DNA from: Aquificaceae bacterium
GTDB taxonomy: Bacteria > Aquificota > Aquificia > Aquificales > Aquificaceae
Assembly: GCA_025056375.1 (NCBI GenBank)
Contig: JANWWH010000001.1
Coordinates: forward strand, 2,545 to 66,544
DNA length: 64,000 nt
Direction: 5' to 3'
Position 1 is the stretch's first letter; each line of letters begins with the position of its first letter. Positions 1 to 64,000 of the stretch are shown here, piece after piece. The notes under the pieces were generated by a model. The model was not told the DNA's origin. It saw only the letters and a list, made by a program, of their open reading frames with translations, and did not search any database. The position numbers and the translations under genes are program-made.

Positions 1-2
1 TC

Positions 3-278
3 CTTAAGGAAGGTAGCCTTTGCGGTTATCAGTTTGTGGGTATTGAGAGGAGAAAAAGTCTTAACCCGAGGAACGCCTTCCTGAAAAATAAGACTATCAG
101 AAGCTGGTCTGAAAAGGTTCTTAGAGACCTTGGTCTCGGACTTGAATCCAGCGGTGTCCTGTTCCACCATTTCCTCAGGTTTAAGGAGAGGAAGTTAGAG
201 GAAGGCGTGCTGAAGGCGATAAAGGGAGGAATGCTAAGGTCTCTGGCAAACCCTACCTTCGAGATAGCTATTTTTTAG
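3..278 (+). CDS. 3' end of a hypothetical protein (runs off the window start)
   Basis: Frame is open from position 3 to TAG at 278 and converges on the GGDEF gene; no diagnostic motif. Confidence 0.45.
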   Translation, partial: LKEGSLCGYQFVGIERRKSLNPRNAFLKNKTIRSWSEKVLRDLGLGLESSGVLFHHFLRFKERKLEEGVLKAIKGGMLRSLANPTFEIAIF

Positions 279-1719
279 CCACATATACTTCAATTCGGTC
301 TCTTCCTGAGTTCTTTGCGGTGTAAAGGGCTTCGTCAGCCATCCTTATAAGTTCATCTACGCCCTTTACACTACCAGAAAAGGCAACGAGCCCACCGCTC
401 AGGGTCGCCCTTATTTCCTGCCCTTCGTAGACCAGAGGGCTGTCTTTAAGGCTCCTCCTTATTCTCTCCGCCACTGTCTTTGCCTGATGGAGGTCGGTGT
501 TAGGCATAAGGAGCGCAAACTCCTCACCACCGAGCCTGGCGGGTAAGTCTGAATGTCTTATTCCTTTCTTCAAGAGGTTCGCAAAGTTCCTAAGCACCAT
601 GTCCCCAGCTTCGTGACCGTAGGTGTCGTTTATCTTCTTAAAGGAGTCTATGTCCATAATGAGAAGGCTCATGGGTGTTCCATACCTTCGGGCATTTTCC
701 AAAAGAAGGCTTGCGTGGTCGAAGAAAAATCTCCTGTTGGGTAGTCCCGTAAGGGGGTCGTGGTAAGCCAGCTCTTCGAGCTCTTTCTGCTTTTTTTCCA
801 GTTCCATAAAGGCAGACCTGAGACTTACTGCCATGTTGCGTATGCTATTTTTAAGCTCTTGAACCTCGTCCTTCCAGTCACCTTCTTCTTTTTCGAGGAG
901 GTTCACCACAGAGAACTCTTTTTTCTCTATGCCTGCGGTCACATCTTTGAGGAATATTATCCTGCTCGCAAGTCGGGAAGAAATCCTAAGAAGAACAAAA
1001 GAGAGAAAGGAAACCATAAGAAGCGAATAGAGGGCAAGTGCCAGAAAAATCGTGTAGACTTCTCTGTATATGTCCGAAACATCTTTTACCAGAACCACCT
1101 TTCCTACGTGTAAACCCTCCCAATTTGTAAAGGGCAATTCCATGAGCAGATACTTGCTAAGTAAGCTTCCATGAAGGGCATAACCACTGACCCTAAGAGG
1201 CATTTTGAGAACCCTTTGGTTTGAAAACTGGTCTACCACAAGACTATCAATTACTATCTTCCCCCTCATAAACTCATCCACGGAAGTCTCCATAAGCTCA
1301 CCTATGTGGGCTCTTTCATAATACACCACCCAGTCCACACCCATAAGGTTGGTAGTAAACTTAAGAAGCTCTTCCAGGCTCACGCCCACAAAGTAACACC
1401 CTTCTGGATAGAGCTTGTTTATGCCGTAGTAGGGTCCCGTAGATAACACTCTGTAATGGGGTCTTTCCTTGCACACATCAACTGTCAGCTTTTTCTGATG
1501 GTAAATTCCATGTAGGGTGCCCTCTCTGGGCAGTAGGTGCAAGTTTTTCTCTTCTCTGTCAAGAATTTGTCTGTAGTTGTTGTAAATGAGACTGTAAGTT
1601 TCTCTTACCCTGCTTTCAAGAAGCTCAGAAGAGATGTAGTAAATTATAAGAAAAGAGAGTAGAAGGGTGATGAAGGCGGATGCAAGCAGGCTTAGGTATA
1701 TCCTCCTTCTTATTGACAT
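268..1719 (-). CDS. Membrane-bound diguanylate cyclase (TM-extracytoplasmic sensor-TM-HAMP-GGDEF)
   Basis: Two hydrophobic segments, HDPLTGLPNRR, intact ARLGGEEF, and RxxD I-site (RHSD) upstream of GGEEF. Confidence 0.92.
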   Translation of the reverse strand: MSIRRRIYLSLLASAFITLLLSFLIIYYISSELLESRVRETYSLIYNNYRQILDREEKNLHLLPREGTLHGIYHQKKLTVDVCKERPHYRVLSTGPYYGINKLYPEGCYFVGVSLEELLKFTTNLMGVDWVVYYERAHIGELMETSVDEFMRGKIVIDSLVVDQFSNQRVLKMPLRVSGYALHGSLLSKYLLMELPFTNWEGLHVGKVVLVKDVSDIYREVYTIFLALALYSLLMVSFLSFVLLRISSRLASRIIFLKDVTAGIEKKEFSVVNLLEKEEGDWKDEVQELKNSIRNMAVSLRSAFMELEKKQKELEELAYHDPLTGLPNRRFFFDHASLLLENARRYGTPMSLLIMDIDSFKKINDTYGHEAGDMVLRNFANLLKKGIRHSDLPARLGGEEFALLMPNTDLHQAKTVAERIRRSLKDSPLVYEGQEIRATLSGGLVAFSGSVKGVDELIRMADEALYTAKNSGRDRIEVYVAKK

Positions 1720-2672
1720 ACCCTTTCAATGAGCTCCTCGCAGAGTTTGAGAGCTCTTAGAGATGGCGTTTCGTCCGCTATACCCTTCCAAGCTATATCG
1801 TAGGCTACCCCGTGGTCAGGAGAGGTTCTGACAAAAGGTAGACCGAGGGTGAGGTTTACGCCTTCCTTGAAGGCAAGGAGTTTAAAGGGTATGAGAGCTT
1901 GGTCGTGATACATACAGAGATAGAGGTCATAGTTTATGCTCAAGAAGGCACTATCAGGAGACAAGGGTCCCTCAACCTTGTAACCTTCCACCCTCAAGGT
2001 CTCCACCGCAGGTGCTATCTCTCTCACATCTTCCTCACCTATGGCACCCCTGTCGCCTGCGTGAGGGTTGAGCCCCAGGATGCCCACGGTCGGTTCTACG
2101 CAGAAGAGTCTTTTAAACTCCTCACTTATAAACTTAACCCTTTTGACTATCTCTCCTGCCCTTATCCTCTCCGGGACCTCTCTAAGGGGTATGTGAGTAG
2201 TAAAGGGGACAACCTTTATGTCTTTAGAATACATGAGCATGGCATAGTCCTTCGCTCTGCAAGCCTGAGCCAGAAACTCAGTCTGACCCTCGTAGGAAAA
2301 GCCCGCAAGCCTTGCCCAGAACTTGTTTATGGGCATAGTGAGAAGTCCCTGAACCCGCCCGTAGACCGCATCCACCACAGCCCTTCCTAAATAGGCTACC
2401 GCCACCTTGCCAGAGGTCAGTGAGGGTATAGGTCTTTCCGTTTCGCAGATGTTTAGGTCCGCTACGTAGACCCCCGGCTCCTTTATCTCTTCGAGCCTTT
2501 GCACCTCCACCATCTCAAGATGAAGCCCCATCGCTTTTTGAACCGCTTCCAGTATCTTTCTTTCTCCATATAGGATGTAAGCTTTGGTAGGGTCAAAGTG
2601 CTTTGACAGGCGTAGGATTAACTCTGGTCCTACGCCCGCGGGGTCTCCTATAGTAATGCCTATCTTTATCAT
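1710..2672 (-). CDS. pdxA: 4-hydroxythreonine-4-phosphate dehydrogenase
   Basis: ITIGDPAGVGPE, GLNPHAG, MYHDQ, RTSPDHG motifs. Confidence 0.95.
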   Translation of the reverse strand: MIKIGITIGDPAGVGPELILRLSKHFDPTKAYILYGERKILEAVQKAMGLHLEMVEVQRLEEIKEPGVYVADLNICETERPIPSLTSGKVAVAYLGRAVVDAVYGRVQGLLTMPINKFWARLAGFSYEGQTEFLAQACRAKDYAMLMYSKDIKVVPFTTHIPLREVPERIRAGEIVKRVKFISEEFKRLFCVEPTVGILGLNPHAGDRGAIGEEDVREIAPAVETLRVEGYKVEGPLSPDSAFLSINYDLYLCMYHDQALIPFKLLAFKEGVNLTLGLPFVRTSPDHGVAYDIAWKGIADETPSLRALKLCEELIERVCQ

Positions 2673-2691
2673 GTAATATAGTATAGAAGGA

Positions 2692-3414
2692 ATGGATTAC
2701 AAAAAGTATGTATACAAACTGCCTCCGGAGGAGTTTTACCTACTTCTTGCGGAGCAAGAGAAGGGCGTGGAGGTCCTTTGGGAAGGTGAGTCCTTTGTGG
2801 AGTTTGCCCTCTACGAGCCCCTCGAAGGTCTTGAACCCCTCCAAGTTCTTAAAGTGGAAGTCTTGCCACCTGAAAGGGCTTTTAGACCAGTAAGAGTAAA
2901 AAACCTTATGGTGCTTCCTGAAGGGATTAAGCCAGTGGTGGTCAGGCAAGGTGTAGCCTTCGGCACAGGTCTTCACGCCACTACAAGACTGTGCCTTTCC
3001 TTGCTTCAGGATTTTATGGAGGAGGGTTGGTCCCTGCTTGATGTGGGGACTGGGACGGGCATTCTGGCTATGGCGGGCAAAAGGTTGGGGGCTGGAAGGG
3101 TGGTTGCAATAGACCCTGACCCTCAGGCAGTGGAAGAGTGTAGGCACAACAGCAGGGAGAATTGTCTGCAGGTGGAGTGCCTGCAAGCTAAGCCTGAGGA
3201 CATAAGTGAAAGCTTTGACCTCCTACTGGCAAACCTTGAACTGGAGATATTCAAAGAAGAGCTCCACCGCCTTGAGAGGCTCTTTAAAAAGGTAGCCATC
3301 TTTTCCGGCATCTATGGAAGGGGAGAACTTGAGCATTTTTTAAAACTTCTGGGTCGTAAGCCTGCTAAAATTAAGAGCTTAGAGGGTTGGTACGGTCTGG
3401 TGGTTAGTAAATGA
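2692..3414 (+). CDS. prmA: Ribosomal protein L11 methyltransferase
   Basis: AFGTGLHATT, LDVGTGTGIL, LLANL. Confidence 0.9.
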   Translation: MDYKKYVYKLPPEEFYLLLAEQEKGVEVLWEGESFVEFALYEPLEGLEPLQVLKVEVLPPERAFRPVRVKNLMVLPEGIKPVVVRQGVAFGTGLHATTRLCLSLLQDFMEEGWSLLDVGTGTGILAMAGKRLGAGRVVAIDPDPQAVEECRHNSRENCLQVECLQAKPEDISESFDLLLANLELEIFKEELHRLERLFKKVAIFSGIYGRGELEHFLKLLGRKPAKIKSLEGWYGLVVSK

Positions 3415-4733
3415 GATACCGCTACAGGATTGAGGAAAGGAAAGAGAAAAGGCTGCGTTTTGTTAAGCTCCTAAGAAGGTTAGCAATCCTTTCTCTTCTT
3501 TTTATCACCTTCTACACCCTTTTTCTATACATGGGTGGAAGGCCCCAACTCTCAGAGGAGAGCCTTAAATCCCTTTCCCTCATACCCCTTGAGAAGAGAT
3601 ACCTTCTCCAGCTAAACCGACCTGTAAAGGAGGTAAGGCTATATGCGGAGCAAGGAGGAAAAAGGAGAGAGATATACGGCGTTCGGCTTCCTGAGCCTTC
3701 AAAGGAGGTCTCCTTTACCCTGAAAGCGAAAGAGTTGGGCTTGAAAGAGGGAGAGGTAAATTTAACCTTGGAGCTCTCCTCAGGTTTCCTTCAGAAAAAA
3801 ACCTACTTTTTAAAGGCTCTCGTGGATACCCTTCCGCCAAGGTTCAGCCTTTTAGCTTATACCCCTACCCTATCGCCGGGTAGCACTTTTGCTATGAAAG
3901 TAAAAGTAGAGGAGGAGGCTCAGGTCCTTCTGGTGCATGGGGAGCATAGGTATGGTTTTTACCCCATAGGCGGTGGTTACCACTTTGGGCTTTTCCCCGT
4001 GAGGTTGGATTTAGTAGAAGCTCAGAGCTTCAGGGTGGAAGTTAGGGATAGGGCGGGCAACTTCTCTTTTCAAAACCTACCTCTTAGACTAAAGGAGGTC
4101 AAGTTCAAAGAGGACCGCATAAACATAGATGAGAATTTCATAAACAGGGTCATCTACCCCCTTCTGGGCGAGGAGGGAAAAGGGCTTGCACCCCTTGAAG
4201 CCTTCAGGAGGGTGAACGAGCTCTGGCGCGCAAGAGACGCCAAGAAGCTGGAGGAGATAGGTAGAAGGAGCGAGCCCAGAGTTCTCTGGGAAGGAGCCTT
4301 CCTCCAGCTACCCAACAGTAAAGTGTTTGCAAACTACGGCGATCTGAGGCACTACCTTTACCAAGGTCAGAAGGTAAGTGAGAGCAGGCATATGGGCTTT
4401 GACTTTGCATCTTTGGAAAGGGCGCCTGTGCCAGCCAGCAACTCAGGCGTAGTGGTCTATACAGGATGGCTGGGCATATATGGCAATACGGTTATACTGG
4501 ACCACGGTATGGGTCTGATGAGCCTTTACGGACACCTTTCGGAGGTAGGTGTGAAGGAAGGTCAGTTTGTGAAGAAGGGGGAGATAATTGGCAGGACTGG
4601 GGCTACGGGGCTTGCCCTTGGAGACCACCTGCACTTTGGTCTTTTGGTTCAGGGTTACGAGGTCAACCCTCTCCATTGGTTGGACCAAAAGTGGGTAAAA
4701 AGTCACATAATCTCCGTGCTTGAAGCCCGATGA
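3411..4733 (+). CDS. Membrane-anchored M23 family peptidase
   Basis: N-terminal TM; HMGFD, YGN, YGHL, HLHF zinc motifs. Confidence 0.9.
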   Translation: MRYRYRIEERKEKRLRFVKLLRRLAILSLLFITFYTLFLYMGGRPQLSEESLKSLSLIPLEKRYLLQLNRPVKEVRLYAEQGGKRREIYGVRLPEPSKEVSFTLKAKELGLKEGEVNLTLELSSGFLQKKTYFLKALVDTLPPRFSLLAYTPTLSPGSTFAMKVKVEEEAQVLLVHGEHRYGFYPIGGGYHFGLFPVRLDLVEAQSFRVEVRDRAGNFSFQNLPLRLKEVKFKEDRINIDENFINRVIYPLLGEEGKGLAPLEAFRRVNELWRARDAKKLEEIGRRSEPRVLWEGAFLQLPNSKVFANYGDLRHYLYQGQKVSESRHMGFDFASLERAPVPASNSGVVVYTGWLGIYGNTVILDHGMGLMSLYGHLSEVGVKEGQFVKKGEIIGRTGATGLALGDHLHFGLLVQGYEVNPLHWLDQKWVKSHIISVLEAR

Positions 4734-5389
4734 AAAGGCTGAGGTATTCTCTGTCCGTCTTTCTGGCACCCTTTGTTGCCTTCCTCCTGAGGATACTTCA
4801 GAAGACCATAAGGTGGGAGAAAAGGGTTGATTACGAACTCTACAGGGGGAAGATAATAGCCTTGCTTCACGGTAACGCCTTTGGCGCCGCTATGCTGGGC
4901 ATAGACAGGGGCATATACGCTCTGGTAAGCAGGTTCAGAGATGGAGACATTGCGGAGAGGTTTCTGCATAGCTTAGGCTACAAGGTTGTGAGGGGTTCCA
5001 GCGAGGAGGGAAAGCCTCAGAAAGGTGGCAGTGTGGGTCTTTTAAAGCTCACAAGGCTTATAAGGGAAGGAGAAACGGTGGTCATAACTGTGGACGGACC
5101 AAAGGGCCCCTACGGAAAAGTTAAGAGCGGAGCCCTCTTTTTGGCTCAGAAAACGGGCGTGCCCGTAGTCCCCCTCTATGTGGACTTTGACTGGTGCGTG
5201 AGGTTCAACACCTGGGACAAGTTTACCATACCCTTGCCTTTTTCTAGGGCAAGGGTCAGGATAGGTAGCCCCATATGGGTTCTTCCGGAGGAGGACCTGG
5301 AGGTCAAGAAGGGGGAGTTGGAAGAGGTTCTTTCCCTTCTTTCTTCGGGAAAAGCCTCCGAGAGAGTTGGGGTGCTGCAACAAAACTAA
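4730..5389 (+). CDS. DUF374 / lysophospholipid acyltransferase family protein
   Basis: VSRFRDGD, VRGSS, ITVDGPKGP, LAQKTGVP. Confidence 0.85.
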   Translation: MKRLRYSLSVFLAPFVAFLLRILQKTIRWEKRVDYELYRGKIIALLHGNAFGAAMLGIDRGIYALVSRFRDGDIAERFLHSLGYKVVRGSSEEGKPQKGGSVGLLKLTRLIREGETVVITVDGPKGPYGKVKSGALFLAQKTGVPVVPLYVDFDWCVRFNTWDKFTIPLPFSRARVRIGSPIWVLPEEDLEVKKGELEEVLSLLSSGKASERVGVLQQN

Positions 5390-6473
5390 GACTACCTATG
5401 AGGGCGGTAAAAAGCACCAGCAAAAAGGTTAGAGATTGGGCGGGCTCGTAAAAGCTGGCAAATATGATGGAAAACTCACCCCTTTGGAGAAAGGAAAGAG
5501 AAGCCCTCATGGCAACCCTTTTGCTAAACCCATAGAGGATAGAACCCCAGTAGGTAGAAAGGAACTTGAAAAATAGAGAGGAAAACAGAAGAAGGAGCAA
5601 AAGCCAGAAGTCAAGGTTTAGGCTCAGCTTGGAGTGAAAGGTGAACATGAAGAAGAAAACACCCACAGAAAGGTCTTTCAGCTCCGAGAGAGACTTTTCT
5701 ATAGTTTCGAAAATCCTGCTCTTTTCTGGCACTAGAACGCCCAGCATGAAGGCTACGAGAGCGTCTGACAGACCAAGCTCAAGACTTATACCAGAGGAAA
5801 AAAGAAGAAAGCCCAGCACCAGAAAGGGGATGAGCGACTCCTCCACCCCTCTGTCTAGGTAGGTGAAAAACCTCTGAGAGGGTCCCCTGAGTAGGTAAAA
5901 AAGAGAGAAGAGGAGAACTATCGCCAGGAGACCTCTAAGAAAACCCAAAGGGTCAGGACCACCCCCAAGGGTGAACCCCGCCAGCAGGGAAAGAAGGATT
6001 ATGCTTACCAGGTCCTCAAAGATGAGGATGCCTATGAGGAGCTCTGCCTCCGGATTTACGAGCCTTTTGTAGTCCATGAGGAGCTTGGCGGTTATGGCAG
6101 TGCTACTTGGGTATAGCGCAGCACCCAAAAGGAGTGAGAGGGTAAAATCCTTAGTAAAGAGGTAGGAAAGACCAAAGGCGGGAAAGAAGTTAAGAAGAAG
6201 GTCCAGAAAGCCGGGCTTTAGAACCTTCCTCATGCTTGCGAGCCTTTCAAAAGAATACTCAAGACCTATAAAGAAAAAAAGGAGCACTACTGCGGAATGC
6301 TCAAATATCAGAAGAACCTCACCCACCCTCTGTGGTAGGAAGGACTTGCTTAGAAGTCCCGCGAGCATAAAGGACAGTATGTAGGGCACCCTGAGCCTCG
6401 AAAGAAGAAAGGCGGAGAGGAAGAGGAGCAGGAAAACACCACCCGCCAATATAAATTCCTGTGAGGCGTGCAT
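5304..6473 (-). CDS. Cation:proton antiporter, CPA2 family (KhtU-like)
   Basis: Multiple TM helices, FFIGLE, SSTAI, LIFEDL, RGEFS; adjacent to KhtT-like subunit. Confidence 0.88.
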   Translation of the reverse strand: MHASQEFILAGGVFLLLFLSAFLLSRLRVPYILSFMLAGLLSKSFLPQRVGEVLLIFEHSAVVLLFFFIGLEYSFERLASMRKVLKPGFLDLLLNFFPAFGLSYLFTKDFTLSLLLGAALYPSSTAITAKLLMDYKRLVNPEAELLIGILIFEDLVSIILLSLLAGFTLGGGPDPLGFLRGLLAIVLLFSLFYLLRGPSQRFFTYLDRGVEESLIPFLVLGFLLFSSGISLELGLSDALVAFMLGVLVPEKSRIFETIEKSLSELKDLSVGVFFFMFTFHSKLSLNLDFWLLLLLLFSSLFFKFLSTYWGSILYGFSKRVAMRASLSFLQRGEFSIIFASFYEPAQSLTFLLVLFTALIGSLSFVAAPQLSRRLFPKKEGKEPLPTPPS

Positions 6474-6474
6474 A

Positions 6475-6960
6475 TCAGGTGCTACACCTTCCGCAAAGTT
6501 CCAAGAAGTGGCCTATCTGTTGCCGTGTCCCCACCACTATGAGCGTATCCCCTAGCTCTATCTTTTCCTTGTATGGGTCTGGGCTGGGTATTATCTTACC
6601 CTTTCTGTCTATGGCTATGACGGATACGCCGGTCCTCCTCCTTATCTGGAGCTCCGCTATGGTTTTGTTTATGAAGTTAGAGCCTATGTCCACCTTAACC
6701 CATTCCATGACCACTTCTCTAAGTATGAGCTCCATCTTCTCCGACTTTACAGGTTGATAGAGTGCTCCTGCCAGCAGAAAACCCAGTTCCTTTGCCTCTT
6801 CCTCCGTAAGGTCAAAGACGCAAGCGCTTTCCTCCTCTTCCATGAGGTATAACTCTCTCCTGCCTGTGTTGTAGATGACAAGCACCAGCTCCCGCCCTTC
6901 CTTGAGCCTCATGGAATACTTCTTGCCTATACCCGGAAGGTCTGTTTCCCTTATCTCCAT
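6475..6960 (-). CDS. K+/H+ antiporter regulatory subunit with TrkA-C domain (KhtT-like)
   Basis: IRETDLPGIGKKY N-terminus; C-terminal RCK-C (TGVSVIAIDR, GDTLIVVG). Confidence 0.88.
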   Translation of the reverse strand: MEIRETDLPGIGKKYSMRLKEGRELVLVIYNTGRRELYLMEEEESACVFDLTEEEAKELGFLLAGALYQPVKSEKMELILREVVMEWVKVDIGSNFINKTIAELQIRRRTGVSVIAIDRKGKIIPSPDPYKEKIELGDTLIVVGTRQQIGHFLELCGRCST

Positions 6961-6969
6961 GGGCTTATT

Positions 6970-7353
6970 TTAACGGTTTTTCAAAACCTTGAAAAGGTCT
7001 TTCCTCTCCGCCAACACTATGGACTTTATGCTTTCGTCCCTCTGGTAAGCCTCGGATATCTCCTTCTGTATAAACTCCACCAACTTCTGAAACTGTGCCT
7101 CCAGCTCTTCCATATGTTCCTTCATGCGGAGTATGATGTCTATGCCCGCAAGGTTTACACCCAAGTCTCTGCTGAGGGTTAGTATGAACTCCAACCTCTC
7201 TATGTCTTCCTCCGTGTAGTATCTCGTCCTACCTCTGCTTCTTGTGGGTTTTATGAGACCTTCCTTCTCGTAGAGCCTCAAGGTTTGAGGATGTATGTTG
7301 AACATGCTTGCTACCACGCCTATGGTGAAGAGTTTGGTCTTTTCTCTCTTCAT
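6970..7353 (-). CDS. hspR: MerR-family heat-shock repressor HspR
   Basis: [31 protein letters not shown]; directly downstream of dnaJ. Confidence 0.85.
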
Positions 7354-8492
7354 AGGTGTCTCTCCCTCACGCGCTGCGGCTCAGGAAGGAGCTTGTCAAG
7401 CTCTTCAAGCAACTGCTTTATCCTTTTTCCCTCGCCGAAAATTTTGTCCATAAAGCCCAGCTTTGGCACCTCTATGTGAACCCTCACAAAAAGGTCTCCT
7501 CTTTCCTCAGACCTCAGCTTTGGCATACCCTGACCTTCCAATCTTACAGTATCACCCTCTCTTAGACCTGGGGGTATTTTCACCTTGAACCTCTCGCCCT
7601 CAAGGGTAGGCACCTCCAACTCCGTGCCAAGAACCGCCTCGGTGAGCTTCAGGTTCACATCCACGTAGAGGTTGTTGCCCCTCCTCTCAAATACCGCATG
7701 AGGCTTAACCTTTAGAGTTATTATGAGGTCACCGTAGGGACCCCCAAAGGCACCCGCATGACCTTTACCCTCTGCCATGATTCTGGTGCCCGTATCCACA
7801 CCCCTTGGCACCTTCACCTTTACCTCTTCCCTCTGGCTAACCCGTCCCCTACCACCGCACCTTTGACAGGGCTCTCTTATAAAACCCTCTCCTCCACAGG
7901 TAGGGCATGTCTGAGCTATGGTCATAAAAAACTGCCTCTGAACTACCTCGCCCCTTCCACCACAGGTAGGACACACCCTCTCCCCTTTGGTGACATCGTA
8001 ACCCTTACCATTGCAGGTATCACAGACCACATCTCTAACCACAGGAATTGTCACCACAGTGCCCCTGTAGGCTTCTTCAAGACTCAGCTCCACCGTATGG
8101 TGTATGTCTTCTCCTTTGATAGGTCTTCTCTCCCTTCTTCTCCCTCTGGTTGCCCTTTCAAAGATGTCCTCAAAACCAAAGCCCCTGAAAATTTCCTCAA
8201 AGAGGTCTCCCACATTTTGATAAATGACCTCCTGATAAGCACCACCCCCAGGAGCCTGAGCGGTAAAGGCGGAGTGCCCATACTGGTCGTAAAGCCTTCT
8301 CTTCTCAGGGTCTGATAGCACCTGATAGGCTTCGTTTATCTCCTTGAACTTTTCCTGAGCGTCCGGCTCCTTGTTGAAGTCAGGGTGATATTTTCTTGCA
8401 AGCTTTCGGTATGCCTTCTTTATTTCTTCCTGTGTGGCGTTCTTTGAAACGCCCAGCACCTCGTAATAGTCCCTTTTTGCTGATTGAGCCAT
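7350..8492 (-). CDS. dnaJ: Chaperone DnaJ
   Basis: J domain with HPD, four CxxCxGxG repeats, C-terminal domain. Confidence 0.97.
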
Positions 8493-8578
8493 GTTAAAAG
8501 ATTTTAGTCAAGTTTTGTCAAATTTCAAGGGTTATCTTACCCACACACGAAGCCTCAAAGTTAGTGTAAAATATCCCT

Positions 8579-8998
8579 ATGAAGGAACTTCACCATCCTC
8601 ATAGCGATGATGCCCTTGAGGTGTTAAAGTCCGCAAAGGTTATAGCGGTGGTTGGCATCTCACCAGACCCAGAAAGACCCTCTTACTACGTAAGCGAGCG
8701 CGTGCTCTCAAAAGGCATGCACAGGGTTTACTTTATCAACCCCAAATATGCGGGTCAGGATATTCTGGGGGTAAAGGTGCTTTCCTCTCTGTCAGAAGTG
8801 CCCGAGCCCGTAGACATAGTGAATGTTTTCCGAAACCCAGCTCATGTAGAACCTATCTTTGAAGAGGCTCTTCAAAAGGGTGTGAGCTGTGTGTGGCTAC
8901 AGCCGGGCTCTGAGAACCCCGAGGTCATACAGAAGTATAAGGATAGGGTTAGAGTGGTCTGGAACGCCTGCATAGGGGTGGAGGCAGGATACCTCTAA
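8579..8998 (+). CDS. CoA-binding protein (YccU-like)
   Basis: IAVVGISPDPERPS, VDIVNVFR, VWLQPG. Confidence 0.88.
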   Translation: MKELHHPHSDDALEVLKSAKVIAVVGISPDPERPSYYVSERVLSKGMHRVYFINPKYAGQDILGVKVLSSLSEVPEPVDIVNVFRNPAHVEPIFEEALQKGVSCVWLQPGSENPEVIQKYKDRVRVVWNACIGVEAGYL

Positions 8999-10056
8999 AA
9001 GACCACGAGCCTGTCTGCGTGAACTACTTCTTCCGTGCTCGCCTTTAGAAGTCTTTTTACCTCTTCTCCCTGCCTGCCCATCACCTTCCTAACCTCCCGA
9101 GAGCTGAAGTTTACCCTACCCTTGCCCACAAGAAAACCTCTCTGGTCGTAAAGAACTACCGCATCGCCTTTCTGAAAGACGCCTTCCACACCCCTTATGC
9201 CCGCAGGCAGGAGGCTCTTACCCTGTTTTAGGGCTCTGTAGGCTCCCTCATCAACATAGATAGCACCCTTTGGCTCTTCCAGCAGGGCAAGGACCCTTTT
9301 GCCCTCCCTTAGAGGTCTCTTGGAGGGTTTAAAGTAAGTGCCCCGGGTGTTACCGCTTATGACGCCAAGCAGGTTGTCTTCCTTGCCTGTGATAACCACG
9401 GGTATGCCCAGCCTCACTGCCATGCGGGTGCAGGTTATCTTGCTGAACATGCCGCCAGTGCCAAACTCAGAGTTGACGCCCCTTACCAAAGGCAAAACCT
9501 TTTCCACATCTTCCACCACCTGCACCACCCTGCCCTCACCGTCCAGAAGACCCCCTGCGGTGGAGAATATGACCATCAGGTTTGCACCCATCATGTAGGC
9601 GGTATAAAGAGCTAAAAAGTCGTTGTCTCCAAAGAGGAGCTCTGATATGGCTACCGTGTCGTTCTCGTTTATGACGGGCACCACATCCAAAGAGAGCATA
9701 CTTTCCAGAGCGTTCTTTGCGTTTTGAAACCTCTCCCTGTCTCTGAATAGGTCTGCGGTGAGAAGTGCCTGACCCACCCTCAACCCATAGTTGGAAAAGA
9801 CCATGTCATAAAGATGCATCAGATATGCTTGCCCCACACCCGCCACCGCCTGCCTAAGGCTTATCTCCCGAGGTCTTTCCTTTAGCCCCAGCTTTTTCAC
9901 GCCACACAGCACCGCGCCGGAGGAGACTATGAGCACCCTCACACCCTTCGCCTTTAACTCTTTAATCTCCTCCGCAAGCCTTGAAAGAAAGGCTAAGTCA
10001 ATGTCTCCCTCCTTCGTCTGTATGAGGTTGGAGCCTAACTTTACCAGAAGTAGCAT
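8995..10056 (-). CDS. proB: Glutamate 5-kinase with PUA domain
   Basis: VKLGS, VSSGAV, INENDTV, FGDND, GTGGM, GKSLLPAGI. Confidence 0.96.
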   Translation of the reverse strand: MLLLVKLGSNLIQTKEGDIDLAFLSRLAEEIKELKAKGVRVLIVSSGAVLCGVKKLGLKERPREISLRQAVAGVGQAYLMHLYDMVFSNYGLRVGQALLTADLFRDRERFQNAKNALESMLSLDVVPVINENDTVAISELLFGDNDFLALYTAYMMGANLMVIFSTAGGLLDGEGRVVQVVEDVEKVLPLVRGVNSEFGTGGMFSKITCTRMAVRLGIPVVITGKEDNLLGVISGNTRGTYFKPSKRPLREGKRVLALLEEPKGAIYVDEGAYRALKQGKSLLPAGIRGVEGVFQKGDAVVLYDQRGFLVGKGRVNFSSREVRKVMGRQGEEVKRLLKASTEEVVHADRLVVF

Positions 10057-10072
10057 AAGGCTTATATTTTAA

Positions 10073-12207
<2,135 letters not shown>

Positions 12208-12244
12208 GAGAATATAATATAGGGCTGGGTGGGCTTGGAGTTAT

Positions 12245-13342
12245 CTATCTCTGGAGCATCCTTCTGTATTTGTTTACGGTCCTCCTTGCTATGTTTATCC
12301 CCCTTTTGGAAAGGAGGCGCGAGAGCTCTGCGTCCGATTTGTCTTTTCCTTCACCCTCCAAAAGCTCCTTCAAAACCTTGAGTATTTCCTCTCTGCTCAT
12401 CCCTCCCTTGCTCTCTCTTAGGAAAAAGGCTCGTAGAGGGTAGACCCCTACTGGCGTCCTCGCATATTTCCTACTAACGACCCTGCTCACCGTAGAAAGG
12501 TTCACGCCGGACCTCTCCGCCACCTCGCCAAGGGTTAGGCTCTTGAGGGGTTCTTTACCGAGTATAAATCCCGCCTGCCTCTCTATGATGAGCTCGCCTA
12601 CGGTGCGTAGGAGCCTCCTCCTGAGCTCAAGGACAAAGGAAAGAGACCTACCCCCACCCACCGCCTCCACATCCCAGAAGTCGTCCATCAGGAAAACATA
12701 CCAGTCACTACCGTCAAACTCAAAGACCACATCCACGCTACCCCCCTGAGGGGCTGTTGCTTCTCCTTCGAAGGGGCTGAGTTTTAGCCTTGAAAGAAGC
12801 TCTCTTGCTCGTAGGTCTCTACTCTTCCCCCTTAGGACCATAAGAACTTCCTCATGAAGAGCCTTACTGTCCGGGTAGAGCTCTTCGAGCTGAAGAAGGA
12901 GAAACTCCTCAAGGTTTTTACAGGCAACGCCCAGCGGTTCTATCTCTCTCTTTATAAATTCTCTTATATCTTCCACATATTCCTCATCCACTTGGTAATG
13001 CAGGGCTATGTCCTTCAGGCTTCCTCTAAAAAAGCCTCTGTGGTCAAGGCTTGCCACTATCTCGAGAGCTATGTCTAAGTCTTCACCGTCAAACTCATAC
13101 CTTAACTGTTCTTCTACCCTTCTTATCTCGCTCTGGCGATAGATTGCCTGAGGTTCCTGGTAATCCTGATAAAACCATCTGGGTCTTGTTCGGAGGGTAA
13201 GCTTAACCTGAGCCTTTTCCTGCTGTTTGTTTTCCAGCTCCTGAAGCAATTCCTCCGAGGTTTTCGTCAAAAGCTCAAGGCTGTTCTCTATCTTAAGAAG
13301 AAGGCTCGTTCTGGGTGCGGTCGTAACCCTTACATCCTTCAT
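12245..13342 (-). CDS. rpoN: RNA polymerase sigma-54 factor (short form)
   Basis: STVSRVV helix-turn-helix, RpoN box ARRTVNKYR. Confidence 0.9.
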   Translation of the reverse strand: MKDVRVTTAPRTSLLLKIENSLELLTKTSEELLQELENKQQEKAQVKLTLRTRPRWFYQDYQEPQAIYRQSEIRRVEEQLRYEFDGEDLDIALEIVASLDHRGFFRGSLKDIALHYQVDEEYVEDIREFIKREIEPLGVACKNLEEFLLLQLEELYPDSKALHEEVLMVLRGKSRDLRARELLSRLKLSPFEGEATAPQGGSVDVVFEFDGSDWYVFLMDDFWDVEAVGGGRSLSFVLELRRRLLRTVGELIIERQAGFILGKEPLKSLTLGEVAERSGVNLSTVSRVVSRKYARTPVGVYPLRAFFLRESKGGMSREEILKVLKELLEGEGKDKSDAELSRLLSKRGINIARRTVNKYRRMLQR

Positions 13343-14586
13343 TCCCTCTCTTCCTCCTTAAGGGTTACAAAGATGTTAACTATCCTGTTACCTTCCATCT
13401 TGTCCACTACGAACTTGAAGCCATCGTAGATAAACTGGTCCCCTTCCTCGGGGACCTTCGACAGCATAGCCATCACGAAGCCACCTATGGTGTCGTATTC
13501 GTAGTCCTCAGGAAGGTTAAAACCTATCTTCGTTGCAACCCTTTCCACATCCACCCAGCCGTTTACCAGATAGGTATCCTTCGAAACCCTTATTATATCC
13601 TCTTCCCAGCTCTCCGGCACATCCCCAAAGAGGTATCTCATTATGTCGTAAAGGCTCACGAGACCGGAGAGTTCGCCGTGCTCGCCTACTACCACCGCTA
13701 TCTGGGTTCCGTGGTTCCTCATCTCTTTGACGAGCTCCGTGATGCTGAGTATCTCCGGCACGAAGAGAGCCTCTCTCTTGAACTCCTTAAGCCTTTTTCT
13801 GGAGCTTTCTGAGCTAAAGGTCAGGTCCTTCACGTAGAGTATGCCCGTAATATGGTCGTGGCTTTCGGAGAAGAGAGGAACCTTGCTGTGTTTTCTTTGC
13901 ACGATTTCTTCGAGGGCTTCTTCAAGGGTAAGGCTATCGGATAGCATAAAAATGTCCGGCTTTGGGGTCATAATCTCCTTGACGGTGGTCTCTTTGAGCT
14001 TCATCGCCCTTTCTACGACTTCTAAATCTCTCGCCTCAAAGTATCCTAAGGAGAGACCCATTTCGAGCAATTCTGTAAAGACTTCCTCTGGCTCTTTAAC
14101 CTTCCCCTCCACTTCTAACACGCCCGTTAATCTCCTAACAGGCATTATGAGCAGGAGCCGTAAAGGTTGTGTCAGCCTGTGTATTAAGAGAAAGGGCAAG
14201 TAGTATATGGGAGCAAGCCTCGTGGTAAAGGGTAACACCACGTTCTTTGGAAGCACCTCACCGAATAGAAATATAAGGGTGCTGGAAAAGAGCACAGCAA
14301 AGCCAGCTCCTTTTGGACCAAAGAGCTCCACAAAGAGCTTCGTGCCGTAGGAGGATATAAGGATGTTAACCAGTTCGTTGCCCAAGAGTATGGTAAGCAG
14401 GACCTCACCTGGTTTTGAGAGAAGGTTCAGCAGAGCTCCGTAAATCCTTTTTCTCTCTCTCAGCTTAAGGAGGTATCTGTTGGCACCAAAAAAAACAACC
14501 TCGGAGGAGCTAAAAAAGCCAGACATGAAGAGCAGGAAGGTGAATACCAGAACCTCAGTATAGATTGCAGGAGACGACGCGTCCAT
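13339..14586 (-). CDS. CNNM/CorC-family hemolysin-like protein (TM-CBS-CorC)
   Basis: FFSSSEV, ILLGNELVNI, FGEVLPK, CBS pair, CorC C-terminus. Confidence 0.9.
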   Translation of the reverse strand: MDASSPAIYTEVLVFTFLLFMSGFFSSSEVVFFGANRYLLKLRERKRIYGALLNLLSKPGEVLLTILLGNELVNILISSYGTKLFVELFGPKGAGFAVLFSSTLIFLFGEVLPKNVVLPFTTRLAPIYYLPFLLIHRLTQPLRLLLIMPVRRLTGVLEVEGKVKEPEEVFTELLEMGLSLGYFEARDLEVVERAMKLKETTVKEIMTPKPDIFMLSDSLTLEEALEEIVQRKHSKVPLFSESHDHITGILYVKDLTFSSESSRKRLKEFKREALFVPEILSITELVKEMRNHGTQIAVVVGEHGELSGLVSLYDIMRYLFGDVPESWEEDIIRVSKDTYLVNGWVDVERVATKIGFNLPEDYEYDTIGGFVMAMLSKVPEEGDQFIYDGFKFVVDKMEGNRIVNIFVTLKEEERE

Positions 14587-15463
14587 CTATCCTTACCTCC
14601 TTGACCCCTTCCTCGCATTCCTTGAGCCTTTGCTTACAGCGAGAGAAGAAGGGGCAGAGGGCTTCAAAGTCCTCTGAAAAATCCTCTCCGTATTCTCTCC
14701 GCAAGGAGGGATGCCTGACAGGCATAGTGCTTACGAGATACTGGGTATAAGGATGCAAGGGCTTTTTGAGCACATCCGTCGCAGGACCTACTTCCACAAG
14801 TCTACCCCTGTAGAGAACGCCCACCCTGTCCCCAATCCTTTCTACCGCCCTCAGGTCGTGAGTTATCAGCAAGGTGCTTATACCCTCTCCCTTAAGCTTA
14901 GAAAAGAGCTCTAGTATGCCCGCCCTATAGCTCATGTCAAGAGAGGAGGTGGGCTCATCCGCCACCAGAAGCTTAGGATTGAGAACTATAGCCCTTGCTA
15001 TCGCCACCCTCTGTCTTTGACCACCAGAGAGGTTTTCTGGCTTTCTTTCGAGAAAATTCACATCAAGACCCGCCTTCTGTAGGGCTCGAACTGCCTTTTC
15101 TCTTCTGTCCTTCTCCCCGTGGACCAAAAGGGGCTCTTCTAAGATGTCTCTTACCTTCATGCGCGGGTTTAGAGAGGCTCTCGGGTCTTGGAATACCGCA
15201 GAGACCAAACTTGTGTATTCCTTACCCAGACGGAAGGGGTCTTTGCCCTCAAAAAGCAGACTGCCAGAGGTAGGCTTTTCCAGTCTGAGAATTACCTTTC
15301 CTGCGGTGCTCTTTCCCGAACCGGATTCGCCAACCAAGGCAAAGATCTCACCCCTTTTGACCTCAAAGCTGACTTCCCTTAGAGCCCATACCTGCCTCTT
15401 GAAGAACAAACCCAGCGTAAAGAGCTTGGAGAGTTTCTCTATCCTTAGGAGCTCTTCCCTCAT
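14555..15463 (-). CDS. Oligopeptide/dipeptide ABC transporter ATP-binding protein
   Basis: GESGSGKST, LSGGQRQR, ADEPT, PLHPYT, C-terminal Cys cluster. Confidence 0.92.
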   Translation of the reverse strand: MREELLRIEKLSKLFTLGLFFKRQVWALREVSFEVKRGEIFALVGESGSGKSTAGKVILRLEKPTSGSLLFEGKDPFRLGKEYTSLVSAVFQDPRASLNPRMKVRDILEEPLLVHGEKDRREKAVRALQKAGLDVNFLERKPENLSGGQRQRVAIARAIVLNPKLLVADEPTSSLDMSYRAGILELFSKLKGEGISTLLITHDLRAVERIGDRVGVLYRGRLVEVGPATDVLKKPLHPYTQYLVSTMPVRHPSLRREYGEDFSEDFEALCPFFSRCKQRLKECEEGVKEVRIDGRVVSCNLY

Positions 15464-16830
15464 ATGGTTCTGGAAAACCTCTGCTCTTTCTTCCCCTTTA
15501 CATACTGGTCAAAGACCATGGCTATGTTCCTGATTAGAAGTCTTCCCTCCGGAAGGACCTTTATGGCTCTATCCTCCAGTTTGAGAAGTCCCTCTCTTTC
15601 CATGTCCGTAAGCTCCTCGAGCTCTTGAGAGAAGTGCTCCTCAAAGTCTATGTCAAAGGCTCTTTCTATTTTTTCAAACTCACACCGAAAGTTGCACATG
15701 AGGTCCATGATAACCTCTCGCCTCAGTATATCCTCGTCACCCAGTAGGTATCCGCGCAGGATGGGTAGCCTTCCACCCTCTATGGCAAGGTAGTAATCCC
15801 TTATGGTTTTGTAGTTCTGGAAGTAGCCATCGTATAGCATACCTATGGAGGTGGCACCTATACCCACAAGGTCCACACCCTTTTTGGTGGTGTAGCCCTG
15901 AAAGTTCCTCCAGAGGGTTCCCTCTCTTTGAGCCTGAGCCAGCTCGTCCTCCCGCTTTGCAAAGTGGTCCATGCCTATGAAGAGATAACCCGCCTTCTGG
16001 AACATATCTATGGTCATTTCCAGTATGGTCAGTTTATCTTCGGGTGGTGGAAGGGTGGAAGGGTCTATTTTCCTCTGAAGGGGTTTTAGCCAAGGCACAA
16101 AGGCGAAGTTAAAGACCGCTACCCTGTCTGGCTGCAACTCTATGGTTTGCTCTATGGTTTTCCTAAACTTTTCCGGCGTCTGATAGGGTAGTCCGTATAT
16201 GAGGTCTATATTTAGGCTCTTGAACCCAAGACTTCTCAGGTCTTTCATAACCCTTTCCATGAGCTGGTAGGTCTGCACCCTGTTTATCGCCTTCTGCACC
16301 TCCGGGTCAAGGTCCTGAAGACCCATGCTTACCCGATTAAAGCCCACCTCTCTAAGAGTTTCCAGCTGACCCTCTGAGAGGTATCTGGGGTCTATCTCCA
16401 CGCTTACCTCTGCATCTGGGTCAATCCTGAAAGTTTCTCTTATCCTTCCAGAGAGCTCTCTTATCTCCTCGTTGCTGAGGAAGTTGGGTGTTCCACCACC
16501 CCAGTGGAGTTGAACCACAGGTCTTGAGGTGTCCAGGTATTTCCCCAGCATCTCTATCTCTCTATACACGTAGTCTAAATACCTACGGGTCACATCCTTT
16601 CTGTGAGAGATTATCACATTACACCCGCAAAACCAGCACGCGCTTTCGCAAAAGGGTATGTGAAGGTAGAGAGAAAGGGGGCTTGCCTTCAGATTGCTCT
16701 GAAGGAGTTTTTCTATGTAGTCCTTTTCACCAACCCCCTCATGGAACTCGGTAGCGGGTGGATAGCTGGTGTATCTGGGTCCCGGTCTGTCGTATTTTTT
16801 TATAAGGTTCTCATTGAAGACGGTCTTCAT
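15460..16830 (-). CDS. hemN: Oxygen-independent coproporphyrinogen III oxidase
   Basis: GPRYTSYP, CxxxCxxC (CESACWFC), WGGGTP, RNFQGY. Confidence 0.96.
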   Translation of the reverse strand: MKTVFNENLIKKYDRPGPRYTSYPPATEFHEGVGEKDYIEKLLQSNLKASPLSLYLHIPFCESACWFCGCNVIISHRKDVTRRYLDYVYREIEMLGKYLDTSRPVVQLHWGGGTPNFLSNEEIRELSGRIRETFRIDPDAEVSVEIDPRYLSEGQLETLREVGFNRVSMGLQDLDPEVQKAINRVQTYQLMERVMKDLRSLGFKSLNIDLIYGLPYQTPEKFRKTIEQTIELQPDRVAVFNFAFVPWLKPLQRKIDPSTLPPPEDKLTILEMTIDMFQKAGYLFIGMDHFAKREDELAQAQREGTLWRNFQGYTTKKGVDLVGIGATSIGMLYDGYFQNYKTIRDYYLAIEGGRLPILRGYLLGDEDILRREVIMDLMCNFRCEFEKIERAFDIDFEEHFSQELEELTDMEREGLLKLEDRAIKVLPEGRLLIRNIAMVFDQYVKGKKEQRFSRTI

Positions 16831-16857
16831 AGATACTAAATATAGGCTACTTTTGGC

Positions 16858-17892
16858 TCAACCTCTAAACTTACAGGTCTCCTCCTCAATGGTGGAATAT
16901 AGGGGCTTTACCCTTCCTTCTGGTGTGGTGTCTTCAAAGTCTCTGGAAACGCCGAGCTCCTCTATACAGTGAACCAAGTCGTGGTAAAACTCCGCCACCT
17001 TTACAAGACCAGTTGTCTTGCCCACCTCGTTGAAGGCTCTTATCTTGTCCGTAGCCTTACCTTTACCCCTCTCCACTATGGCACCCGCGTGTCCGAAGGA
17101 TACGCCTTCTAACTTTTCCTGAAACCTACCTGCCACAAAGGCAGCCACTGGCTTGTTCCACCTTCCTTCCTTCCATAACCTGAGTATGGTCTCCGCCGCC
17201 TGTTCCTCGTAAGAGCCTCCAACCTCGCCTTGAATAATCACACCTTTAACCTTGGGGTCCTCCGCTATGTTTTCAAGGGCGTCGCCGAAGGTGGTGCAGG
17301 ATATAACATCTCCACCAAGAGCCAGAGCCATGTAGACGCCCCACCCCCTCCGCTTGAACATCTCCGCAGTGGTAGTTGTAAGACCACCTGACTTAGAGAG
17401 GATAACGAGACCACCCTTTTCGTAAGCTATGGAGGGGTTTTTCCCTCCTATCGCACCTATGCGGGCTGGCACCCAGGGCACCATACAACCTAAAGAGGTG
17501 GGACCCACTATGGTTACCCCCCTCTCCTTTGCGTAGTGGTAAAAGTATACCGTGTCCCTTATGGGCACGTGCTCGGTGATGATATATATGAGCTTTATGC
17601 CTGCGTCCACAAGCTCTATGACCGCATCCTTTACTGAGGCTGGGGGCACATAGACCACGCCCGTGTTTATCTCTGGGTGTTTCTGAAGGGCTTCTCTTAC
17701 TGTGTTGTATACGGGTTTGCCTGCCACCTCCGAGCCACCCTTACCCGGCGTTACCCCAGCCACCACAAAACCCGGATAGAGAGCCTCCGACTCGGAGACC
17801 ACCTGAGAGGCTTCTCTGCCAGTGATACCCATCACTATTATCCTTGTCCTGTCGTTAAGGTAAAGAGTGCCCACCTGCCAATCTCTTTGCAT
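16858..17892 (-). CDS. ccsB: Citryl-CoA synthetase small subunit (succinyl-CoA synthetase alpha family)
   Basis: SucD-like fold (GVTPGKGG, FGHAGA phospho-His) with extensions; resembles the Aquificae CcsB paralogue rather than canonical SucD (recalled, not searched). Confidence 0.7.
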   Translation of the reverse strand: MQRDWQVGTLYLNDRTRIIVMGITGREASQVVSESEALYPGFVVAGVTPGKGGSEVAGKPVYNTVREALQKHPEINTGVVYVPPASVKDAVIELVDAGIKLIYIITEHVPIRDTVYFYHYAKERGVTIVGPTSLGCMVPWVPARIGAIGGKNPSIAYEKGGLVILSKSGGLTTTTAEMFKRRGWGVYMALALGGDVISCTTFGDALENIAEDPKVKGVIIQGEVGGSYEEQAAETILRLWKEGRWNKPVAAFVAGRFQEKLEGVSFGHAGAIVERGKGKATDKIRAFNEVGKTTGLVKVAEFYHDLVHCIEELGVSRDFEDTTPEGRVKPLYSTIEEETCKFRG

Positions 17893-18002
17893 TTTACACC
17901 TCCAGAAGAGCTACTATAAGATTATAGTATATGTTTGGTTTCATGTTCCTTCCTTACTCCCTAAGACACCTGAAGCACAAGTTACTATGCTAAGATTTTA
18001 GT

Positions 18003-18314
18003 ATGGAAGAGCTGGATTTTCATCTTTCTCAGATAGCGAGGATTCTGGGGCTTGCACAGCCCGTGGGTTTTATGCTCTCTTACGAGTTTGAGGACATATG
18101 GATAGATGTTTACCTTGAAAGGGAAGGAGAAGGGTGGGCAGGAAGGACATACACTATAAGCGTTCCGAAGGAGAAGGTGGAAAGGCTAAGAAGGTTGGTG
18201 GAAAGCATAGGGGGAGTGGCGGAGGATGTGGTCTCTGATAGCGAGCGGGCGTATCTAAGCCTTTCTTACGAAGACTGGGAATCCGCAAGTCCTATTATAA
18301 TGAGCTTGTTATGA
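18003..18314 (+). CDS. Hypothetical protein
   Basis: 103-aa ORF with upstream extended -10 box; overlaps the next gene by 4 nt. Confidence 0.7.
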   Translation: MEELDFHLSQIARILGLAQPVGFMLSYEFEDIWIDVYLEREGEGWAGRTYTISVPKEKVERLRRLVESIGGVAEDVVSDSERAYLSLSYEDWESASPIIMSLL

Positions 18315-19189
18315 GGGCGGGCTTCGTAGGTCTTGGAAGTCTTGGTAAGGCTATAGCGAAAAGGCTTTCAGAGCAGGGGGTTGAGCTTCTTGTCTGGAAC
18401 AGAAGCAGGGAGAAGGCTCTTGAACTTGGTCTGCCAGTAGCGGAGAGCCCTGCGGAGCTCATAGGGCAGGTGGAAAGAGTTTTCCTTATAGTCTTTGACT
18501 CTCAGGCTTCGGAGGAGGTTATATTTGGAAAGGGTGGTCTGGTGGAGGGTGGTGTAGAGGGCAAGACGATTATAGACATGACCACCAACCATCACAGATA
18601 TGCGAGTATGGCTTATCAGGAAATTAGAAAGCTTGGCGGATACTACTTAGATGCTCCCGTGCTCGGCAGTGTTATACCCGCCCAGAAGGGCGAGCTGACC
18701 ATGCTGGTAGGAGGGGACGAAGAGAAGTTTGAGGAAAACAGACACATCCTGGAAAAGTTCTGCAAAAACGTGCTCTATGTGGGCAGGGCGGGTGATGCCA
18801 CGAGGCTAAAGCTGATAAACAACATGGTGCTTGGAGGGTTCATGCAGGTTCTATCCGAGGCTATAGCGGTAGGAGAGCTGGCAGGCTTTAAAAGAGAGCT
18901 CCTCATAGAAGTGCTCGAGAAGGGTGCGGGCAAGTCTTATCTCCTTGAAGTGAAAAAGAAGAAGCTTTTAGAAAGAGAATACTCGGTGCACTTCTCCGTA
19001 GATTTAATCCACAAGGACCTCCACTACGCGGAGGACATGATAAGGGAACTTTCCACCTTTAGCTTTGCGGTTCAGAATGTAAAAAACGCCTACGGGCTTG
19101 CAAGGTTTTTAGGAAGGGGTGGGGAGGACTTCTCCGTCCTCGTGGAGTTGTATCAGCTTCTCACCACTCAAAATCCTTCAGATACTTAG
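18311..19189 (+). CDS. NAD(P)-dependent beta-hydroxyacid dehydrogenase family protein
   Basis: [20 protein letters not shown]. Confidence 0.9.
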
Positions 19190-20873
19190 CCCTTGCCGGG
19201 TGTCTTAGCTTCCTTATAGCCTTCGTCTCCAGCTGTCTTATCCTCTCGCGTGTAACGTTGAACATCTTGCCTATCTGCTCAAGGGTGTACTCTATGCCAT
19301 CCACCAACCCGTAACGATACATAAGTATCTCTCTTTCCTTCTCTCCAAGGGTGCTAAGAACCCTTATGAGCTGTTCCCTGAGGAGTTTCCTTGAAACCTG
19401 CTCCTCTGGTGACGGCACGCTCTTGTCCTCTATGAAGTCTCTCAAGTGGGTGTCCTCATCGTCACCTATGGGCGTTTCAAGAGACACGGGCTCCTGAGAC
19501 AGTTTTATCACCTTCCTTGCCTTCTCAGGAGATATGCCTAGGTATTTTGCGATTTCTTCTGCGGTTGGCTCACGACCAAGTTCCTGAAAGAGCTTCTTGT
19601 TAGCCTTGGTAATATCGTTTATGGTTTCTATCATGTGGACGGGTATGCGTATGGTCCTTGCCTGGTCCGCTATAGCTCTTGTTATAGCCTGCCTTATCCA
19701 CCAGGTGGCGTAGGTGGAGAACTTGTAGCCCTTTCGGTAGTCGTATTTGTCCACCGCCTTCATAAGCCCTATGTTTCCTTCTTGTATGAGGTCAAGGAAG
19801 TGGAGCCCTCTATTTACATACTTCTTGGCTATGGAGACCGCAAGTCTGAGGTTGCACTTGACCATCACCTGCTTTGCCTGCGTTACCTTTGTCCTGCCTT
19901 CTCTGATGATGTGCATAACCCTCTGGAGTTCCTCTGGCAGGATACCCATCTCGCGCCTTAGCTCCTCTATCTCTCTTTTCAGAGTGAGGTATTCGTCCCT
20001 CAGAAGCTGAAAGCGTGCAAACCCGTATCCCATCCTCTCCGCCTTTCTCTGCAAGTATTCCTCTCTGTCGTATTCCCCTATGAGCTCCTCCAGGTCTGGG
20101 TGTATGCTTTCCAGCTTTTTCTTCCTTATCTCAAACTCCTTGAGCTTTCTTACATACCTGTTGTATAGGTTCAGAAGCTCATCCGCAATCCTTTCAAACT
20201 TTGAGTGCTTCAACTTCATGTCCTTCAGTATTCTGTTCATCCTTGCATGCCTTTTCAGGTATTCCTTTTTGTATTCAGGGGTTCCGTAGAGCAGATACTC
20301 ATCTCTCCAGAAAAGAGCCTCTCTGTAGGCTTTTGCCAGCTGAAGCCCCTTTTCTATGAAGTATCTCTCCAGGTGCTCGTGGCTCTCCTCATACTCTTCA
20401 AGGGTTTTGCTTTCGTCCACCGTGTCCATGAGGTCGGCCGCTTTCAACTTGCCGTTGCATACATCTCCCCAGTCTCTGAGAACCCTGTCTATGAGGAAGG
20501 AAGTCCTCAAAAGGCCCCTTCTCATTATTTTTCTCCCCATCTCAATCTGCTTTGAATACTTTATCTCTTCCTCTCTCTTAAGAAGGGGTATCTTACCCAT
20601 GTCCTTTAGGTAGAGCCTTACAGGGTCTCCGTCCTTCCCGCTCAAAAGAAGGCTTTCTGTGGATACGGTGATGGTGTCCTCCTTTTCCATCTCCTCCGCA
20701 GGTTCTTCCACTTCTACAATCTTCACACCCCTTTCTTGGAGGAAGTCCATTATCTCTTCGTAGAGCTCCGTGTCCGCAAGCTCCGCACCGAGTAGGTCGT
20801 TAATCTCGTCGTAGGTTACATAACCTTTCTCGCTTATCTGAATAAGCTTTTTCATGAGAGGTTTGTAAATCAT
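19161..20873 (-). CDS. rpoD: Primary sigma factor sigma-70
   Basis: [42 protein letters not shown]. Confidence 0.97.
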
Positions 20874-20968
20874 GCAAACGACCTCCTAAAAGAACTGTGT
20901 TTAATCTTCCTGACCCCTAAAGGCAGCCTGCACCCGCAGACCTTTTCTCTAACTGGGTCTTTCTCCAT
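20870..20968 (-). CDS. Candidate 32-aa upstream ORF coupled to rpoD ([32 protein letters not shown])
   Basis: ATG at 20968, TGA overlapping the rpoD ATG (ATGA); -10-like TATTTT 8 nt upstream. Confidence 0.3.
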
Positions 20969-21009
20969 AACCTTTTAAAATATATTTACTCCTCCAAAAT
21001 CCTGCAAGC

Positions 21010-21525
21010 TCAGATGAGGGTAAAAATCTCCTCAAGACTTCTCCTCGGCGTGGGGAGAGGTTCTTCCGCGGGGTAGCCCAGTGTTAGCAGAGCTACGGGC
21101 TTCCACTCCTCTGGAGCTGAAAGGCAGGATTTCAAACCTTCCTCCTCGAAGGCACCTACCCAACAGGTGCCGAGCCCCAGGGCAACTGCAGAGAGCTGGG
21201 CGTAGGCACAGGCTATGGTGGCATCCTGAAGGCTGTAGAGCTCCGCCCCTCTTCTGCCATACTTTAGGGCGCTCCTTGGAGGGTTTGCGAAGAAGACAAA
21301 GACCGCGGGCGCCTCCGCTATAAACCACTGATTAAGGGCAAGGCGGGCTATCTCTCTCCTTTTTTTCTGGTCTAAGACGATAACCACCTCGTAAGACTGT
21401 AAGTTGCCAGCCGAAGGTGCGCTCCTTATAGCCTCCATAATCCTCAGAAGTTTTTCCTTTTCAATGGGCTTTCGCTGATAGCTCCTTATGGAATGCCTCC
21501 TACTCAGAACCTCAAAGAATTCCAT
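21010..21525 (-). CDS. Nitroreductase family protein
   Basis: RHSIRSY, APSAGNLQ, LGLGTCWVG. Confidence 0.9.
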   Translation of the reverse strand: MEFFEVLSRRHSIRSYQRKPIEKEKLLRIMEAIRSAPSAGNLQSYEVVIVLDQKKRREIARLALNQWFIAEAPAVFVFFANPPRSALKYGRRGAELYSLQDATIACAYAQLSAVALGLGTCWVGAFEEEGLKSCLSAPEEWKPVALLTLGYPAEEPLPTPRRSLEEIFTLI

Positions 21526-22147
21526 CTCTTAGAAGCTCTTCCACTTCCTCATCCTCTACTTGACGGAAGTCTCTGTAAAACATGCCTACCGCAAAGGACG
21601 ATGCCTCTGAAACATGGTAGCAGTAAAATCCATCCGCATACGGACCCAGCCTCTTTACCGTTTCTCCGGGGCACACGGGCACTGCGACTATTACCTTGCT
21701 TGCACCCATCCTCTTAAGATACTCCACCCCAGCCTTGACCGTCTGACCTGTAGCGATACCATCATCCACTACCAGGACTATCTTCCCTTTTACATCTAAG
21801 GGTCTATCTTTAAGAAACCTCTTTTCCCTTTCCCTTATCTTTTCCAGCTCTTCCCTTGCCACCTCTTCTATAACTTCCCTAGATAGCTTAAAGTATTCAA
21901 CAGTCCAGCTGTCCGTGTATATACATCCTTCGGGGTCTATCGCCCCAAAGGCGAGCTCTGGGTTGGATGGCACTCCGAGCTTTCTAACTATGAGGAGGCT
22001 GAGTGGAACTCCCAGAACCCTTGCTACCTCCCTTGCTACCACAACCCCACCCCTCGGTATACCCATCACCAAGTCCACTCTCTCTAACTTGTCTCTGATG
22101 TATTCTCCAAGTATCCTGCCCGCCTCCTTCCTGTCGGAGAACACCAT
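21512..22147 (-). CDS. Phosphoribosyltransferase family protein
   Basis: DRKEAG, GIPRGGV, VVDDGIATG. Confidence 0.9.
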   Translation of the reverse strand: MVFSDRKEAGRILGEYIRDKLERVDLVMGIPRGGVVVAREVARVLGVPLSLLIVRKLGVPSNPELAFGAIDPEGCIYTDSWTVEYFKLSREVIEEVAREELEKIREREKRFLKDRPLDVKGKIVLVVDDGIATGQTVKAGVEYLKRMGASKVIVAVPVCPGETVKRLGPYADGFYCYHVSEASSFAVGMFYRDFRQVEDEEVEELLRDGIL

Positions 22148-22178
22148 TGTATAATTTTAGACTAAGCTCTTTATGCGG

Positions 22179-22445
22179 TTAGGAGCATTTCTCCGCAAGA
22201 GACTTTATGAGAGAGGGCATGTAGCCGTAAACTCTGCCTATCTCTTCTCCCTTTCTAAGGAATACGAGAGTGGGCGCGCCTATTACCCTGTGAGACTTTG
22301 CCAATTCTCTATTTTTAACCATATCGTATACTTCAACCTTAAGGTTTGGGTATTTACTGAGCTCTCTGTAGGAAGCTTTGCAGGATGCGCATCCTGCTTG
22401 TTCAAAGAGAAGAACCTGACAAAGGGCAAGGGCGGTCATAAGCAT
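22179..22445 (-). CDS. Small thioredoxin-fold protein
   Basis: CASC motif, cis-Pro APTLVF, GEEIGRVYG. Confidence 0.75.
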   Translation of the reverse strand: MLMTALALCQVLLFEQAGCASCKASYRELSKYPNLKVEVYDMVKNRELAKSHRVIGAPTLVFLRKGEEIGRVYGYMPSLIKSLAEKCS

Positions 22446-22500
22446 GGTTTAAATTTATACCTTCTCCCTCTTCTCGGCAAGCTGGTTAAAATCTTATAAG

Positions 22501-22944
22501 GTGCAGGAGTTCATAGAGCTCTGTCTGGAAGAGGCAAAGAAGGGTCTACAAAGGGAAGAGGTGCCAGTGGGTTGTGTGATAGTGAAGTCTGGAAGGGTTA
22601 TCGCAAGGGCTCACAACAGAGTAGAGGAAACAGGAGACCCAACCGCACACGCAGAAATTATAGCCATCAAGGAGGCTACAAAACTTCTTAAGAGTAAGTA
22701 TCTGTATGGCTGTGAACTTTACGTTTCTCTTGAGCCTTGCCCCATGTGTGCCTACGCTCTGGTGCTTGCGAGGGTGGAAAAGCTGATTTTCCTCGCAAAG
22801 GATGAGAAGTATGGTGCGGTCATGAGCCTATACAGCCTTTTGGATGAGCCAACCTTTAACCACGAGGTAAGCTGGGAGTATGTGCCTGTAGAGGAGGCGA
22901 GTCAACTGCTTAAGTCCTTTTTCAGGAAAAGACGAAAGGTATAG
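22501..22944 (+). CDS. tadA: tRNA adenosine deaminase
   Basis: EVPVG, AHAE, LEPCPMC. Confidence 0.92.
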   Translation: MQEFIELCLEEAKKGLQREEVPVGCVIVKSGRVIARAHNRVEETGDPTAHAEIIAIKEATKLLKSKYLYGCELYVSLEPCPMCAYALVLARVEKLIFLAKDEKYGAVMSLYSLLDEPTFNHEVSWEYVPVEEASQLLKSFFRKRRKV

Positions 22945-22950
22945 TTAAAG

Positions 22951-22970
22951 AACCCCCAACATGGGGGGTT
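22951..22970. terminator. Hairpin between convergent tadA and csp (likely bidirectional terminator)
   Basis: AACCCCC-AACATG-GGGGGTT inverted repeat. Confidence 0.6.
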
Positions 22971-22973
22971 ACC

Positions 22974-23183
22974 TTAAGACAAGACCCTTACGTTTTTAGC
23001 TCTTAGTCCTTTTGCGTCCTGCTCTACTTCAAATTCTACCTTCTGCCCTTGCTCCAGAGTCTTGAAACCTCTTTGCTGTATGGCGGAGAAGTGAACGAAC
23101 ACGTCCCCTTGATTGTCATCGCGAGTTATGAAGCCATAACCCTTTTCCTTGCTAAACCACTTAACTGTGCCTGTGAATGACAT
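22974..23183 (-). CDS. Cold-shock domain protein
   Basis: [21 protein letters not shown]. Confidence 0.96.
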
Positions 23184-23269
23184 GGAACAAAAACCTCCTT
23201 AAAGATTATTACTCAAGCAAGTTCAGAAAGGTAAGGCGCCCTCCCTTTCTTCTACCTGCTCCTTTCTTA

Positions 23270-23298
23270 ATCATAGGCTATCCCCTTGTATTTGTCAA
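23270..23298 (-). promoter_or_regulatory. sigma70 promoter of csp
   Basis: TTGACA-17 nt-TATGAT on the minus strand. Confidence 0.8.
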
Positions 23299-23334
23299 GA
23301 GGTGGCATATAATTTACCTCCAAGGAGGTGAAAA

Positions 23335-23511
23335 ATGCATTTTCCCTTACCATGGCAACTGGTTCTTATACTGGTGGTGATACTCGTTATATTTGGGGCT
23401 TCAAAATTGCCTGAGTTTGGTAAAGGTCTTGGAGAGGGTATAAGAAACTTCAAAAAAGCCCTCTCAGGAGAAGAGGAGGAGAAAAGACCGGAGAGGAAGG
23501 AGCAGGTATGA
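23335..23511 (+). CDS. tatA: Twin-arginine translocase TatA (58 aa, below the ORF-track cutoff)
   Basis: AAGGAGGTG SD; [41 protein letters not shown]. Confidence 0.9.
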
Positions 23512-23705
23512 TACCCCAGCTCTCCTTTACAGAGATACTCCTCATACTCCTCCTGCTTCTCCTTCTTTTTGGGGCGGGCAAGCTACCAGAGGTAGGTAGG
23601 GCTCTCGGCGAAGGCATAAGGAACTTCAAGAAGTCTTTATCAGGTGAAGAGGAAAGGGTAAAGGAGGTAAAGGGTCAGGAGGTCAAAGAAGGAGAAAAGT
23701 CTTAG
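23508..23705 (+). CDS. tatA: Second TatA/TatB-family subunit
   Basis: TM plus [22 protein letters not shown]; ATGA overlap with the first copy. Confidence 0.88.
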
Positions 23706-24121
23706 TCGCCTTTGCCCAGTTTTTCCCTTATAACCCTCCCCAGTATACCATTCACGAACCTTGCGCAGTTTTTACCCGCATACTTTTGGGCTACCTTCAC
23801 GTAGTCAGAGGCTATAAGGGTGGGGTTCTTCGGTGACAAGAAGAGGAGCTCCGCCAGTGCCACTCTAAGGACATTTCTCTCTATAAAGCCAACCCTGTCT
23901 ATGTCCCACCTTTCTGAGAGCTCCGCTATAAGCTTGTCTATCTCCACCCCATACTCCATAAAGGTCTTTACCAGCTTTCTTATGTATCTTCTCCGCTCTT
24001 GCAAAGATATGTGGTTGATAGAGATGTAGTCCTCCACGAGGTTTTCTATCGGTTCACCCTTCATGTCCCACTGGTAGAGTATGAGAAAGGCGTCCCTTCT
24101 TGCCTGAGGCTTGTATAGCAT
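23702..24121 (-). CDS. nusB: Transcription antitermination factor NusB
   Basis: ARRDAFLILYQ, LRVALAEL, FVNGILG; start placed at the ATG overlapping the ribH stop. Confidence 0.93.
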   Translation of the reverse strand: MLYKPQARRDAFLILYQWDMKGEPIENLVEDYISINHISLQERRRYIRKLVKTFMEYGVEIDKLIAELSERWDIDRVGFIERNVLRVALAELLFLSPKNPTLIASDYVKVAQKYAGKNCARFVNGILGRVIREKLGKGD

Positions 24122-24582
24122 CAAAGACTTCTCAGGAGGTTCACCATCTCTATGACCGATAGTGCTGCCTCCCATCCCTTGTTGCCCTGCTTAGTTCCCG
24201 CCCTTTCCACCGCCTGCTCCAAAGTGTCCGCGGTTATTACACCGAAACCCACCGGTCTACCCATTTCGAGACTGACAACCGCAAGACCTTTTGCCACCTC
24301 GTTGGCTATGTATTCAAAGTGGGGTGTATGACCCCTTATCAGAACGCCGAGAGCTACCACACCGTCCACCTTTCTTCTGTTTATAAGTTCTTTAACTGCG
24401 AGGGGTAACTCCCAGGAACCCGGAACCCTTAAAAGGTATATGTTTTCCTCAAGACCACCGTGCCTGAGTATGCAGTCTACCGCACCTTCTACAAGTCTAT
24501 CCACAAGAAGATGGTTGAACCTACTGGCAACTATACCGAAGTTGAAGCCCTCCGCCTTTAAAAGACCCTCAAACCTTTGCAT
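24121..24582 (-). CDS. ribH: 6,7-dimethyl-8-ribityllumazine synthase
   Basis: [24 protein letters not shown]. Confidence 0.97.
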
Positions 24583-25429
24583 CGCCGACCCTCCAGTTGT
24601 CTATGAGTCTGGTATCTCCTACCCATACCGCAAGGAGTATTCTGTCACCCTCCTTGACCTCCTGCACTGGGTTCAGCTTCTCGTCTCTTATATCCACGTA
24701 GTCAACCTTCCTCACGTGAGGGTGTGCTAATATAAAATCTCTTATAGCTTCTTTCAAAAAGTTAGCATCTCTGTTTCCATCTCTTAAGAGCCTCTCCGCA
24801 AGTAGAAAGGACCTGTAAAGAGAAAGGGCGGACTCCCTCTCTTCTGGGCTTAGGTAGGTGTTCCTCGAGCTTAGGGCAAGACCTTCACCGTCCCTCACGG
24901 TAGCCACGGGGACCACCTCTACGGGTATTTTAAGGTCTTTGACGAGCCTTTCTACCACCTTCAACTGCTGGTAGTCTTTTTCTCCGAAGTAGGCTCTGTC
25001 TGGCTGGATTATGTTGAAGAGCTTTAGCACCACATTACATACGCCGTTGAAGTGTCCAGGGCGGAGCTTACCTTCCAGCACATCGGTCAAACCTTTTATC
25101 TCTATGCTTACGAGGGGTCTTTCAGGATACATCTCCTCGTCGGTGGGGGCAAAGACGGCGTCTACGCCCTCTTCCTCACAGATGCCTATGTCCCTCTGTA
25201 GGTCTCTGGGATACCTTTCGTAATCTTCACCTTCTCCGAATTGCAGGGGGTTCACGTATATGCTCACTATGGTCAGGTCGTTCTGTATCTTTGATTCCCT
25301 TATAAGTTTTCTGTGCCCTTCGTGAAGGTAGCCCATGGTGGGGACAAAACCCACCGCGTGCCCCTTCTCACATCTGTGAGATCTTACGTAGTTCCTTATC
25401 TCTCTTGACCTCTTAAAGAGCGTTGGCAT
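24569..25429 (-). CDS. panC: Pantoate-beta-alanine ligase
   Basis: [32 protein letters not shown]; start placed at MPTLF. Confidence 0.96.
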
Positions 25430-25452
25430 AACTGGCTTATAATTATAGCACA

Positions 25453-26031
25453 GTGTCCGCAAAGGGCAGGTTTTTAATCCTGAGAAGGTTCAGAGCTGGG
25501 GATGAGGACTTGATGCTGAAGGTTTACGGCTCCTGTGGTATGGCAAAGCTTCTCGTGCCTCGTGGCATCCTTCCACAGGAAGGCTATCTGGGTTACGCGG
25601 AGCCTTTTAACCTTCTAAAGCTGGTATACAGGCAGTCAGGAGACCTGCTCCTTCTCAAAGATGTGGTGCATGTGGAGTTTCTCTCTTATCTATCTCTCGA
25701 AAGCTACTCTGCTTATCTCTGGATGAGCTCGGTTGCCTCCTTTGTGGAAAGGTGGTTTCTTCAATATGAGCAGGAGCTCTTTGACATGACATTAAACTAC
25801 CTTACCCTCAGACCCAGAAACTCGGGAGTTTTCCTCCTCAGGTTTAAGCTGGAGTTTCTCAAGCGCATGGGTCTTTACAAGGAAGAGGTCTTTGAGGACG
25901 GTCTGAGGAAGATAGTGAGAGGAGTTATAGGGGAAGAAAACCCTAACAGACTTGAGAGGCTTAGGATATCAAAGGAAGCATTTTCAAAGCTTGAGGAGGC
26001 TATAGAAGCTTACCTCTCCGCATCTCTATAA
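25453..26031 (+). CDS. recO: DNA repair protein RecO-like
   Basis: N-terminal OB-fold pattern (ILRRFRAGDEDLMLKVYG...EPF). Confidence 0.6.
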   Translation: MSAKGRFLILRRFRAGDEDLMLKVYGSCGMAKLLVPRGILPQEGYLGYAEPFNLLKLVYRQSGDLLLLKDVVHVEFLSYLSLESYSAYLWMSSVASFVERWFLQYEQELFDMTLNYLTLRPRNSGVFLLRFKLEFLKRMGLYKEEVFEDGLRKIVRGVIGEENPNRLERLRISKEAFSKLEEAIEAYLSASL

Positions 26032-26489
26032 AGCTCAAGTATCCTATCTATTATCTTGGAGGTGGAAAGGTCAAACTCAAATTCCACCCTCCTTACTTCA
26101 CCGCCGTAGGAAAGCACAAAGTCCGCTCCTACTATCTTCTCCACTTCCCAATCCGCCCCCTTTACGAGCACATGAGGTCTCACCGCCTTTATGAGCTTCT
26201 CGGGCGTATCCTCTTCAAAGATGACCACGTAGTCCACGGGTTTCAGGCTATCAAGAAGGTATGCCCTCAAGGATTGGGGCAATATGGGTCTTCTGCGCCC
26301 CTTTATCCTCCTTACAGATTCGTCCGAGTTGAGACCAACTACCAGAAGGTCGCCTAGTTCCTTTGCCTTTTTAAGGTAGTGGGCATGTCCTGCATGGAGA
26401 AGGTCAAAGCATCCGTTGGTAAACACTATTTTACTGTTTTCTCTCAAGGGTTCAAGAACCTTTAAGAGTTCTCCCTGGCTAAGAACCAT
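26010..26489 (-). CDS. rfaE2: D-glycero-beta-D-manno-heptose 1-phosphate adenylyltransferase
   Basis: TNGCFDLLHAGH, GLNSDES, LVKGADW. Confidence 0.9.
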   Translation of the reverse strand: MVLSQGELLKVLEPLRENSKIVFTNGCFDLLHAGHAHYLKKAKELGDLLVVGLNSDESVRRIKGRRRPILPQSLRAYLLDSLKPVDYVVIFEEDTPEKLIKAVRPHVLVKGADWEVEKIVGADFVLSYGGEVRRVEFEFDLSTSKIIDRILELYRDAER

Positions 26490-27930
26490 ACCTTCTTAGC
26501 ATCAGTGCGGTGGAATATATCCTTTCATACTCTCTGGCGTTTCTTTCCCAAGAAAAGTCTCTTTTCATGCACCTTTTCACTATCTCGCTCCATTCCTTTG
26601 AGTGGTCGCACATTTGCATATCGTAGTATACCCTTGCCCTCAAAAGAGCGTGCATGAGCTCCTTGCCCGAGTATTCCTCAAAAGAAAAACCGTTACCCTC
26701 AAGGGGGTTCTCCACATAGTCGATGACCGTATCCTTTAGCCCACCCGTCGCCCTTACTACGGGCACGGTGCCGTATCTCATGGCTATCATCTGGGATATA
26801 CCGCAGGGTTCAAAGAGGGAGGGCATGAGGAAGAGGTCTGCCCCGGCAAATATCTTGTGAGCGAGCTCCTCGTTGTATTCTATCCTCACCCTCACGCTCT
26901 CCGAGTGTTTCTTCATAAAGTCTATGAGCATGTCCTGATATCTCTCCTCGCCAGAACCGAGAAATACGAGGTCAAAGCCTACCCTTACCATCTCTTGGAG
27001 TATGTCTCGAACAAGGTCAAGACCCTTCTGAGTAGTGAGCCTTGATACCATACCTACGAGAGGCTTTTCCTGAGATGTCTTAAGACCGAAGGTCTCCTTC
27101 AAGTGTTTCTTGTTTTCGGACTTACCTTTGCTATAGTTTTTTAGGTTGTAATGGTATCTTATAAACTTATCTCTTTCTGGGTTCCACACATCGTAATCTA
27201 TGCCGTTTAGTATGCCGAAGAAGTATTTTTTCTCCCTTATGAGACCTTCAAGTCCGTAGGCGTGGCTTCTGAGCTCTTCCGCATAGGAAGGGCTCACCGT
27301 GGTTAGCACATCGCAGAAGGCTACACCAGCCTTGAGAAAGTTTATCTTGCCGTAAAACTCTATGCCCTTGTAGGGATGGAAGAGCTCCCAGGGTAGGTTG
27401 AGCATGGGTAAGAAGTGGGGTTCGTATATACCCTGATGAAGGGCGTTGTGTATGGTGAATATGACGGGAACACTTGCGAGCTCTGGATAGTAGAGTTTCT
27501 TGTAAAGGGGCAGGAGACCTGTATGCCAGTCGTGAAGGTGTATGATGTCCGGCTCCATACTTAAAAGCTTTATGGTCTCGAGGCTTGCCAGAGAGAGAAA
27601 ACCGAACCGCAGGGGGTTGTCCTCATACTCACCCTTTGGCGTGGCGTATATATACTCCCTGCCGTAGTATTCAGGAAAGTCTATAAAGTAATACCTCACA
27701 TGCTCTTTTATGTCCTCGTAGAGGTTAAACTCCTGCACAGCCCCCTTAAAGGTAACGCTGCCACTGAACACTTTTCTCAGGTTGCCCTTTATCTTCGAGT
27801 ATTTAGGCATTATCACGAAGAGGGTGTGTCCGAGCCTTATCAAAGCCTTAGCAAGAGAATGGACCACATCTCCCAACCCTCCAGCCTTTACATAGGCAGC
27901 GCTCTCAGGAGCAACCATTACTATTTTCAT
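26479..27930 (-). CDS. glgA: Glycogen synthase
   Basis: KAGGLGDV, HDWHT, PSLFEPCGISQ. Confidence 0.95.
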   Translation of the reverse strand: MKIVMVAPESAAYVKAGGLGDVVHSLAKALIRLGHTLFVIMPKYSKIKGNLRKVFSGSVTFKGAVQEFNLYEDIKEHVRYYFIDFPEYYGREYIYATPKGEYEDNPLRFGFLSLASLETIKLLSMEPDIIHLHDWHTGLLPLYKKLYYPELASVPVIFTIHNALHQGIYEPHFLPMLNLPWELFHPYKGIEFYGKINFLKAGVAFCDVLTTVSPSYAEELRSHAYGLEGLIREKKYFFGILNGIDYDVWNPERDKFIRYHYNLKNYSKGKSENKKHLKETFGLKTSQEKPLVGMVSRLTTQKGLDLVRDILQEMVRVGFDLVFLGSGEERYQDMLIDFMKKHSESVRVRIEYNEELAHKIFAGADLFLMPSLFEPCGISQMIAMRYGTVPVVRATGGLKDTVIDYVENPLEGNGFSFEEYSGKELMHALLRARVYYDMQMCDHSKEWSEIVKRCMKRDFSWERNAREYERIYSTALMLRRYGS

Positions 27931-27955
27931 ACCCTACCCCCTAAAATTATAACCT

Positions 27956-28774
27956 ATGGTGGAAGGACTTTTGTTAAGATTTCTTGAAGAGGACCTGGGA
28001 CATGGAGATTTAACTACGGAGGGTTTATCTCGGGGTGAGAGGGCAAAGGGTGTTATAAGGGCAAAGGAGAAAGGGGTGCTTGCGGGCGTTCCTTTTGCAC
28101 TTAAGGTATTTCAACTTCTGGGTGATGTGAAGGTGTTGAAAGCCAGAGGAGAGGGAGAAACTTTTCTGAGGGGTGAAGAGCTCCTGGTCCTTGAAGGTCC
28201 AGCGGAGGTGCTCCTTAAGGGCGAGAGGGTAGCCCTCAACCTTCTTCAGAGGCTAAGTGGTATAGCTACGATGACAAAAGGGTTTGTGGAAGCTCTCCGT
28301 GGGACCGGTGTAAGATTGCTGGACACCAGAAAGACTACGCCAGGTTTTAGGTTTTTTGAAAAGTATGCGGTTAGGGTGGGTGGTGGCCTAAACCACCGAT
28401 ACGCCCTATACGACTTAGTGCTCATAAAGGACAACCACAAGGTGGTGGCGGGCAGTATAAGTGAGGCGGTGAGGAGGGTGAGAGAGAGGATAAGCCCCAT
28501 ATATAAAATTGAGGTGGAAGTGGAAAACCTTCAGGAACTCCTTGAAGCTCTCCACTGTGGTGTGGACATGGTCATGTTGGACAACTTTTCACCAGAGGAA
28601 GTGAAGGAGGCGGTAAAGCTCACGAGGAACAGGGTTATGGTGGAGGTCTCCGGCAACATAACCCTTGAGAATATAAAAGACTATGCTGTGGAAGGTGTGG
28701 ACTTCATATCAAGTGGTGCTATAACCCACTCCGCCAGATGGCTGGACATGAGCCTGAGGCTCTTTAGGATATAA
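27956..28774 (+). CDS. nadC: Quinolinate phosphoribosyltransferase
   Basis: GERVALN, DTRKTTPG, LIKDNH, MLDNF. Confidence 0.96.
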   Translation: MVEGLLLRFLEEDLGHGDLTTEGLSRGERAKGVIRAKEKGVLAGVPFALKVFQLLGDVKVLKARGEGETFLRGEELLVLEGPAEVLLKGERVALNLLQRLSGIATMTKGFVEALRGTGVRLLDTRKTTPGFRFFEKYAVRVGGGLNHRYALYDLVLIKDNHKVVAGSISEAVRRVRERISPIYKIEVEVENLQELLEALHCGVDMVMLDNFSPEEVKEAVKLTRNRVMVEVSGNITLENIKDYAVEGVDFISSGAITHSARWLDMSLRLFRI

Positions 28775-28796
28775 TTAAAGACTTAAGGAGGTTGGA

Positions 28797-29114
28797 ATGG
28801 TTCAGGTGCCAGAAGTTGGACCTCAGGAAGCAAAGGATATGCTACAGAAAGAGGGCGTTGTCCTGCTCGATGTAAGAACCCCACAGGAACATCTGCAGTT
28901 GAGGATACCCAACTCTATTCTTATTCCCCTTGATGAGCTCAGGTATGCCTTCAAGGAGCTCTCAAGGGATAAAACTTATATAGTTTACTGCAGGAGTGGT
29001 GAAAGAAGTGCCTTTGCCACCTACTTTCTTAGACACATGGGTTATGAAGCATACAACTTAGCAGGGGGTATAATAGTCTGGCCCTACGAAAAGGAGTCAG
29101 GACCACCTAAATGA
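28797..29114 (+). CDS. Single-domain rhodanese
   Basis: LDVRTPQE, YCRSGERS, NLAGGI. Confidence 0.9.
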   Translation: MVQVPEVGPQEAKDMLQKEGVVLLDVRTPQEHLQLRIPNSILIPLDELRYAFKELSRDKTYIVYCRSGERSAFATYFLRHMGYEAYNLAGGIIVWPYEKESGPPK

Positions 29115-29854
29115 AAGGGTTTTTCCCCCTTCTTCTCCTTTTAACTGGTTGTGGCATAAAGGCGAACCCTGAAGTGCTAAAGCCTCCTGAAGTAGAGATT
29201 AGGAGGATAGGCGAATGGGTCTATGTGAGAAGCTTATCTGGTGAGATAAGGCTGAAGGATTTTGAAAGGGCGGGCTCTTACTGGAGAAGGGAAAGGAGAG
29301 AGGCTTTCTGCTTTTATGTGGAAAGGGTAGGCGGTAAGTCCGAGAGGTTCTGCGTAGGACCTGCTGTGGAAAGAAAACCCGCTCTTCACATCCTTGAGGA
29401 GAGCAACTCCGTAAGGGTCACCGCCTCAGGTTTTGAGGCTTACAGGGTCTATCCTCTCAAGGAGGGTCTTATGCAGCTTGAAGAGGGAAAGAGCTTCGGG
29501 GGAGTTTTTAACCTTGAGAGAGATTATCGGGAAAGATGCTACCTTCTTACCGCTCTTGAGGGAAGGGTGGAAAGCCCACCAGTGAGCTTCTGCGTAAAGC
29601 CAAAGGAGCCACCGCCCATAGAAGAGGTGGAAAAACTTGAGATAAGAGAGGGCAAAGAGAAGTTATACCTGGTGTGGTCTTATCAGAAGGATTACAAGGA
29701 GTTCGTCCTCTACATGGAAGGAAGGGAGCTGGGAAGGACAGTAGGCTTTTCCTTTGAAGTTCCAAAGCCAAAGGGTAGAGCCACCTTTAGTGTAAAGGTG
29801 ATAAGCCCTCTGGGTTTTGAGAGTAAGGGGTTGGAGGTCCTTTACAGTCCGTAG
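29111..29854 (+). CDS. Hypothetical lipoprotein with FN3-like C-terminal region
   Basis: Lipobox LLLTGC; C-terminal LYLVWS...FSVKVISPLGFES. Confidence 0.7.
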   Translation: MKGFFPLLLLLTGCGIKANPEVLKPPEVEIRRIGEWVYVRSLSGEIRLKDFERAGSYWRRERREAFCFYVERVGGKSERFCVGPAVERKPALHILEESNSVRVTASGFEAYRVYPLKEGLMQLEEGKSFGGVFNLERDYRERCYLLTALEGRVESPPVSFCVKPKEPPPIEEVEKLEIREGKEKLYLVWSYQKDYKEFVLYMEGRELGRTVGFSFEVPKPKGRATFSVKVISPLGFESKGLEVLYSP

Positions 29855-31269
29855 TAGGCGGACAGAGCTACAGATACCGCCAAAGCGAGGGTCTCCGGGT
29901 CCCTCTCCCCTTCTATGGTAAAGTCGTAGGTAGGTAGCTTTTCTTCTAAAAACCTTATGCCGAAGTTTCCTGAGATAAAGTCTGGGTCTCTTATTATCTC
30001 TCTGTGTAAAGGTATATTTGTAGGAACCCCCCTCACTATAAACTCGTCTATGGCTCTCCTTGCCCTTGCCAGCACCCTGTCCCAGGTAAGTGCCCAGACG
30101 CTCAGCTTGGCTATCATGGAATCGTAGTAAGGCGGTATCACATAGTCCTTGTAAACGCCCGAGTCCATCCTCACACCCGGTCCACCTGGGGAGTAGTAGG
30201 CGGTCAGCTTGCCCGGTGCAGGTGCAAAGCCTCTTTTGGGGTCTTCCGCGTTTATCCTGAACTCTATGGCGTATCCCCGGAAGGTTATGTCGCTTTGGGT
30301 AAAGGGCAGTGGCTCACCCATGGCAACCCTTATCATGCTTTCCACTATGTCCACACCGCTAACCATCTCCGTTATGGTATGCTCCACCTGAAGCCTCGTG
30401 TTCATCTCTATAAAGTAAAATTCTTTGTTTTTGAGGTCCACAAGGAACTCCAGCGTCCCAGCACTGTAGTAGCCTACCTGCATCATCGCCCTTACGCTCA
30501 TACCCAGCATCTTTTGTCTGAGGTCTCTTGGTAGGAGGGGGCAGGGCGTCAGCTCTACGATTTTTTGGTGCTTTCTTTGCACCGAGCAGTCTCTTTCACC
30601 CAGATGGACCACATTTCCGTATCTGTCCCCCAGTATCTGCACCTCTATGTGTTTTGGGTTGTCCAGGTATTTCTCTACGAAGAGGTCTCCCTTCCCGAAG
30701 AAGGTCTCCGCCTCTCTGTAGGCAGACTCAAAAAGCCTAGGAAGGTCTTCCAGACTTCTTACCACCCTCATACCCCTTCCACCACCCCCATAGGCGGACT
30801 TAAGTATTACAGGAAGCCCTATGTCTTTTGCGTAGTGCAGGGCATCTTCGTAGTTTCTCAGTGGGTCCGGAGAGCCGGGTATGGTTGGTATGCCTAACCT
30901 TTCCATAGCCCTTTTTGCCTTTACCTTGTCACCGAAGAGCTCTATGTGCTCGGGAGAAGGTCCTATAAAGGTTATGCCCTTGCTTTCGCAGTATCGGGCA
31001 AAGTCTGCGTTCTCTGCCAGAAAGCCGTAACCGGGATGTATGGCGTCCGCACCCACGGACCTTGCCAGGTCTACTATCCTCACATAGTCCAGATAAGCCC
31101 TTACCGGGTCGCCGGGAAGCAAGTAGGCTTCATCCGCCTTTTTCACGTAGAGAGATTTGGCGTCCGCCTCCGAATATATGGCCGCAGTCCTTATACCCAG
31201 CTCCTCACAGCCCCTTATTATTCTCAGAGCTACCTCACCCCTGTTTGCCACCAGCACCTTTCTAAACAT
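29842..31269 (-). CDS. Biotin carboxylase subunit (pyruvate carboxylase subunit A-like; 2-oxoglutarate carboxylase small subunit not excluded)
   Basis: KVLVANRGE, HPGYGFLAEN, GGGGRG, EMNTRLQVEH, YDSMIAK; start placed at MFRKV. Confidence 0.9.
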   Translation of the reverse strand: MFRKVLVANRGEVALRIIRGCEELGIRTAAIYSEADAKSLYVKKADEAYLLPGDPVRAYLDYVRIVDLARSVGADAIHPGYGFLAENADFARYCESKGITFIGPSPEHIELFGDKVKAKRAMERLGIPTIPGSPDPLRNYEDALHYAKDIGLPVILKSAYGGGGRGMRVVRSLEDLPRLFESAYREAETFFGKGDLFVEKYLDNPKHIEVQILGDRYGNVVHLGERDCSVQRKHQKIVELTPCPLLPRDLRQKMLGMSVRAMMQVGYYSAGTLEFLVDLKNKEFYFIEMNTRLQVEHTITEMVSGVDIVESMIRVAMGEPLPFTQSDITFRGYAIEFRINAEDPKRGFAPAPGKLTAYYSPGGPGVRMDSGVYKDYVIPPYYDSMIAKLSVWALTWDRVLARARRAIDEFIVRGVPTNIPLHREIIRDPDFISGNFGIRFLEEKLPTYDFTIEGERDPETLALAVSVALSAYYGL

Positions 31270-31347
31270 GTTTATAGATTTTAACCTACGGAGAGTATCT
31301 TCAAATTGGAAAGCACTCCACCTTGCAAATGTATCCACAAAGCATAG

Positions 31348-33699
31348 TTACGAAACTTCCCCGTAACCCGGTAGGGGTGCCATCGTGTAGAGCATCTCGT
31401 AGAGGAGAGCTCTTAGGGGCAGTAGGTATTCTTTTAGGTCTCTCTCTAAACGTAGGTAGGTGCCCCTCTCCTTGCTCCAGATGGGCAGCTTGCTGTAAGG
31501 CGTGGCAAAGGATTCGCTCTCATACATAGAAAGGGCTATAAGGGTGAAGATGAAAAGGCTCTTTCTCTCTGCGTAGACCTCCTCCTTTGACCAACCTATC
31601 TTCTCTGTGAAGAAAATCTGAAGGGCTGCGTGGTATATGCTGTCTTCAAAGTCTCTCTTTGCCTCTGCAGGCTTTATGGCTATGGCGGCTACATCCTTCT
31701 CAGCCTTTATGCCAAGCCTTTCCATGAGCCTGTTCATTTCCTGCGTGTATACCACGTAGCAACTTTCCTGTGCCTTGTCTGAAAGATAGGCAGTTTTTAG
31801 CTCGTCGTATTTTATAAAGAGGAGCTTACCCTCTAACTCCGAGGGCGTTCCGAGTCTATCCTCAATGCTGGCAAGGTAGGAGTCCTTAACCGCAGTTATT
31901 AGACAGAACCGCACATTCTTATACGTAAGCCTTTCCCTTATCCACTTCTCAAGGCGAGCCCCGTCTCCACCGTATCCACCCGAAAGAAGTATAAACTTGT
32001 CCTCTACATGCACCGTTGCTTGCTTTCCCTTTATCTTAATGCGGAAGGCTTCGTAAAGACCATGCCTCTCCCCTTCCTCGTTCATACTGCCAAACCTGTA
32101 GAAAAACTTAGGTGAAGGTCTCTCTATGACTGCGTAGACGGTAAGCTCCTCGGGTAGGTGGAAGCCGTCAAACTCAAACCTGAGGGTTTTTATGCCCTTG
32201 TAGAGGCTTATGACCATGTTTTTTATCGTTGCCTCAGGCTTTTCCCCAAGTAGACTTCTGAAAAACCGCTTCGTTATCGTTTGCACTGGCAGTCCGTAGT
32301 ATTCATATATGTGGTTCACCATGGGCCAAAGAGGATACCTACCCTCATCCTCTTTTAGCTCCGTATCAAGCAATAGAAGAATACCCTCTATGGTCTCTTT
32401 ACTTTGGTGAATAAATCTGGCGAGCCTGGCAGAGAAGTAACAAAGACTGTAGAGGAGTTCTTTAGAGTCTCCAGGCTTGTATACATTGCCCTTATCTGGC
32501 TTAACATCACCCTTTAGAAGTTTTAAAAACGCTTCCCTGCCAAAGAGGTCCTCAAACCTGTAAGGGCTTCCGTCTCCTTTTCTTTTGAGGTTTATTGTTA
32601 TGTTTCCTATATACTTCTGGAGGTTTTTGTTATCTTTTAGCGTCCTCTGGAGGAGGTCAAGTAGCTCCTTTAGCCCCAGGCTCCGCCCCCCTTCCTGCAG
32701 TTCAAACTCTCTCTCCGCAAAGACCCAAAGGTTTATCTCCTTGTCGGGCACGCAGAACTCTCCAAATGAAACCCAAACATCCTCTTTTTTAGGATTTCCC
32801 ATAAAAACTGCAAGCACCTTGTCACTTTCACCCTTCACCAGCCTTCTGAGCACCCTTTTCCAGTCTTTCCTGAGGCTTTTGAGCCTCTCTTCAGATAGTG
32901 CCTCATCCAAAAGCATCCTTATGTTTTCAAGACTTTTGCCCTCCTTCTTCAACACATACTCAAGGTCTTTTCTATAGTCCTCCCCCATGTCCTCTAAGAG
33001 CTCGCTCCATAGGTTCTTTTTTGTCTCTTCTTTCCTAAAGTAAAGACTGGCTCTGGAGATCACCACCGCGTTCATAAACCGGTCAAAGTTAATAGGAAAA
33101 AGGTAAAAGACCAGTTTAAAAAAGGGGTATTTGTGGAAGGCGCTGGGCAGTGTTTCTTCAAGGAGCTCCATAACGCCTTTCACTCTCCGCAAGTAGTCTT
33201 TAACCTCTTCGTCTTCCGTAAGAGATAGCCATATGTCTATAAGGTCTCTTCTTGCCCTCCACACCACCTCGCTACTCAAAGGTTCGTCCTCGTAGCCCTT
33301 TAGCCTGACAAACACAAGCCCTGCGGACTTTTCCATGTCAGAAGGAGGAGAAACCCTCAACTCCATCACAGACATCCTGTCCTTGCCCGTTCTCCTGTAA
33401 AAGCAAGTATCTTTTGATTTTTTGTGTTTCCTGAAAGGTCTTATCCACCTAACCACGTCCTCTCTCGGGTAGATAGCTTGACCCTCCGTTTGATGGTTTT
33501 TGTTTTTCAAAAAGCTTTCAAAGCTACTAAAGGCTTCTTGTTCTTTATTTATAATCTTGTGTAGGACACCCGCTAAGTTGTTCAGGTAGTCTTCTTCGTG
33601 GTTGAAAAAGACCCCCGCATACACGAAATCTCCACCTGCATACTCTCCCCTTGCAAAAAGCCCAAGCCTTGGGTCCTTTTCTCTACCCTTTATCTCCAT
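31348..33699 (-). CDS. Highly divergent Argonaute/PIWI-like protein, probably non-catalytic
   Basis: MID-like YYGLPVQTI...KNMVISLYKG (aa 467-502), RNase H-like strand VYAVIE, PIWI-like C-terminus LIALSMYESESFATPYSKLPIW; 783 aa; GGAGGT SD, overlaps the upstream gene. Confidence 0.6.
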   Translation of the reverse strand: MEIKGREKDPRLGLFARGEYAGGDFVYAGVFFNHEEDYLNNLAGVLHKIINKEQEAFSSFESFLKNKNHQTEGQAIYPREDVVRWIRPFRKHKKSKDTCFYRRTGKDRMSVMELRVSPPSDMEKSAGLVFVRLKGYEDEPLSSEVVWRARRDLIDIWLSLTEDEEVKDYLRRVKGVMELLEETLPSAFHKYPFFKLVFYLFPINFDRFMNAVVISRASLYFRKEETKKNLWSELLEDMGEDYRKDLEYVLKKEGKSLENIRMLLDEALSEERLKSLRKDWKRVLRRLVKGESDKVLAVFMGNPKKEDVWVSFGEFCVPDKEINLWVFAEREFELQEGGRSLGLKELLDLLQRTLKDNKNLQKYIGNITINLKRKGDGSPYRFEDLFGREAFLKLLKGDVKPDKGNVYKPGDSKELLYSLCYFSARLARFIHQSKETIEGILLLLDTELKEDEGRYPLWPMVNHIYEYYGLPVQTITKRFFRSLLGEKPEATIKNMVISLYKGIKTLRFEFDGFHLPEELTVYAVIERPSPKFFYRFGSMNEEGERHGLYEAFRIKIKGKQATVHVEDKFILLSGGYGGDGARLEKWIRERLTYKNVRFCLITAVKDSYLASIEDRLGTPSELEGKLLFIKYDELKTAYLSDKAQESCYVVYTQEMNRLMERLGIKAEKDVAAIAIKPAEAKRDFEDSIYHAALQIFFTEKIGWSKEEVYAERKSLFIFTLIALSMYESESFATPYSKLPIWSKERGTYLRLERDLKEYLLPLRALLYEMLYTMAPLPGYGEVS

Positions 33700-36600
33700 C
33701 CTCTACCTCCAGCAGTTCTCTTAAAAATTCTACGGGAAAACGGGCAAAGCGTCCGCTGAGCACTTCCCTGTAAGGATAGTCCTCACCAAGGGGTATGCAG
33801 GCGTATTCCTTCTTGGAAACTTCGTCATTTAAACAGCGCGTCCAGAACTCAAGCTTGCCCCCCATAACCCTTGCACCGCCCCTCCCTACCCTACCACCCA
33901 CCTTAAACCTTATCAAAGGGTCCTCCTTGTAGAGCACCTGCTTTGTAAATACCAGCGAGTATACGGGCAGAAGAATGGGCACTTCATACCCTTCGCGGGG
34001 TGCAACGCTGTTTATAAAGTGTCCAACTTCCTCGGACAGCTCTTCGTTGTGTCCCTTTAGCACTTCCTTCAACTCTCTGTAGAGAATACTGGCTTCTTTT
34101 CTCTTCTCGTTGTCAAAGGTAAGATGGAGCTTTGCCCTCTCAAGGAGGATATAAGGGTGGTAGTAAGTTACCCTTGAGAGGTTTTTTGGTATATCCTCCG
34201 TGTATATGTCCACTGCAGAAAGCAGAACATCTCTTAACCGTCTGAGCTTTTCCTTTATTACCCCATCCTTTTCCATTAATTGTATGTCCTCAAGAAAGGT
34301 AACTACCGCCTCAAGCTGAGAGACCTTGTTTTGAGCGTAGACAGTTTTGTGTTGAGCGGGCACAGGCACCAGCACCCTCCCCTCCTTACTCTTTAAAAAC
34401 TGCTCAACTATGCGCACCACCACCCGGTCAAGGTCAATCTTCTGCTTTAGATATTCCACCTCGTAGATGAGCCTTATGACCTCTCTATCCGCATGCTCAT
34501 GCAAGCTAAGTATGTTGTCTATTACATACTCCGGCACCTCTTCAAAAAGCAGATACACTATATGGAGATGCTTTGGTCTTTTCTCCGTCTTTTCGTCACC
34601 CCTTGCTCTCGAGATAGCTTGGATTACCTCCACCAAGTTGTTTTCCAACCCCCAGTCGGACACCACTATGTATATGTGGTCCAAAGGTTTGTGCTCTCGA
34701 GAAAAGTCAAGCCCACGAGAGACGGAGGAAGTGCCCAATATGATGTCTTCCTTACCCTTGCTTATGTCTTCCTGGCTCTTCCTTGAGCTGGCAGTGGCTA
34801 CCAGCGTGCTAATACCCTGTTCCTTCAGTAGGTGGGATAGATGAGCTATAGCGTCCTTGTCTTGGAGGAAAACAAAAGCGGTGCTTTCATCTCTGTTGGT
34901 AAAGGTCTCTTTTATGTATTCCACCAGCTTGAGGTAGTCTTCTTTCTTTTCAAAGTCTTTCACCCTTAGAAACTTTCTGTAGACCCACAGCTCCTTTGAA
35001 GGGAAGCCGTGCTTTGAGTATATGGAAAGGGGCACATCTCCATAAGAGACCTCCAACTCTGGCAGGAAGTTGCACAGAACCACTGCCTCTGGCACGACCT
35101 CATACTTTTCGTATTCCTGTAGGATACCCTTCAAGAGTTCTGGCGTGTAGCCGTTGGCGTCAAAGAGATAAAGGTTTACCTTGCCACCCTTATTACGGAA
35201 TTTGCGGGCAAGCTCAAAAAGCTCACTTATGGCAAAAATACCATTGCTAAAGCCCAGAAACTCATCGAGGATAAAGTGCAGTGTGTAGTTATCATAGATG
35301 CGAGGGGTAAGGAACTCTTTCATGTGTCTTGTGGTGCTACCCCTACCTGTCTCCACAATAGACTGAAGGGTGGCAAAACCCCATATCTGCTCGTGCTTCT
35401 CCGAGGCTTTTTTTATGCCCTCTACCATCTTCTGAAGTATGCCCTTACGGGTAGAATTAGGCTCAAAGTAGTCTCCCTTGTGAAGCAGGGAGTGAGAGCT
35501 CTTCTTCTCTGGTCTTCCAAGTAGGGCTATGCCATTGCGAGACTCAATCTTTTTCTTTACTGCCTCATACTCTTTCTCCACTATCCTTTTTCTGGTGGCA
35601 AAGTAGAGGACTATGTGCCTTCCGGGCATGTTAAGTATGGCATTTCTCACATTGGAAGTTTTTCCGCTGCCAGCGGACTGAAGGAGGGCAAGGGCTTTGC
35701 AAGTTTGCGACCCTTTTACAAAATCCTCTACCCTTTTCCTTACATCCTCCCTCGCCCCATCTATGTGGTCCACGTCCAGCTTTTTCTTTTCTTTCTGTAT
35801 TTCCTCTATAGTCCTTAAGAGCCTTTCCTTTTCCTTCGTGTATTCTTCTTTAAGTCTTGGACTTCGAACTGGCGAAGGCTCGTCCGCCGCCTTGTAGCTC
35901 CAGCTTCTTGACTTCAGGCTTTTGTAGAGCTCTTTTATGCCTTCTTGATAACCTTTTAGGGCTTCTCTGTTCTCTAGGTTAAACCTCACCCTAAGAGACT
36001 CCTGAAGGGGATAGACGAGTTCAAGGACTACTTCCCTTACTGGGTCTTTTTCTTCTACCAGATAGTCTACAGCGTAGCTAAGGACCTGAAGAAAGCCCTT
36101 TATTTCCACGAAGACGTCCTTGAGCCTGAGCATCTCTTCCTTGGTTTTCATGAGCTTTTCCAGAAACTTTTCCAGAGAGAGTTGACCGAGAGAGAGGTTT
36201 ATGGGGACGCCATAGTTCACAAAGGGTATGTATATGCTCCTAACCTTTTCCTGAGGGACATTTTTGCTAATGGCTATGTCCTTTATCTTGTTGGTGAGCC
36301 CCGATGCCTTAAAGTCCACCACATAGAGAACTTCCTTTTCAAGAAACATAAGGTCTGCGTTCTTCCACACTACCTCCGAGTGCTCCTCGCTCATGCTGAA
36401 CTTCTTTAGAACGACATCCTCGTGCTGAGCCCCATATAAAAGACCTGCGGAGTAACCTAAGAAAAAAGCTACTTTTGTATAGTTCTCCACTGCACCCTCC
36501 GGCGTAGTATCAAATCCGGAGACTCTCAGCTCTGGCGGAAACTCCCCTGAGAGGGAGTAGGGCATCTTCAGCTTTATGCTTTCAAAGAAGCTCTTAACCT

Positions 36601-36763
36601 TCTCTATGTGCTCTTTTAACTTCTCTTCTCTATAATTTTCTTCAAGTTTGGCAAAAATTCCTTCTACAAAACTCTTGTATTGTGCATCTTCCAGTTTGTC
36701 TTTCATAAAACCAAGCTTAAAAGCCCCCTCAAAGACAAAGCCCAGCGCTTGCGTCAGTTCCAT
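33683..36763 (-). CDS. PD-(D/E)XK (RecB-like) nuclease - SF2 helicase fusion
   Basis: NADL...VVDFK (D137, D150, K152) plus QVLSY (Q226, Y230); Walker A AGSGKT (364-369), Walker B ILDEF (498-502), GTSSVSRGLDF, QAISRARG. Confidence 0.8.
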   Translation of the reverse strand: MELTQALGFVFEGAFKLGFMKDKLEDAQYKSFVEGIFAKLEENYREEKLKEHIEKVKSFFESIKLKMPYSLSGEFPPELRVSGFDTTPEGAVENYTKVAFFLGYSAGLLYGAQHEDVVLKKFSMSEEHSEVVWKNADLMFLEKEVLYVVDFKASGLTNKIKDIAISKNVPQEKVRSIYIPFVNYGVPINLSLGQLSLEKFLEKLMKTKEEMLRLKDVFVEIKGFLQVLSYAVDYLVEEKDPVREVVLELVYPLQESLRVRFNLENREALKGYQEGIKELYKSLKSRSWSYKAADEPSPVRSPRLKEEYTKEKERLLRTIEEIQKEKKKLDVDHIDGAREDVRKRVEDFVKGSQTCKALALLQSAGSGKTSNVRNAILNMPGRHIVLYFATRKRIVEKEYEAVKKKIESRNGIALLGRPEKKSSHSLLHKGDYFEPNSTRKGILQKMVEGIKKASEKHEQIWGFATLQSIVETGRGSTTRHMKEFLTPRIYDNYTLHFILDEFLGFSNGIFAISELFELARKFRNKGGKVNLYLFDANGYTPELLKGILQEYEKYEVVPEAVVLCNFLPELEVSYGDVPLSIYSKHGFPSKELWVYRKFLRVKDFEKKEDYLKLVEYIKETFTNRDESTAFVFLQDKDAIAHLSHLLKEQGISTLVATASSRKSQEDISKGKEDIILGTSSVSRGLDFSREHKPLDHIYIVVSDWGLENNLVEVIQAISRARGDEKTEKRPKHLHIVYLLFEEVPEYVIDNILSLHEHADREVIRLIYEVEYLKQKIDLDRVVVRIVEQFLKSKEGRVLVPVPAQHKTVYAQNKVSQLEAVVTFLEDIQLMEKDGVIKEKLRRLRDVLLSAVDIYTEDIPKNLSRVTYYHPYILLERAKLHLTFDNEKRKEASILYRELKEVLKGHNEELSEEVGHFINSVAPREGYEVPILLPVYSLVFTKQVLYKEDPLIRFKVGGRVGRGGARVMGGKLEFWTRCLNDEVSKKEYACIPLGEDYPYREVLSGRFARFPVEFLRELLEVEDGDKG

Positions 36764-36803
36764 CTCTTATAATATATTAACTGCAAAGGGTAGCTTTTTC
36801 TGA

Positions 36804-37619
36804 CTAAAAGTGGGCTTCGCAGACTTGCTCGTATTCTATAAGCTCTCTTATGGTGGGCTTTTCACCGCACAGGGGACAGCCCGGGTCCTTCCTGAGTTTT
36901 ACCTTCCTAAAATCCATGGAAAGGGCATCCATAACCAAAAGTTTGCCTACAAGAAGTTCACCTACGCCGAGCAGGAGCTTCGTAGCCTCCGTTGCCTGAA
37001 TACAGCCCATTATGCCACCTATGGAACCAAGTATGCCAGCCTCCTGACAGGAGGGCACAAGACCGGGCGGAGGGGGTTCAGGGTAGAGACACCTGTAGCA
37101 GGGTGAGCTTTCCTTGTTTCTGAAGTCAAAGACGGAAACCTGACCCTCAAACCTGAGCATGGCAGCGGACACCAAAGGTTTACCGAGGAAGTAACAGGCG
37201 TCGTTTATCAAGAATCTTGTGGGAAAGTTATCGGTCCCATCGAGCACCACATCGTAATCTCTTATTAACTCCATCACATTGGACTTGTTTATCATAGTGT
37301 TGTAAGTTATCACCTTAACGTCGGGGTTCAGCTTCTCCACGGTCAGTCTGGCGGATTCCACCTTGGGCACGCCAACCCTTTCCGTGTTATGGAGGATCTG
37401 CCTCTGGAGGTTAGAAAAGTCCACCACGTCAAAGTCCACGATGCCTATGGTGCCCACGCCAGCCGCCGCAAGGTAGTATATGGAAGGTGAGCCAAGACCA
37501 CCCGCACCCACCACCAGCACCTTGGATTTAAGAAGCTTTTCTTGACCTTTACCGCCTACCTCCGGCAGGATTATGTGCCTCGCATACCTCTTTATTTGCT
37601 CCTCTGTAAACTGGAACAT
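36804..37619 (-). CDS. moeB: MoeB/ThiF family adenylyltransferase
   Basis: RYARHIIL, GAGGLG, SNLQRQ, CYRC and CPLC zinc motifs. Confidence 0.92.
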   Translation of the reverse strand: MFQFTEEQIKRYARHIILPEVGGKGQEKLLKSKVLVVGAGGLGSPSIYYLAAAGVGTIGIVDFDVVDFSNLQRQILHNTERVGVPKVESARLTVEKLNPDVKVITYNTMINKSNVMELIRDYDVVLDGTDNFPTRFLINDACYFLGKPLVSAAMLRFEGQVSVFDFRNKESSPCYRCLYPEPPPPGLVPSCQEAGILGSIGGIMGCIQATEATKLLLGVGELLVGKLLVMDALSMDFRKVKLRKDPGCPLCGEKPTIRELIEYEQVCEAHF

Positions 37620-37709
37620 GGTTTACAAATTATACCGCAGGTTGGTTCTTAGCAACCGTTCTAAGTCTGAGGACTATACATCCGCGGGTTTCGTGCTATA
37701 TTTAAATCT

Positions 37710-37723
37710 CTGATGTATATCAT
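37710..37723. promoter_or_regulatory. FNR/CRP-like palindrome just downstream of an extended -10 box
   Basis: CTGAT-GTAT-ATCAT versus consensus TTGAT-N4-ATCAA; TGcTATATT at 37694-37702. Confidence 0.4.
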
Positions 37724-37737
37724 ACCGGAGGTGTTTT

Positions 37738-38499
37738 ATGAAAAATGTGATTTTTAACACGCCAGACCACAAGGTGGTGTTTTTTGAAGAGCTCACGCCT
37801 GCAAGTGCGGTTCAGTCCAATCAGGTGCTGATTATCCACAAGGGTGAAGGTATGCTCCTTGACCCGGGTGGTCACAAGGTTTTTTCCAAGCTTCTCTCTG
37901 ACCTATCTCTCTACATTCCACCGAATCAGATAAAATACATCTTCCTTTCTCATCAGGACCCAGACATAGTCGCTTCTATCAACGGCTGGCTTATGACAAC
38001 CAAGGCGGTAGCCTATGTTTCCAAGCTATGGATGCGTTTTCTGCCCCACTTCGGGTTGGATTCTCAGCTGGAGGACAGGGTTTTTCCTATAGATGACGGC
38101 GGAACGGTGCTTACCCTCGGGGGGGATTGCAAGCTTTACATCCTGCCTGCGCACTTCTTGCATTCAGAGGGCAACTTTCAGGTCTACGACCCCTGCTCCA
38201 AGATACTCTTTTCTGGAGACCTCGGGGCTTCTCTGGGTCAGGACTACTTTGTAGTGGAAGACTTTGATGCCCACATCAAGTATATGGAAGGCTTCCACAA
38301 AAGGTATATGGTGAGCAACAAGATACTGCGCTTCTGGGCTAACATGGTCAAACAGCTGGATATAGAGATGATAGTGCCACAGCACGGTGCCATATTCAAG
38401 GGTAAGGACATGGTGAACCGCTTTATTAACTGGTTGGAGAACTTAGAGGTGGGCGTTGACATACTAACGCAAGATAGATACAAGGTTCCTACGGCTTAA
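37738..38499 (+). CDS. Oxygen-binding di-iron protein (ODP), metallo-beta-lactamase fold
   Basis: LLDPGG, SHQDPD, AHFLHSEGN, LFSGD, PQHG. Confidence 0.8.
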   Translation: MKNVIFNTPDHKVVFFEELTPASAVQSNQVLIIHKGEGMLLDPGGHKVFSKLLSDLSLYIPPNQIKYIFLSHQDPDIVASINGWLMTTKAVAYVSKLWMRFLPHFGLDSQLEDRVFPIDDGGTVLTLGGDCKLYILPAHFLHSEGNFQVYDPCSKILFSGDLGASLGQDYFVVEDFDAHIKYMEGFHKRYMVSNKILRFWANMVKQLDIEMIVPQHGAIFKGKDMVNRFINWLENLEVGVDILTQDRYKVPTA

Positions 38500-38565
38500 A
38501 AAGACCACCTCCGCGGGGTTTAGGAACTCTAACTCTCCAGCCTCGTTTTTCAAGGACCTGAGGGT

Positions 38566-38594
38566 TTGACTTTTTTTGCCCCTTTCTCTATTTT
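38566..38594 (+). promoter_or_regulatory. sigma70 promoter of dnaE
   Basis: TTGACT-17 nt-TATTTT. Confidence 0.6.
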
Positions 38595-38602
38595 AGATGG
38601 GA

Positions 38603-41600
38603 ATGAAGGATTTCGTCCACCTGCACCTCCACACCCAGTATTCTCTCCTTGATGGTGCAATAAAGGTAAAGGACTTGGCAAAAAGGGCAAAGGAGCTGGG
38701 CTACGGGGCGGTGGCTATCACCGACCACGGAAACCTCTTTGGCATTCTTGACTTTTACAGAAGTATGAAGAGCGCGGGCTTAAAACCCCTCATAGGTATG
38801 GAAGCTTACTTCACCACTGGCTCGCGTTTTGACAGAAAGGACAAGGGCTCGGAGGACAACATCACCGATAGATACAACCACCACCTCATACTCATAGCCA
38901 AAGACGACGAAGGTCTCAAAAACCTGATGAAGCTCTCTACCTTATCCTACAAGGAGGGTTTTTACTACAAGCCAAGGATAGACTATGAGCTTCTTGGTCA
39001 ATATCATAAAGGGCTTATAGCCATAACCGCATGTTTGAAGGGCGTCCCCACCTACTACGCAAGCCTCGGAGAAGAGGAGAAGGCGGAGGAGTGGGTAAAG
39101 AAGTTTTTGGACCTCTTTGGAGATGACCTTTACCTTGAGCTTCAGTCCAACTCTCTACCCGAGCAAGAAACCGCAAACAGAAACCTTATAAGTATAGCCC
39201 AAAGACTTGGGGTAAAGCTGGTAGCCACCAACGACTCTCACTACCTTATGCCCGAAGATAGGCTCGCCCATCAGGTGCTTATGGCTATACAGATGAAAAA
39301 GACCCTCATGGAGGTTCAGCAGGGAGGCTTTAAGTGTGCTAACGAGGGGTTGCACTTTGCTGGACCGGAGGAAGTGTGGGAGAAGTTCAGGGGTAAGTTT
39401 AATGGGTGGGAGAGGGCTCTTCTGAACACACTCGATGTGGCGGAAAAAACGGCGGGTAGATTCCGGCTCCTTGAGGGTGGTAGTCACCTCCTGCCCTACT
39501 TCCCTACCCAAGGGCTTTCACTCGGAGATTTCCTAAAAGAGCTTGCCCTCAAGGGTCTGAAGCAAAGGATAGAGCAAGGGCTTGCCAGAGACGATAAGGA
39601 ATACAAAGACAGACTTTTCTACGAGCTTGAGGTAGTCTCGCGCATGGGCTTTGAGGGCTACTTTTTGATAGTGCAGGACTTTATAAACTGGGCAAAGTCT
39701 CAGGGTATTCCCGTAGGACCTGGGAGGGGCTCGGCGGCAGGCTCTTTGCTTGCTTTTGCTCTCGGCATAACGGATGTGGACCCCATAAGGCACGGGCTTC
39801 TCTTTGAGAGGTTTCTCAACCCCGATAGGGTATCCATGCCTGACATTGATGTGGACTTTTGCATGGAAAACAGAGACAGGGTTATAGGGTATGTGAAAGA
39901 AAAATACCATCCTGAGAACGTAGCCCAAATAATCACCTACAATGTGATGAAGGCAAAACAAACCCTCAGAGATGTGGCAAGGGCTCTGGGCATACCATAT
40001 CAAACTGCGGACACGCTGGCAAAGCTCATACCTCAGGGTGATGTGCAGGGCACTTGGCTCTCTCTGGAGGAGATGTTCCTTACGCCCCTTGAGGAGCTCC
40101 TGAAAAAATACGGAAGGCACAGAAGGGACATAGAGGAGAACGCAAATAAGTTCAGAAAGCTCTGTCAAGAAGACCCAGAGCTAAAAAGGCTCGTAGAGAT
40201 AGCCCTAAGGCTCGAAGGACTCACCAGACATACCTCTTTGCACGCGGCGGGCGTGGTTATAGCACCCAAACCCTTAGAAGAGCTCTTGCCCCTTTACTAC
40301 GACAAGGAAGGCGCGGTGGCTACCCAGTTTGATATGGTTAAGCTTGAGGAGATAGGTCTCATAAAGATGGACTTTTTGGGTCTTAAGACCCTCACCGAAC
40401 TCCAGAGAGCCAGAGAGCTCATAAGAGAAAGGTGGGGTATAGACCTTAACTACTTAAACCTTCCCCTCGACGACCCAAAGGTTTACGAGCTCCTCAGGGC
40501 AGGCAACACTACGGGTGTCTTCCAGCTTGAGAGCCCAGGCATGAAAAAGCTCCTACTTAGGCTACAACCAGACAGTTTTGAGGATATAGTGGCAGTGCTC
40601 GCCCTATACAGACCAGGACCCCTAAAGAGCGGTCTTGTGGACAGCTACATAAACAGAAAGCAGGGAAGAGAGGAGGTGAACTATCCCTTTCCTGAGCTGG
40701 AGCCCGTGCTTAAGGAAACCTACGGAGTGTGGGTCTATCAGGAACAGATAATGAAGGCTTCTCAGGTTCTGGCAGGCTTCACGCCCGGTGAGGCGGACAC
40801 CCTCAGAAAAGCCATAGGTAAAAAGAAGGCAGACCTTATGGCTCAGATGAAGGAAAAGTTTATAAGTGGGGCGGTGGAGAGGGGTTACGAGGAAAAGAAG
40901 ATAACCGAGCTTTGGGAAGACATAGAGAAGTTTGCCAGCTACTCTTTCAATAAGTCTCACTCGGTAGCTTACGGATACCTTTCTTACTGGACAGCCTACC
41001 TAAAAGCCCATTACCCAGAAGAGTTTTTCTGCGTAAAGCTCTCCACCGAGAAGAACGACAAGAAGTTTATAAACCTTCTCAAAGATGCAAGAAGTGAGGG
41101 CTTTAAGCTTTTGCCACCGGACATAAATAGGAGCGATGTGGACTTCAAGATAGAGGACACAAAGACCATCCGCTTTGGTCTTGCTCGGATAAAAGGTGTG
41201 GGTGAAGAGACCGCAAAGCACATAGTGGAAAGTAGGAAAAGGTCTTGGAGCTCTATTGGAGACTTTGTGAGGGGTGTAGATGGTAAAAAGGTTAACAAAA
41301 AAACCCTTGAGGCACTCATAAAGGCGGGTGCCTTTGACTTTACGGGTGAGGAGCGTTCTAAACTCCTTCAGAGGCTTGAGGGTAATTCTTCCTTGTTCAT
41401 GAAGGGACTTTTTGGGTCAAAGGAGGAGGTTAAAGAGGAAAATTACGCAGGTTACGAAAGAGAGGTGCTCGGCTTTTTCATCTCTTCTCACCCTCTTGAC
41501 CCCTACGAGAGGCTTTTGAAAGGTAAAGTTTCTTCCCTTGAGGTGCTTGAGGAAGCAGAGGGAGGGACCTACACCTTTGCGGGTGCGGTAGTTGACCTGA

Positions 41601-42064
41601 GAATAAAGAAAACCCAAAAGGGCAACTATGTAGCCCTATTTAACTTGGTAGACAAGACGGGCATGGCAGAGGTCTTCGTGTTTCCTGAGACCTTCTCTCA
41701 AAACAAGGAGAAGATAAAAGAAGAGGGCGTTCTCGTAGGTAAGTTTGAAGTAGATAGAGACGAAGAGACGGAGGAGATAAAACTTTTGCTAAGGGAAGCC
41801 TACACCCCAGAAGAGTTCTTGAGGAGCGAACATATGAAAGTAAGGCTTGTATTTTTGAAGGAATTAGAGGACAAAGAGCTGAAGGGTCTAATGGAACTCC
41901 TGCAGGAGTGCGGTGACCAGGAAGGCAAGGAGCTTATCCTCGAGCTGAGGATAAATGGTTACAGAACCGTGCTTCAGGCAGACCCAAGGATAAAAGTGGG
42001 CATGAACATACTCAAGCTAAAGGACAGGCTCTCCAATATGGGTATAAACTTAGAAGTCACCTGA
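38603..42064 (+). CDS. dnaE: DNA polymerase III alpha subunit
   Basis: HLHLHTQYSLLDG PHP domain, GPGRGSAAGS, PDIDVDF, FNKSHS; no intein-sized insertion; start could also be ATG 38597. Confidence 0.97.
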   Translation: MKDFVHLHLHTQYSLLDGAIKVKDLAKRAKELGYGAVAITDHGNLFGILDFYRSMKSAGLKPLIGMEAYFTTGSRFDRKDKGSEDNITDRYNHHLILIAKDDEGLKNLMKLSTLSYKEGFYYKPRIDYELLGQYHKGLIAITACLKGVPTYYASLGEEEKAEEWVKKFLDLFGDDLYLELQSNSLPEQETANRNLISIAQRLGVKLVATNDSHYLMPEDRLAHQVLMAIQMKKTLMEVQQGGFKCANEGLHFAGPEEVWEKFRGKFNGWERALLNTLDVAEKTAGRFRLLEGGSHLLPYFPTQGLSLGDFLKELALKGLKQRIEQGLARDDKEYKDRLFYELEVVSRMGFEGYFLIVQDFINWAKSQGIPVGPGRGSAAGSLLAFALGITDVDPIRHGLLFERFLNPDRVSMPDIDVDFCMENRDRVIGYVKEKYHPENVAQIITYNVMKAKQTLRDVARALGIPYQTADTLAKLIPQGDVQGTWLSLEEMFLTPLEELLKKYGRHRRDIEENANKFRKLCQEDPELKRLVEIALRLEGLTRHTSLHAAGVVIAPKPLEELLPLYYDKEGAVATQFDMVKLEEIGLIKMDFLGLKTLTELQRARELIRERWGIDLNYLNLPLDDPKVYELLRAGNTTGVFQLESPGMKKLLLRLQPDSFEDIVAVLALYRPGPLKSGLVDSYINRKQGREEVNYPFPELEPVLKETYGVWVYQEQIMKASQVLAGFTPGEADTLRKAIGKKKADLMAQMKEKFISGAVERGYEEKKITELWEDIEKFASYSFNKSHSVAYGYLSYWTAYLKAHYPEEFFCVKLSTEKNDKKFINLLKDARSEGFKLLPPDINRSDVDFKIEDTKTIRFGLARIKGVGEETAKHIVESRKRSWSSIGDFVRGVDGKKVNKKTLEALIKAGAFDFTGEERSKLLQRLEGNSSLFMKGLFGSKEEVKEENYAGYEREVLGFFISSHPLDPYERLLKGKVSSLEVLEEAEGGTYTFAGAVVDLRIKKTQKGNYVALFNLVDKTGMAEVFVFPETFSQNKEKIKEEGVLVGKFEVDRDEETEEIKLLLREAYTPEEFLRSEHMKVRLVFLKELEDKELKGLMELLQECGDQEGKELILELRINGYRTVLQADPRIKVGMNILKLKDRLSNMGINLEVT

Positions 42065-42412
42065 AAGGTGAAGCTCGGGAAAGCTCTGGATATCCTGCCC
42101 CCTTTCCAGAAGGTTTATGTGCTCCTCCAAAAACTCCCTTATAGAAGCGAGATTCACATAAATAAAGAACTCTCCACAGGGTTGAAGTTGGTCCTTCACC
42201 ATCCTGAGAACGCGTAGACAGCTGTCTCTTCTTCCACAAAGATAGTGATTGTAGGCAATGGCAAGCCTTATAAGCCCCTGACAGCAGTTTCTTGAGTGTT
42301 TGTCCTCTTTAGGAAAGAGCCTCCATAAGTCCTCAAGAACCTCGTGAGCGGAGTAAAAGTCCTTCGCGTCCCAGAACCTCTTAGCTTCCTTCAGGAGCTC
42401 TAATTCCCTCAA
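42050..42412 (-). CDS. DUF309 family protein
   Basis: FYSAHEVLEDLW, QGLIRLAIA. Confidence 0.85.
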   Translation of the reverse strand: MRELELLKEAKRFWDAKDFYSAHEVLEDLWRLFPKEDKHSRNCCQGLIRLAIAYNHYLCGRRDSCLRVLRMVKDQLQPCGEFFIYVNLASIREFLEEHINLLERGQDIQSFPELHLSGDF

Positions 42413-42699
42413 GTTTTTAAACCTATCATAAAGCCCACCGCAAAAGTGCCTACAAAGGCGAGCTTTCTTATAAGCCCCTGCACAAACTCACCCACACCTT
42501 CAAACATACCCTTAAAGAGGACAAAAAGCTGAGCCCAATGAACCTCTATGATACCCTTGCTGGCGAGCCACATGAGGGAAAGAAGGTAAAGCCCCAGAAG
42601 TAGGAGAAAGAAGTTAAGCACTCTCCTTATGGCAAAGCCCACCACAAAACCTGCAAACCCTGCATAGCCCATATCTAAAAGGAGACCGCTCCAGCTCAT
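42409..42699 (-). CDS. FUN14 family membrane protein
   Basis: GFAGFVVGFAIRRV...FAVGFMIG hydrophobic pattern. Confidence 0.75.
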   Translation of the reverse strand: MSWSGLLLDMGYAGFAGFVVGFAIRRVLNFFLLLLGLYLLSLMWLASKGIIEVHWAQLFVLFKGMFEGVGEFVQGLIRKLAFVGTFAVGFMIGLKT

Positions 42700-43811
42700 T
42701 GATACCTAAAGATGCTCGGGTTTAGCACATCTGGGTAGTTGGTGGTCATTTCGTAGTCAAGGAGCTGTTTTCTTATCCTCTGGAGGTCTGACCTGTTGGG
42801 CTTAAAGGGATAGCTCTTTATGTCACTTACTGAGCTGTCGCCAAAGGGTCTGTTGCAGGCAACTTCGCTGGTCTTACCCCTACAGCCGGAGGTCATGAAG
42901 GGTCTTCCACTCCAGAAGAGCTCTTCAAAGGTGTCCTTGTCTATGCCAAAGTCTACCACCTGACCCCTTTCGTTAAACTTCATGTCCTCGTAGCGGGCTA
43001 TCTGGTTGTCTATAAGGTAACGGGCAAGCTGAACCCTTCTGTATTGCGGGGCTGGGCAGGGCTTTTCTTTTTCCATCATAGAACCCTCCTCTGGCCAGAA
43101 GGAAAAGAGGTGTGTCCTTGCGCCCATGTCCCTCACCCTTTGTATAGTATCTATCATCTCCTGCTCTGTTTCCCCAAGCCCTACCACCAGATGACAACCT
43201 GCATAGCCATCACCCATAACCTCACAAGCCCATTCTAAAACCTTCCAGAAGGTTTCCCAGCGGTGTGGGCTGTTCATGGGTCTTCCGCGTAGCCTTTCAA
43301 AAACCTCGGGCGTTCCGCAGTCTATGGCCACCGTGACCGTATCCGCACCCAGCTTCTTGTAGTCTTCCATGTCCTCGTAGGTTGTTCCTGTGGCGTTTAT
43401 AAGAAGAGAGACAAAGAGCTTATCCCCAAGCTCCGAGAGGACTTTTTTGAGCACATACTTGGTGTCCCTTATAGACTTTGGGTGAGTTATCTGGGCTATG
43501 CAGAGCCTCTCCACATGACCCACACCCTTAGCTCTTTCTATGATTTCCTCCAGCTTTACAGTTGGCCACTCCACCCTTATGAAGTTTTTCTTCGAATACT
43601 CCATCTCTCTTGCTTTTTGTAGTCCGCAGTAGGCACAGGTGGCATGACATCCAGAGGGGTAAGTAAGAAGGGTATTTATACAACTGAGCCTCGTGTTCCT
43701 GTAAAATTGTCCCGGCACTATACCGAGGGTCATGGCAGCCGCCATGCTTATCTGAAGGTATTCGGGGCTTTCCCTTTGCTCCGTGAGCCTCTCAAGGACG
43801 AGCCTGTCCAT
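42696..43811 (-). CDS. Radical SAM protein, LipS2-like (alternative lipoyl synthase subunit)
   Basis: CHATCAYC; C-terminal TSGC...ACNRP resembling the LipS2 TxGCPxC(N/D)RP motif. Confidence 0.65.
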   Translation of the reverse strand: MDRLVLERLTEQRESPEYLQISMAAAMTLGIVPGQFYRNTRLSCINTLLTYPSGCHATCAYCGLQKAREMEYSKKNFIRVEWPTVKLEEIIERAKGVGHVERLCIAQITHPKSIRDTKYVLKKVLSELGDKLFVSLLINATGTTYEDMEDYKKLGADTVTVAIDCGTPEVFERLRGRPMNSPHRWETFWKVLEWACEVMGDGYAGCHLVVGLGETEQEMIDTIQRVRDMGARTHLFSFWPEEGSMMEKEKPCPAPQYRRVQLARYLIDNQIARYEDMKFNERGQVVDFGIDKDTFEELFWSGRPFMTSGCRGKTSEVACNRPFGDSSVSDIKSYPFKPNRSDLQRIRKQLLDYEMTTNYPDVLNPSIFRYQ

Positions 43812-43823
43812 TCTTTCACCTCC

Positions 43824-43884
43824 GTAGAGTTATTATAAACTCTACCCTTGGCATACTTTTAAAAAATTCTTATAAGGTTATAAG
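43824..43884. promoter_or_regulatory. Two palindromes in the radical SAM gene promoter
   Basis: GTAGAGTT-ATTATA-AACTCTAC (43824-43845, centred on minus-strand TATAAT) and CTTATAA-GG-TTATAAG (43869-43884). Confidence 0.5.
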
Positions 43885-43885
43885 C

Positions 43886-44308
43886 CTACCTTCTTCTACG
43901 TTTTTCCAATATGATGGTAGACACCTCTGCCGCCTTTTTTGGGTCCATGGCCTCCAGTATGGAAGCGGCCTGCCTATCCTTTAAATTTAGTAGGACCTCC
44001 GCAGCCAGCTCAGGGTCAAGGTTGTTCATGATGGCACCCGCCTCGTCGGGGGAGGTTTTGTTGAATATCTCCACCAGCTTCTTAACCTCCTGTTTTGGCT
44101 CCTCCTTTGGAGGTTCTACCCTTTTAAGTTCCTCAAGTTTTCTCCTTTCCTCTTCAAGCCTTCTGAGCTTTTCCTCGAGCTCCTTAGAGAGAGCTTTTAC
44201 CTCTTCCTGAGCCTTCTTCTCTCTGTCCTGTTTTATCTTTTTCTGCAGGGCGGATTGAGAAAAAGCCAGCGAGAGAAAACACAGGGTAAGGGTTAAAAAC
44301 TTAAGCAT
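43886..44308 (-). CDS. MotE/YlxF-like flagellar protein
   Basis: N-terminal hydrophobic segment, coiled coil, repeated DEAGAIM/AAEVLL/AASILEAM helices; follows fliJ-like gene. Confidence 0.6.
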   Translation of the reverse strand: MLKFLTLTLCFLSLAFSQSALQKKIKQDREKKAQEEVKALSKELEEKLRRLEEERRKLEELKRVEPPKEEPKQEVKKLVEIFNKTSPDEAGAIMNNLDPELAAEVLLNLKDRQAASILEAMDPKKAAEVSTIILEKRRRR

Positions 44309-44708
44309 TCTTACGCCACCTTTTTATCAGGTGTAGAAAACCAGCCCTCTGAGCCTCAATATTGGCAGACCTGGAACGCTCCTCTCTTCTACGCATATCT
44401 CTGAGAAGCTCAAGGGCTTTTAAATCTCTGTAGGCTTCCTTTAGCCTTTTCCTTCTCTCCTCTTTTACCGCCTCCAGTTTGGCAATCCTTTCGAGGAGCT
44501 CTCTTTTTTGAGAGTGGAGAGACCTGTATTGAATAAGTAAGCCCTCGGAGAAGGATGTCTTTATGTTCTGGTTTACCTCTTCCTGTAGGACTTCTATCCT
44601 CTCCAATTCTCTCCTTAGCCTGCCTATCTGCATCTCTACCTCCTTTAGCTCTCTTGCCCTAACTTCTTTTATACCCTCCTTTATCCTTATAATCCTTTTG
44701 AGGCTCAT
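44301..44708 (-). CDS. fliJ: Flagellar export protein FliJ-like
   Basis: Coiled-coil ~135 aa with L..A.rdlKaLE.L pattern; start placed at MSLKR. Confidence 0.55.
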   Translation of the reverse strand: MSLKRIIRIKEGIKEVRARELKEVEMQIGRLRRELERIEVLQEEVNQNIKTSFSEGLLIQYRSLHSQKRELLERIAKLEAVKEERRKRLKEAYRDLKALELLRDMRRREERSRSANIEAQRAGFLHLIKRWRKNA

Positions 44709-44726
44709 GTTAAAATTATAAGCCCC

Positions 44727-45323
44727 GTGTATGGTGAAGTTTCCGAGCTTATAGAAATAGGAAGACTTCTTCACTCAAGAGGTTGGCTACCTGCAAGCGG
44801 TGGAAACCTCTCTGCGAGGGTAGAGAATGATAGGGTGCTCATTACCGCTTCTGGCACTCACAAGGGACATCTCACCCGTGAGGACTTCGTGACGGTAGAC
44901 CTTGAGGGCAAACTTCTGGAAGGCTCAAAGAGACCCTCTGCGGAGACCCTTCTTCACCTCGTGGTCTATAGGAACTTTCCTCGGGTTATGTCGGTTCTCC
45001 ATGTGCACTCGGTAAATTCCACCCTCATATCAAGGCTTGCCAAAGAAGACCTGAAGTTAGAAAACTACGAACTCCTCAAAGCCTTTGAGGGTATAAAGAC
45101 CCACGATACGAGTATAAAAGTGCCAGTTTTTGAAAATGCGCAAGACATGAAAACCCTATCGAGGCTCGTAGAGAAGAGGCTTGTAAAGGGAGACCTTTAT
45201 GGCTTTCTCCTGAAGTCTCACGGTCTTTACACCTGGGGTAGTAGCATAAGAGAAGCCTACATAAGGCTCGAAGCCTTTGAGTTTCTCTTTGAGTGCGAGC
45301 TGAAGCTGGCTCTCAGAGGTTAA
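44727..45323 (+). CDS. mtnB: Methylthioribulose-1-phosphate dehydratase
   Basis: GWLPASGGNLS, SGTHKG, PSAETLLH, LHVHS, HGLYTWG. Confidence 0.92.
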   Translation: MYGEVSELIEIGRLLHSRGWLPASGGNLSARVENDRVLITASGTHKGHLTREDFVTVDLEGKLLEGSKRPSAETLLHLVVYRNFPRVMSVLHVHSVNSTLISRLAKEDLKLENYELLKAFEGIKTHDTSIKVPVFENAQDMKTLSRLVEKRLVKGDLYGFLLKSHGLYTWGSSIREAYIRLEAFEFLFECELKLALRG

Positions 45324-46607
<1,284 letters not shown>

Positions 46608-46725
46608 AAAATGTAGCATAACATAAGCCAATTAAAAGTCTTCTCATAAAGTAAAAGACAAAAATACCAAACGTCTTAACGGATTTTTAACATACAACCT
46701 ATAGATTTAGACAAGGAGGTGGGCC

Positions 46726-46809
46726 ATGGTGGTATATGTAAGGGTAAAGATTCACAAGAATGATAAAAAGGGAGTTTTGAGGAAGGTATTCGTAGGCAAT
46801 AAGAAATGA
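46726..46809 (+). CDS. Candidate 27-aa basic small protein (MVVYVRVKIHKNDKKGVLRKVFVGNKK)
   Basis: Strong AAGGAGGTG SD at 46713-46721 in an otherwise empty AT-rich intergenic region. Confidence 0.45.
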   Translation: MVVYVRVKIHKNDKKGVLRKVFVGNKK

Positions 46810-46828
46810 GGCAAGACCGTTAAATATG

Positions 46829-49800
46829 TCACCTGCATGTTTCTTCAAGGGGTAAAGGCTTGCAAAGAAGAAAGCCTTGAAGGTAGGTAACGCCCATATC
46901 TCTGAGTATAGCAAGCTGTTCTTCTGTTTCCACTCCTTCCGCCACAGTCTCGAGCCCTAAAACCTCTGCCAGCTCCACAATGCTCCTTACTAATTTTCGT
47001 GCCTTTTGGTCTGTCCCAACCTTCCTGACAAAGGAAATATCTACCTTGATAATGTCTATGGGCAAGTCTACTATGTAAGAGAGGGAGGAATATCCTGTGC
47101 CAAAGTCATCCACGAGTATCTTTATACCTTTTTCTGTTCTCAGTAGGCTTAACAGCTCCAGATTCTTGGATGAAAGTTTAAATAATGCTCTTTCTGTAAT
47201 TTCCAACGCAAGCCTGCCCTTAATATCCCTCTTAAGGATGTCTTCAAACAGGGTATCAAACTCAAAGACCCTTGGGGGGACATTTACGGTTACAGGCTTT
47301 CCGAGTTTTTCCACTGCAAGCAAGACTTCCTCAAAAGCCCATCTCTGAAAATCCTTCAGAAGAACGCTCCCCTCAAGGTATTCTATGAAGTAGTGAGGTG
47401 TGTAAATATGTCCTTCTCTGTCCTTTATCCTTACGAGAGCCTCGTAGCCCGCTACTGATAGGTCTTTGCTACGGAAGTAGGGCTGGTAGTAAAAAACAAA
47501 AAGCTTCTCCTTGAGAGCTCTGTATACCAGCTCAGTAGAATTCTGATAATCCCTTGCCTTTAAGTCCATGTCTTCCTGGAAGAACTTAACTGCTCCTTCT
47601 CCATGAAGCTTTGCATTCTTTAAGGCTATGTCCGCCTTTCCGTATACATCACCAAAGCTCTCTCTTCCGCCGGAAATAAGACAAACGCCCATGTTTACCT
47701 GCGTTATTATTTCAACATCGCCTAACCTAAAGGGCTCTTTGAAGGATTCGAGCAATAGATTTATGTTAACCATAATCTGCCGTTCCTCTTCAAAGGGTCC
47801 AAGCAAAAAGCCAAACTCGTCGCCTGCTACTCTGGAAAGTGTGTCCGCATCTGGAAGTTTTTCCCTTAATCTTTGAGCTACCAACGAAAGAAGCTTGTCT
47901 CCCACATCTATGCCGTAGTTCTTGTTTATGAAAGAAAAGTTGTAAATGTCAAGAATTACAAAGGCATACATGTCTCCTTGTTTCATGCTTGACATCTTTT
48001 CCATGACTTTGAACTTAAAGCCCTCAAGGTTGAGAAGCCCCGTGGCAGGGTCAACGAAGGTAAGCCTTTCCACCTCCGAAGAGAGGTAAAGTTCCTTTGA
48101 TATATCCCTACCCACCGCCATATACATAATCTCTCCGTCGGGTAGCTTTACAGGATAAAGGGTCTGGTCAAGGTAGAAAACTGTTCCGTCTTTGCTCCTG
48201 TAGATGAAAGTTGAACGAAACTGCTCTCCAGACCTCAGGGTATTCCATAGAGTTTTGTGAAACTCCTCGCCGTGGTATCCTGCTTCAAACATGCGGAGAG
48301 TGTTGCCTAAAATCTCCTCCTTGCTATACCCGGAAAGGCTACACACAGTCTCATTCACATATACTATCTTTCCATCTTCATTCGTCACAAGAACCCAAGA
48401 GTGCGAGCTTTTTAGTGCCTCCCCAAGTATGGTGTTTTTTCTTATTTCCTCCAACCTTCGCAGGGCAAACTCTATGTCCTCCTTCATCTCCTCTATTACC
48501 TCCCTGTTCTCCTCCTGAAAGAAGTTGGTCTCGTCCGAGTAGAGATTAAGGGAATACAGAGGTTTGTCACCCTTCACGATGGGTATGGAGCAGGAGGATA
48601 TATAATTCCTTGAGAGCATGCTTTCTTTTACATGCTCTGACATAAGACTTCTTGTGGTGCTGTAGCTTATCTGCACCCTGTTTTCCACAAAGGCTTGTAT
48701 TACTATATCGTCCTGTATAGGCTCGTACCTTTTTATTCTTGCGGTTACCATGCTAAGGTATTTTCCGTTTTTTCCATAGTAGTAGATGGGCTGTATGGTT
48801 TCCAACCTTGGTTCGTATATCCCTACCCACGCAAAATTAACACCAAGCTTGTCTACAACCACCTTGCATATACTTTTTAGGAGCTCTCCCTCCTCCACCG
48901 CATGAGTTATGAGGTAGTTTATTTCCCTAAGTATTTCATAAAGCCTTTGGAATCTTTTCTTTTTTGTGATATCCGTAAGAAAGACCACGCCCGAGTTTTT
49001 ACCGCCAAAAACGATAGTTTCCGAGCTTGCAATAGCCCACGCCCTGTCTCCGTTTTTTGTCTTTATGGCTAACTCGTTGTAGTTTGCGAGAAACTTAAGT
49101 CCTGACAGCCTCTTTTCAATCTCCTCCAGGAATAACTCAGCGTAGCTTCCATAAAAGAGCTTCAGGACTAGGTCACCTATGGGTATGTTTTCTAATTCTT
49201 CACTTGTGTAGCCCGTCAGACGTGTAAAAGCATTGTTTACGTATACAAGTTTGTCGTTGTATATCATGACTGCAACATTGGCATCCTTTTTGAGCGCCTC
49301 CGCTATGCTTGCGTAAGAAAGCTTTTTTGCAAGCCGTTCAAATGTACTATGAACCTCCGCAATTTTGACCATATCCCCTTCATCCGCAGGTTCAAAGTAC
49401 TCTGAGCTTAGCAATGCCCTTTTTACCTTTTCCGCTATAGGCTCAACAGCCATAACCAGATGAGATATTTCAAGGGTTTTATCTTCCAGCACTCTGTATA
49501 AGGTTCTTTCTTCCTCAGGCAGTTTCTGCCAAAAGTAATAGCAAACCACACCCAGATGAGCATTCCCCTCCCTTAAGAGTTTCAAAACACCACGAAAGTC
49601 GTCAGTATATATAAAAACAACCCTGTGGAAGTCCAACTCTGAAAGAACAAAGCCTGCAGGCTTAAAAAAAGGCAAAGCTACGAGTATCTGTCCTTCTTCA
49701 GGAACCTCATCTTTTGCTACAAGCAGATATCTGTTTGGCTTTCCTCTTGGCTTGGATACTGGCATGTAGCCCTTATGGTATAGCTTTTCACAAACAAGAG

Positions 49801-49981
49801 ACCTTGAAAGATAAAGCTGGCAGGATGGACCTTCTTCAACCTCTGCGTACTCCTCTTCAAAACTTTTGAAGGTCTTAAAATCCACCTCCTCCCCAAGCTC
49901 CTCCTGCAAAGACTTTTTTATCAACTCAAGTTTTTCGGGCTCTATCAAACACTCGCCCACACCTAAAGAAAAAACTATCAT
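46829..49981 (-). CDS. c-di-GMP phosphodiesterase hybrid (solute-binding-like domain-PAS-GAF-PAS-GGDEF-EAL)
   Basis: VAGDEF, GYEALVR, DDFGTGYSS, AEGVE; PAS/PAC motifs; no TM; start placed at MIVFS (TATAAT 6 nt upstream). Confidence 0.9.
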   Translation of the reverse strand: MIVFSLGVGECLIEPEKLELIKKSLQEELGEEVDFKTFKSFEEEYAEVEEGPSCQLYLSRSLVCEKLYHKGYMPVSKPRGKPNRYLLVAKDEVPEEGQILVALPFFKPAGFVLSELDFHRVVFIYTDDFRGVLKLLREGNAHLGVVCYYFWQKLPEEERTLYRVLEDKTLEISHLVMAVEPIAEKVKRALLSSEYFEPADEGDMVKIAEVHSTFERLAKKLSYASIAEALKKDANVAVMIYNDKLVYVNNAFTRLTGYTSEELENIPIGDLVLKLFYGSYAELFLEEIEKRLSGLKFLANYNELAIKTKNGDRAWAIASSETIVFGGKNSGVVFLTDITKKKRFQRLYEILREINYLITHAVEEGELLKSICKVVVDKLGVNFAWVGIYEPRLETIQPIYYYGKNGKYLSMVTARIKRYEPIQDDIVIQAFVENRVQISYSTTRSLMSEHVKESMLSRNYISSCSIPIVKGDKPLYSLNLYSDETNFFQEENREVIEEMKEDIEFALRRLEEIRKNTILGEALKSSHSWVLVTNEDGKIVYVNETVCSLSGYSKEEILGNTLRMFEAGYHGEEFHKTLWNTLRSGEQFRSTFIYRSKDGTVFYLDQTLYPVKLPDGEIMYMAVGRDISKELYLSSEVERLTFVDPATGLLNLEGFKFKVMEKMSSMKQGDMYAFVILDIYNFSFINKNYGIDVGDKLLSLVAQRLREKLPDADTLSRVAGDEFGFLLGPFEEERQIMVNINLLLESFKEPFRLGDVEIITQVNMGVCLISGGRESFGDVYGKADIALKNAKLHGEGAVKFFQEDMDLKARDYQNSTELVYRALKEKLFVFYYQPYFRSKDLSVAGYEALVRIKDREGHIYTPHYFIEYLEGSVLLKDFQRWAFEEVLLAVEKLGKPVTVNVPPRVFEFDTLFEDILKRDIKGRLALEITERALFKLSSKNLELLSLLRTEKGIKILVDDFGTGYSSLSYIVDLPIDIIKVDISFVRKVGTDQKARKLVRSIVELAEVLGLETVAEGVETEEQLAILRDMGVTYLQGFLLCKPLPLEETCR

Positions 49982-50051
49982 GGTTTTATTATAATCCTGC
50001 GGTGCTTCCACAGATAAAAGGTTTATGCCAGCCTATGATTATAATATAAGC

Positions 50052-52799
50052 ATGCGAAATTACGCAGAGACGCTAAACCTTCCAAAGACGGACTTTCCCA
50101 TGAAGGCAAACCTGCCGGAGAGAGAGCCCCAGATACTCAAAAAGTGGCAGGGTCTTTATCAAAGGCTCAGGGAAAGAAACAGAGGAAAACCTCTCTTTGT
50201 CCTCCACGATGGGCCGCCCTATGCCAACGGGCACATCCACATAGGGCATGCCCTCAACAAGGTTCTGAAGGACGTCATAGTTAAATACAGGCTCCTTGCG
50301 GGCTACGATGTGGACTTCGTGCCTGGCTGGGACTGTCACGGACTTCCTATAGAACAGCAGGTGGAGAAGGAGCTAAAGGAAAAAAAGCTTTCAAAGGAAG
50401 CCCTTGGTAAGGTGCAGTTCAGGAAGCTTTGCAGGGAGTATGCCCAGAAGTTCGTGGAGGTTCAGAGAGAGGAGTTTGTTCGTATTGGCGTGCTTGCGGA
50501 CTGGGAAAACCCTTATATAACCATGGACCCTTCCTATCAGGCTCAGGAGATAAGAGAACTGGGTAGGGTCTTTGAGAGGGGTGCGGTCATAAGGAGCAAA
50601 AAGCCCGTCTACTGGTGCATCTACGACAAAACCGCAGAGGCGGAGGCGGAGGTGGAATACTACGAAAAGGAGGACCCGAGCCTATATGTAAAGTTCCCCC
50701 TCAAGGGTTGTGAAAAAACCCACCTCCTCGTGTGGACCACTACCCCTTGGACCCTTCCTGCCAACATGGGCGTTATGGTAGGTGAAGAATACGAGTATGT
50801 CTTTTATAGGATGGGTGAAGAGACCTACGTGGTGGCAAGGGAGCTCCTAGAGAGCCTGAAATCCATCCTTGGCTCTGAAGGTGAGGTTCTTAAGGTGGTC
50901 AAGGGGGCAGAGCTCTTGGGTCTTGAATATTTCTCCCCCTACGGAGGTGTGAGCAAGGTCTATCCCTCGGAGTTTGTGGAGCTCTCCACGGGAACAGGTC
51001 TGGTGCACATGGCACCGGGACACGGGCGGGAGGACTACGCGGTGGGTCTAAGATACGGGCTTGAGCCCTTTGCACCCATTGACGAGGAGGGAAGGTTCAC
51101 AGAAGAGGCGCCGGAGTTCATCAGAGGTAAAAGGGTCTTTGAAGCCAACCCTCTAATAGTGGAGGACCTGAGGAAGAGGGGACTGCTCCTGTGGGAGGGC
51201 AAAGTAAGGCACTCCTACCCCCACTGCTGGAGGTGCAAAAACCCAGTCATCTTTAGGGCAACCCCCCAGTGGTTCATAAGCATGTCCGCAAAGGTGGAGG
51301 ACAAAAGCCTCAGAGATAAAAGCCTGGAGGAGATAGAGAGGGTTCAGTGGATACCACCCTACGGAAAAAACCGCATAAGCTCCATGGTGGAAAACAGACC
51401 AGACTGGTGCATATCAAGGCAAAGGTTCTGGGGCGTGCCCATAACCGTCTTTTATTGCAAAAAATGCGGTCATGTGGTGGCGGATAGAGAAGTGTTTGAA
51501 AGGGTTGCAAAACTTGTGGAGACATCAAAGGAAGGTGCTGACCTCTGGTTTGAAAAGCCTACGGAGGAGCTCTTGCCCGAGGGCTTTAGATGTCCCTCTT
51601 GCGGGTCGGAGGAGTTTACAAGGGAGGAGGACATACTGGACGTGTGGTTTGACTCTGGCTCTTCTCATGCACCAGTGCTCCGAAGAAGGGGTATAGAAAA
51701 GGCAGACCTCTACCTTGAGGGCTCAGACCAGCACAGGGGCTGGTTTCAGGCATCTCTCCTTGAGTCAGTAGCCAGCTACGGAGCCGCGCCCTATGAGGCG
51801 GTGCTAACCCACGGCTTTACGGTGGACGAGCAGGGGCGGAAGATGTCCAAGTCTCTGGGCAATGTGGTCTCACCCCAAGAGGTCATAAGGCAATATGGGG
51901 CGGATATACTCAGGCTCTGGGTAGTTTCGGAGGACTATACGGAGGATGTGAGGCTGGGAAGGGGCATCATCCAGAGGCTGGTGGAGGACTACAAGAAGAT
52001 AAGAAACACCATAAGGTTTTTGCTTGGAAACCTTTATGACTTTAGGATGGAAGACTCACTGCAATACGAAGAGCTCCACCACTTTGACCGCTGGATGCTT
52101 TCTTACCTCCAGAAGTTTCTAAGGGAAGTTCACAAACACTACGAAGGCTACGCCTTTCACAGGGTATATCACCTTGTGAGGAACTTCTGCTCGGTGGAGC
52201 TCTCAAGTCTCTACTTGGACGTGCTAAAGGACAGGTTATACGTCTACGCACCCCACAGCTGGGAAAGGCGGTCTGCCCAGAGCGTTCTTTACAGGCTTGC
52301 GGAGGCTCTCATAACCTCCACCGCCCCCTTCCTTAGCTTCACCGCAGAGGAAGCCTGGGAACATCTAAGAGAAGTAAACCCTGAGCTCCCTGAGAGCGTC
52401 TTCATGCATCACATACCAAAACCAGAAGAAGAGCTCGTCGACGAGAAGCTTTTAGAGGACTATCGCCTACTTTTGAACCTGAGAGAAGTAGTGATGAGGG
52501 CTCTTGAGACCGCCAGAAGAGAAAAGTCCATAAACCACCCCTACGAAGCAAAAATCTTTCTTTGGGGGGAAGGGCTTGAAAGGCTTAGAAATTATGAGGA
52601 CTACCTTAAATACTTCTTTACCGTGAGCGGTGTGGAGTTCGGAGAAGGTGGTAAATACAAACTGGAAGAAGGGAACTTAAAGGTGGGCGTATCTCGTGCG
52701 GATGGTAGGAAGTGTCCCCGATGCTGGCTCTACTATCCGGAGGAGGAGCTCGAAGGAGAGATTTGCAAAAGGTGTGCAGGAGTGCTTCAAAAGGTATAA
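50052..52799 (+). CDS. ileS: Isoleucine-tRNA ligase (type 1)
   Basis: [25 protein letters not shown]-terminal CPRCW zinc finger; start placed at MRNYA. Confidence 0.98.
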
Positions 52800-52845
52800 A
52801 TTTAACACCTTGTGGAAGAAAGGAAACACCATTTAGGAGGCTGTT

Positions 52846-53847
52846 ATGGTGGAACATAGCATACCCCTTTTAGAACTTCTCAAGGAAGAAGAGGGTCCTA
52901 TACTGGTGGCAAGTCACGAAAACCCGGATGCGGACACGCTGGGCAGTGCCCTTGCCCTCTACCTCTTTCTCAAGAAGAAGGGAAAAAGGGTGGTCGTAGG
53001 ATGTAAGGACAAAGTGCCCCACTTCCTTGACTTTCTTCCGGGTGCGGAGGAGGTCATAAGGCTTCCCGTGGAAGAGGTCTTTAACCTTGCCATCGTAGTG
53101 GACGCCAGCGGTTTTTACAGGGTTAACGCAGAGGTGAAGGCTTTCAAGAAGGTAAGGATTGACCACCACATAGGAGGTGACTTTTACGGAGAACAGGACT
53201 ACATAGATCCGGAGGCACCTTCTACAACCGCACTTATATACCGCCTGCTTTGCGCCTGGGACAGCTCAGCCATAGACGAAGATATAGCCAACAACCTGTA
53301 TGCAGGTCTTGCCACCGATACAGGTTTTTTCAAGTATTCCAACACGAACGCAGAGACCTTCCGCATAGCCAAGGAGCTCGTGGAGCTTGGCGCAAAGCCC
53401 CACTGGACTTATGTGAACTTTGCGGAGCGGGAGAGTATTAACAAGATGAAGCTCATATCCAAAGTCCTTGAAACCCTTACCCTTCATGAGGAGGGGCTGG
53501 TAGCTGGCATAATCATCCTTGACCGGTTTTTCAGAGAAACGGGGTGCGAGTATGCGGACAGCGAGGGGCTTGTGAATTACCCCAGGTCTATTGAAGGCGT
53601 GGAAGTAGCCTACGCCCTCATAGAGAACCGAGAGGAGGGGCTGTGGAAGGTATCTCTCCGTTCAAAGGGTAGAGTGGATGTGGCAAAGATAGCCCAGTCT
53701 CTTGGTGGTGGTGGTCACAAATACGCCTCTGGATGCAAAATAAGGGCGGAAGACTACAGGGGAGCTCTGGATGAGCTCTTGAGTGCCGTGAGGGAAGGGC
53801 TATACGTAGAAGGCTTAATAAAGCAGGCTGTAAGCCAGACCGCCTAA
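52846..53847 (+). CDS. DHH/DHHA1 phosphoesterase (NrnA-like)
   Basis: HENPDAD, IDHH, TDTG, GGGH. Confidence 0.92.
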   Translation: MVEHSIPLLELLKEEEGPILVASHENPDADTLGSALALYLFLKKKGKRVVVGCKDKVPHFLDFLPGAEEVIRLPVEEVFNLAIVVDASGFYRVNAEVKAFKKVRIDHHIGGDFYGEQDYIDPEAPSTTALIYRLLCAWDSSAIDEDIANNLYAGLATDTGFFKYSNTNAETFRIAKELVELGAKPHWTYVNFAERESINKMKLISKVLETLTLHEEGLVAGIIILDRFFRETGCEYADSEGLVNYPRSIEGVEVAYALIENREEGLWKVSLRSKGRVDVAKIAQSLGGGGHKYASGCKIRAEDYRGALDELLSAVREGLYVEGLIKQAVSQTA

Positions 53848-54534
53848 GTGTTCTCTAAGGGCTTTGTAGCTGTCGTTTAGGACACCCATGCTGGGTATGA
53901 GGCTGTAGAGGTTATAGCGTCTGTCCTGTTTAAAGTCTGTGGGGTAGGGGACAACCTCCAGCCCAGCCCTTCTGAAGGTATCCGCCGCCCTGGGCATGTG
54001 GTAGGCGGAGGTTACCAGAGCAAGCCTTCTAAAAGACCTTTCTCTACATATCTCTTTTACATACATGGCATTTTCGTAAGTATCTCTGCTACGGACCTCG
54101 GTGATGATGGTTTTTCTGTCCACGCCCAGCTCCTCAAGGACTTGTTTCATCACCTCCGCCTCAGGAAGACTGCCGAGGCTTGCACCCCCAGAAAGGATTA
54201 TAGGCAAACCGTGCTTTTTGTGAAGAAGGAAGCTAGTGAGCAGTCTCTTCATGGAGTCCTCTTTCAGGATGCCCGTTCTGTATGAACCCCCGCCCAGCAC
54301 CACTATGGCGTCCACCTCAAGCTGTTGAGGCACTGGATGAGCCTTTTCCAGAGGTCTGTAAAGCATGTCCTTTACAGGTTCTACGGAGAGCATGTAGAGG
54401 GCAAGAGCACCACACAGCGACAGAAGGCTTACAACCCTCCTCTTTGAGAGGATTGCTAAAAGCAAGAAAAGAAGTATGAAAAGGGTAGGAGGAAGTAGAA
54501 GAAAACCGAAGAGCTTCTTTAGGAAAAAACTCAT
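53815..54534 (-). CDS. YdcF/DUF218 (ElyC-like) protein
   Basis: IVVLGGG, SRDTYENA, VTSAYHMPRA. Confidence 0.9.
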   Translation of the reverse strand: MSFFLKKLFGFLLLPPTLFILLFLLLAILSKRRVVSLLSLCGALALYMLSVEPVKDMLYRPLEKAHPVPQQLEVDAIVVLGGGSYRTGILKEDSMKRLLTSFLLHKKHGLPIILSGGASLGSLPEAEVMKQVLEELGVDRKTIITEVRSRDTYENAMYVKEICRERSFRRLALVTSAYHMPRAADTFRRAGLEVVPYPTDFKQDRRYNLYSLIPSMGVLNDSYKALREHLGGLAYSLLY

Positions 54535-54926
54535 CTTCTCTTTCTCACACCTATAAGTAGGCTCTCTACGCCTTTCCTCTTACCCAGGTCCATGAGCTCA
54601 ACCACGAACTTATGGGGTGCGTCCTCTTCCGCCTCCAACACTAAGGTTTTTGGCTTCTTCTCCTCCAGAAGTCTTTCCAGCTCTTGGAGGCTTACCTCCT
54701 TTCCACCCATCTCATACCTTCCCTCTTTAAATACCTGAACTCTGAACACCTCGAGGGTTAGCTTTTCCCCTTCCTTTGCAAAGGGCAGTTTGACCGTCAG
54801 AAAGGTTATGGGGGATTGGAAGGCAAGCAGGGCAAGAAAGAGAAAGACTGCAAGGAGGGTGTCCACGAGTGGCACCACATCTATGTAAGCCCTTTCGTCG
54901 TAGCTGAGCCTCCTCCTTCTTCTCAT
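54531..54926 (-). CDS. exbD: ExbD/TolR family protein
   Basis: IDVVPLVDTLL, VKLP. Confidence 0.88.
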   Translation of the reverse strand: MRRRRRLSYDERAYIDVVPLVDTLLAVFLFLALLAFQSPITFLTVKLPFAKEGEKLTLEVFRVQVFKEGRYEMGGKEVSLQELERLLEEKKPKTLVLEAEEDAPHKFVVELMDLGKRKGVESLLIGVRKRR

Positions 54927-55537
54927 CGCAGAACCCTTATGACTTCAAAGACCTCCTCCTCTATCTTGCTTAGAATGCCGTTGCCCCATATCCTGAAGAG
55001 CCAGTAAGCCAGCAGGGCTGGTATGGCAACCGCAAGACCTGTGGCCGCTGCCACCAGAGCCTCACTTATGCCCTTTGAGAGCAAGACCATAGCCTGCTCC
55101 GGGTTTGCCACGGCAAAGGCGGAGAAGACCTTTATGAGCCCTGTTATGGTGCCGAAGAGCCCTATGAGGGGTGCGGTGCTGGCAACGGTAGAGAGAAGAG
55201 CCAAGTTCTTTTCCAGCCGAGGCACGAGCATAGAGATTTCAAGGTCCAGATTTTTCAGCATGTCTTCCTTGCTGAGCTTTCCCTCTCTGTAGCCTTCGAG
55301 TAGTTCTCTCAACACTACCCCCATGTGGGAGTTGTCTGTGGAGAGGAGCTTTATAGCCCCCTCCAAGTCCTTACCCGCCAGTAGGGGTTTTAGCTCCCTT
55401 AAAGACCTGCTCCTGTAGCTTGAGCTTCTCAGGTTCATTACCCTCTCCACTATAACCGCCCAAGAAAGGAGCGATAGGAGGAGTAAGGGATACATGGCAA
55501 GCCCACCCTTCTGTAAGAGTTCAAACAAACCTTCCAT
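54923..55537 (-). CDS. exbB: MotA/TolQ/ExbB proton channel
   Basis: APLIGLFGTI, GISEALVAAATGL. Confidence 0.9.
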   Translation of the reverse strand: MEGLFELLQKGGLAMYPLLLLSLLSWAVIVERVMNLRSSSYRSRSLRELKPLLAGKDLEGAIKLLSTDNSHMGVVLRELLEGYREGKLSKEDMLKNLDLEISMLVPRLEKNLALLSTVASTAPLIGLFGTITGLIKVFSAFAVANPEQAMVLLSKGISEALVAAATGLAVAIPALLAYWLFRIWGNGILSKIEEEVFEVIRVLR

Positions 55538-55538
55538 C

Positions 55539-58079
55539 TTACCTTACCTCACACTTGGGTAATCCTTGCTTTAGGGCGTTGTGCAGGCTTATGTCCTCAG
55601 GCTCCGCCCTGCTTAGGTCAAACCTGTCCAGCATACAGCTTGCGTCCCTTCTTGCCCCCATCTCAAGGAGTATTTTAGCACCCTCCAGAACCGCCTTGTT
55701 ATGATAGGGCTCTCCCCTGTAGTTCATCGATACTTCCACCATCTTCTCAAGAGCTCTTCTCTTTTCACCCTTTTTTATCCACTCTCGCCCCTGCAAGTAT
55801 ACAGCCTGCCCTCTAAGGTTTCTATCCGGGCTATTCGAGAGGTATTCCAACAAAGAGGTCTCATCCGTCTGCCTGTATAGGTCCAGGAGGTATCTCTCAA
55901 ACTCCTGGTCTCTATGCCCCGTCTTCATGAGTTCACCCGCCACCGCAAGGGCAGAGCGAAAGTCCTTTATGCTCATGTATAAACCCACCGCCTTGACCTT
56001 ATCCTGCTTGCTACCCTCCGCAAGTAGGTCCGCAAGGCTCTTTGTATCCCTTGCAAGAGTGTAAATCTTTATCAGCTCCTCTCTCGCCCTGTTCCTTTCC
56101 TCTTCTCCTTCCGCCTCCTTATAAACCTTGTAAAGGAGCACGAGCCTTTTAGAGGCTTCTTCCTCCAGCTCCGCCAGTTTAAGTATGGCTTTAAACTTGA
56201 GAGGGGTATCAAGGAGCTTCAGGAACTGCCTCTCCGCCTCCTTCCTGTTGCCCTTTCTTGCTTGCAGGCTTGCATACTGGTAGAGGATTTCGGGAGAAGG
56301 GCTCTTCTCCTTTGCCATGTAGTCCAGAAGGAGCTTTTCCATCTCTTCCTCGCCTATCTCCTTACCGCCAAAATCTAAAAGGGCAAGGGTTGCCTGCTTT
56401 GCCTCCTCGCTGTCGGGGAACCTGCGTAGAACCTGATAGTAGCTTTCCTTTGCCCTGGCAAGGTTTCCCATGTTATAGTAACTGTCGCCCGCTCTCAGAA
56501 GTGCCCGTGCCACGAGGGGACTTTCCCCAGAGACCCTTTCAAAGAAAGAAAGAGCCTTTGAATAGTTACCCTCCAGAAAGTAGGAAAGACCCAGGAGGTA
56601 GAGCTCTTCTCCTGACCTATCTGTCAGGAAGCTTCTGGCAAGTCCCGGCTCACCCAACATGAGAGCGGACCTCGCCTTTAAAAGGTTTGACCTCTGGTCC
56701 CCTCTACCTTGTAGTGTGCTTATCACTTCTTTGTATCTCCTAAGGTTGTAGAGGGCTATGGACCTGTAGTAGGGGTCTTCAAAGAAGTTAAGGGCTTCCA
56801 GCCAGTTTCCCTTCCTGAACCTTTCCCAGCCAGAGTATTCTTTATGGATTTCTGGGAAAGCCTTTGCGGTTTCCAAAAGCACGCCGGACAGGTCCTCGCC
56901 TGACCAGTAGAGGGCTTCAAGAAGCCATAGGTAATCCTCTTTGTCCTTTGCCTTTTTTTCCTTCAGGAGCTGTATAACCCTTTTGTAATCTCCCATCTTT
57001 ACTGCGGAGTAAACCCCATACCTGAGGTTTCCTGCCTCCAGAAAGTTGCGGTAAGCGAGGGCATAGTCTCCCGAGTTGTAGGCTATTACGCCCGCCTTTT
57101 CCAGAAAGCGCGTGTCCTTTGTCAAAGAGTAAGCGAGCCTCGAAAGGTATAGGTCCTTCTCCGATAGGTAGGCGTATAGCTCGCCGGCTAAACGAGGGCT
57201 CATAGTCTCCAGTATGCTTGCATATTTTAGGGCTTGTTCTCCTCTACCCTCCTTGTATTCGATGAGCGCAAGGTAGTAAAGGGCTACTTCTCTGTAAGGC
57301 TTGCCTGGTGTTGAGTAAAGAAGAAAAACTTCTTTTGCCTTCCTGAAATCCTCCTTAAAGTAGTGTATGACCCCTGACCTAAGGAGGGTGCTATCTCTGT
57401 AGAGGAGGTTTTCCTTACCCTCTACAAAGTTGGAGACGTAGAGGCAGTATTGAGAGAAGACTGCGTTCTCACAGAGGGGCTTTACCTCTCTACCTTCCTT
57501 CAGGGCTTTTACCGCTTGCCATAGACCGTCCTGGTTTTCAGGAAGAGAGTTTCTAAGAGTGAAATGAAGGGCGTAGAAGGCTTCGCAGGCGGCTTTCTGA
57601 TACATGTGAGAGAAGCCGCAAGAGCTCCTGAAAAGCTCCAGAGCTCTCTCCCCTTCCTTTTTTGAATAGGCTATTATGCCCAGCACATACTCCGCCATAG
57701 GCTTGAAAGGTGAGTTGGGCAGGAGCAAAACCTTGCCAAGCTCTTCCTGCGCAAGCTCGTATCTTCCCCTAAGATAGTGTTCTACGCCCAACCTGTAGGC
57801 GAGGGCGTCCTTTGGCTCTCCACAGCTCACCCCACCTCCCTTCTCTAAGGGCTTTACCTGAGCAAACTCCATACCCTTGGGTGCCTCAAGGAGCATAGGA
57901 GTAAGGTTAAGCTCCCTTGCGGGTGATAGAGGAAGGCTGGTAGGTGGGCTCAGCTTTGGTTTTTCTTCGTAGAGCCTTCCCGTGAGCTCCACTTTCACGT
58001 CAAACTCGCGGGTTATCTGCTGAGAGAAGGCAAGGGTTAGCAAGAGGAAAAGACTAAAGAGCTTTGTGAGCTTCCACAT
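55539..58079 (-). CDS. Exported tetratricopeptide-repeat protein
   Basis: Signal peptide (LAFS/QQ), Pro-rich N-terminus, many TPR-like repeats (ALLRAGDSYY...YYQVLRRFPDS). Confidence 0.85.
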   Translation of the reverse strand: MWKLTKLFSLFLLLTLAFSQQITREFDVKVELTGRLYEEKPKLSPPTSLPLSPARELNLTPMLLEAPKGMEFAQVKPLEKGGGVSCGEPKDALAYRLGVEHYLRGRYELAQEELGKVLLLPNSPFKPMAEYVLGIIAYSKKEGERALELFRSSCGFSHMYQKAACEAFYALHFTLRNSLPENQDGLWQAVKALKEGREVKPLCENAVFSQYCLYVSNFVEGKENLLYRDSTLLRSGVIHYFKEDFRKAKEVFLLYSTPGKPYREVALYYLALIEYKEGRGEQALKYASILETMSPRLAGELYAYLSEKDLYLSRLAYSLTKDTRFLEKAGVIAYNSGDYALAYRNFLEAGNLRYGVYSAVKMGDYKRVIQLLKEKKAKDKEDYLWLLEALYWSGEDLSGVLLETAKAFPEIHKEYSGWERFRKGNWLEALNFFEDPYYRSIALYNLRRYKEVISTLQGRGDQRSNLLKARSALMLGEPGLARSFLTDRSGEELYLLGLSYFLEGNYSKALSFFERVSGESPLVARALLRAGDSYYNMGNLARAKESYYQVLRRFPDSEEAKQATLALLDFGGKEIGEEEMEKLLLDYMAKEKSPSPEILYQYASLQARKGNRKEAERQFLKLLDTPLKFKAILKLAELEEEASKRLVLLYKVYKEAEGEEERNRAREELIKIYTLARDTKSLADLLAEGSKQDKVKAVGLYMSIKDFRSALAVAGELMKTGHRDQEFERYLLDLYRQTDETSLLEYLSNSPDRNLRGQAVYLQGREWIKKGEKRRALEKMVEVSMNYRGEPYHNKAVLEGAKILLEMGARRDASCMLDRFDLSRAEPEDISLHNALKQGLPKCEVR

Positions 58080-58689
58080 AGAGGTCCCCCAAGTGGCAGG
58101 TGATGTTCAGTCTTATTATAACATTCCTGTCTCCTTCCATGTGGACCAGGGAGTAGCTTGCGTTATCACAGCCGAAGGACCAAAACTTTGAAAGGTCCAC
58201 TTTGAGGAGGCTACAGAACATAGCTCTTATGGGCACCGTGTGAGACACCACTGCCACCGATTGCCCCCAGTGTTTCTCCTTTACCTCCTCCAGAAAGCTA
58301 CTTACCCTCTCGTAAACCTGCAGTAGGCTTTCGCCCCCCTCAAAGCTAACCCTATGAGGCTCTTCAAGCCATTGTTTGAACTGCTCAGGGAACTTCCTTT
58401 GCACCTCTTCCACCAGTAGCCCCGACCAGACCCCATGGTCTATCTCCAAAACCCTTGTCTCCTGCAGGACTTCCAGCCCCCTGACCCTTGCCACCTGTAG
58501 GGCGGTATCCTTCGTCCTTTTGAGGGGTGAGGAGTATATAACATCCAGCTCCACGCTTTTGAAGTATTCGCCGAGTCTTCTTGCCTGCTCCACTCCCCTG
58601 TCTGAGAGCTCTGGGTCAAGTAAACCTTGATACCTACCTATTGGGTTCCACTGGCTCTCCGCGTGTCTTATTATATAGAGCTTTACCAT
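58054..58689 (-). CDS. pspA: Metal-independent phosphoserine phosphatase (histidine phosphatase family)
   Basis: RHAESQWN, SSPLKR, EIDHG, VSH; C-terminus NITCHLG..YVEAHKA as recalled for Hydrogenobacter PspA. Confidence 0.88.
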   Translation of the reverse strand: MVKLYIIRHAESQWNPIGRYQGLLDPELSDRGVEQARRLGEYFKSVELDVIYSSPLKRTKDTALQVARVRGLEVLQETRVLEIDHGVWSGLLVEEVQRKFPEQFKQWLEEPHRVSFEGGESLLQVYERVSSFLEEVKEKHWGQSVAVVSHTVPIRAMFCSLLKVDLSKFWSFGCDNASYSLVHMEGDRNVIIRLNITCHLGDLYVEAHKAL

Positions 58690-59807
58690 AGTTCTCTTTC
58701 CATGAGGGTTCTGGTGTAGGCTTTTACTCCTTCACCTAAGTTTACATCAAAGCCTAGCCTTTTTAAGGTTACCTCCACCATACCTACGAGCATAAGACCG
58801 TCCTTCGGGTCCATACCCATGTGAGATATGCGGAATATCCTACCTTTAAGTTCATCCTGACCACCCGCCACCCTGATACCAAGCCTTAGGAGCTCTCTTC
58901 TTATATCCTCGGACCTTTCTGAGCTTATGGCGCTCACCGAGATACTGGGTATATGAGCAAACCTTTTTAGCCCAAGCACTTCCATAGCCCTTAAAGTCCC
59001 CTCCGATATTGCCCTGTGTCTCTTTTCCACACTTTCCATGCCCTCCTCCAAGAGCATTTGGAGAGATTCCTTCATGGCAAGTATAAGGCTTATGGCGGGC
59101 GTCCAGGCGGTCTGACCTTCCCTCTGCTTTGAAAGCTCTTTCTTGAGGCTGAAGTAGAAGGCTCTGTCCACAAGCCTCTTCTCCGCCTTTTCTGAAAACC
59201 ACAGCGTAGAGAGACCCGGCGGAAGCAAAAAGCCCTTTTGAGAGCCACCTACCACCACATCAAGAGCCCAGAGAGCAGGCTTTATGTAGTATACGCCCAG
59301 AGCGGTTATGGCATCCGCCACACACAGGACATCAAACTCCTTGCAGACATTTCCTATGTCCTCCGCAGGATGGTAGGCACCAGTAGAAGTCTCCGATATC
59401 TGGAAGAGGACCCCCCTACAGTCAGGGTTTTCCCTCAGGAGCTCTCTTATCCTCTGAGGGTCTGCAGACTTGCCCCACTCCACCTCGTATGCTAAAGGTT
59501 TTAAACCCCAGTGATGTGCCAGCTTGAGCCACCTTTCACCAAACTTTCCCCCTTTTACCACGAGGACCTTCTCGCCCTCTCTGAAGAAGTTAAGAACCGC
59601 AGATTCCATCGCCCCAGTGCCAGATGCGGTGAAGAAGACAAAGTTCTCCGATGGGTCGTCCATCAGTCTTTTAAAGAGCTCTCTAAGCTCGAGGAAAGCC
59701 CTTCTAAACTCTTCGGTTCGGTGGTGGATAATCTGCCTTCCAAGGCTTTCTCTTACCCTCTCCGGGAGTTCTACAGGACCTGGGGTGAAGATTCTTTCCT
59801 GACGCAT
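58683..59807 (-). CDS. Class V PLP aminotransferase (phosphoserine / serine-glyoxylate aminotransferase type)
   Basis: FTPGP, SGTGAME, ETSTG, GGSQKG; directly upstream of pspA. Confidence 0.88.
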   Translation of the reverse strand: MRQERIFTPGPVELPERVRESLGRQIIHHRTEEFRRAFLELRELFKRLMDDPSENFVFFTASGTGAMESAVLNFFREGEKVLVVKGGKFGERWLKLAHHWGLKPLAYEVEWGKSADPQRIRELLRENPDCRGVLFQISETSTGAYHPAEDIGNVCKEFDVLCVADAITALGVYYIKPALWALDVVVGGSQKGFLLPPGLSTLWFSEKAEKRLVDRAFYFSLKKELSKQREGQTAWTPAISLILAMKESLQMLLEEGMESVEKRHRAISEGTLRAMEVLGLKRFAHIPSISVSAISSERSEDIRRELLRLGIRVAGGQDELKGRIFRISHMGMDPKDGLMLVGMVEVTLKRLGFDVNLGEGVKAYTRTLMERELW

Positions 59808-59848
59808 GGTGGAATATTTTATCCTCTAAAGTCCTTCGCTTGCACTAC

Positions 59849-60370
59849 TTACAACTTGCCCCTCAGGTATTCTTCCTTATAGCTTATATAGTTCTTTGCG
59901 GATTCCTCTATGAGTTTAAGCTCCTCCTCTTTGAGCTCTCTCACTACCTTTGCGGGAAAACCCGCCACCAGCACCCCGGAGGGAAACCTCTTGCCCGGCG
60001 TCAGGAGGGCACCCGCGCCCACTAAAACCCAATCCTCAATCTCCACACCGTCCATCACCACCGCACCCATGCCTACGAGCACCCGGTTGCCTATCCTGCA
60101 ACCGTGGAGGACAACCCTGTGCCCTACAGTTACATAATCCCCTATAATCGTGGGGTGAGTATCGTGGGTTACGTGCACCACCGAGTTATCCTGTATGTTC
60201 GTCCCCTTACCTATACGGATGTAGTTCACATCTCCCCTCACCACCACACCATACCACAGAGAAGAGTCCTCGCCTATCTCCACATCGCCTATGACTACCG
60301 CGTTCTCCGCAAGGAAAACAGAGGGGTGTATGAGAGGGTTTTTATTTCTGTAGGAAAGCAGGAGAGCCAT
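59849..60370 (-). CDS. Gamma-class carbonic anhydrase family protein
   Basis: VRGDVN, NIQDNSVVH, TVGH, LHG hexapeptide repeats. Confidence 0.92.
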   Translation of the reverse strand: MALLLSYRNKNPLIHPSVFLAENAVVIGDVEIGEDSSLWYGVVVRGDVNYIRIGKGTNIQDNSVVHVTHDTHPTIIGDYVTVGHRVVLHGCRIGNRVLVGMGAVVMDGVEIEDWVLVGAGALLTPGKRFPSGVLVAGFPAKVVRELKEEELKLIEESAKNYISYKEEYLRGKL

Positions 60371-60428
60371 GAAAATATTTTAACCAAGGGCTCTCTGAAG
60401 GTTCTACAGAAGTTGCTACGCTTAACCT

Positions 60429-61196
60429 TCACTCCAGACCATACTTGACGGGTAGCTTAACCATCACTTCCACCGGTGGCTTGGGTAGAAGCCCTGCCAA
60501 TCTTCTGACCGTCTCTACCGCATTTCTGTCCAGAATATCGTAACCCGAGCTTTCCAGAACCCTTACCTCTCTTAAGGAACCGTCCTCTCCAATCCTTATG
60601 GCAAGCACCACCCTTCCTTCCCAGCCCATCCTTCGTGCAAGGGGTGGATAGCTTATGTTCCTTTGCACTATCTGGGATATTGACTGGAGCTTTTCCTTCA
60701 GGTATTGCTCCTTTTGAGTTTCTGGAGAAGTTAGCTTTGCGGTTAGGATTTTTGTAGCCTCTCCTTGACTTTCAAAAGCAGGCGGATGCATGATGGGTGC
60801 GTTTCCTTTCTCCACGGAGCCCAAACCTTCGTTAGGACCGGCTGACCCCTCTTGGATAGGTGCCTCACCCTGACCCATGGCTAAGGTTTCTTCCGTGGTA
60901 GCTTTTTCCTTTTGGGGGGCTTTATGCGCCAGCTTACTTTCTCCTCCTTCAACTCTGCTTTGCCAGAGGTGAGGGTCTTTATGAAACCCCTCCGCCCTAA
61001 CCCTTTCTGGTTTGTAGGGCTTTAGCTCTTCCCTAATGTTCTCAACTTCAGGAGTGGTCTTCTCTGGTTCTTGAAGGGTCAGGTCTATCTCCACCGGCTT
61101 TCTGGCTTCTTGCAGGCTAAGGAGCTGAGAGAGCATAAGAAAAAGAGTGGCATGTATGAGAAAGGAGATAAGGTAAGCCCTAAGGCTGTAGCTCAC
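60429..61196 (-). CDS. tonB: Energy transducer TonB
   Basis: TM with SxxxH-like motif, YPPLARRMGWEGRV, SSGYDILD. Confidence 0.9.
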   Translation of the reverse strand: MSYSLRAYLISFLIHATLFLMLSQLLSLQEARKPVEIDLTLQEPEKTTPEVENIREELKPYKPERVRAEGFHKDPHLWQSRVEGGESKLAHKAPQKEKATTEETLAMGQGEAPIQEGSAGPNEGLGSVEKGNAPIMHPPAFESQGEATKILTAKLTSPETQKEQYLKEKLQSISQIVQRNISYPPLARRMGWEGRVVLAIRIGEDGSLREVRVLESSGYDILDRNAVETVRRLAGLLPKPPVEVMVKLPVKYGLE

Positions 61197-61573
61197 GCTC
61201 CTACCTCCGTCCTTATGGATACCCTCTCAAAACCCTTTCTTTTAAGTATGTCAAGAAGGCTCACTAAACTTTGAAGGTTCGCCTCCCTGTCACCCGCTAT
61301 GATTATCCTCGTGGTTGGCTCGAGGCTTTCGAGTATTTTTTCTAATTCCTTCAGGCTCACCTCCCTTCCTTCGAAGAAGACCCTTCCTTCTTTGGTCAAA
61401 ACTATCTCAAGACTTTTAAGGGCTTCTTCGTGCTTTTTGCTTGCCTTCGGCAGGTTTACGGGGATAGAACCCTGAACCACAAAGGTGGCGGTAATCAGGA
61501 CTATGGTAAGCAACACAAGCATTATGTCCACGAGGGGTATCACGTTTATTGAGCTAAACTCCTTGTCCTCCAT
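61193..61573 (-). CDS. exbD: ExbD
   Basis: [18 protein letters not shown]. Confidence 0.93.
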
Positions 61574-61988
61574 TCCTTACTTCCCAGAGCATAACCTTTT
61601 CTTTTACTTTTCTTAGGAGGTAGTTGTATAGAATAGAGGAGGGTATGGCAACCAAAAGCCCCACCGCAGTAGCCTTGAGAGCAAGGGCAAGTCCTACCAT
61701 AACCCTGTTCGTGTCCACAAAACCCTCTTGTCCTACTGTGTAGAAGGTGAGCATAATGCCCAGCACCGTTCCCAGAAGCCCTATGTAAGGTGCATTGGAA
61801 GCCACAGAGGCAAGAAGGAAAAGCCCTTTAGTCAGCTCTATCTCAAGCTCCTGCCGGGTGGAGAAGCTCTTCAGATTGACCCTTCTGTAGAAGAATAGTC
61901 TCTCCACCGCTACACCCAAAGAGAGGAAACTCAGAAACATTAATAGCCCTATCACTCCATAGTCCACAGAAAGCCTGAGCCAGTCCAT
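61554..61988 (-). CDS. exbB: ExbB (short form)
   Basis: [22 protein letters not shown]. Confidence 0.93.
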
Positions 61989-62011
61989 GTAGCTTAATTT
62001 TAACTTAACAT

Positions 62012-62077
62012 TTTAAAAGAAGGGGGGCGGAGCCCCAAAGGGCGCACCATCAAGGACGCACGAGGGAACCTAAGCTG
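62012..62077 (-). ncRNA. Candidate small RNA or attenuator leader upstream of exbB-exbD-tonB
   Basis: TTGAAA-17-TACAAT promoter (62111-62083) followed about 65 nt later by GGGGC-TCC-GCCCC hairpin and CCTTCTTTT; TSS estimated. Confidence 0.5.
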
Positions 62078-62170
62078 TTTTAATTGTAACTATAATTTCA
62101 CATAATTTCAACATGACCCATATCATAGGTTTTTTGTGTTAAAATGCTTAAAAAGCGGAGAGGTGTAAAA

Positions 62171-63433
62171 ATGAAGTGGGAAAATGTCCACCTTTGGGAA
62201 GGAAAGGCAAGGCTTCCGCAAGAAGCTAAGTTCATAAGGCTTAGAGAGGATAAAAGTCTTGAGGTGCCCGATAACCCTGTCATACCCTACATTGAAGGAG
62301 ACGGTATAGGTCCCGAGATTGCGCCTGCCATGATACATGTGGTAAACGCTGCTATGGAAAAAGCTTACGGTGGAAGGAAAAGGATACACTGGGTGGAACT
62401 CTTAGCAGGGGATAAAGCGGAGGAAAAGACGGGCAAACGCATGCCCGAGGAGACCCTTGAGGTCCTAAAAGAAGCTGTAGTTTCCATAAAGGGACCTCTG
62501 GGAACGCCTGTGGGTAAGGGTGGAAAGTCTCTCAACGCCGTCCTTCGTCAGTCCATGGACTTTTACTCCGCCATAAGACCCGTCTACTGGCTCGGTCAGC
62601 CTGCCCCTATACCAGACCCCCAGAGGGTAAATGTGGCGGTCTTTAGGGAAAACTCCGATGATGTTTACATGGCTGTGGAATACATGCCAAAGGCTGAAAA
62701 CACGAAGAAGGTCAGAGAGTTCTTGATAAAGGAAATGGGTGTCTCCGAGTATGCATTGCCCGAGGACTGCGGAATAACGATAAAGCCTATGAGCGAATAC
62801 AAAACAAAGAGGCACGTAAGAAAGGCTTTGCGCTGGGCTTTGGAAAATGGCAAAAAGGTAGTGGCAGTAGTGGGTAAGGGCAACATCATGAAAGCAACTG
62901 AAGGAGCTTTCATAAACTGGGCTTTTGAAGTGGCAAAAGAGCCAGAGTTTGAGGGCAAAGTCATAACAGAGGGAGAGCCCTCCGAGGGTCAGGTGTTAAT
63001 GGTGAGGGTTATAACAGACCAGATGCTCATGCAGTTGGTCCTAAAGCCCGAAGCTTACGATGTGATAGTTACCCAGAACCTTAACGGAGACTACATCTCC
63101 GACCTTGCCTCCGCTCTAGTGGGTGGTCCGGGGTTCGTGCCCAGCGGAAACATAGGAGATGGATACGCCCTCTTTGAGTCTACCCATGGCACTGCCTACG
63201 ACATAGCGGGGAAGGGTGTGGCAAACCCTCTGTCTCTTACCCTCTCAGGTGCTATGATGCTTGAATATCTTGGCTGGAAGGAGCCCGCCTTACTCATTTA
63301 CCAGGCTGTCAAAAGTGCCATAGGGGAAAGGCTTGGCACACCCGACATAGCGGGTGGTTTTAGAAGGATGGGTCTGGAGGCTAAGGAGCTCTCCACGATG
63401 GACTTTGCAAGGGCAATAGCGGAGAGGATGTAA
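62171..63433 (+). CDS. icd: Isocitrate dehydrogenase (reductive TCA, oxalosuccinate reductase type)
   Basis: EGDGIGPEI, KGPLGTP, FRENS, KGNIMK, NLNGDYISD, HGTA; start placed after GGAGAGGTG SD. Confidence 0.95.
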   Translation: MKWENVHLWEGKARLPQEAKFIRLREDKSLEVPDNPVIPYIEGDGIGPEIAPAMIHVVNAAMEKAYGGRKRIHWVELLAGDKAEEKTGKRMPEETLEVLKEAVVSIKGPLGTPVGKGGKSLNAVLRQSMDFYSAIRPVYWLGQPAPIPDPQRVNVAVFRENSDDVYMAVEYMPKAENTKKVREFLIKEMGVSEYALPEDCGITIKPMSEYKTKRHVRKALRWALENGKKVVAVVGKGNIMKATEGAFINWAFEVAKEPEFEGKVITEGEPSEGQVLMVRVITDQMLMQLVLKPEAYDVIVTQNLNGDYISDLASALVGGPGFVPSGNIGDGYALFESTHGTAYDIAGKGVANPLSLTLSGAMMLEYLGWKEPALLIYQAVKSAIGERLGTPDIAGGFRRMGLEAKELSTMDFARAIAERM

Positions 63434-63457
63434 AGGCTACATCTGGGCGTAGAAGCT

Positions 63458-64000
63458 TTAGAATCTGAAAAATTCCTTTATCTTGCGCACTATCTTCTCC
63501 GCAGTAAAGCCAAAGTAGTCCATAAGTGTATCACCGGGCGCGCATTTGCCAAAGGTATCAAGACCCAAGACAAGACCTTCGGACCCCACATACTTATACC
63601 AGCAGGTGCTCCTTCCTGCCTCTACCGCTACCCTTTTTCTTACCTCCGAGGGCAGTAGCGAGCTTTTGTAGCTCTCTCCCTGCTCTTCAAAAAGCTCAAA
63701 ACTTGCCATGTTTATAACCCTGACGCTTAAACCCTCCGAACGCAAGAGCTCACCCGCTTTCAGAACAGGATGCACCTCTGACCCGCTGGCAAGGATTATG
63801 AGCTCTGGAAGACCCTCGCATTCAAGAAGCACATAAGCACCCTTTTTAATGCTCTCCGCAGGCGGGTATTTAGAGCGGTCAATAAGGGGCACTTTCTGCC
63901 TTGTGAGCACTAAGGCGGTAGGTCCTTTCTTTCTCTGTATGGCTATTTCCCAAGCTACCGCGGTCTCGTTGGCGTCCGCAGGTCTTACAACCCAAAGGTT
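63458..64000 (-). CDS. tkt: Transketolase, C-terminal part (runs off the window end)
   Basis: VRPADANET, LTRQ, ASGSEV, VEAG, FGFT; frame open to 64000. Confidence 0.93.
   Translation of the reverse strand, partial: NLWVVRPADANETAVAWEIAIQRKKGPTALVLTRQKVPLIDRSKYPPAESIKKGAYVLLECEGLPELIILASGSEVHPVLKAGELLRSEGLSVRVINMASFELFEEQGESYKSSLLPSEVRKRVAVEAGRSTCWYKYVGSEGLVLGLDTFGKCAPGDTLMDYFGFTAEKIVRKIKEFFRF

Follow-up and report, generated by a model that had tools for sequence, protein, structure and literature searches.

Among anti-plasmid and anti-phage defences, systems in which an Argonaute-like sensor acts together with a helicase-nuclease, such as DdmDE, ApsAB and PIWI-RE, form a class that is young and of mechanistic importance. 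[quoted passage not shown] ApsAB is an antiplasmid system of E. coli ST38, and the conserved MID 5′-end motif of its ApsB protein is essential for function (PMC11096173); the motif of the canonical Argonaute 5′-end pocket is YKQTNK (PMC6299218). Here we analyze a window of 64,000 nt from an Aquificaceae bacterium (GCA_025056375.1, JANWWH010000001.1, positions 2,545-66,544) that contains a two-gene operon, P0002/P0001, in which a predicted helicase-nuclease gene stands first and a predicted Argonaute-fold gene second, as they do in DdmDE (10.1101/2024.05.10.593530; PMC13618286). Given the Argonaute-like fold predicted for P0001 and the adjacent gene for a fused nuclease and helicase, P0001/P0002 is probably a thermophilic counterpart in kind, not described before, of the guide-directed, DNA-destroying DdmDE, ApsAB and PIWI-RE defence systems.

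Strict coupling of P0001 to P0002

The P0001 reading frame is open throughout, encodes 783 residues from an ATG start and is preceded, 5 nt upstream of the start codon, by a GGAGG Shine-Dalgarno sequence (Table 1). The translation bears out both the reading frame and every motif quoted in the original prediction, which had described P0001 as an orphan Argonaute-like protein: LTVYAVIE lies at residues 519-526, RFCLITAVKD at 597-606 and LLFIKYD at 626-632, while residues 467-502 read YYGLPVQTITKRFFRSLLGEKPEATIKNMVISLYKG and residues 720-741 read LIALSMYESESFATPYSKLPIW. The partner gene, P0002, had not been used in that reading of P0001.

Table 1. Positions of the P0001/P0002 gene pair and its predicted domains in the window
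Feature	Position	Strand	Basis
P0001 gene (783-aa predicted Argonaute-fold protein, annotated "hypothetical")	31348..33699	-	ORF and translation, AF2, Foldseek
Shine-Dalgarno GGAGGT of the P0001 gene, within the 3′ end of the P0002 gene	33705..33710	-	
N-terminal half, P0001 aa 1-432, helix-rich, beta module 295-341	32404..33699	-	model secondary structure
MID-like domain, P0001 aa 433-515; putative pocket Y455, W458, Q473, T474, K493, N494, K501, K504	32155..32403	-	
MID-like motif segment of the original prediction, P0001 aa 467-502	32194..32301	-	translation
PIWI-like RNase H-fold domain, P0001 aa 516-783	31351..32154	-	DSSP of model, conservation, fold matches
P0002 gene, 1026-aa predicted nuclease-helicase	33683..36763	-	ORF, AF2, Foldseek, Pfam
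N-terminal PD-(D/E)xK (RecB/Cas4-type) nuclease-like domain of P0002	35978..36502	-	motifs D137, D150-x-K152, Q226-xxx-Y230
SF2 helicase core of P0002	34544..35788	-	motif I AGSGKT (K368), motif II D500-E-F, motif VI Q715..R719-A-R721
C-terminal domain of P0002, conserved, aa 741-1026	33686..34543	-	invariant residues

P0002 is predicted to be an SF2 helicase with a putative RecB/Cas4-type nuclease-like domain at its N terminus. Its AF2 model (pLDDT 85) gave Foldseek matches to SF2 helicases (MrfA, UvrB, Ski2-like and RecQ), the best of them being the repair helicases MrfA and UvrB, and Helicase_C was matched in 28/28 homologs. Residues D137, D150, K152, Q226 and Y230 are invariant in the same number of homologs and map in the model to an alpha-beta-beta-beta-alpha core; because no Pfam nuclease family matched the P0002 homologs, the nuclease assignment is one of motif and secondary structure, and most of the signal in the fold search came from the helicase core. 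The C-terminal domain matched no curated family, and its invariant residues include G960-R-G, Y996-P-Y and S1003-G-R-F.

The genetic coupling of P0001 to P0002 is strict. Among 90 Aquificaceae genomes, 37 are carriers and 53 have neither gene; both genes occur in 34 genomes, where they are always adjacent. The Argonaute-like gene stands alone in two genomes, as a remnant and at a contig end, and the helicase gene alone in one. The pairing holds in subfamilies at 22-28% identity, sister subfamilies show split and long forms, and the pair is carried by the Pampinifervens florentissimum genome. In the window, the P0002 stop overlaps the P0001 start by 17 nt and the Shine-Dalgarno sequence of P0001 lies inside the P0002 gene, an arrangement that indicates translational coupling; tight junctions are also found in relatives.

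With respect to genomic setting, the upstream neighbor of P0002 is thiF/moeB, dnaE is also nearby, and around the locus, which is a housekeeping neighborhood, no defence island, integrase or transposase was found. The cassette occupies a fixed locus in most genomes of two genera. In two genomes (L001, L005) it lies exactly between thiF and a tRNA_bind gene, which follow one another directly in two others (G054, G057). Some of the genomes with such an empty site belong to the same genus and are 99% complete. Three copies (G064, G066, G076) are interrupted by stop codons, and one genome (G052) retains remnants only. At the same locus, identity is 91% for ThiF, 93% for ODP and 85% for DnaE, as against 43-45% for the cassette. 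This presence and absence, the pseudogenes and an allele identity of about 45% beside flanks at 85-93% point to a role that would be defence against plasmids or viruses.

The proximity to dnaE and thiF, the lack of mobile-element genes, the fixed position and the resemblance of P0002 to MrfA and UvrB could also be read as signs of a housekeeping module for DNA repair or completion of replication, comparable to TtAgo-assisted decatenation, the cell-division phenotype of PsPIWI-RE and MrfA-type helicases. This reading is unlikely, since the cassette is missing from 53/90 genomes, including nearly complete congeners with a clean empty site, exists in pseudogenized copies and diverges far faster than its flanks, which would be unusual for core repair.

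Sequence relationships and the PIWI-RE alternative

Searched exhaustively, 1.84 billion representatives yielded 38 relatives of P0001, every named one of which is from a hot spring; a profile of the extended alignment added none from a 5.8-billion-protein set, and none was found on viral contigs. The term orphan therefore stands in the sense that P0001 matches no curated family, but the protein does have a small family of its own, with 23 core members and an extended alignment of 28 sequences reaching down to 21% identity. Pfam, NCBIfam and PADLOC returned no meaningful match to P0001, Pfam none to the 28 family members, and a PDB sequence search with the family profile nothing real. The profile searches with Piwi and pPIWI_RE models that had been proposed as a check on the original prediction gave it no support, as 0/28 members matched. 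Specifically, Pfam Piwi (PF02171) matched 0/28 at E<=10 and had no match in a six-frame search of the genome, whereas the controls TtAgo and MjAgo were detected. At the level of sequence, there is no link that we could find between the P0001 family and any Argonaute family.

These searches bear directly on the possibility that P0001/P0002 is a highly diverged pPIWI-RE system whose restriction-type nuclease has become fused to the N terminus of the helicase. The parts do correspond: in pPIWI-RE loci an REase, a DinG-like helicase and the PIWI-RE protein are encoded in the same order by overlapping genes (Burroughs et al. 2013; PMC10991935), the two products of a control PIWI-RE operon, L019, measure 1023/783 aa beside 1026/783 aa for P0002/P0001, and PIWI-RE proteins likewise have helix-rich, non-PAZ N-terminal halves (PMC10991935). 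Nonetheless, the models RNaseH_pPIWI_RE, MID_pPIWI_RE, pPIWI_RE_X and pPIWI_RE_REase matched 0/28 members at E<=10 and nothing genome-wide, while the same models detected L019 with E values of 1.7e-17 to 1.9e-6. This control matches PF13032, PF18157 and PF13111 at E<=0.01, with pPIWI_RE_X at 27.7 bits against a curated cut-off of 30.5; P0001/P0002 gave no match to these three families and has neither a separate REase nor a DinG-type helicase. In hhalign, the family profile scored a probability of 0.4% against the control PIWI-RE, and helicase against helicase 0.1%; the PIWI-RE comparison profile is thin because few genomes carried PIWI-RE genes (1/300 and 3/201 in class- and family-wide searches, respectively). 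Moreover, P0001 has no R and E spaced similarly to the eponymous R639/E718 of PsPIWI-RE, its R753 and E768 being 15 residues apart. We consider a diverged pPIWI-RE origin quite improbable.

Predicted fold, guide pocket and catalytic residues of P0001

Although its sequence is divergent, P0001 is predicted to be a structurally genuine Argonaute-fold protein with MID and PIWI domains. The AF2 model, built on an input alignment of 23 sequences, reached a pLDDT of 83.7 and a pTM of 0.86, with all five models at pLDDT >=79. When it was compared with 350,542 PDB chains in Foldseek, the best 43 matches were all Argonaute/PIWI proteins, the top 41 at a Foldseek probability of 1.0; they include RsAgo (E=5.6e-8), AfAgo, the SPARDA/SPARTA pAgos, TtAgo, hAgo2 and the QDE-2 MID-PIWI. 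Below rank 43 come RNase H-like nucleases at E>0.03, with NurA and an RNase H-like nuclease among the lower-ranked matches. TM-scores are modest (0.24-0.47), that for the MID-PIWI-only target AfAgo being 0.46 when normalized by target. The fold matches and strand order place a Rossmann-like MID ahead of an RNase H-fold PIWI, in support of the proposal that P0001 is an Argonaute-like protein with both domains; structure prediction, which might have put the motifs in an unrelated fold, instead recovered that of Argonaute/PIWI.

The N-terminal half is the least conserved region (mean identity 39% vs 51-53%), although G313 and E329 are invariant even across the extended family, and one subfamily encodes this half as a separate 292-aa ORF. 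The TM-score normalized by query rises from 0.27 with MID-PIWI-only targets to only 0.30 with full-length RsAgo. The suggestion that the first 430 residues are non-canonical is compatible with these values, which fall short of proving it.

Twelve columns are invariant in the 28-sequence alignment, and ten of them (Y455, W458, Y465, P471, Q473, K493, N494, S498, K501 and K504) lie within residues 455-504; the MID segment singled out in the original prediction is thus where the family is most conserved. Q473, T474, N494 and K501 reproduce the Q-T-N-K of the canonical pocket, in a mapping that, like that of the tetrad below, was made by strand order and spacing. The spacing in P0001 (W458+15 Q473+21 N494+7 K501+25 E526) parallels that in 12 canonical Aquificota pAgos (Y439+15 Q454+18 N472+8 K480+22 D502). 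With ten of the twelve invariant columns in this segment and such a spacing, the proposed likeness to a MID 5′-phosphate pocket is not a matter of chance. At the first pocket position the canonical Tyr gives way to an invariant Trp (W458), three residues after Y455, and at the second the canonical Lys gives way to the non-conserved N462; the Y-x3-K lysine is indeed missing, as had been remarked. By hhalign the P0001 family and the 12 Aquificota pAgos are not significantly related (P=0.24), and the best local stretch against AaAgo-type pAgos, the MID-like segment, is not significant alone. We infer that W458/Y455, Q473, T474, N494 and K501 form a putative 5′-end pocket.

In the PIWI part, the order beta1(518-528)-beta2-beta3-alpha1(578-591)-beta4(596-602)-alpha-beta5(626-634), taken from DSSP of the AF2 model, fits an RNase H core over residues 518-634. 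Only E526 corresponds in topology to the first catalytic Asp; it is invariant among the 23 core members and conserved at >=90% in the extended alignment. Residues 433-783 contain no Asp with a conservation of >=90%, there is no acid at the end of beta4 (RFCLITA; T602/A603), and the glutamate-finger region (573-578) varies across the family. The 12 canonical Aquificota pAgos retain D502, D571 and D683, one with His at 683. P0001 accordingly lacks the DEDX tetrad that marks long-A slicers, and the degeneracy ascribed to its catalytic tetrad is supported; slicing has probably been lost, because the PIWI part lacks a conserved Asp. Two other assignments were tried. A weak global hhalign mapping of H514 and E566 to catalytic positions was rejected, as it leaves no RNase H-fold helix between beta3 and beta4 and shortens the K-to-D spacing to 13. 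KPA...YH690 was set aside as the source of the fourth tetrad residue; helix 706-727 followed by K737-L-P is the preferred equivalent of the canonical '...NYSS..KLPA..Y(S/A)(D/H)', with which residues 744-746 are not conserved.

The conserved acids of this domain are E526, E550, E633, E699, E727, E729 and E768, and several invariant Glu and His residues would permit an active site of an unconventional kind. P0001 might on that account be itself the nuclease, through a Glu/His site, with P0002 merely assisting in guide generation or target unwinding: E526 occupies the first catalytic position, the core family shows little or no variation at E550, E633, H690 and E729, and position 606, just past beta4, often carries D/E. 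We give this little credence, since there is no conserved Asp, two members have Arg at 606, the finger region varies, and two metals cannot be held by one invariant carboxylate; L031, the member that diverges most, retains E526, E729, R753 and E768, and its subfamily replaces E633 and H690. That the Argonaute likeness is an artefact of a shallow-alignment model and conceals an unrelated fold is highly improbable, for although the alignment is small, the TM-scores modest and no sequence method supports the relationship, the five models are confident, the unbroken run of best matches falls in one superfamily, and an independent conservation pattern lands exactly on the MID pocket motif.

Proposed mechanism and comparison with known systems

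Our preferred explanation, which we hold to be rather likely, is a two-gene system in which P0001 is a guided sensor and the co-translated P0002 its helicase-nuclease effector. As conservation and spacing suggest, the MID pocket would anchor the 5′ end of a short guide through stacking on W458/Y455 and through Q473, T474, N494, K501 and K493/K504. The guide would then pair with complementary invader DNA, which a PIWI domain devoid of the DEDX carboxylates would not slice. By analogy with DdmDE and ApsAB, target-bound P0001 may recruit or de-repress P0002 for unwinding and processive degradation of the DNA.

The P0001 family was unseen by all sequence models tried, yet its predicted fold is nearer to canonical pAgos than the DdmE fold is, so it would extend the range of the superfamily, and sequence-based pAgo censuses would miss whole clades. 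The reversed effector order (nuclease-helicase), together with the split and long sister forms, allows comparison of the ways in which PIWI sensors bring in effectors, and the altered 5′-end pocket makes guide preference directly testable. Both proteins are probably thermostable, because their hosts are hot-spring thermophiles, which gives them practical interest as programmable DNA-targeting reagents. The chances seem to us evenly balanced that the family is a new Argonaute-fold clade confined to hot-spring thermophiles, with a W...QT...N...K pocket, a new N-lobe and a helicase-nuclease coupling that arose independently of DdmDE/ApsAB and PIWI-RE. If so, 'PIWI sensor plus helicase-nuclease' would be a recurrently evolved immune architecture, and P0001/P0002 would provide a processive DNA-degrading system, thermostable by nature and programmable by guides of possibly unusual chemistry.

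Besides gene order, P0001 shares with DdmE a PIWI domain without DEDX and perhaps a non-canonical N-lobe without a true PAZ (10.1101/2024.05.10.593530; PMC13618286), and the proposed passing of a target from a guide-directed sensor to a processive helicase-nuclease is likewise that of DdmDE. The nuclease is C-terminal in DdmD, in contrast to its N-terminal place in P0002, and DdmE (9ezy_B) is a weak fold match to P0001 (rank 48, E=0.07, probability 0.14), whereas canonical pAgos reach E values of about 1e-7. DdmD is absent from the best 50 fold matches of P0002, PADLOC gave no match to P0001 and no DdmD-type match to P0002, and the pair shows neither a DdmE-type fold with C-APAZ and INS nor the helicase-then-nuclease order of DdmD. 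In ApsAB, too, a nuclease/helicase protein has as its partner an Argonaute-like protein that is an orphan by sequence and recognized through structure prediction alone (PMC11096173). However, ApsA has about 1570 aa and a C-terminal nuclease, compared with 1026 aa and an N-terminal one in P0002, and ApsB, compared here by its description, is reported to have no recognizable PIWI RNase H fold and to retain the Y-x3-K Lys (PMC11096173), where P0001 has a predicted MID-PIWI fold, Trp for Tyr and no such Lys.

The best structural matches of P0001 are long-B and short pAgos (RsAgo, AfAgo, BPAN, SPARTA/SPARDA), which are outlined in PMC13535254 as inactive PIWI sensors reliant on an associated nuclease or other effector. 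Unlike P0001, they are matched by Pfam Piwi, and their pockets are of the YK/HK/RK type; they work with effectors other than helicase fusions, and abortive infection, not processive degradation, is how many of them act. As for pPIWI-RE, its REase is separate (PF18154), whereas the P0002 nuclease is fused and the gene upstream is thiF/moeB; its helicase is of the DinG type, whereas P0002 resembles MrfA, UvrB and Ski2-type helicases and not DinG specifically; and PsPIWI-RE retains the catalytic D525 and D610 (PMC10991935), for which the P0001 family offers no conserved Asp. P0001/P0002 is best read as a new family that is analogous to DdmDE, ApsAB and PIWI-RE and has no detectable homology to PIWI-RE.

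Predicted fold and distribution of P0001

The gene for the Argonaute-like protein P0001 is open throughout, on the strand and with the product length claimed in the original prediction, and all of the peptides quoted there are present in P0001 at the residues and nucleotides assigned to them. P0001 gave zero matches to Pfam, NCBIfam, or PADLOC models. With a 23-sequence family alignment as input, AlphaFold2 returned a confident model with a mean pLDDT of 83.7 and a pTM of 0.86 (all five models at least 79 pLDDT), and a Foldseek comparison with 350,542 PDB chains placed Argonaute/PIWI proteins at ranks 1-43. These included RsAgo (E=5.6e-8), AfAgo/AfPiwi, the SPARDA and SPARTA short pAgos, TtAgo, KmAgo, MpAgo, CpAgo, human Ago2, yeast Ago, and QDE-2 MID-PIWI. 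Other RNase H-like nucleases (NurA, TM1739) followed at ranks 44-45 (E>0.03) and DdmE (9ezy_B) at rank 48 (E=0.07); a library of viral protein models yielded no match. At the level of predicted fold P0001 is thus an Argonaute/PIWI protein, and not the unrelated fold that structure prediction might have revealed. With values of 0.46 (normalised to AfAgo, a MID-PIWI-only target) and 0.30 (RsAgo, normalised to P0001), the TM-scores are modest, so it is the C-terminal MID-PIWI lobe that accounts for the match, and the first 430 residues contribute little.

With respect to distribution, 26 relatives emerged when 5.8 billion proteins were searched by word index, and an exhaustive phmmer search of 1.84 billion cluster representatives recovered 38. 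Where the source gives a name, these are labelled Aquificaceae, Thermocrinis, Pampinifervens, or hot-spring MAG. Six members (P0025, P0140, P0048, P0073, P0100, and P0052) carry archaeal or WOR-3 MAG labels, among them Ca. Parvarchaeum, Thermofilaceae, Micrarchaeaceae, and Bathyarchaeia, at identity levels similar to those of Aquificaceae members; they are probably mis-binned hot-spring contigs, with horizontal transfer a possible alternative. The window itself derives from a 1.34-Mb Aquificaceae MAG of the same genus as G048, a genome whose coordinates are those of the Pampinifervens florentissimum chromosome CP048795.1. Our literature search found no paper describing the family of P0001 and its helicase partner P0002, whose public records read 'hypothetical protein' and 'helicase', respectively.

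Coordinates of features in the window and at two sister-subfamily loci
Feature	Sequence	Position (nt)	Strand	Description
P0001 gene	window	31348-33699	minus	uninterrupted ORF, 783 aa
P0002 gene	window	33683-36763	minus	upstream of P0001 gene; 1026-aa product
P0002 C-terminal domain	window	33686-34543	minus	aa 741-1026
Motif in P0001 N-terminal beta module	window	32710-32790		aa 304-330; S311-[YF]-G313 ... E329 (VSFGEFCVP...NLWVFAE)
ORF near cassette	window	25453-26031	plus	192 aa; no Pfam match at E<=1e-5
ORF near cassette	window	29111-29854	plus	247 aa; no Pfam match at E<=1e-5
L031	G024:C25	1832-7476	minus	813-aa protein adjoining 1068-aa helicase
L028	G041:C28	6201-8766	minus	292-aa ORF overlapping 579-aa MID-PIWI ORF

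The putative MID pocket and the catalytic tetrad

In an extended family alignment of 28 sequences, reaching down to 21% identity, 10 of the 12 invariant columns lie within residues 455-504 of P0001 (Y455, W458, Y465, P471, Q473, K493, N494, S498, K501, and K504). The 5'-end pocket motif of canonical pAgos is Y-K-Q-T-N-K (PMC6299218), and 12 canonical pAgos from other Aquificota genomes, used for comparison, carry Y439, K443, Q454, N472, and K480, followed by the catalytic D502. The spacing of the P0001 family (W458 +15 Q473(T474) +21 N494 +7 K501 +25 E526) parallels theirs (Y439 +15 Q454 +18 N472 +8 K480 +22 D502), and therefore Q, T, N, and the last Lys are retained. The stacking Tyr is replaced by the invariant W458, with the invariant Y455 three residues earlier, and position 462, equivalent to the first Lys, is not conserved, just as the Y-x3-K Lys had been described as not evident. 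Comparison of the family profile with the 12 canonical pAgos was not significant overall (hhalign, P=0.24). The best single local stretch paired residues 456-500 with 437-478 of one of the 12, presumably Aquifex aeolicus Ago (AaAgo); this is exactly the MID segment flagged in the original prediction, which was therefore a real, non-random observation. Judged by its conservation, this segment would be the functional heart of the family, and we infer that P0001 binds a guide. The sole two invariant residues outside MID belong to the S311-[YF]-G313 ... E329 motif, for which a role as a 3'-end or wedge element is conceivable.

In terms of the PIWI domain, the modelled elements (beta 518-528, beta 547-557, beta 560-572, helix 578-591, beta 596-602, helices, and beta 626-634) appear in RNase H order. 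Spacing and topology would place E526 at the first catalytic position; all 23 members of the core family have this residue, as do >=90% of the sequences in the extended alignment, the most divergent member included. The remainder of the tetrad is degenerate, as had been proposed: the expected glutamate-finger loop (573-578) is variable, beta4 (RFC[LF]IT[AS]) lacks an acid at its end, and no Asp is conserved at >=90% anywhere in residues 433-783. If, as we prefer, the C-terminal 'YESESF..KLP' is equated with the canonical '..NYSS..KLPA..Y(S/A)(D/H)' segment, the fourth position (744-746) is likewise not conserved. E633 and H690, otherwise invariant, are replaced in the 813-aa L031 member, and E526, S728-E729, R753, and E768 are retained there. 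We consider loss of slicing the probable outcome, although the domain may harbor an unconventional active site. By analogy to DdmE, in which the C-terminal K674 and E678 build part of the 5'-phosphate/metal site (bioRxiv 10.1101/2024.05.10.593530), one might speculate that R753 and E768 help form such a site in P0001.

A putative nuclease-helicase partner in an accessory cassette

The 3' end of the P0002 gene extends 17 nt into the P0001 gene, and GGAGG is located 5 nt before the P0001 ATG. Invariant residues D137, D150-x-K152, and Q226-xxx-Y230 of P0002 read as a RecB/Cas4-type PD-(D/E)xK signature and lie, in the model (pLDDT 85), on an alpha-beta-beta-beta-alpha core. Further along come motifs I (AGSGK368T), II (D500-E-F), and VI (Q715..R719-A-R721) of an SF2 helicase. 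Helicase_C was detected in 28/28 homologs and no nuclease family matched in any of them, so the nuclease assignment rests on motifs. Fold matches were to SF2 helicases generally (MrfA, UvrB, Brr2/Mtr4, RecQ, Hel308), with DdmD, Cas3, and DinG absent from the best 50. The strongly conserved C-terminal domain (~285 aa; GRVGRGGA, YACIPLGEDYPY.EVLSGRFA.FP) has no family match; it may be where the Argonaute-like protein docks.

The two genes are strictly paired. Both occur, always adjacent, in 34/90 Aquificaceae genomes, and neither in 53/90; the Argonaute-like gene stands alone in 2/90 (a decayed remnant in G052 and a contig-end fragment in G033), as did, by that search, a distant helicase in 1/90 (G024). 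In G024, however, the gene after the helicase encodes the 813-aa L031 protein (99.6% probability, E=9e-24, and 22% identity against the family profile), and pairing therefore reaches subfamilies at 22-28% identity. With this protein, which a single-sequence search missed, the family is broader than the 36/90 tally suggests. In the L028 subfamily, the N-terminal ~240 residues form a separate ORF (matching family residues 1-240, hhalign probability 89.7%) ahead of the MID-PIWI gene, and the helicase gene (1060 aa) is downstream rather than upstream. This split could be a frameshift; several members in the databases, about 578-633 aa long, point to a genuine short form.

The cassette behaves as an accessory unit. 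In L001 and L005, from the genus of the window, it is flanked by thiF/moeB and a tRNA_bind gene; in G054 and G057, which lack it, thiF is directly followed by the tRNA_bind gene (gap 10 nt in G054) with dnaE-ODP-thiF synteny intact. Internal stops occur in the copies of G064, G066, and G076. Between the window and L005, flanking proteins are 91% (ThiF), 93% (ODP), and 85% (DnaE) identical, versus 45% for both cassette proteins. Such all-or-none occurrence, the decayed copies, and the very rapid divergence next to slowly changing flanks are the usual marks of conflict genes. As a counterpoint, the neighbors are purely housekeeping (panC, glgA, nadC, accC, thiF, dnaE), and no mobile-element genes were found nearby. 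The cassette and canonical Piwi-domain pAgos tend to occur in different Aquificota genera, a pattern confounded by phylogeny: genus g1 has the cassette in 19/25 genomes and one pAgo fragment, g4 the cassette in 7/7 and zero pAgo, and g2 a pAgo in 5/8 and one distant cassette only.

Proposed role and known systems

Fold match and pocket residues together support the original reading of P0001 as an Argonaute-like protein with MID and PIWI domains. Most likely, P0001 would serve as a sensor that finds targets by means of a guide and passes them on to the co-translated P0002, which would destroy the target DNA processively and so protect hot-spring Aquificaceae from plasmids or viruses. That slicing is lost, that P0002 is recruited, and that the pair acts in defence are all inferred.

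PIWI-RE systems share the parts list, gene order, and near-exact protein sizes of the cassette (control operon L019: REase 351 aa, helicase 1023 aa, PIWI-RE 783 aa). Membership is not supported: Pfam recognised each diagnostic domain of L019, the PIWI-RE models, a check proposed at the outset, had zero matches among the 28 family members or in the genome, and hhalign probabilities against L019 were 0.4% (PIWI proteins) and 0.1% (helicases). In Stutzerimonas kunmingensis (NZ_FORS01000005.1; L020/L024), the PIWI-RE gene that follows a DinG-like helicase is fragmented (ORFs of 375, 286, and 277 aa); the L019 locus, which is near-identical, has it intact (783 aa). DdmDE shares the two-gene logic and inactive PIWI (bioRxiv 10.1101/2024.05.10.593530), but its nuclease/helicase order is opposite to that of P0002 and DdmE is only a weak fold match. 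Long-B and short pAgos are the closest structures, yet fall within the Pfam Piwi family and use effectors other than a nuclease-helicase; the split L028 form recalls short pAgos with APAZ partners. By its description, ApsAB, a structure-only Argonaute-like protein with a nuclease/helicase and proven antiplasmid activity (PMC11096173), resembles P0001/P0002 in combining these two components.
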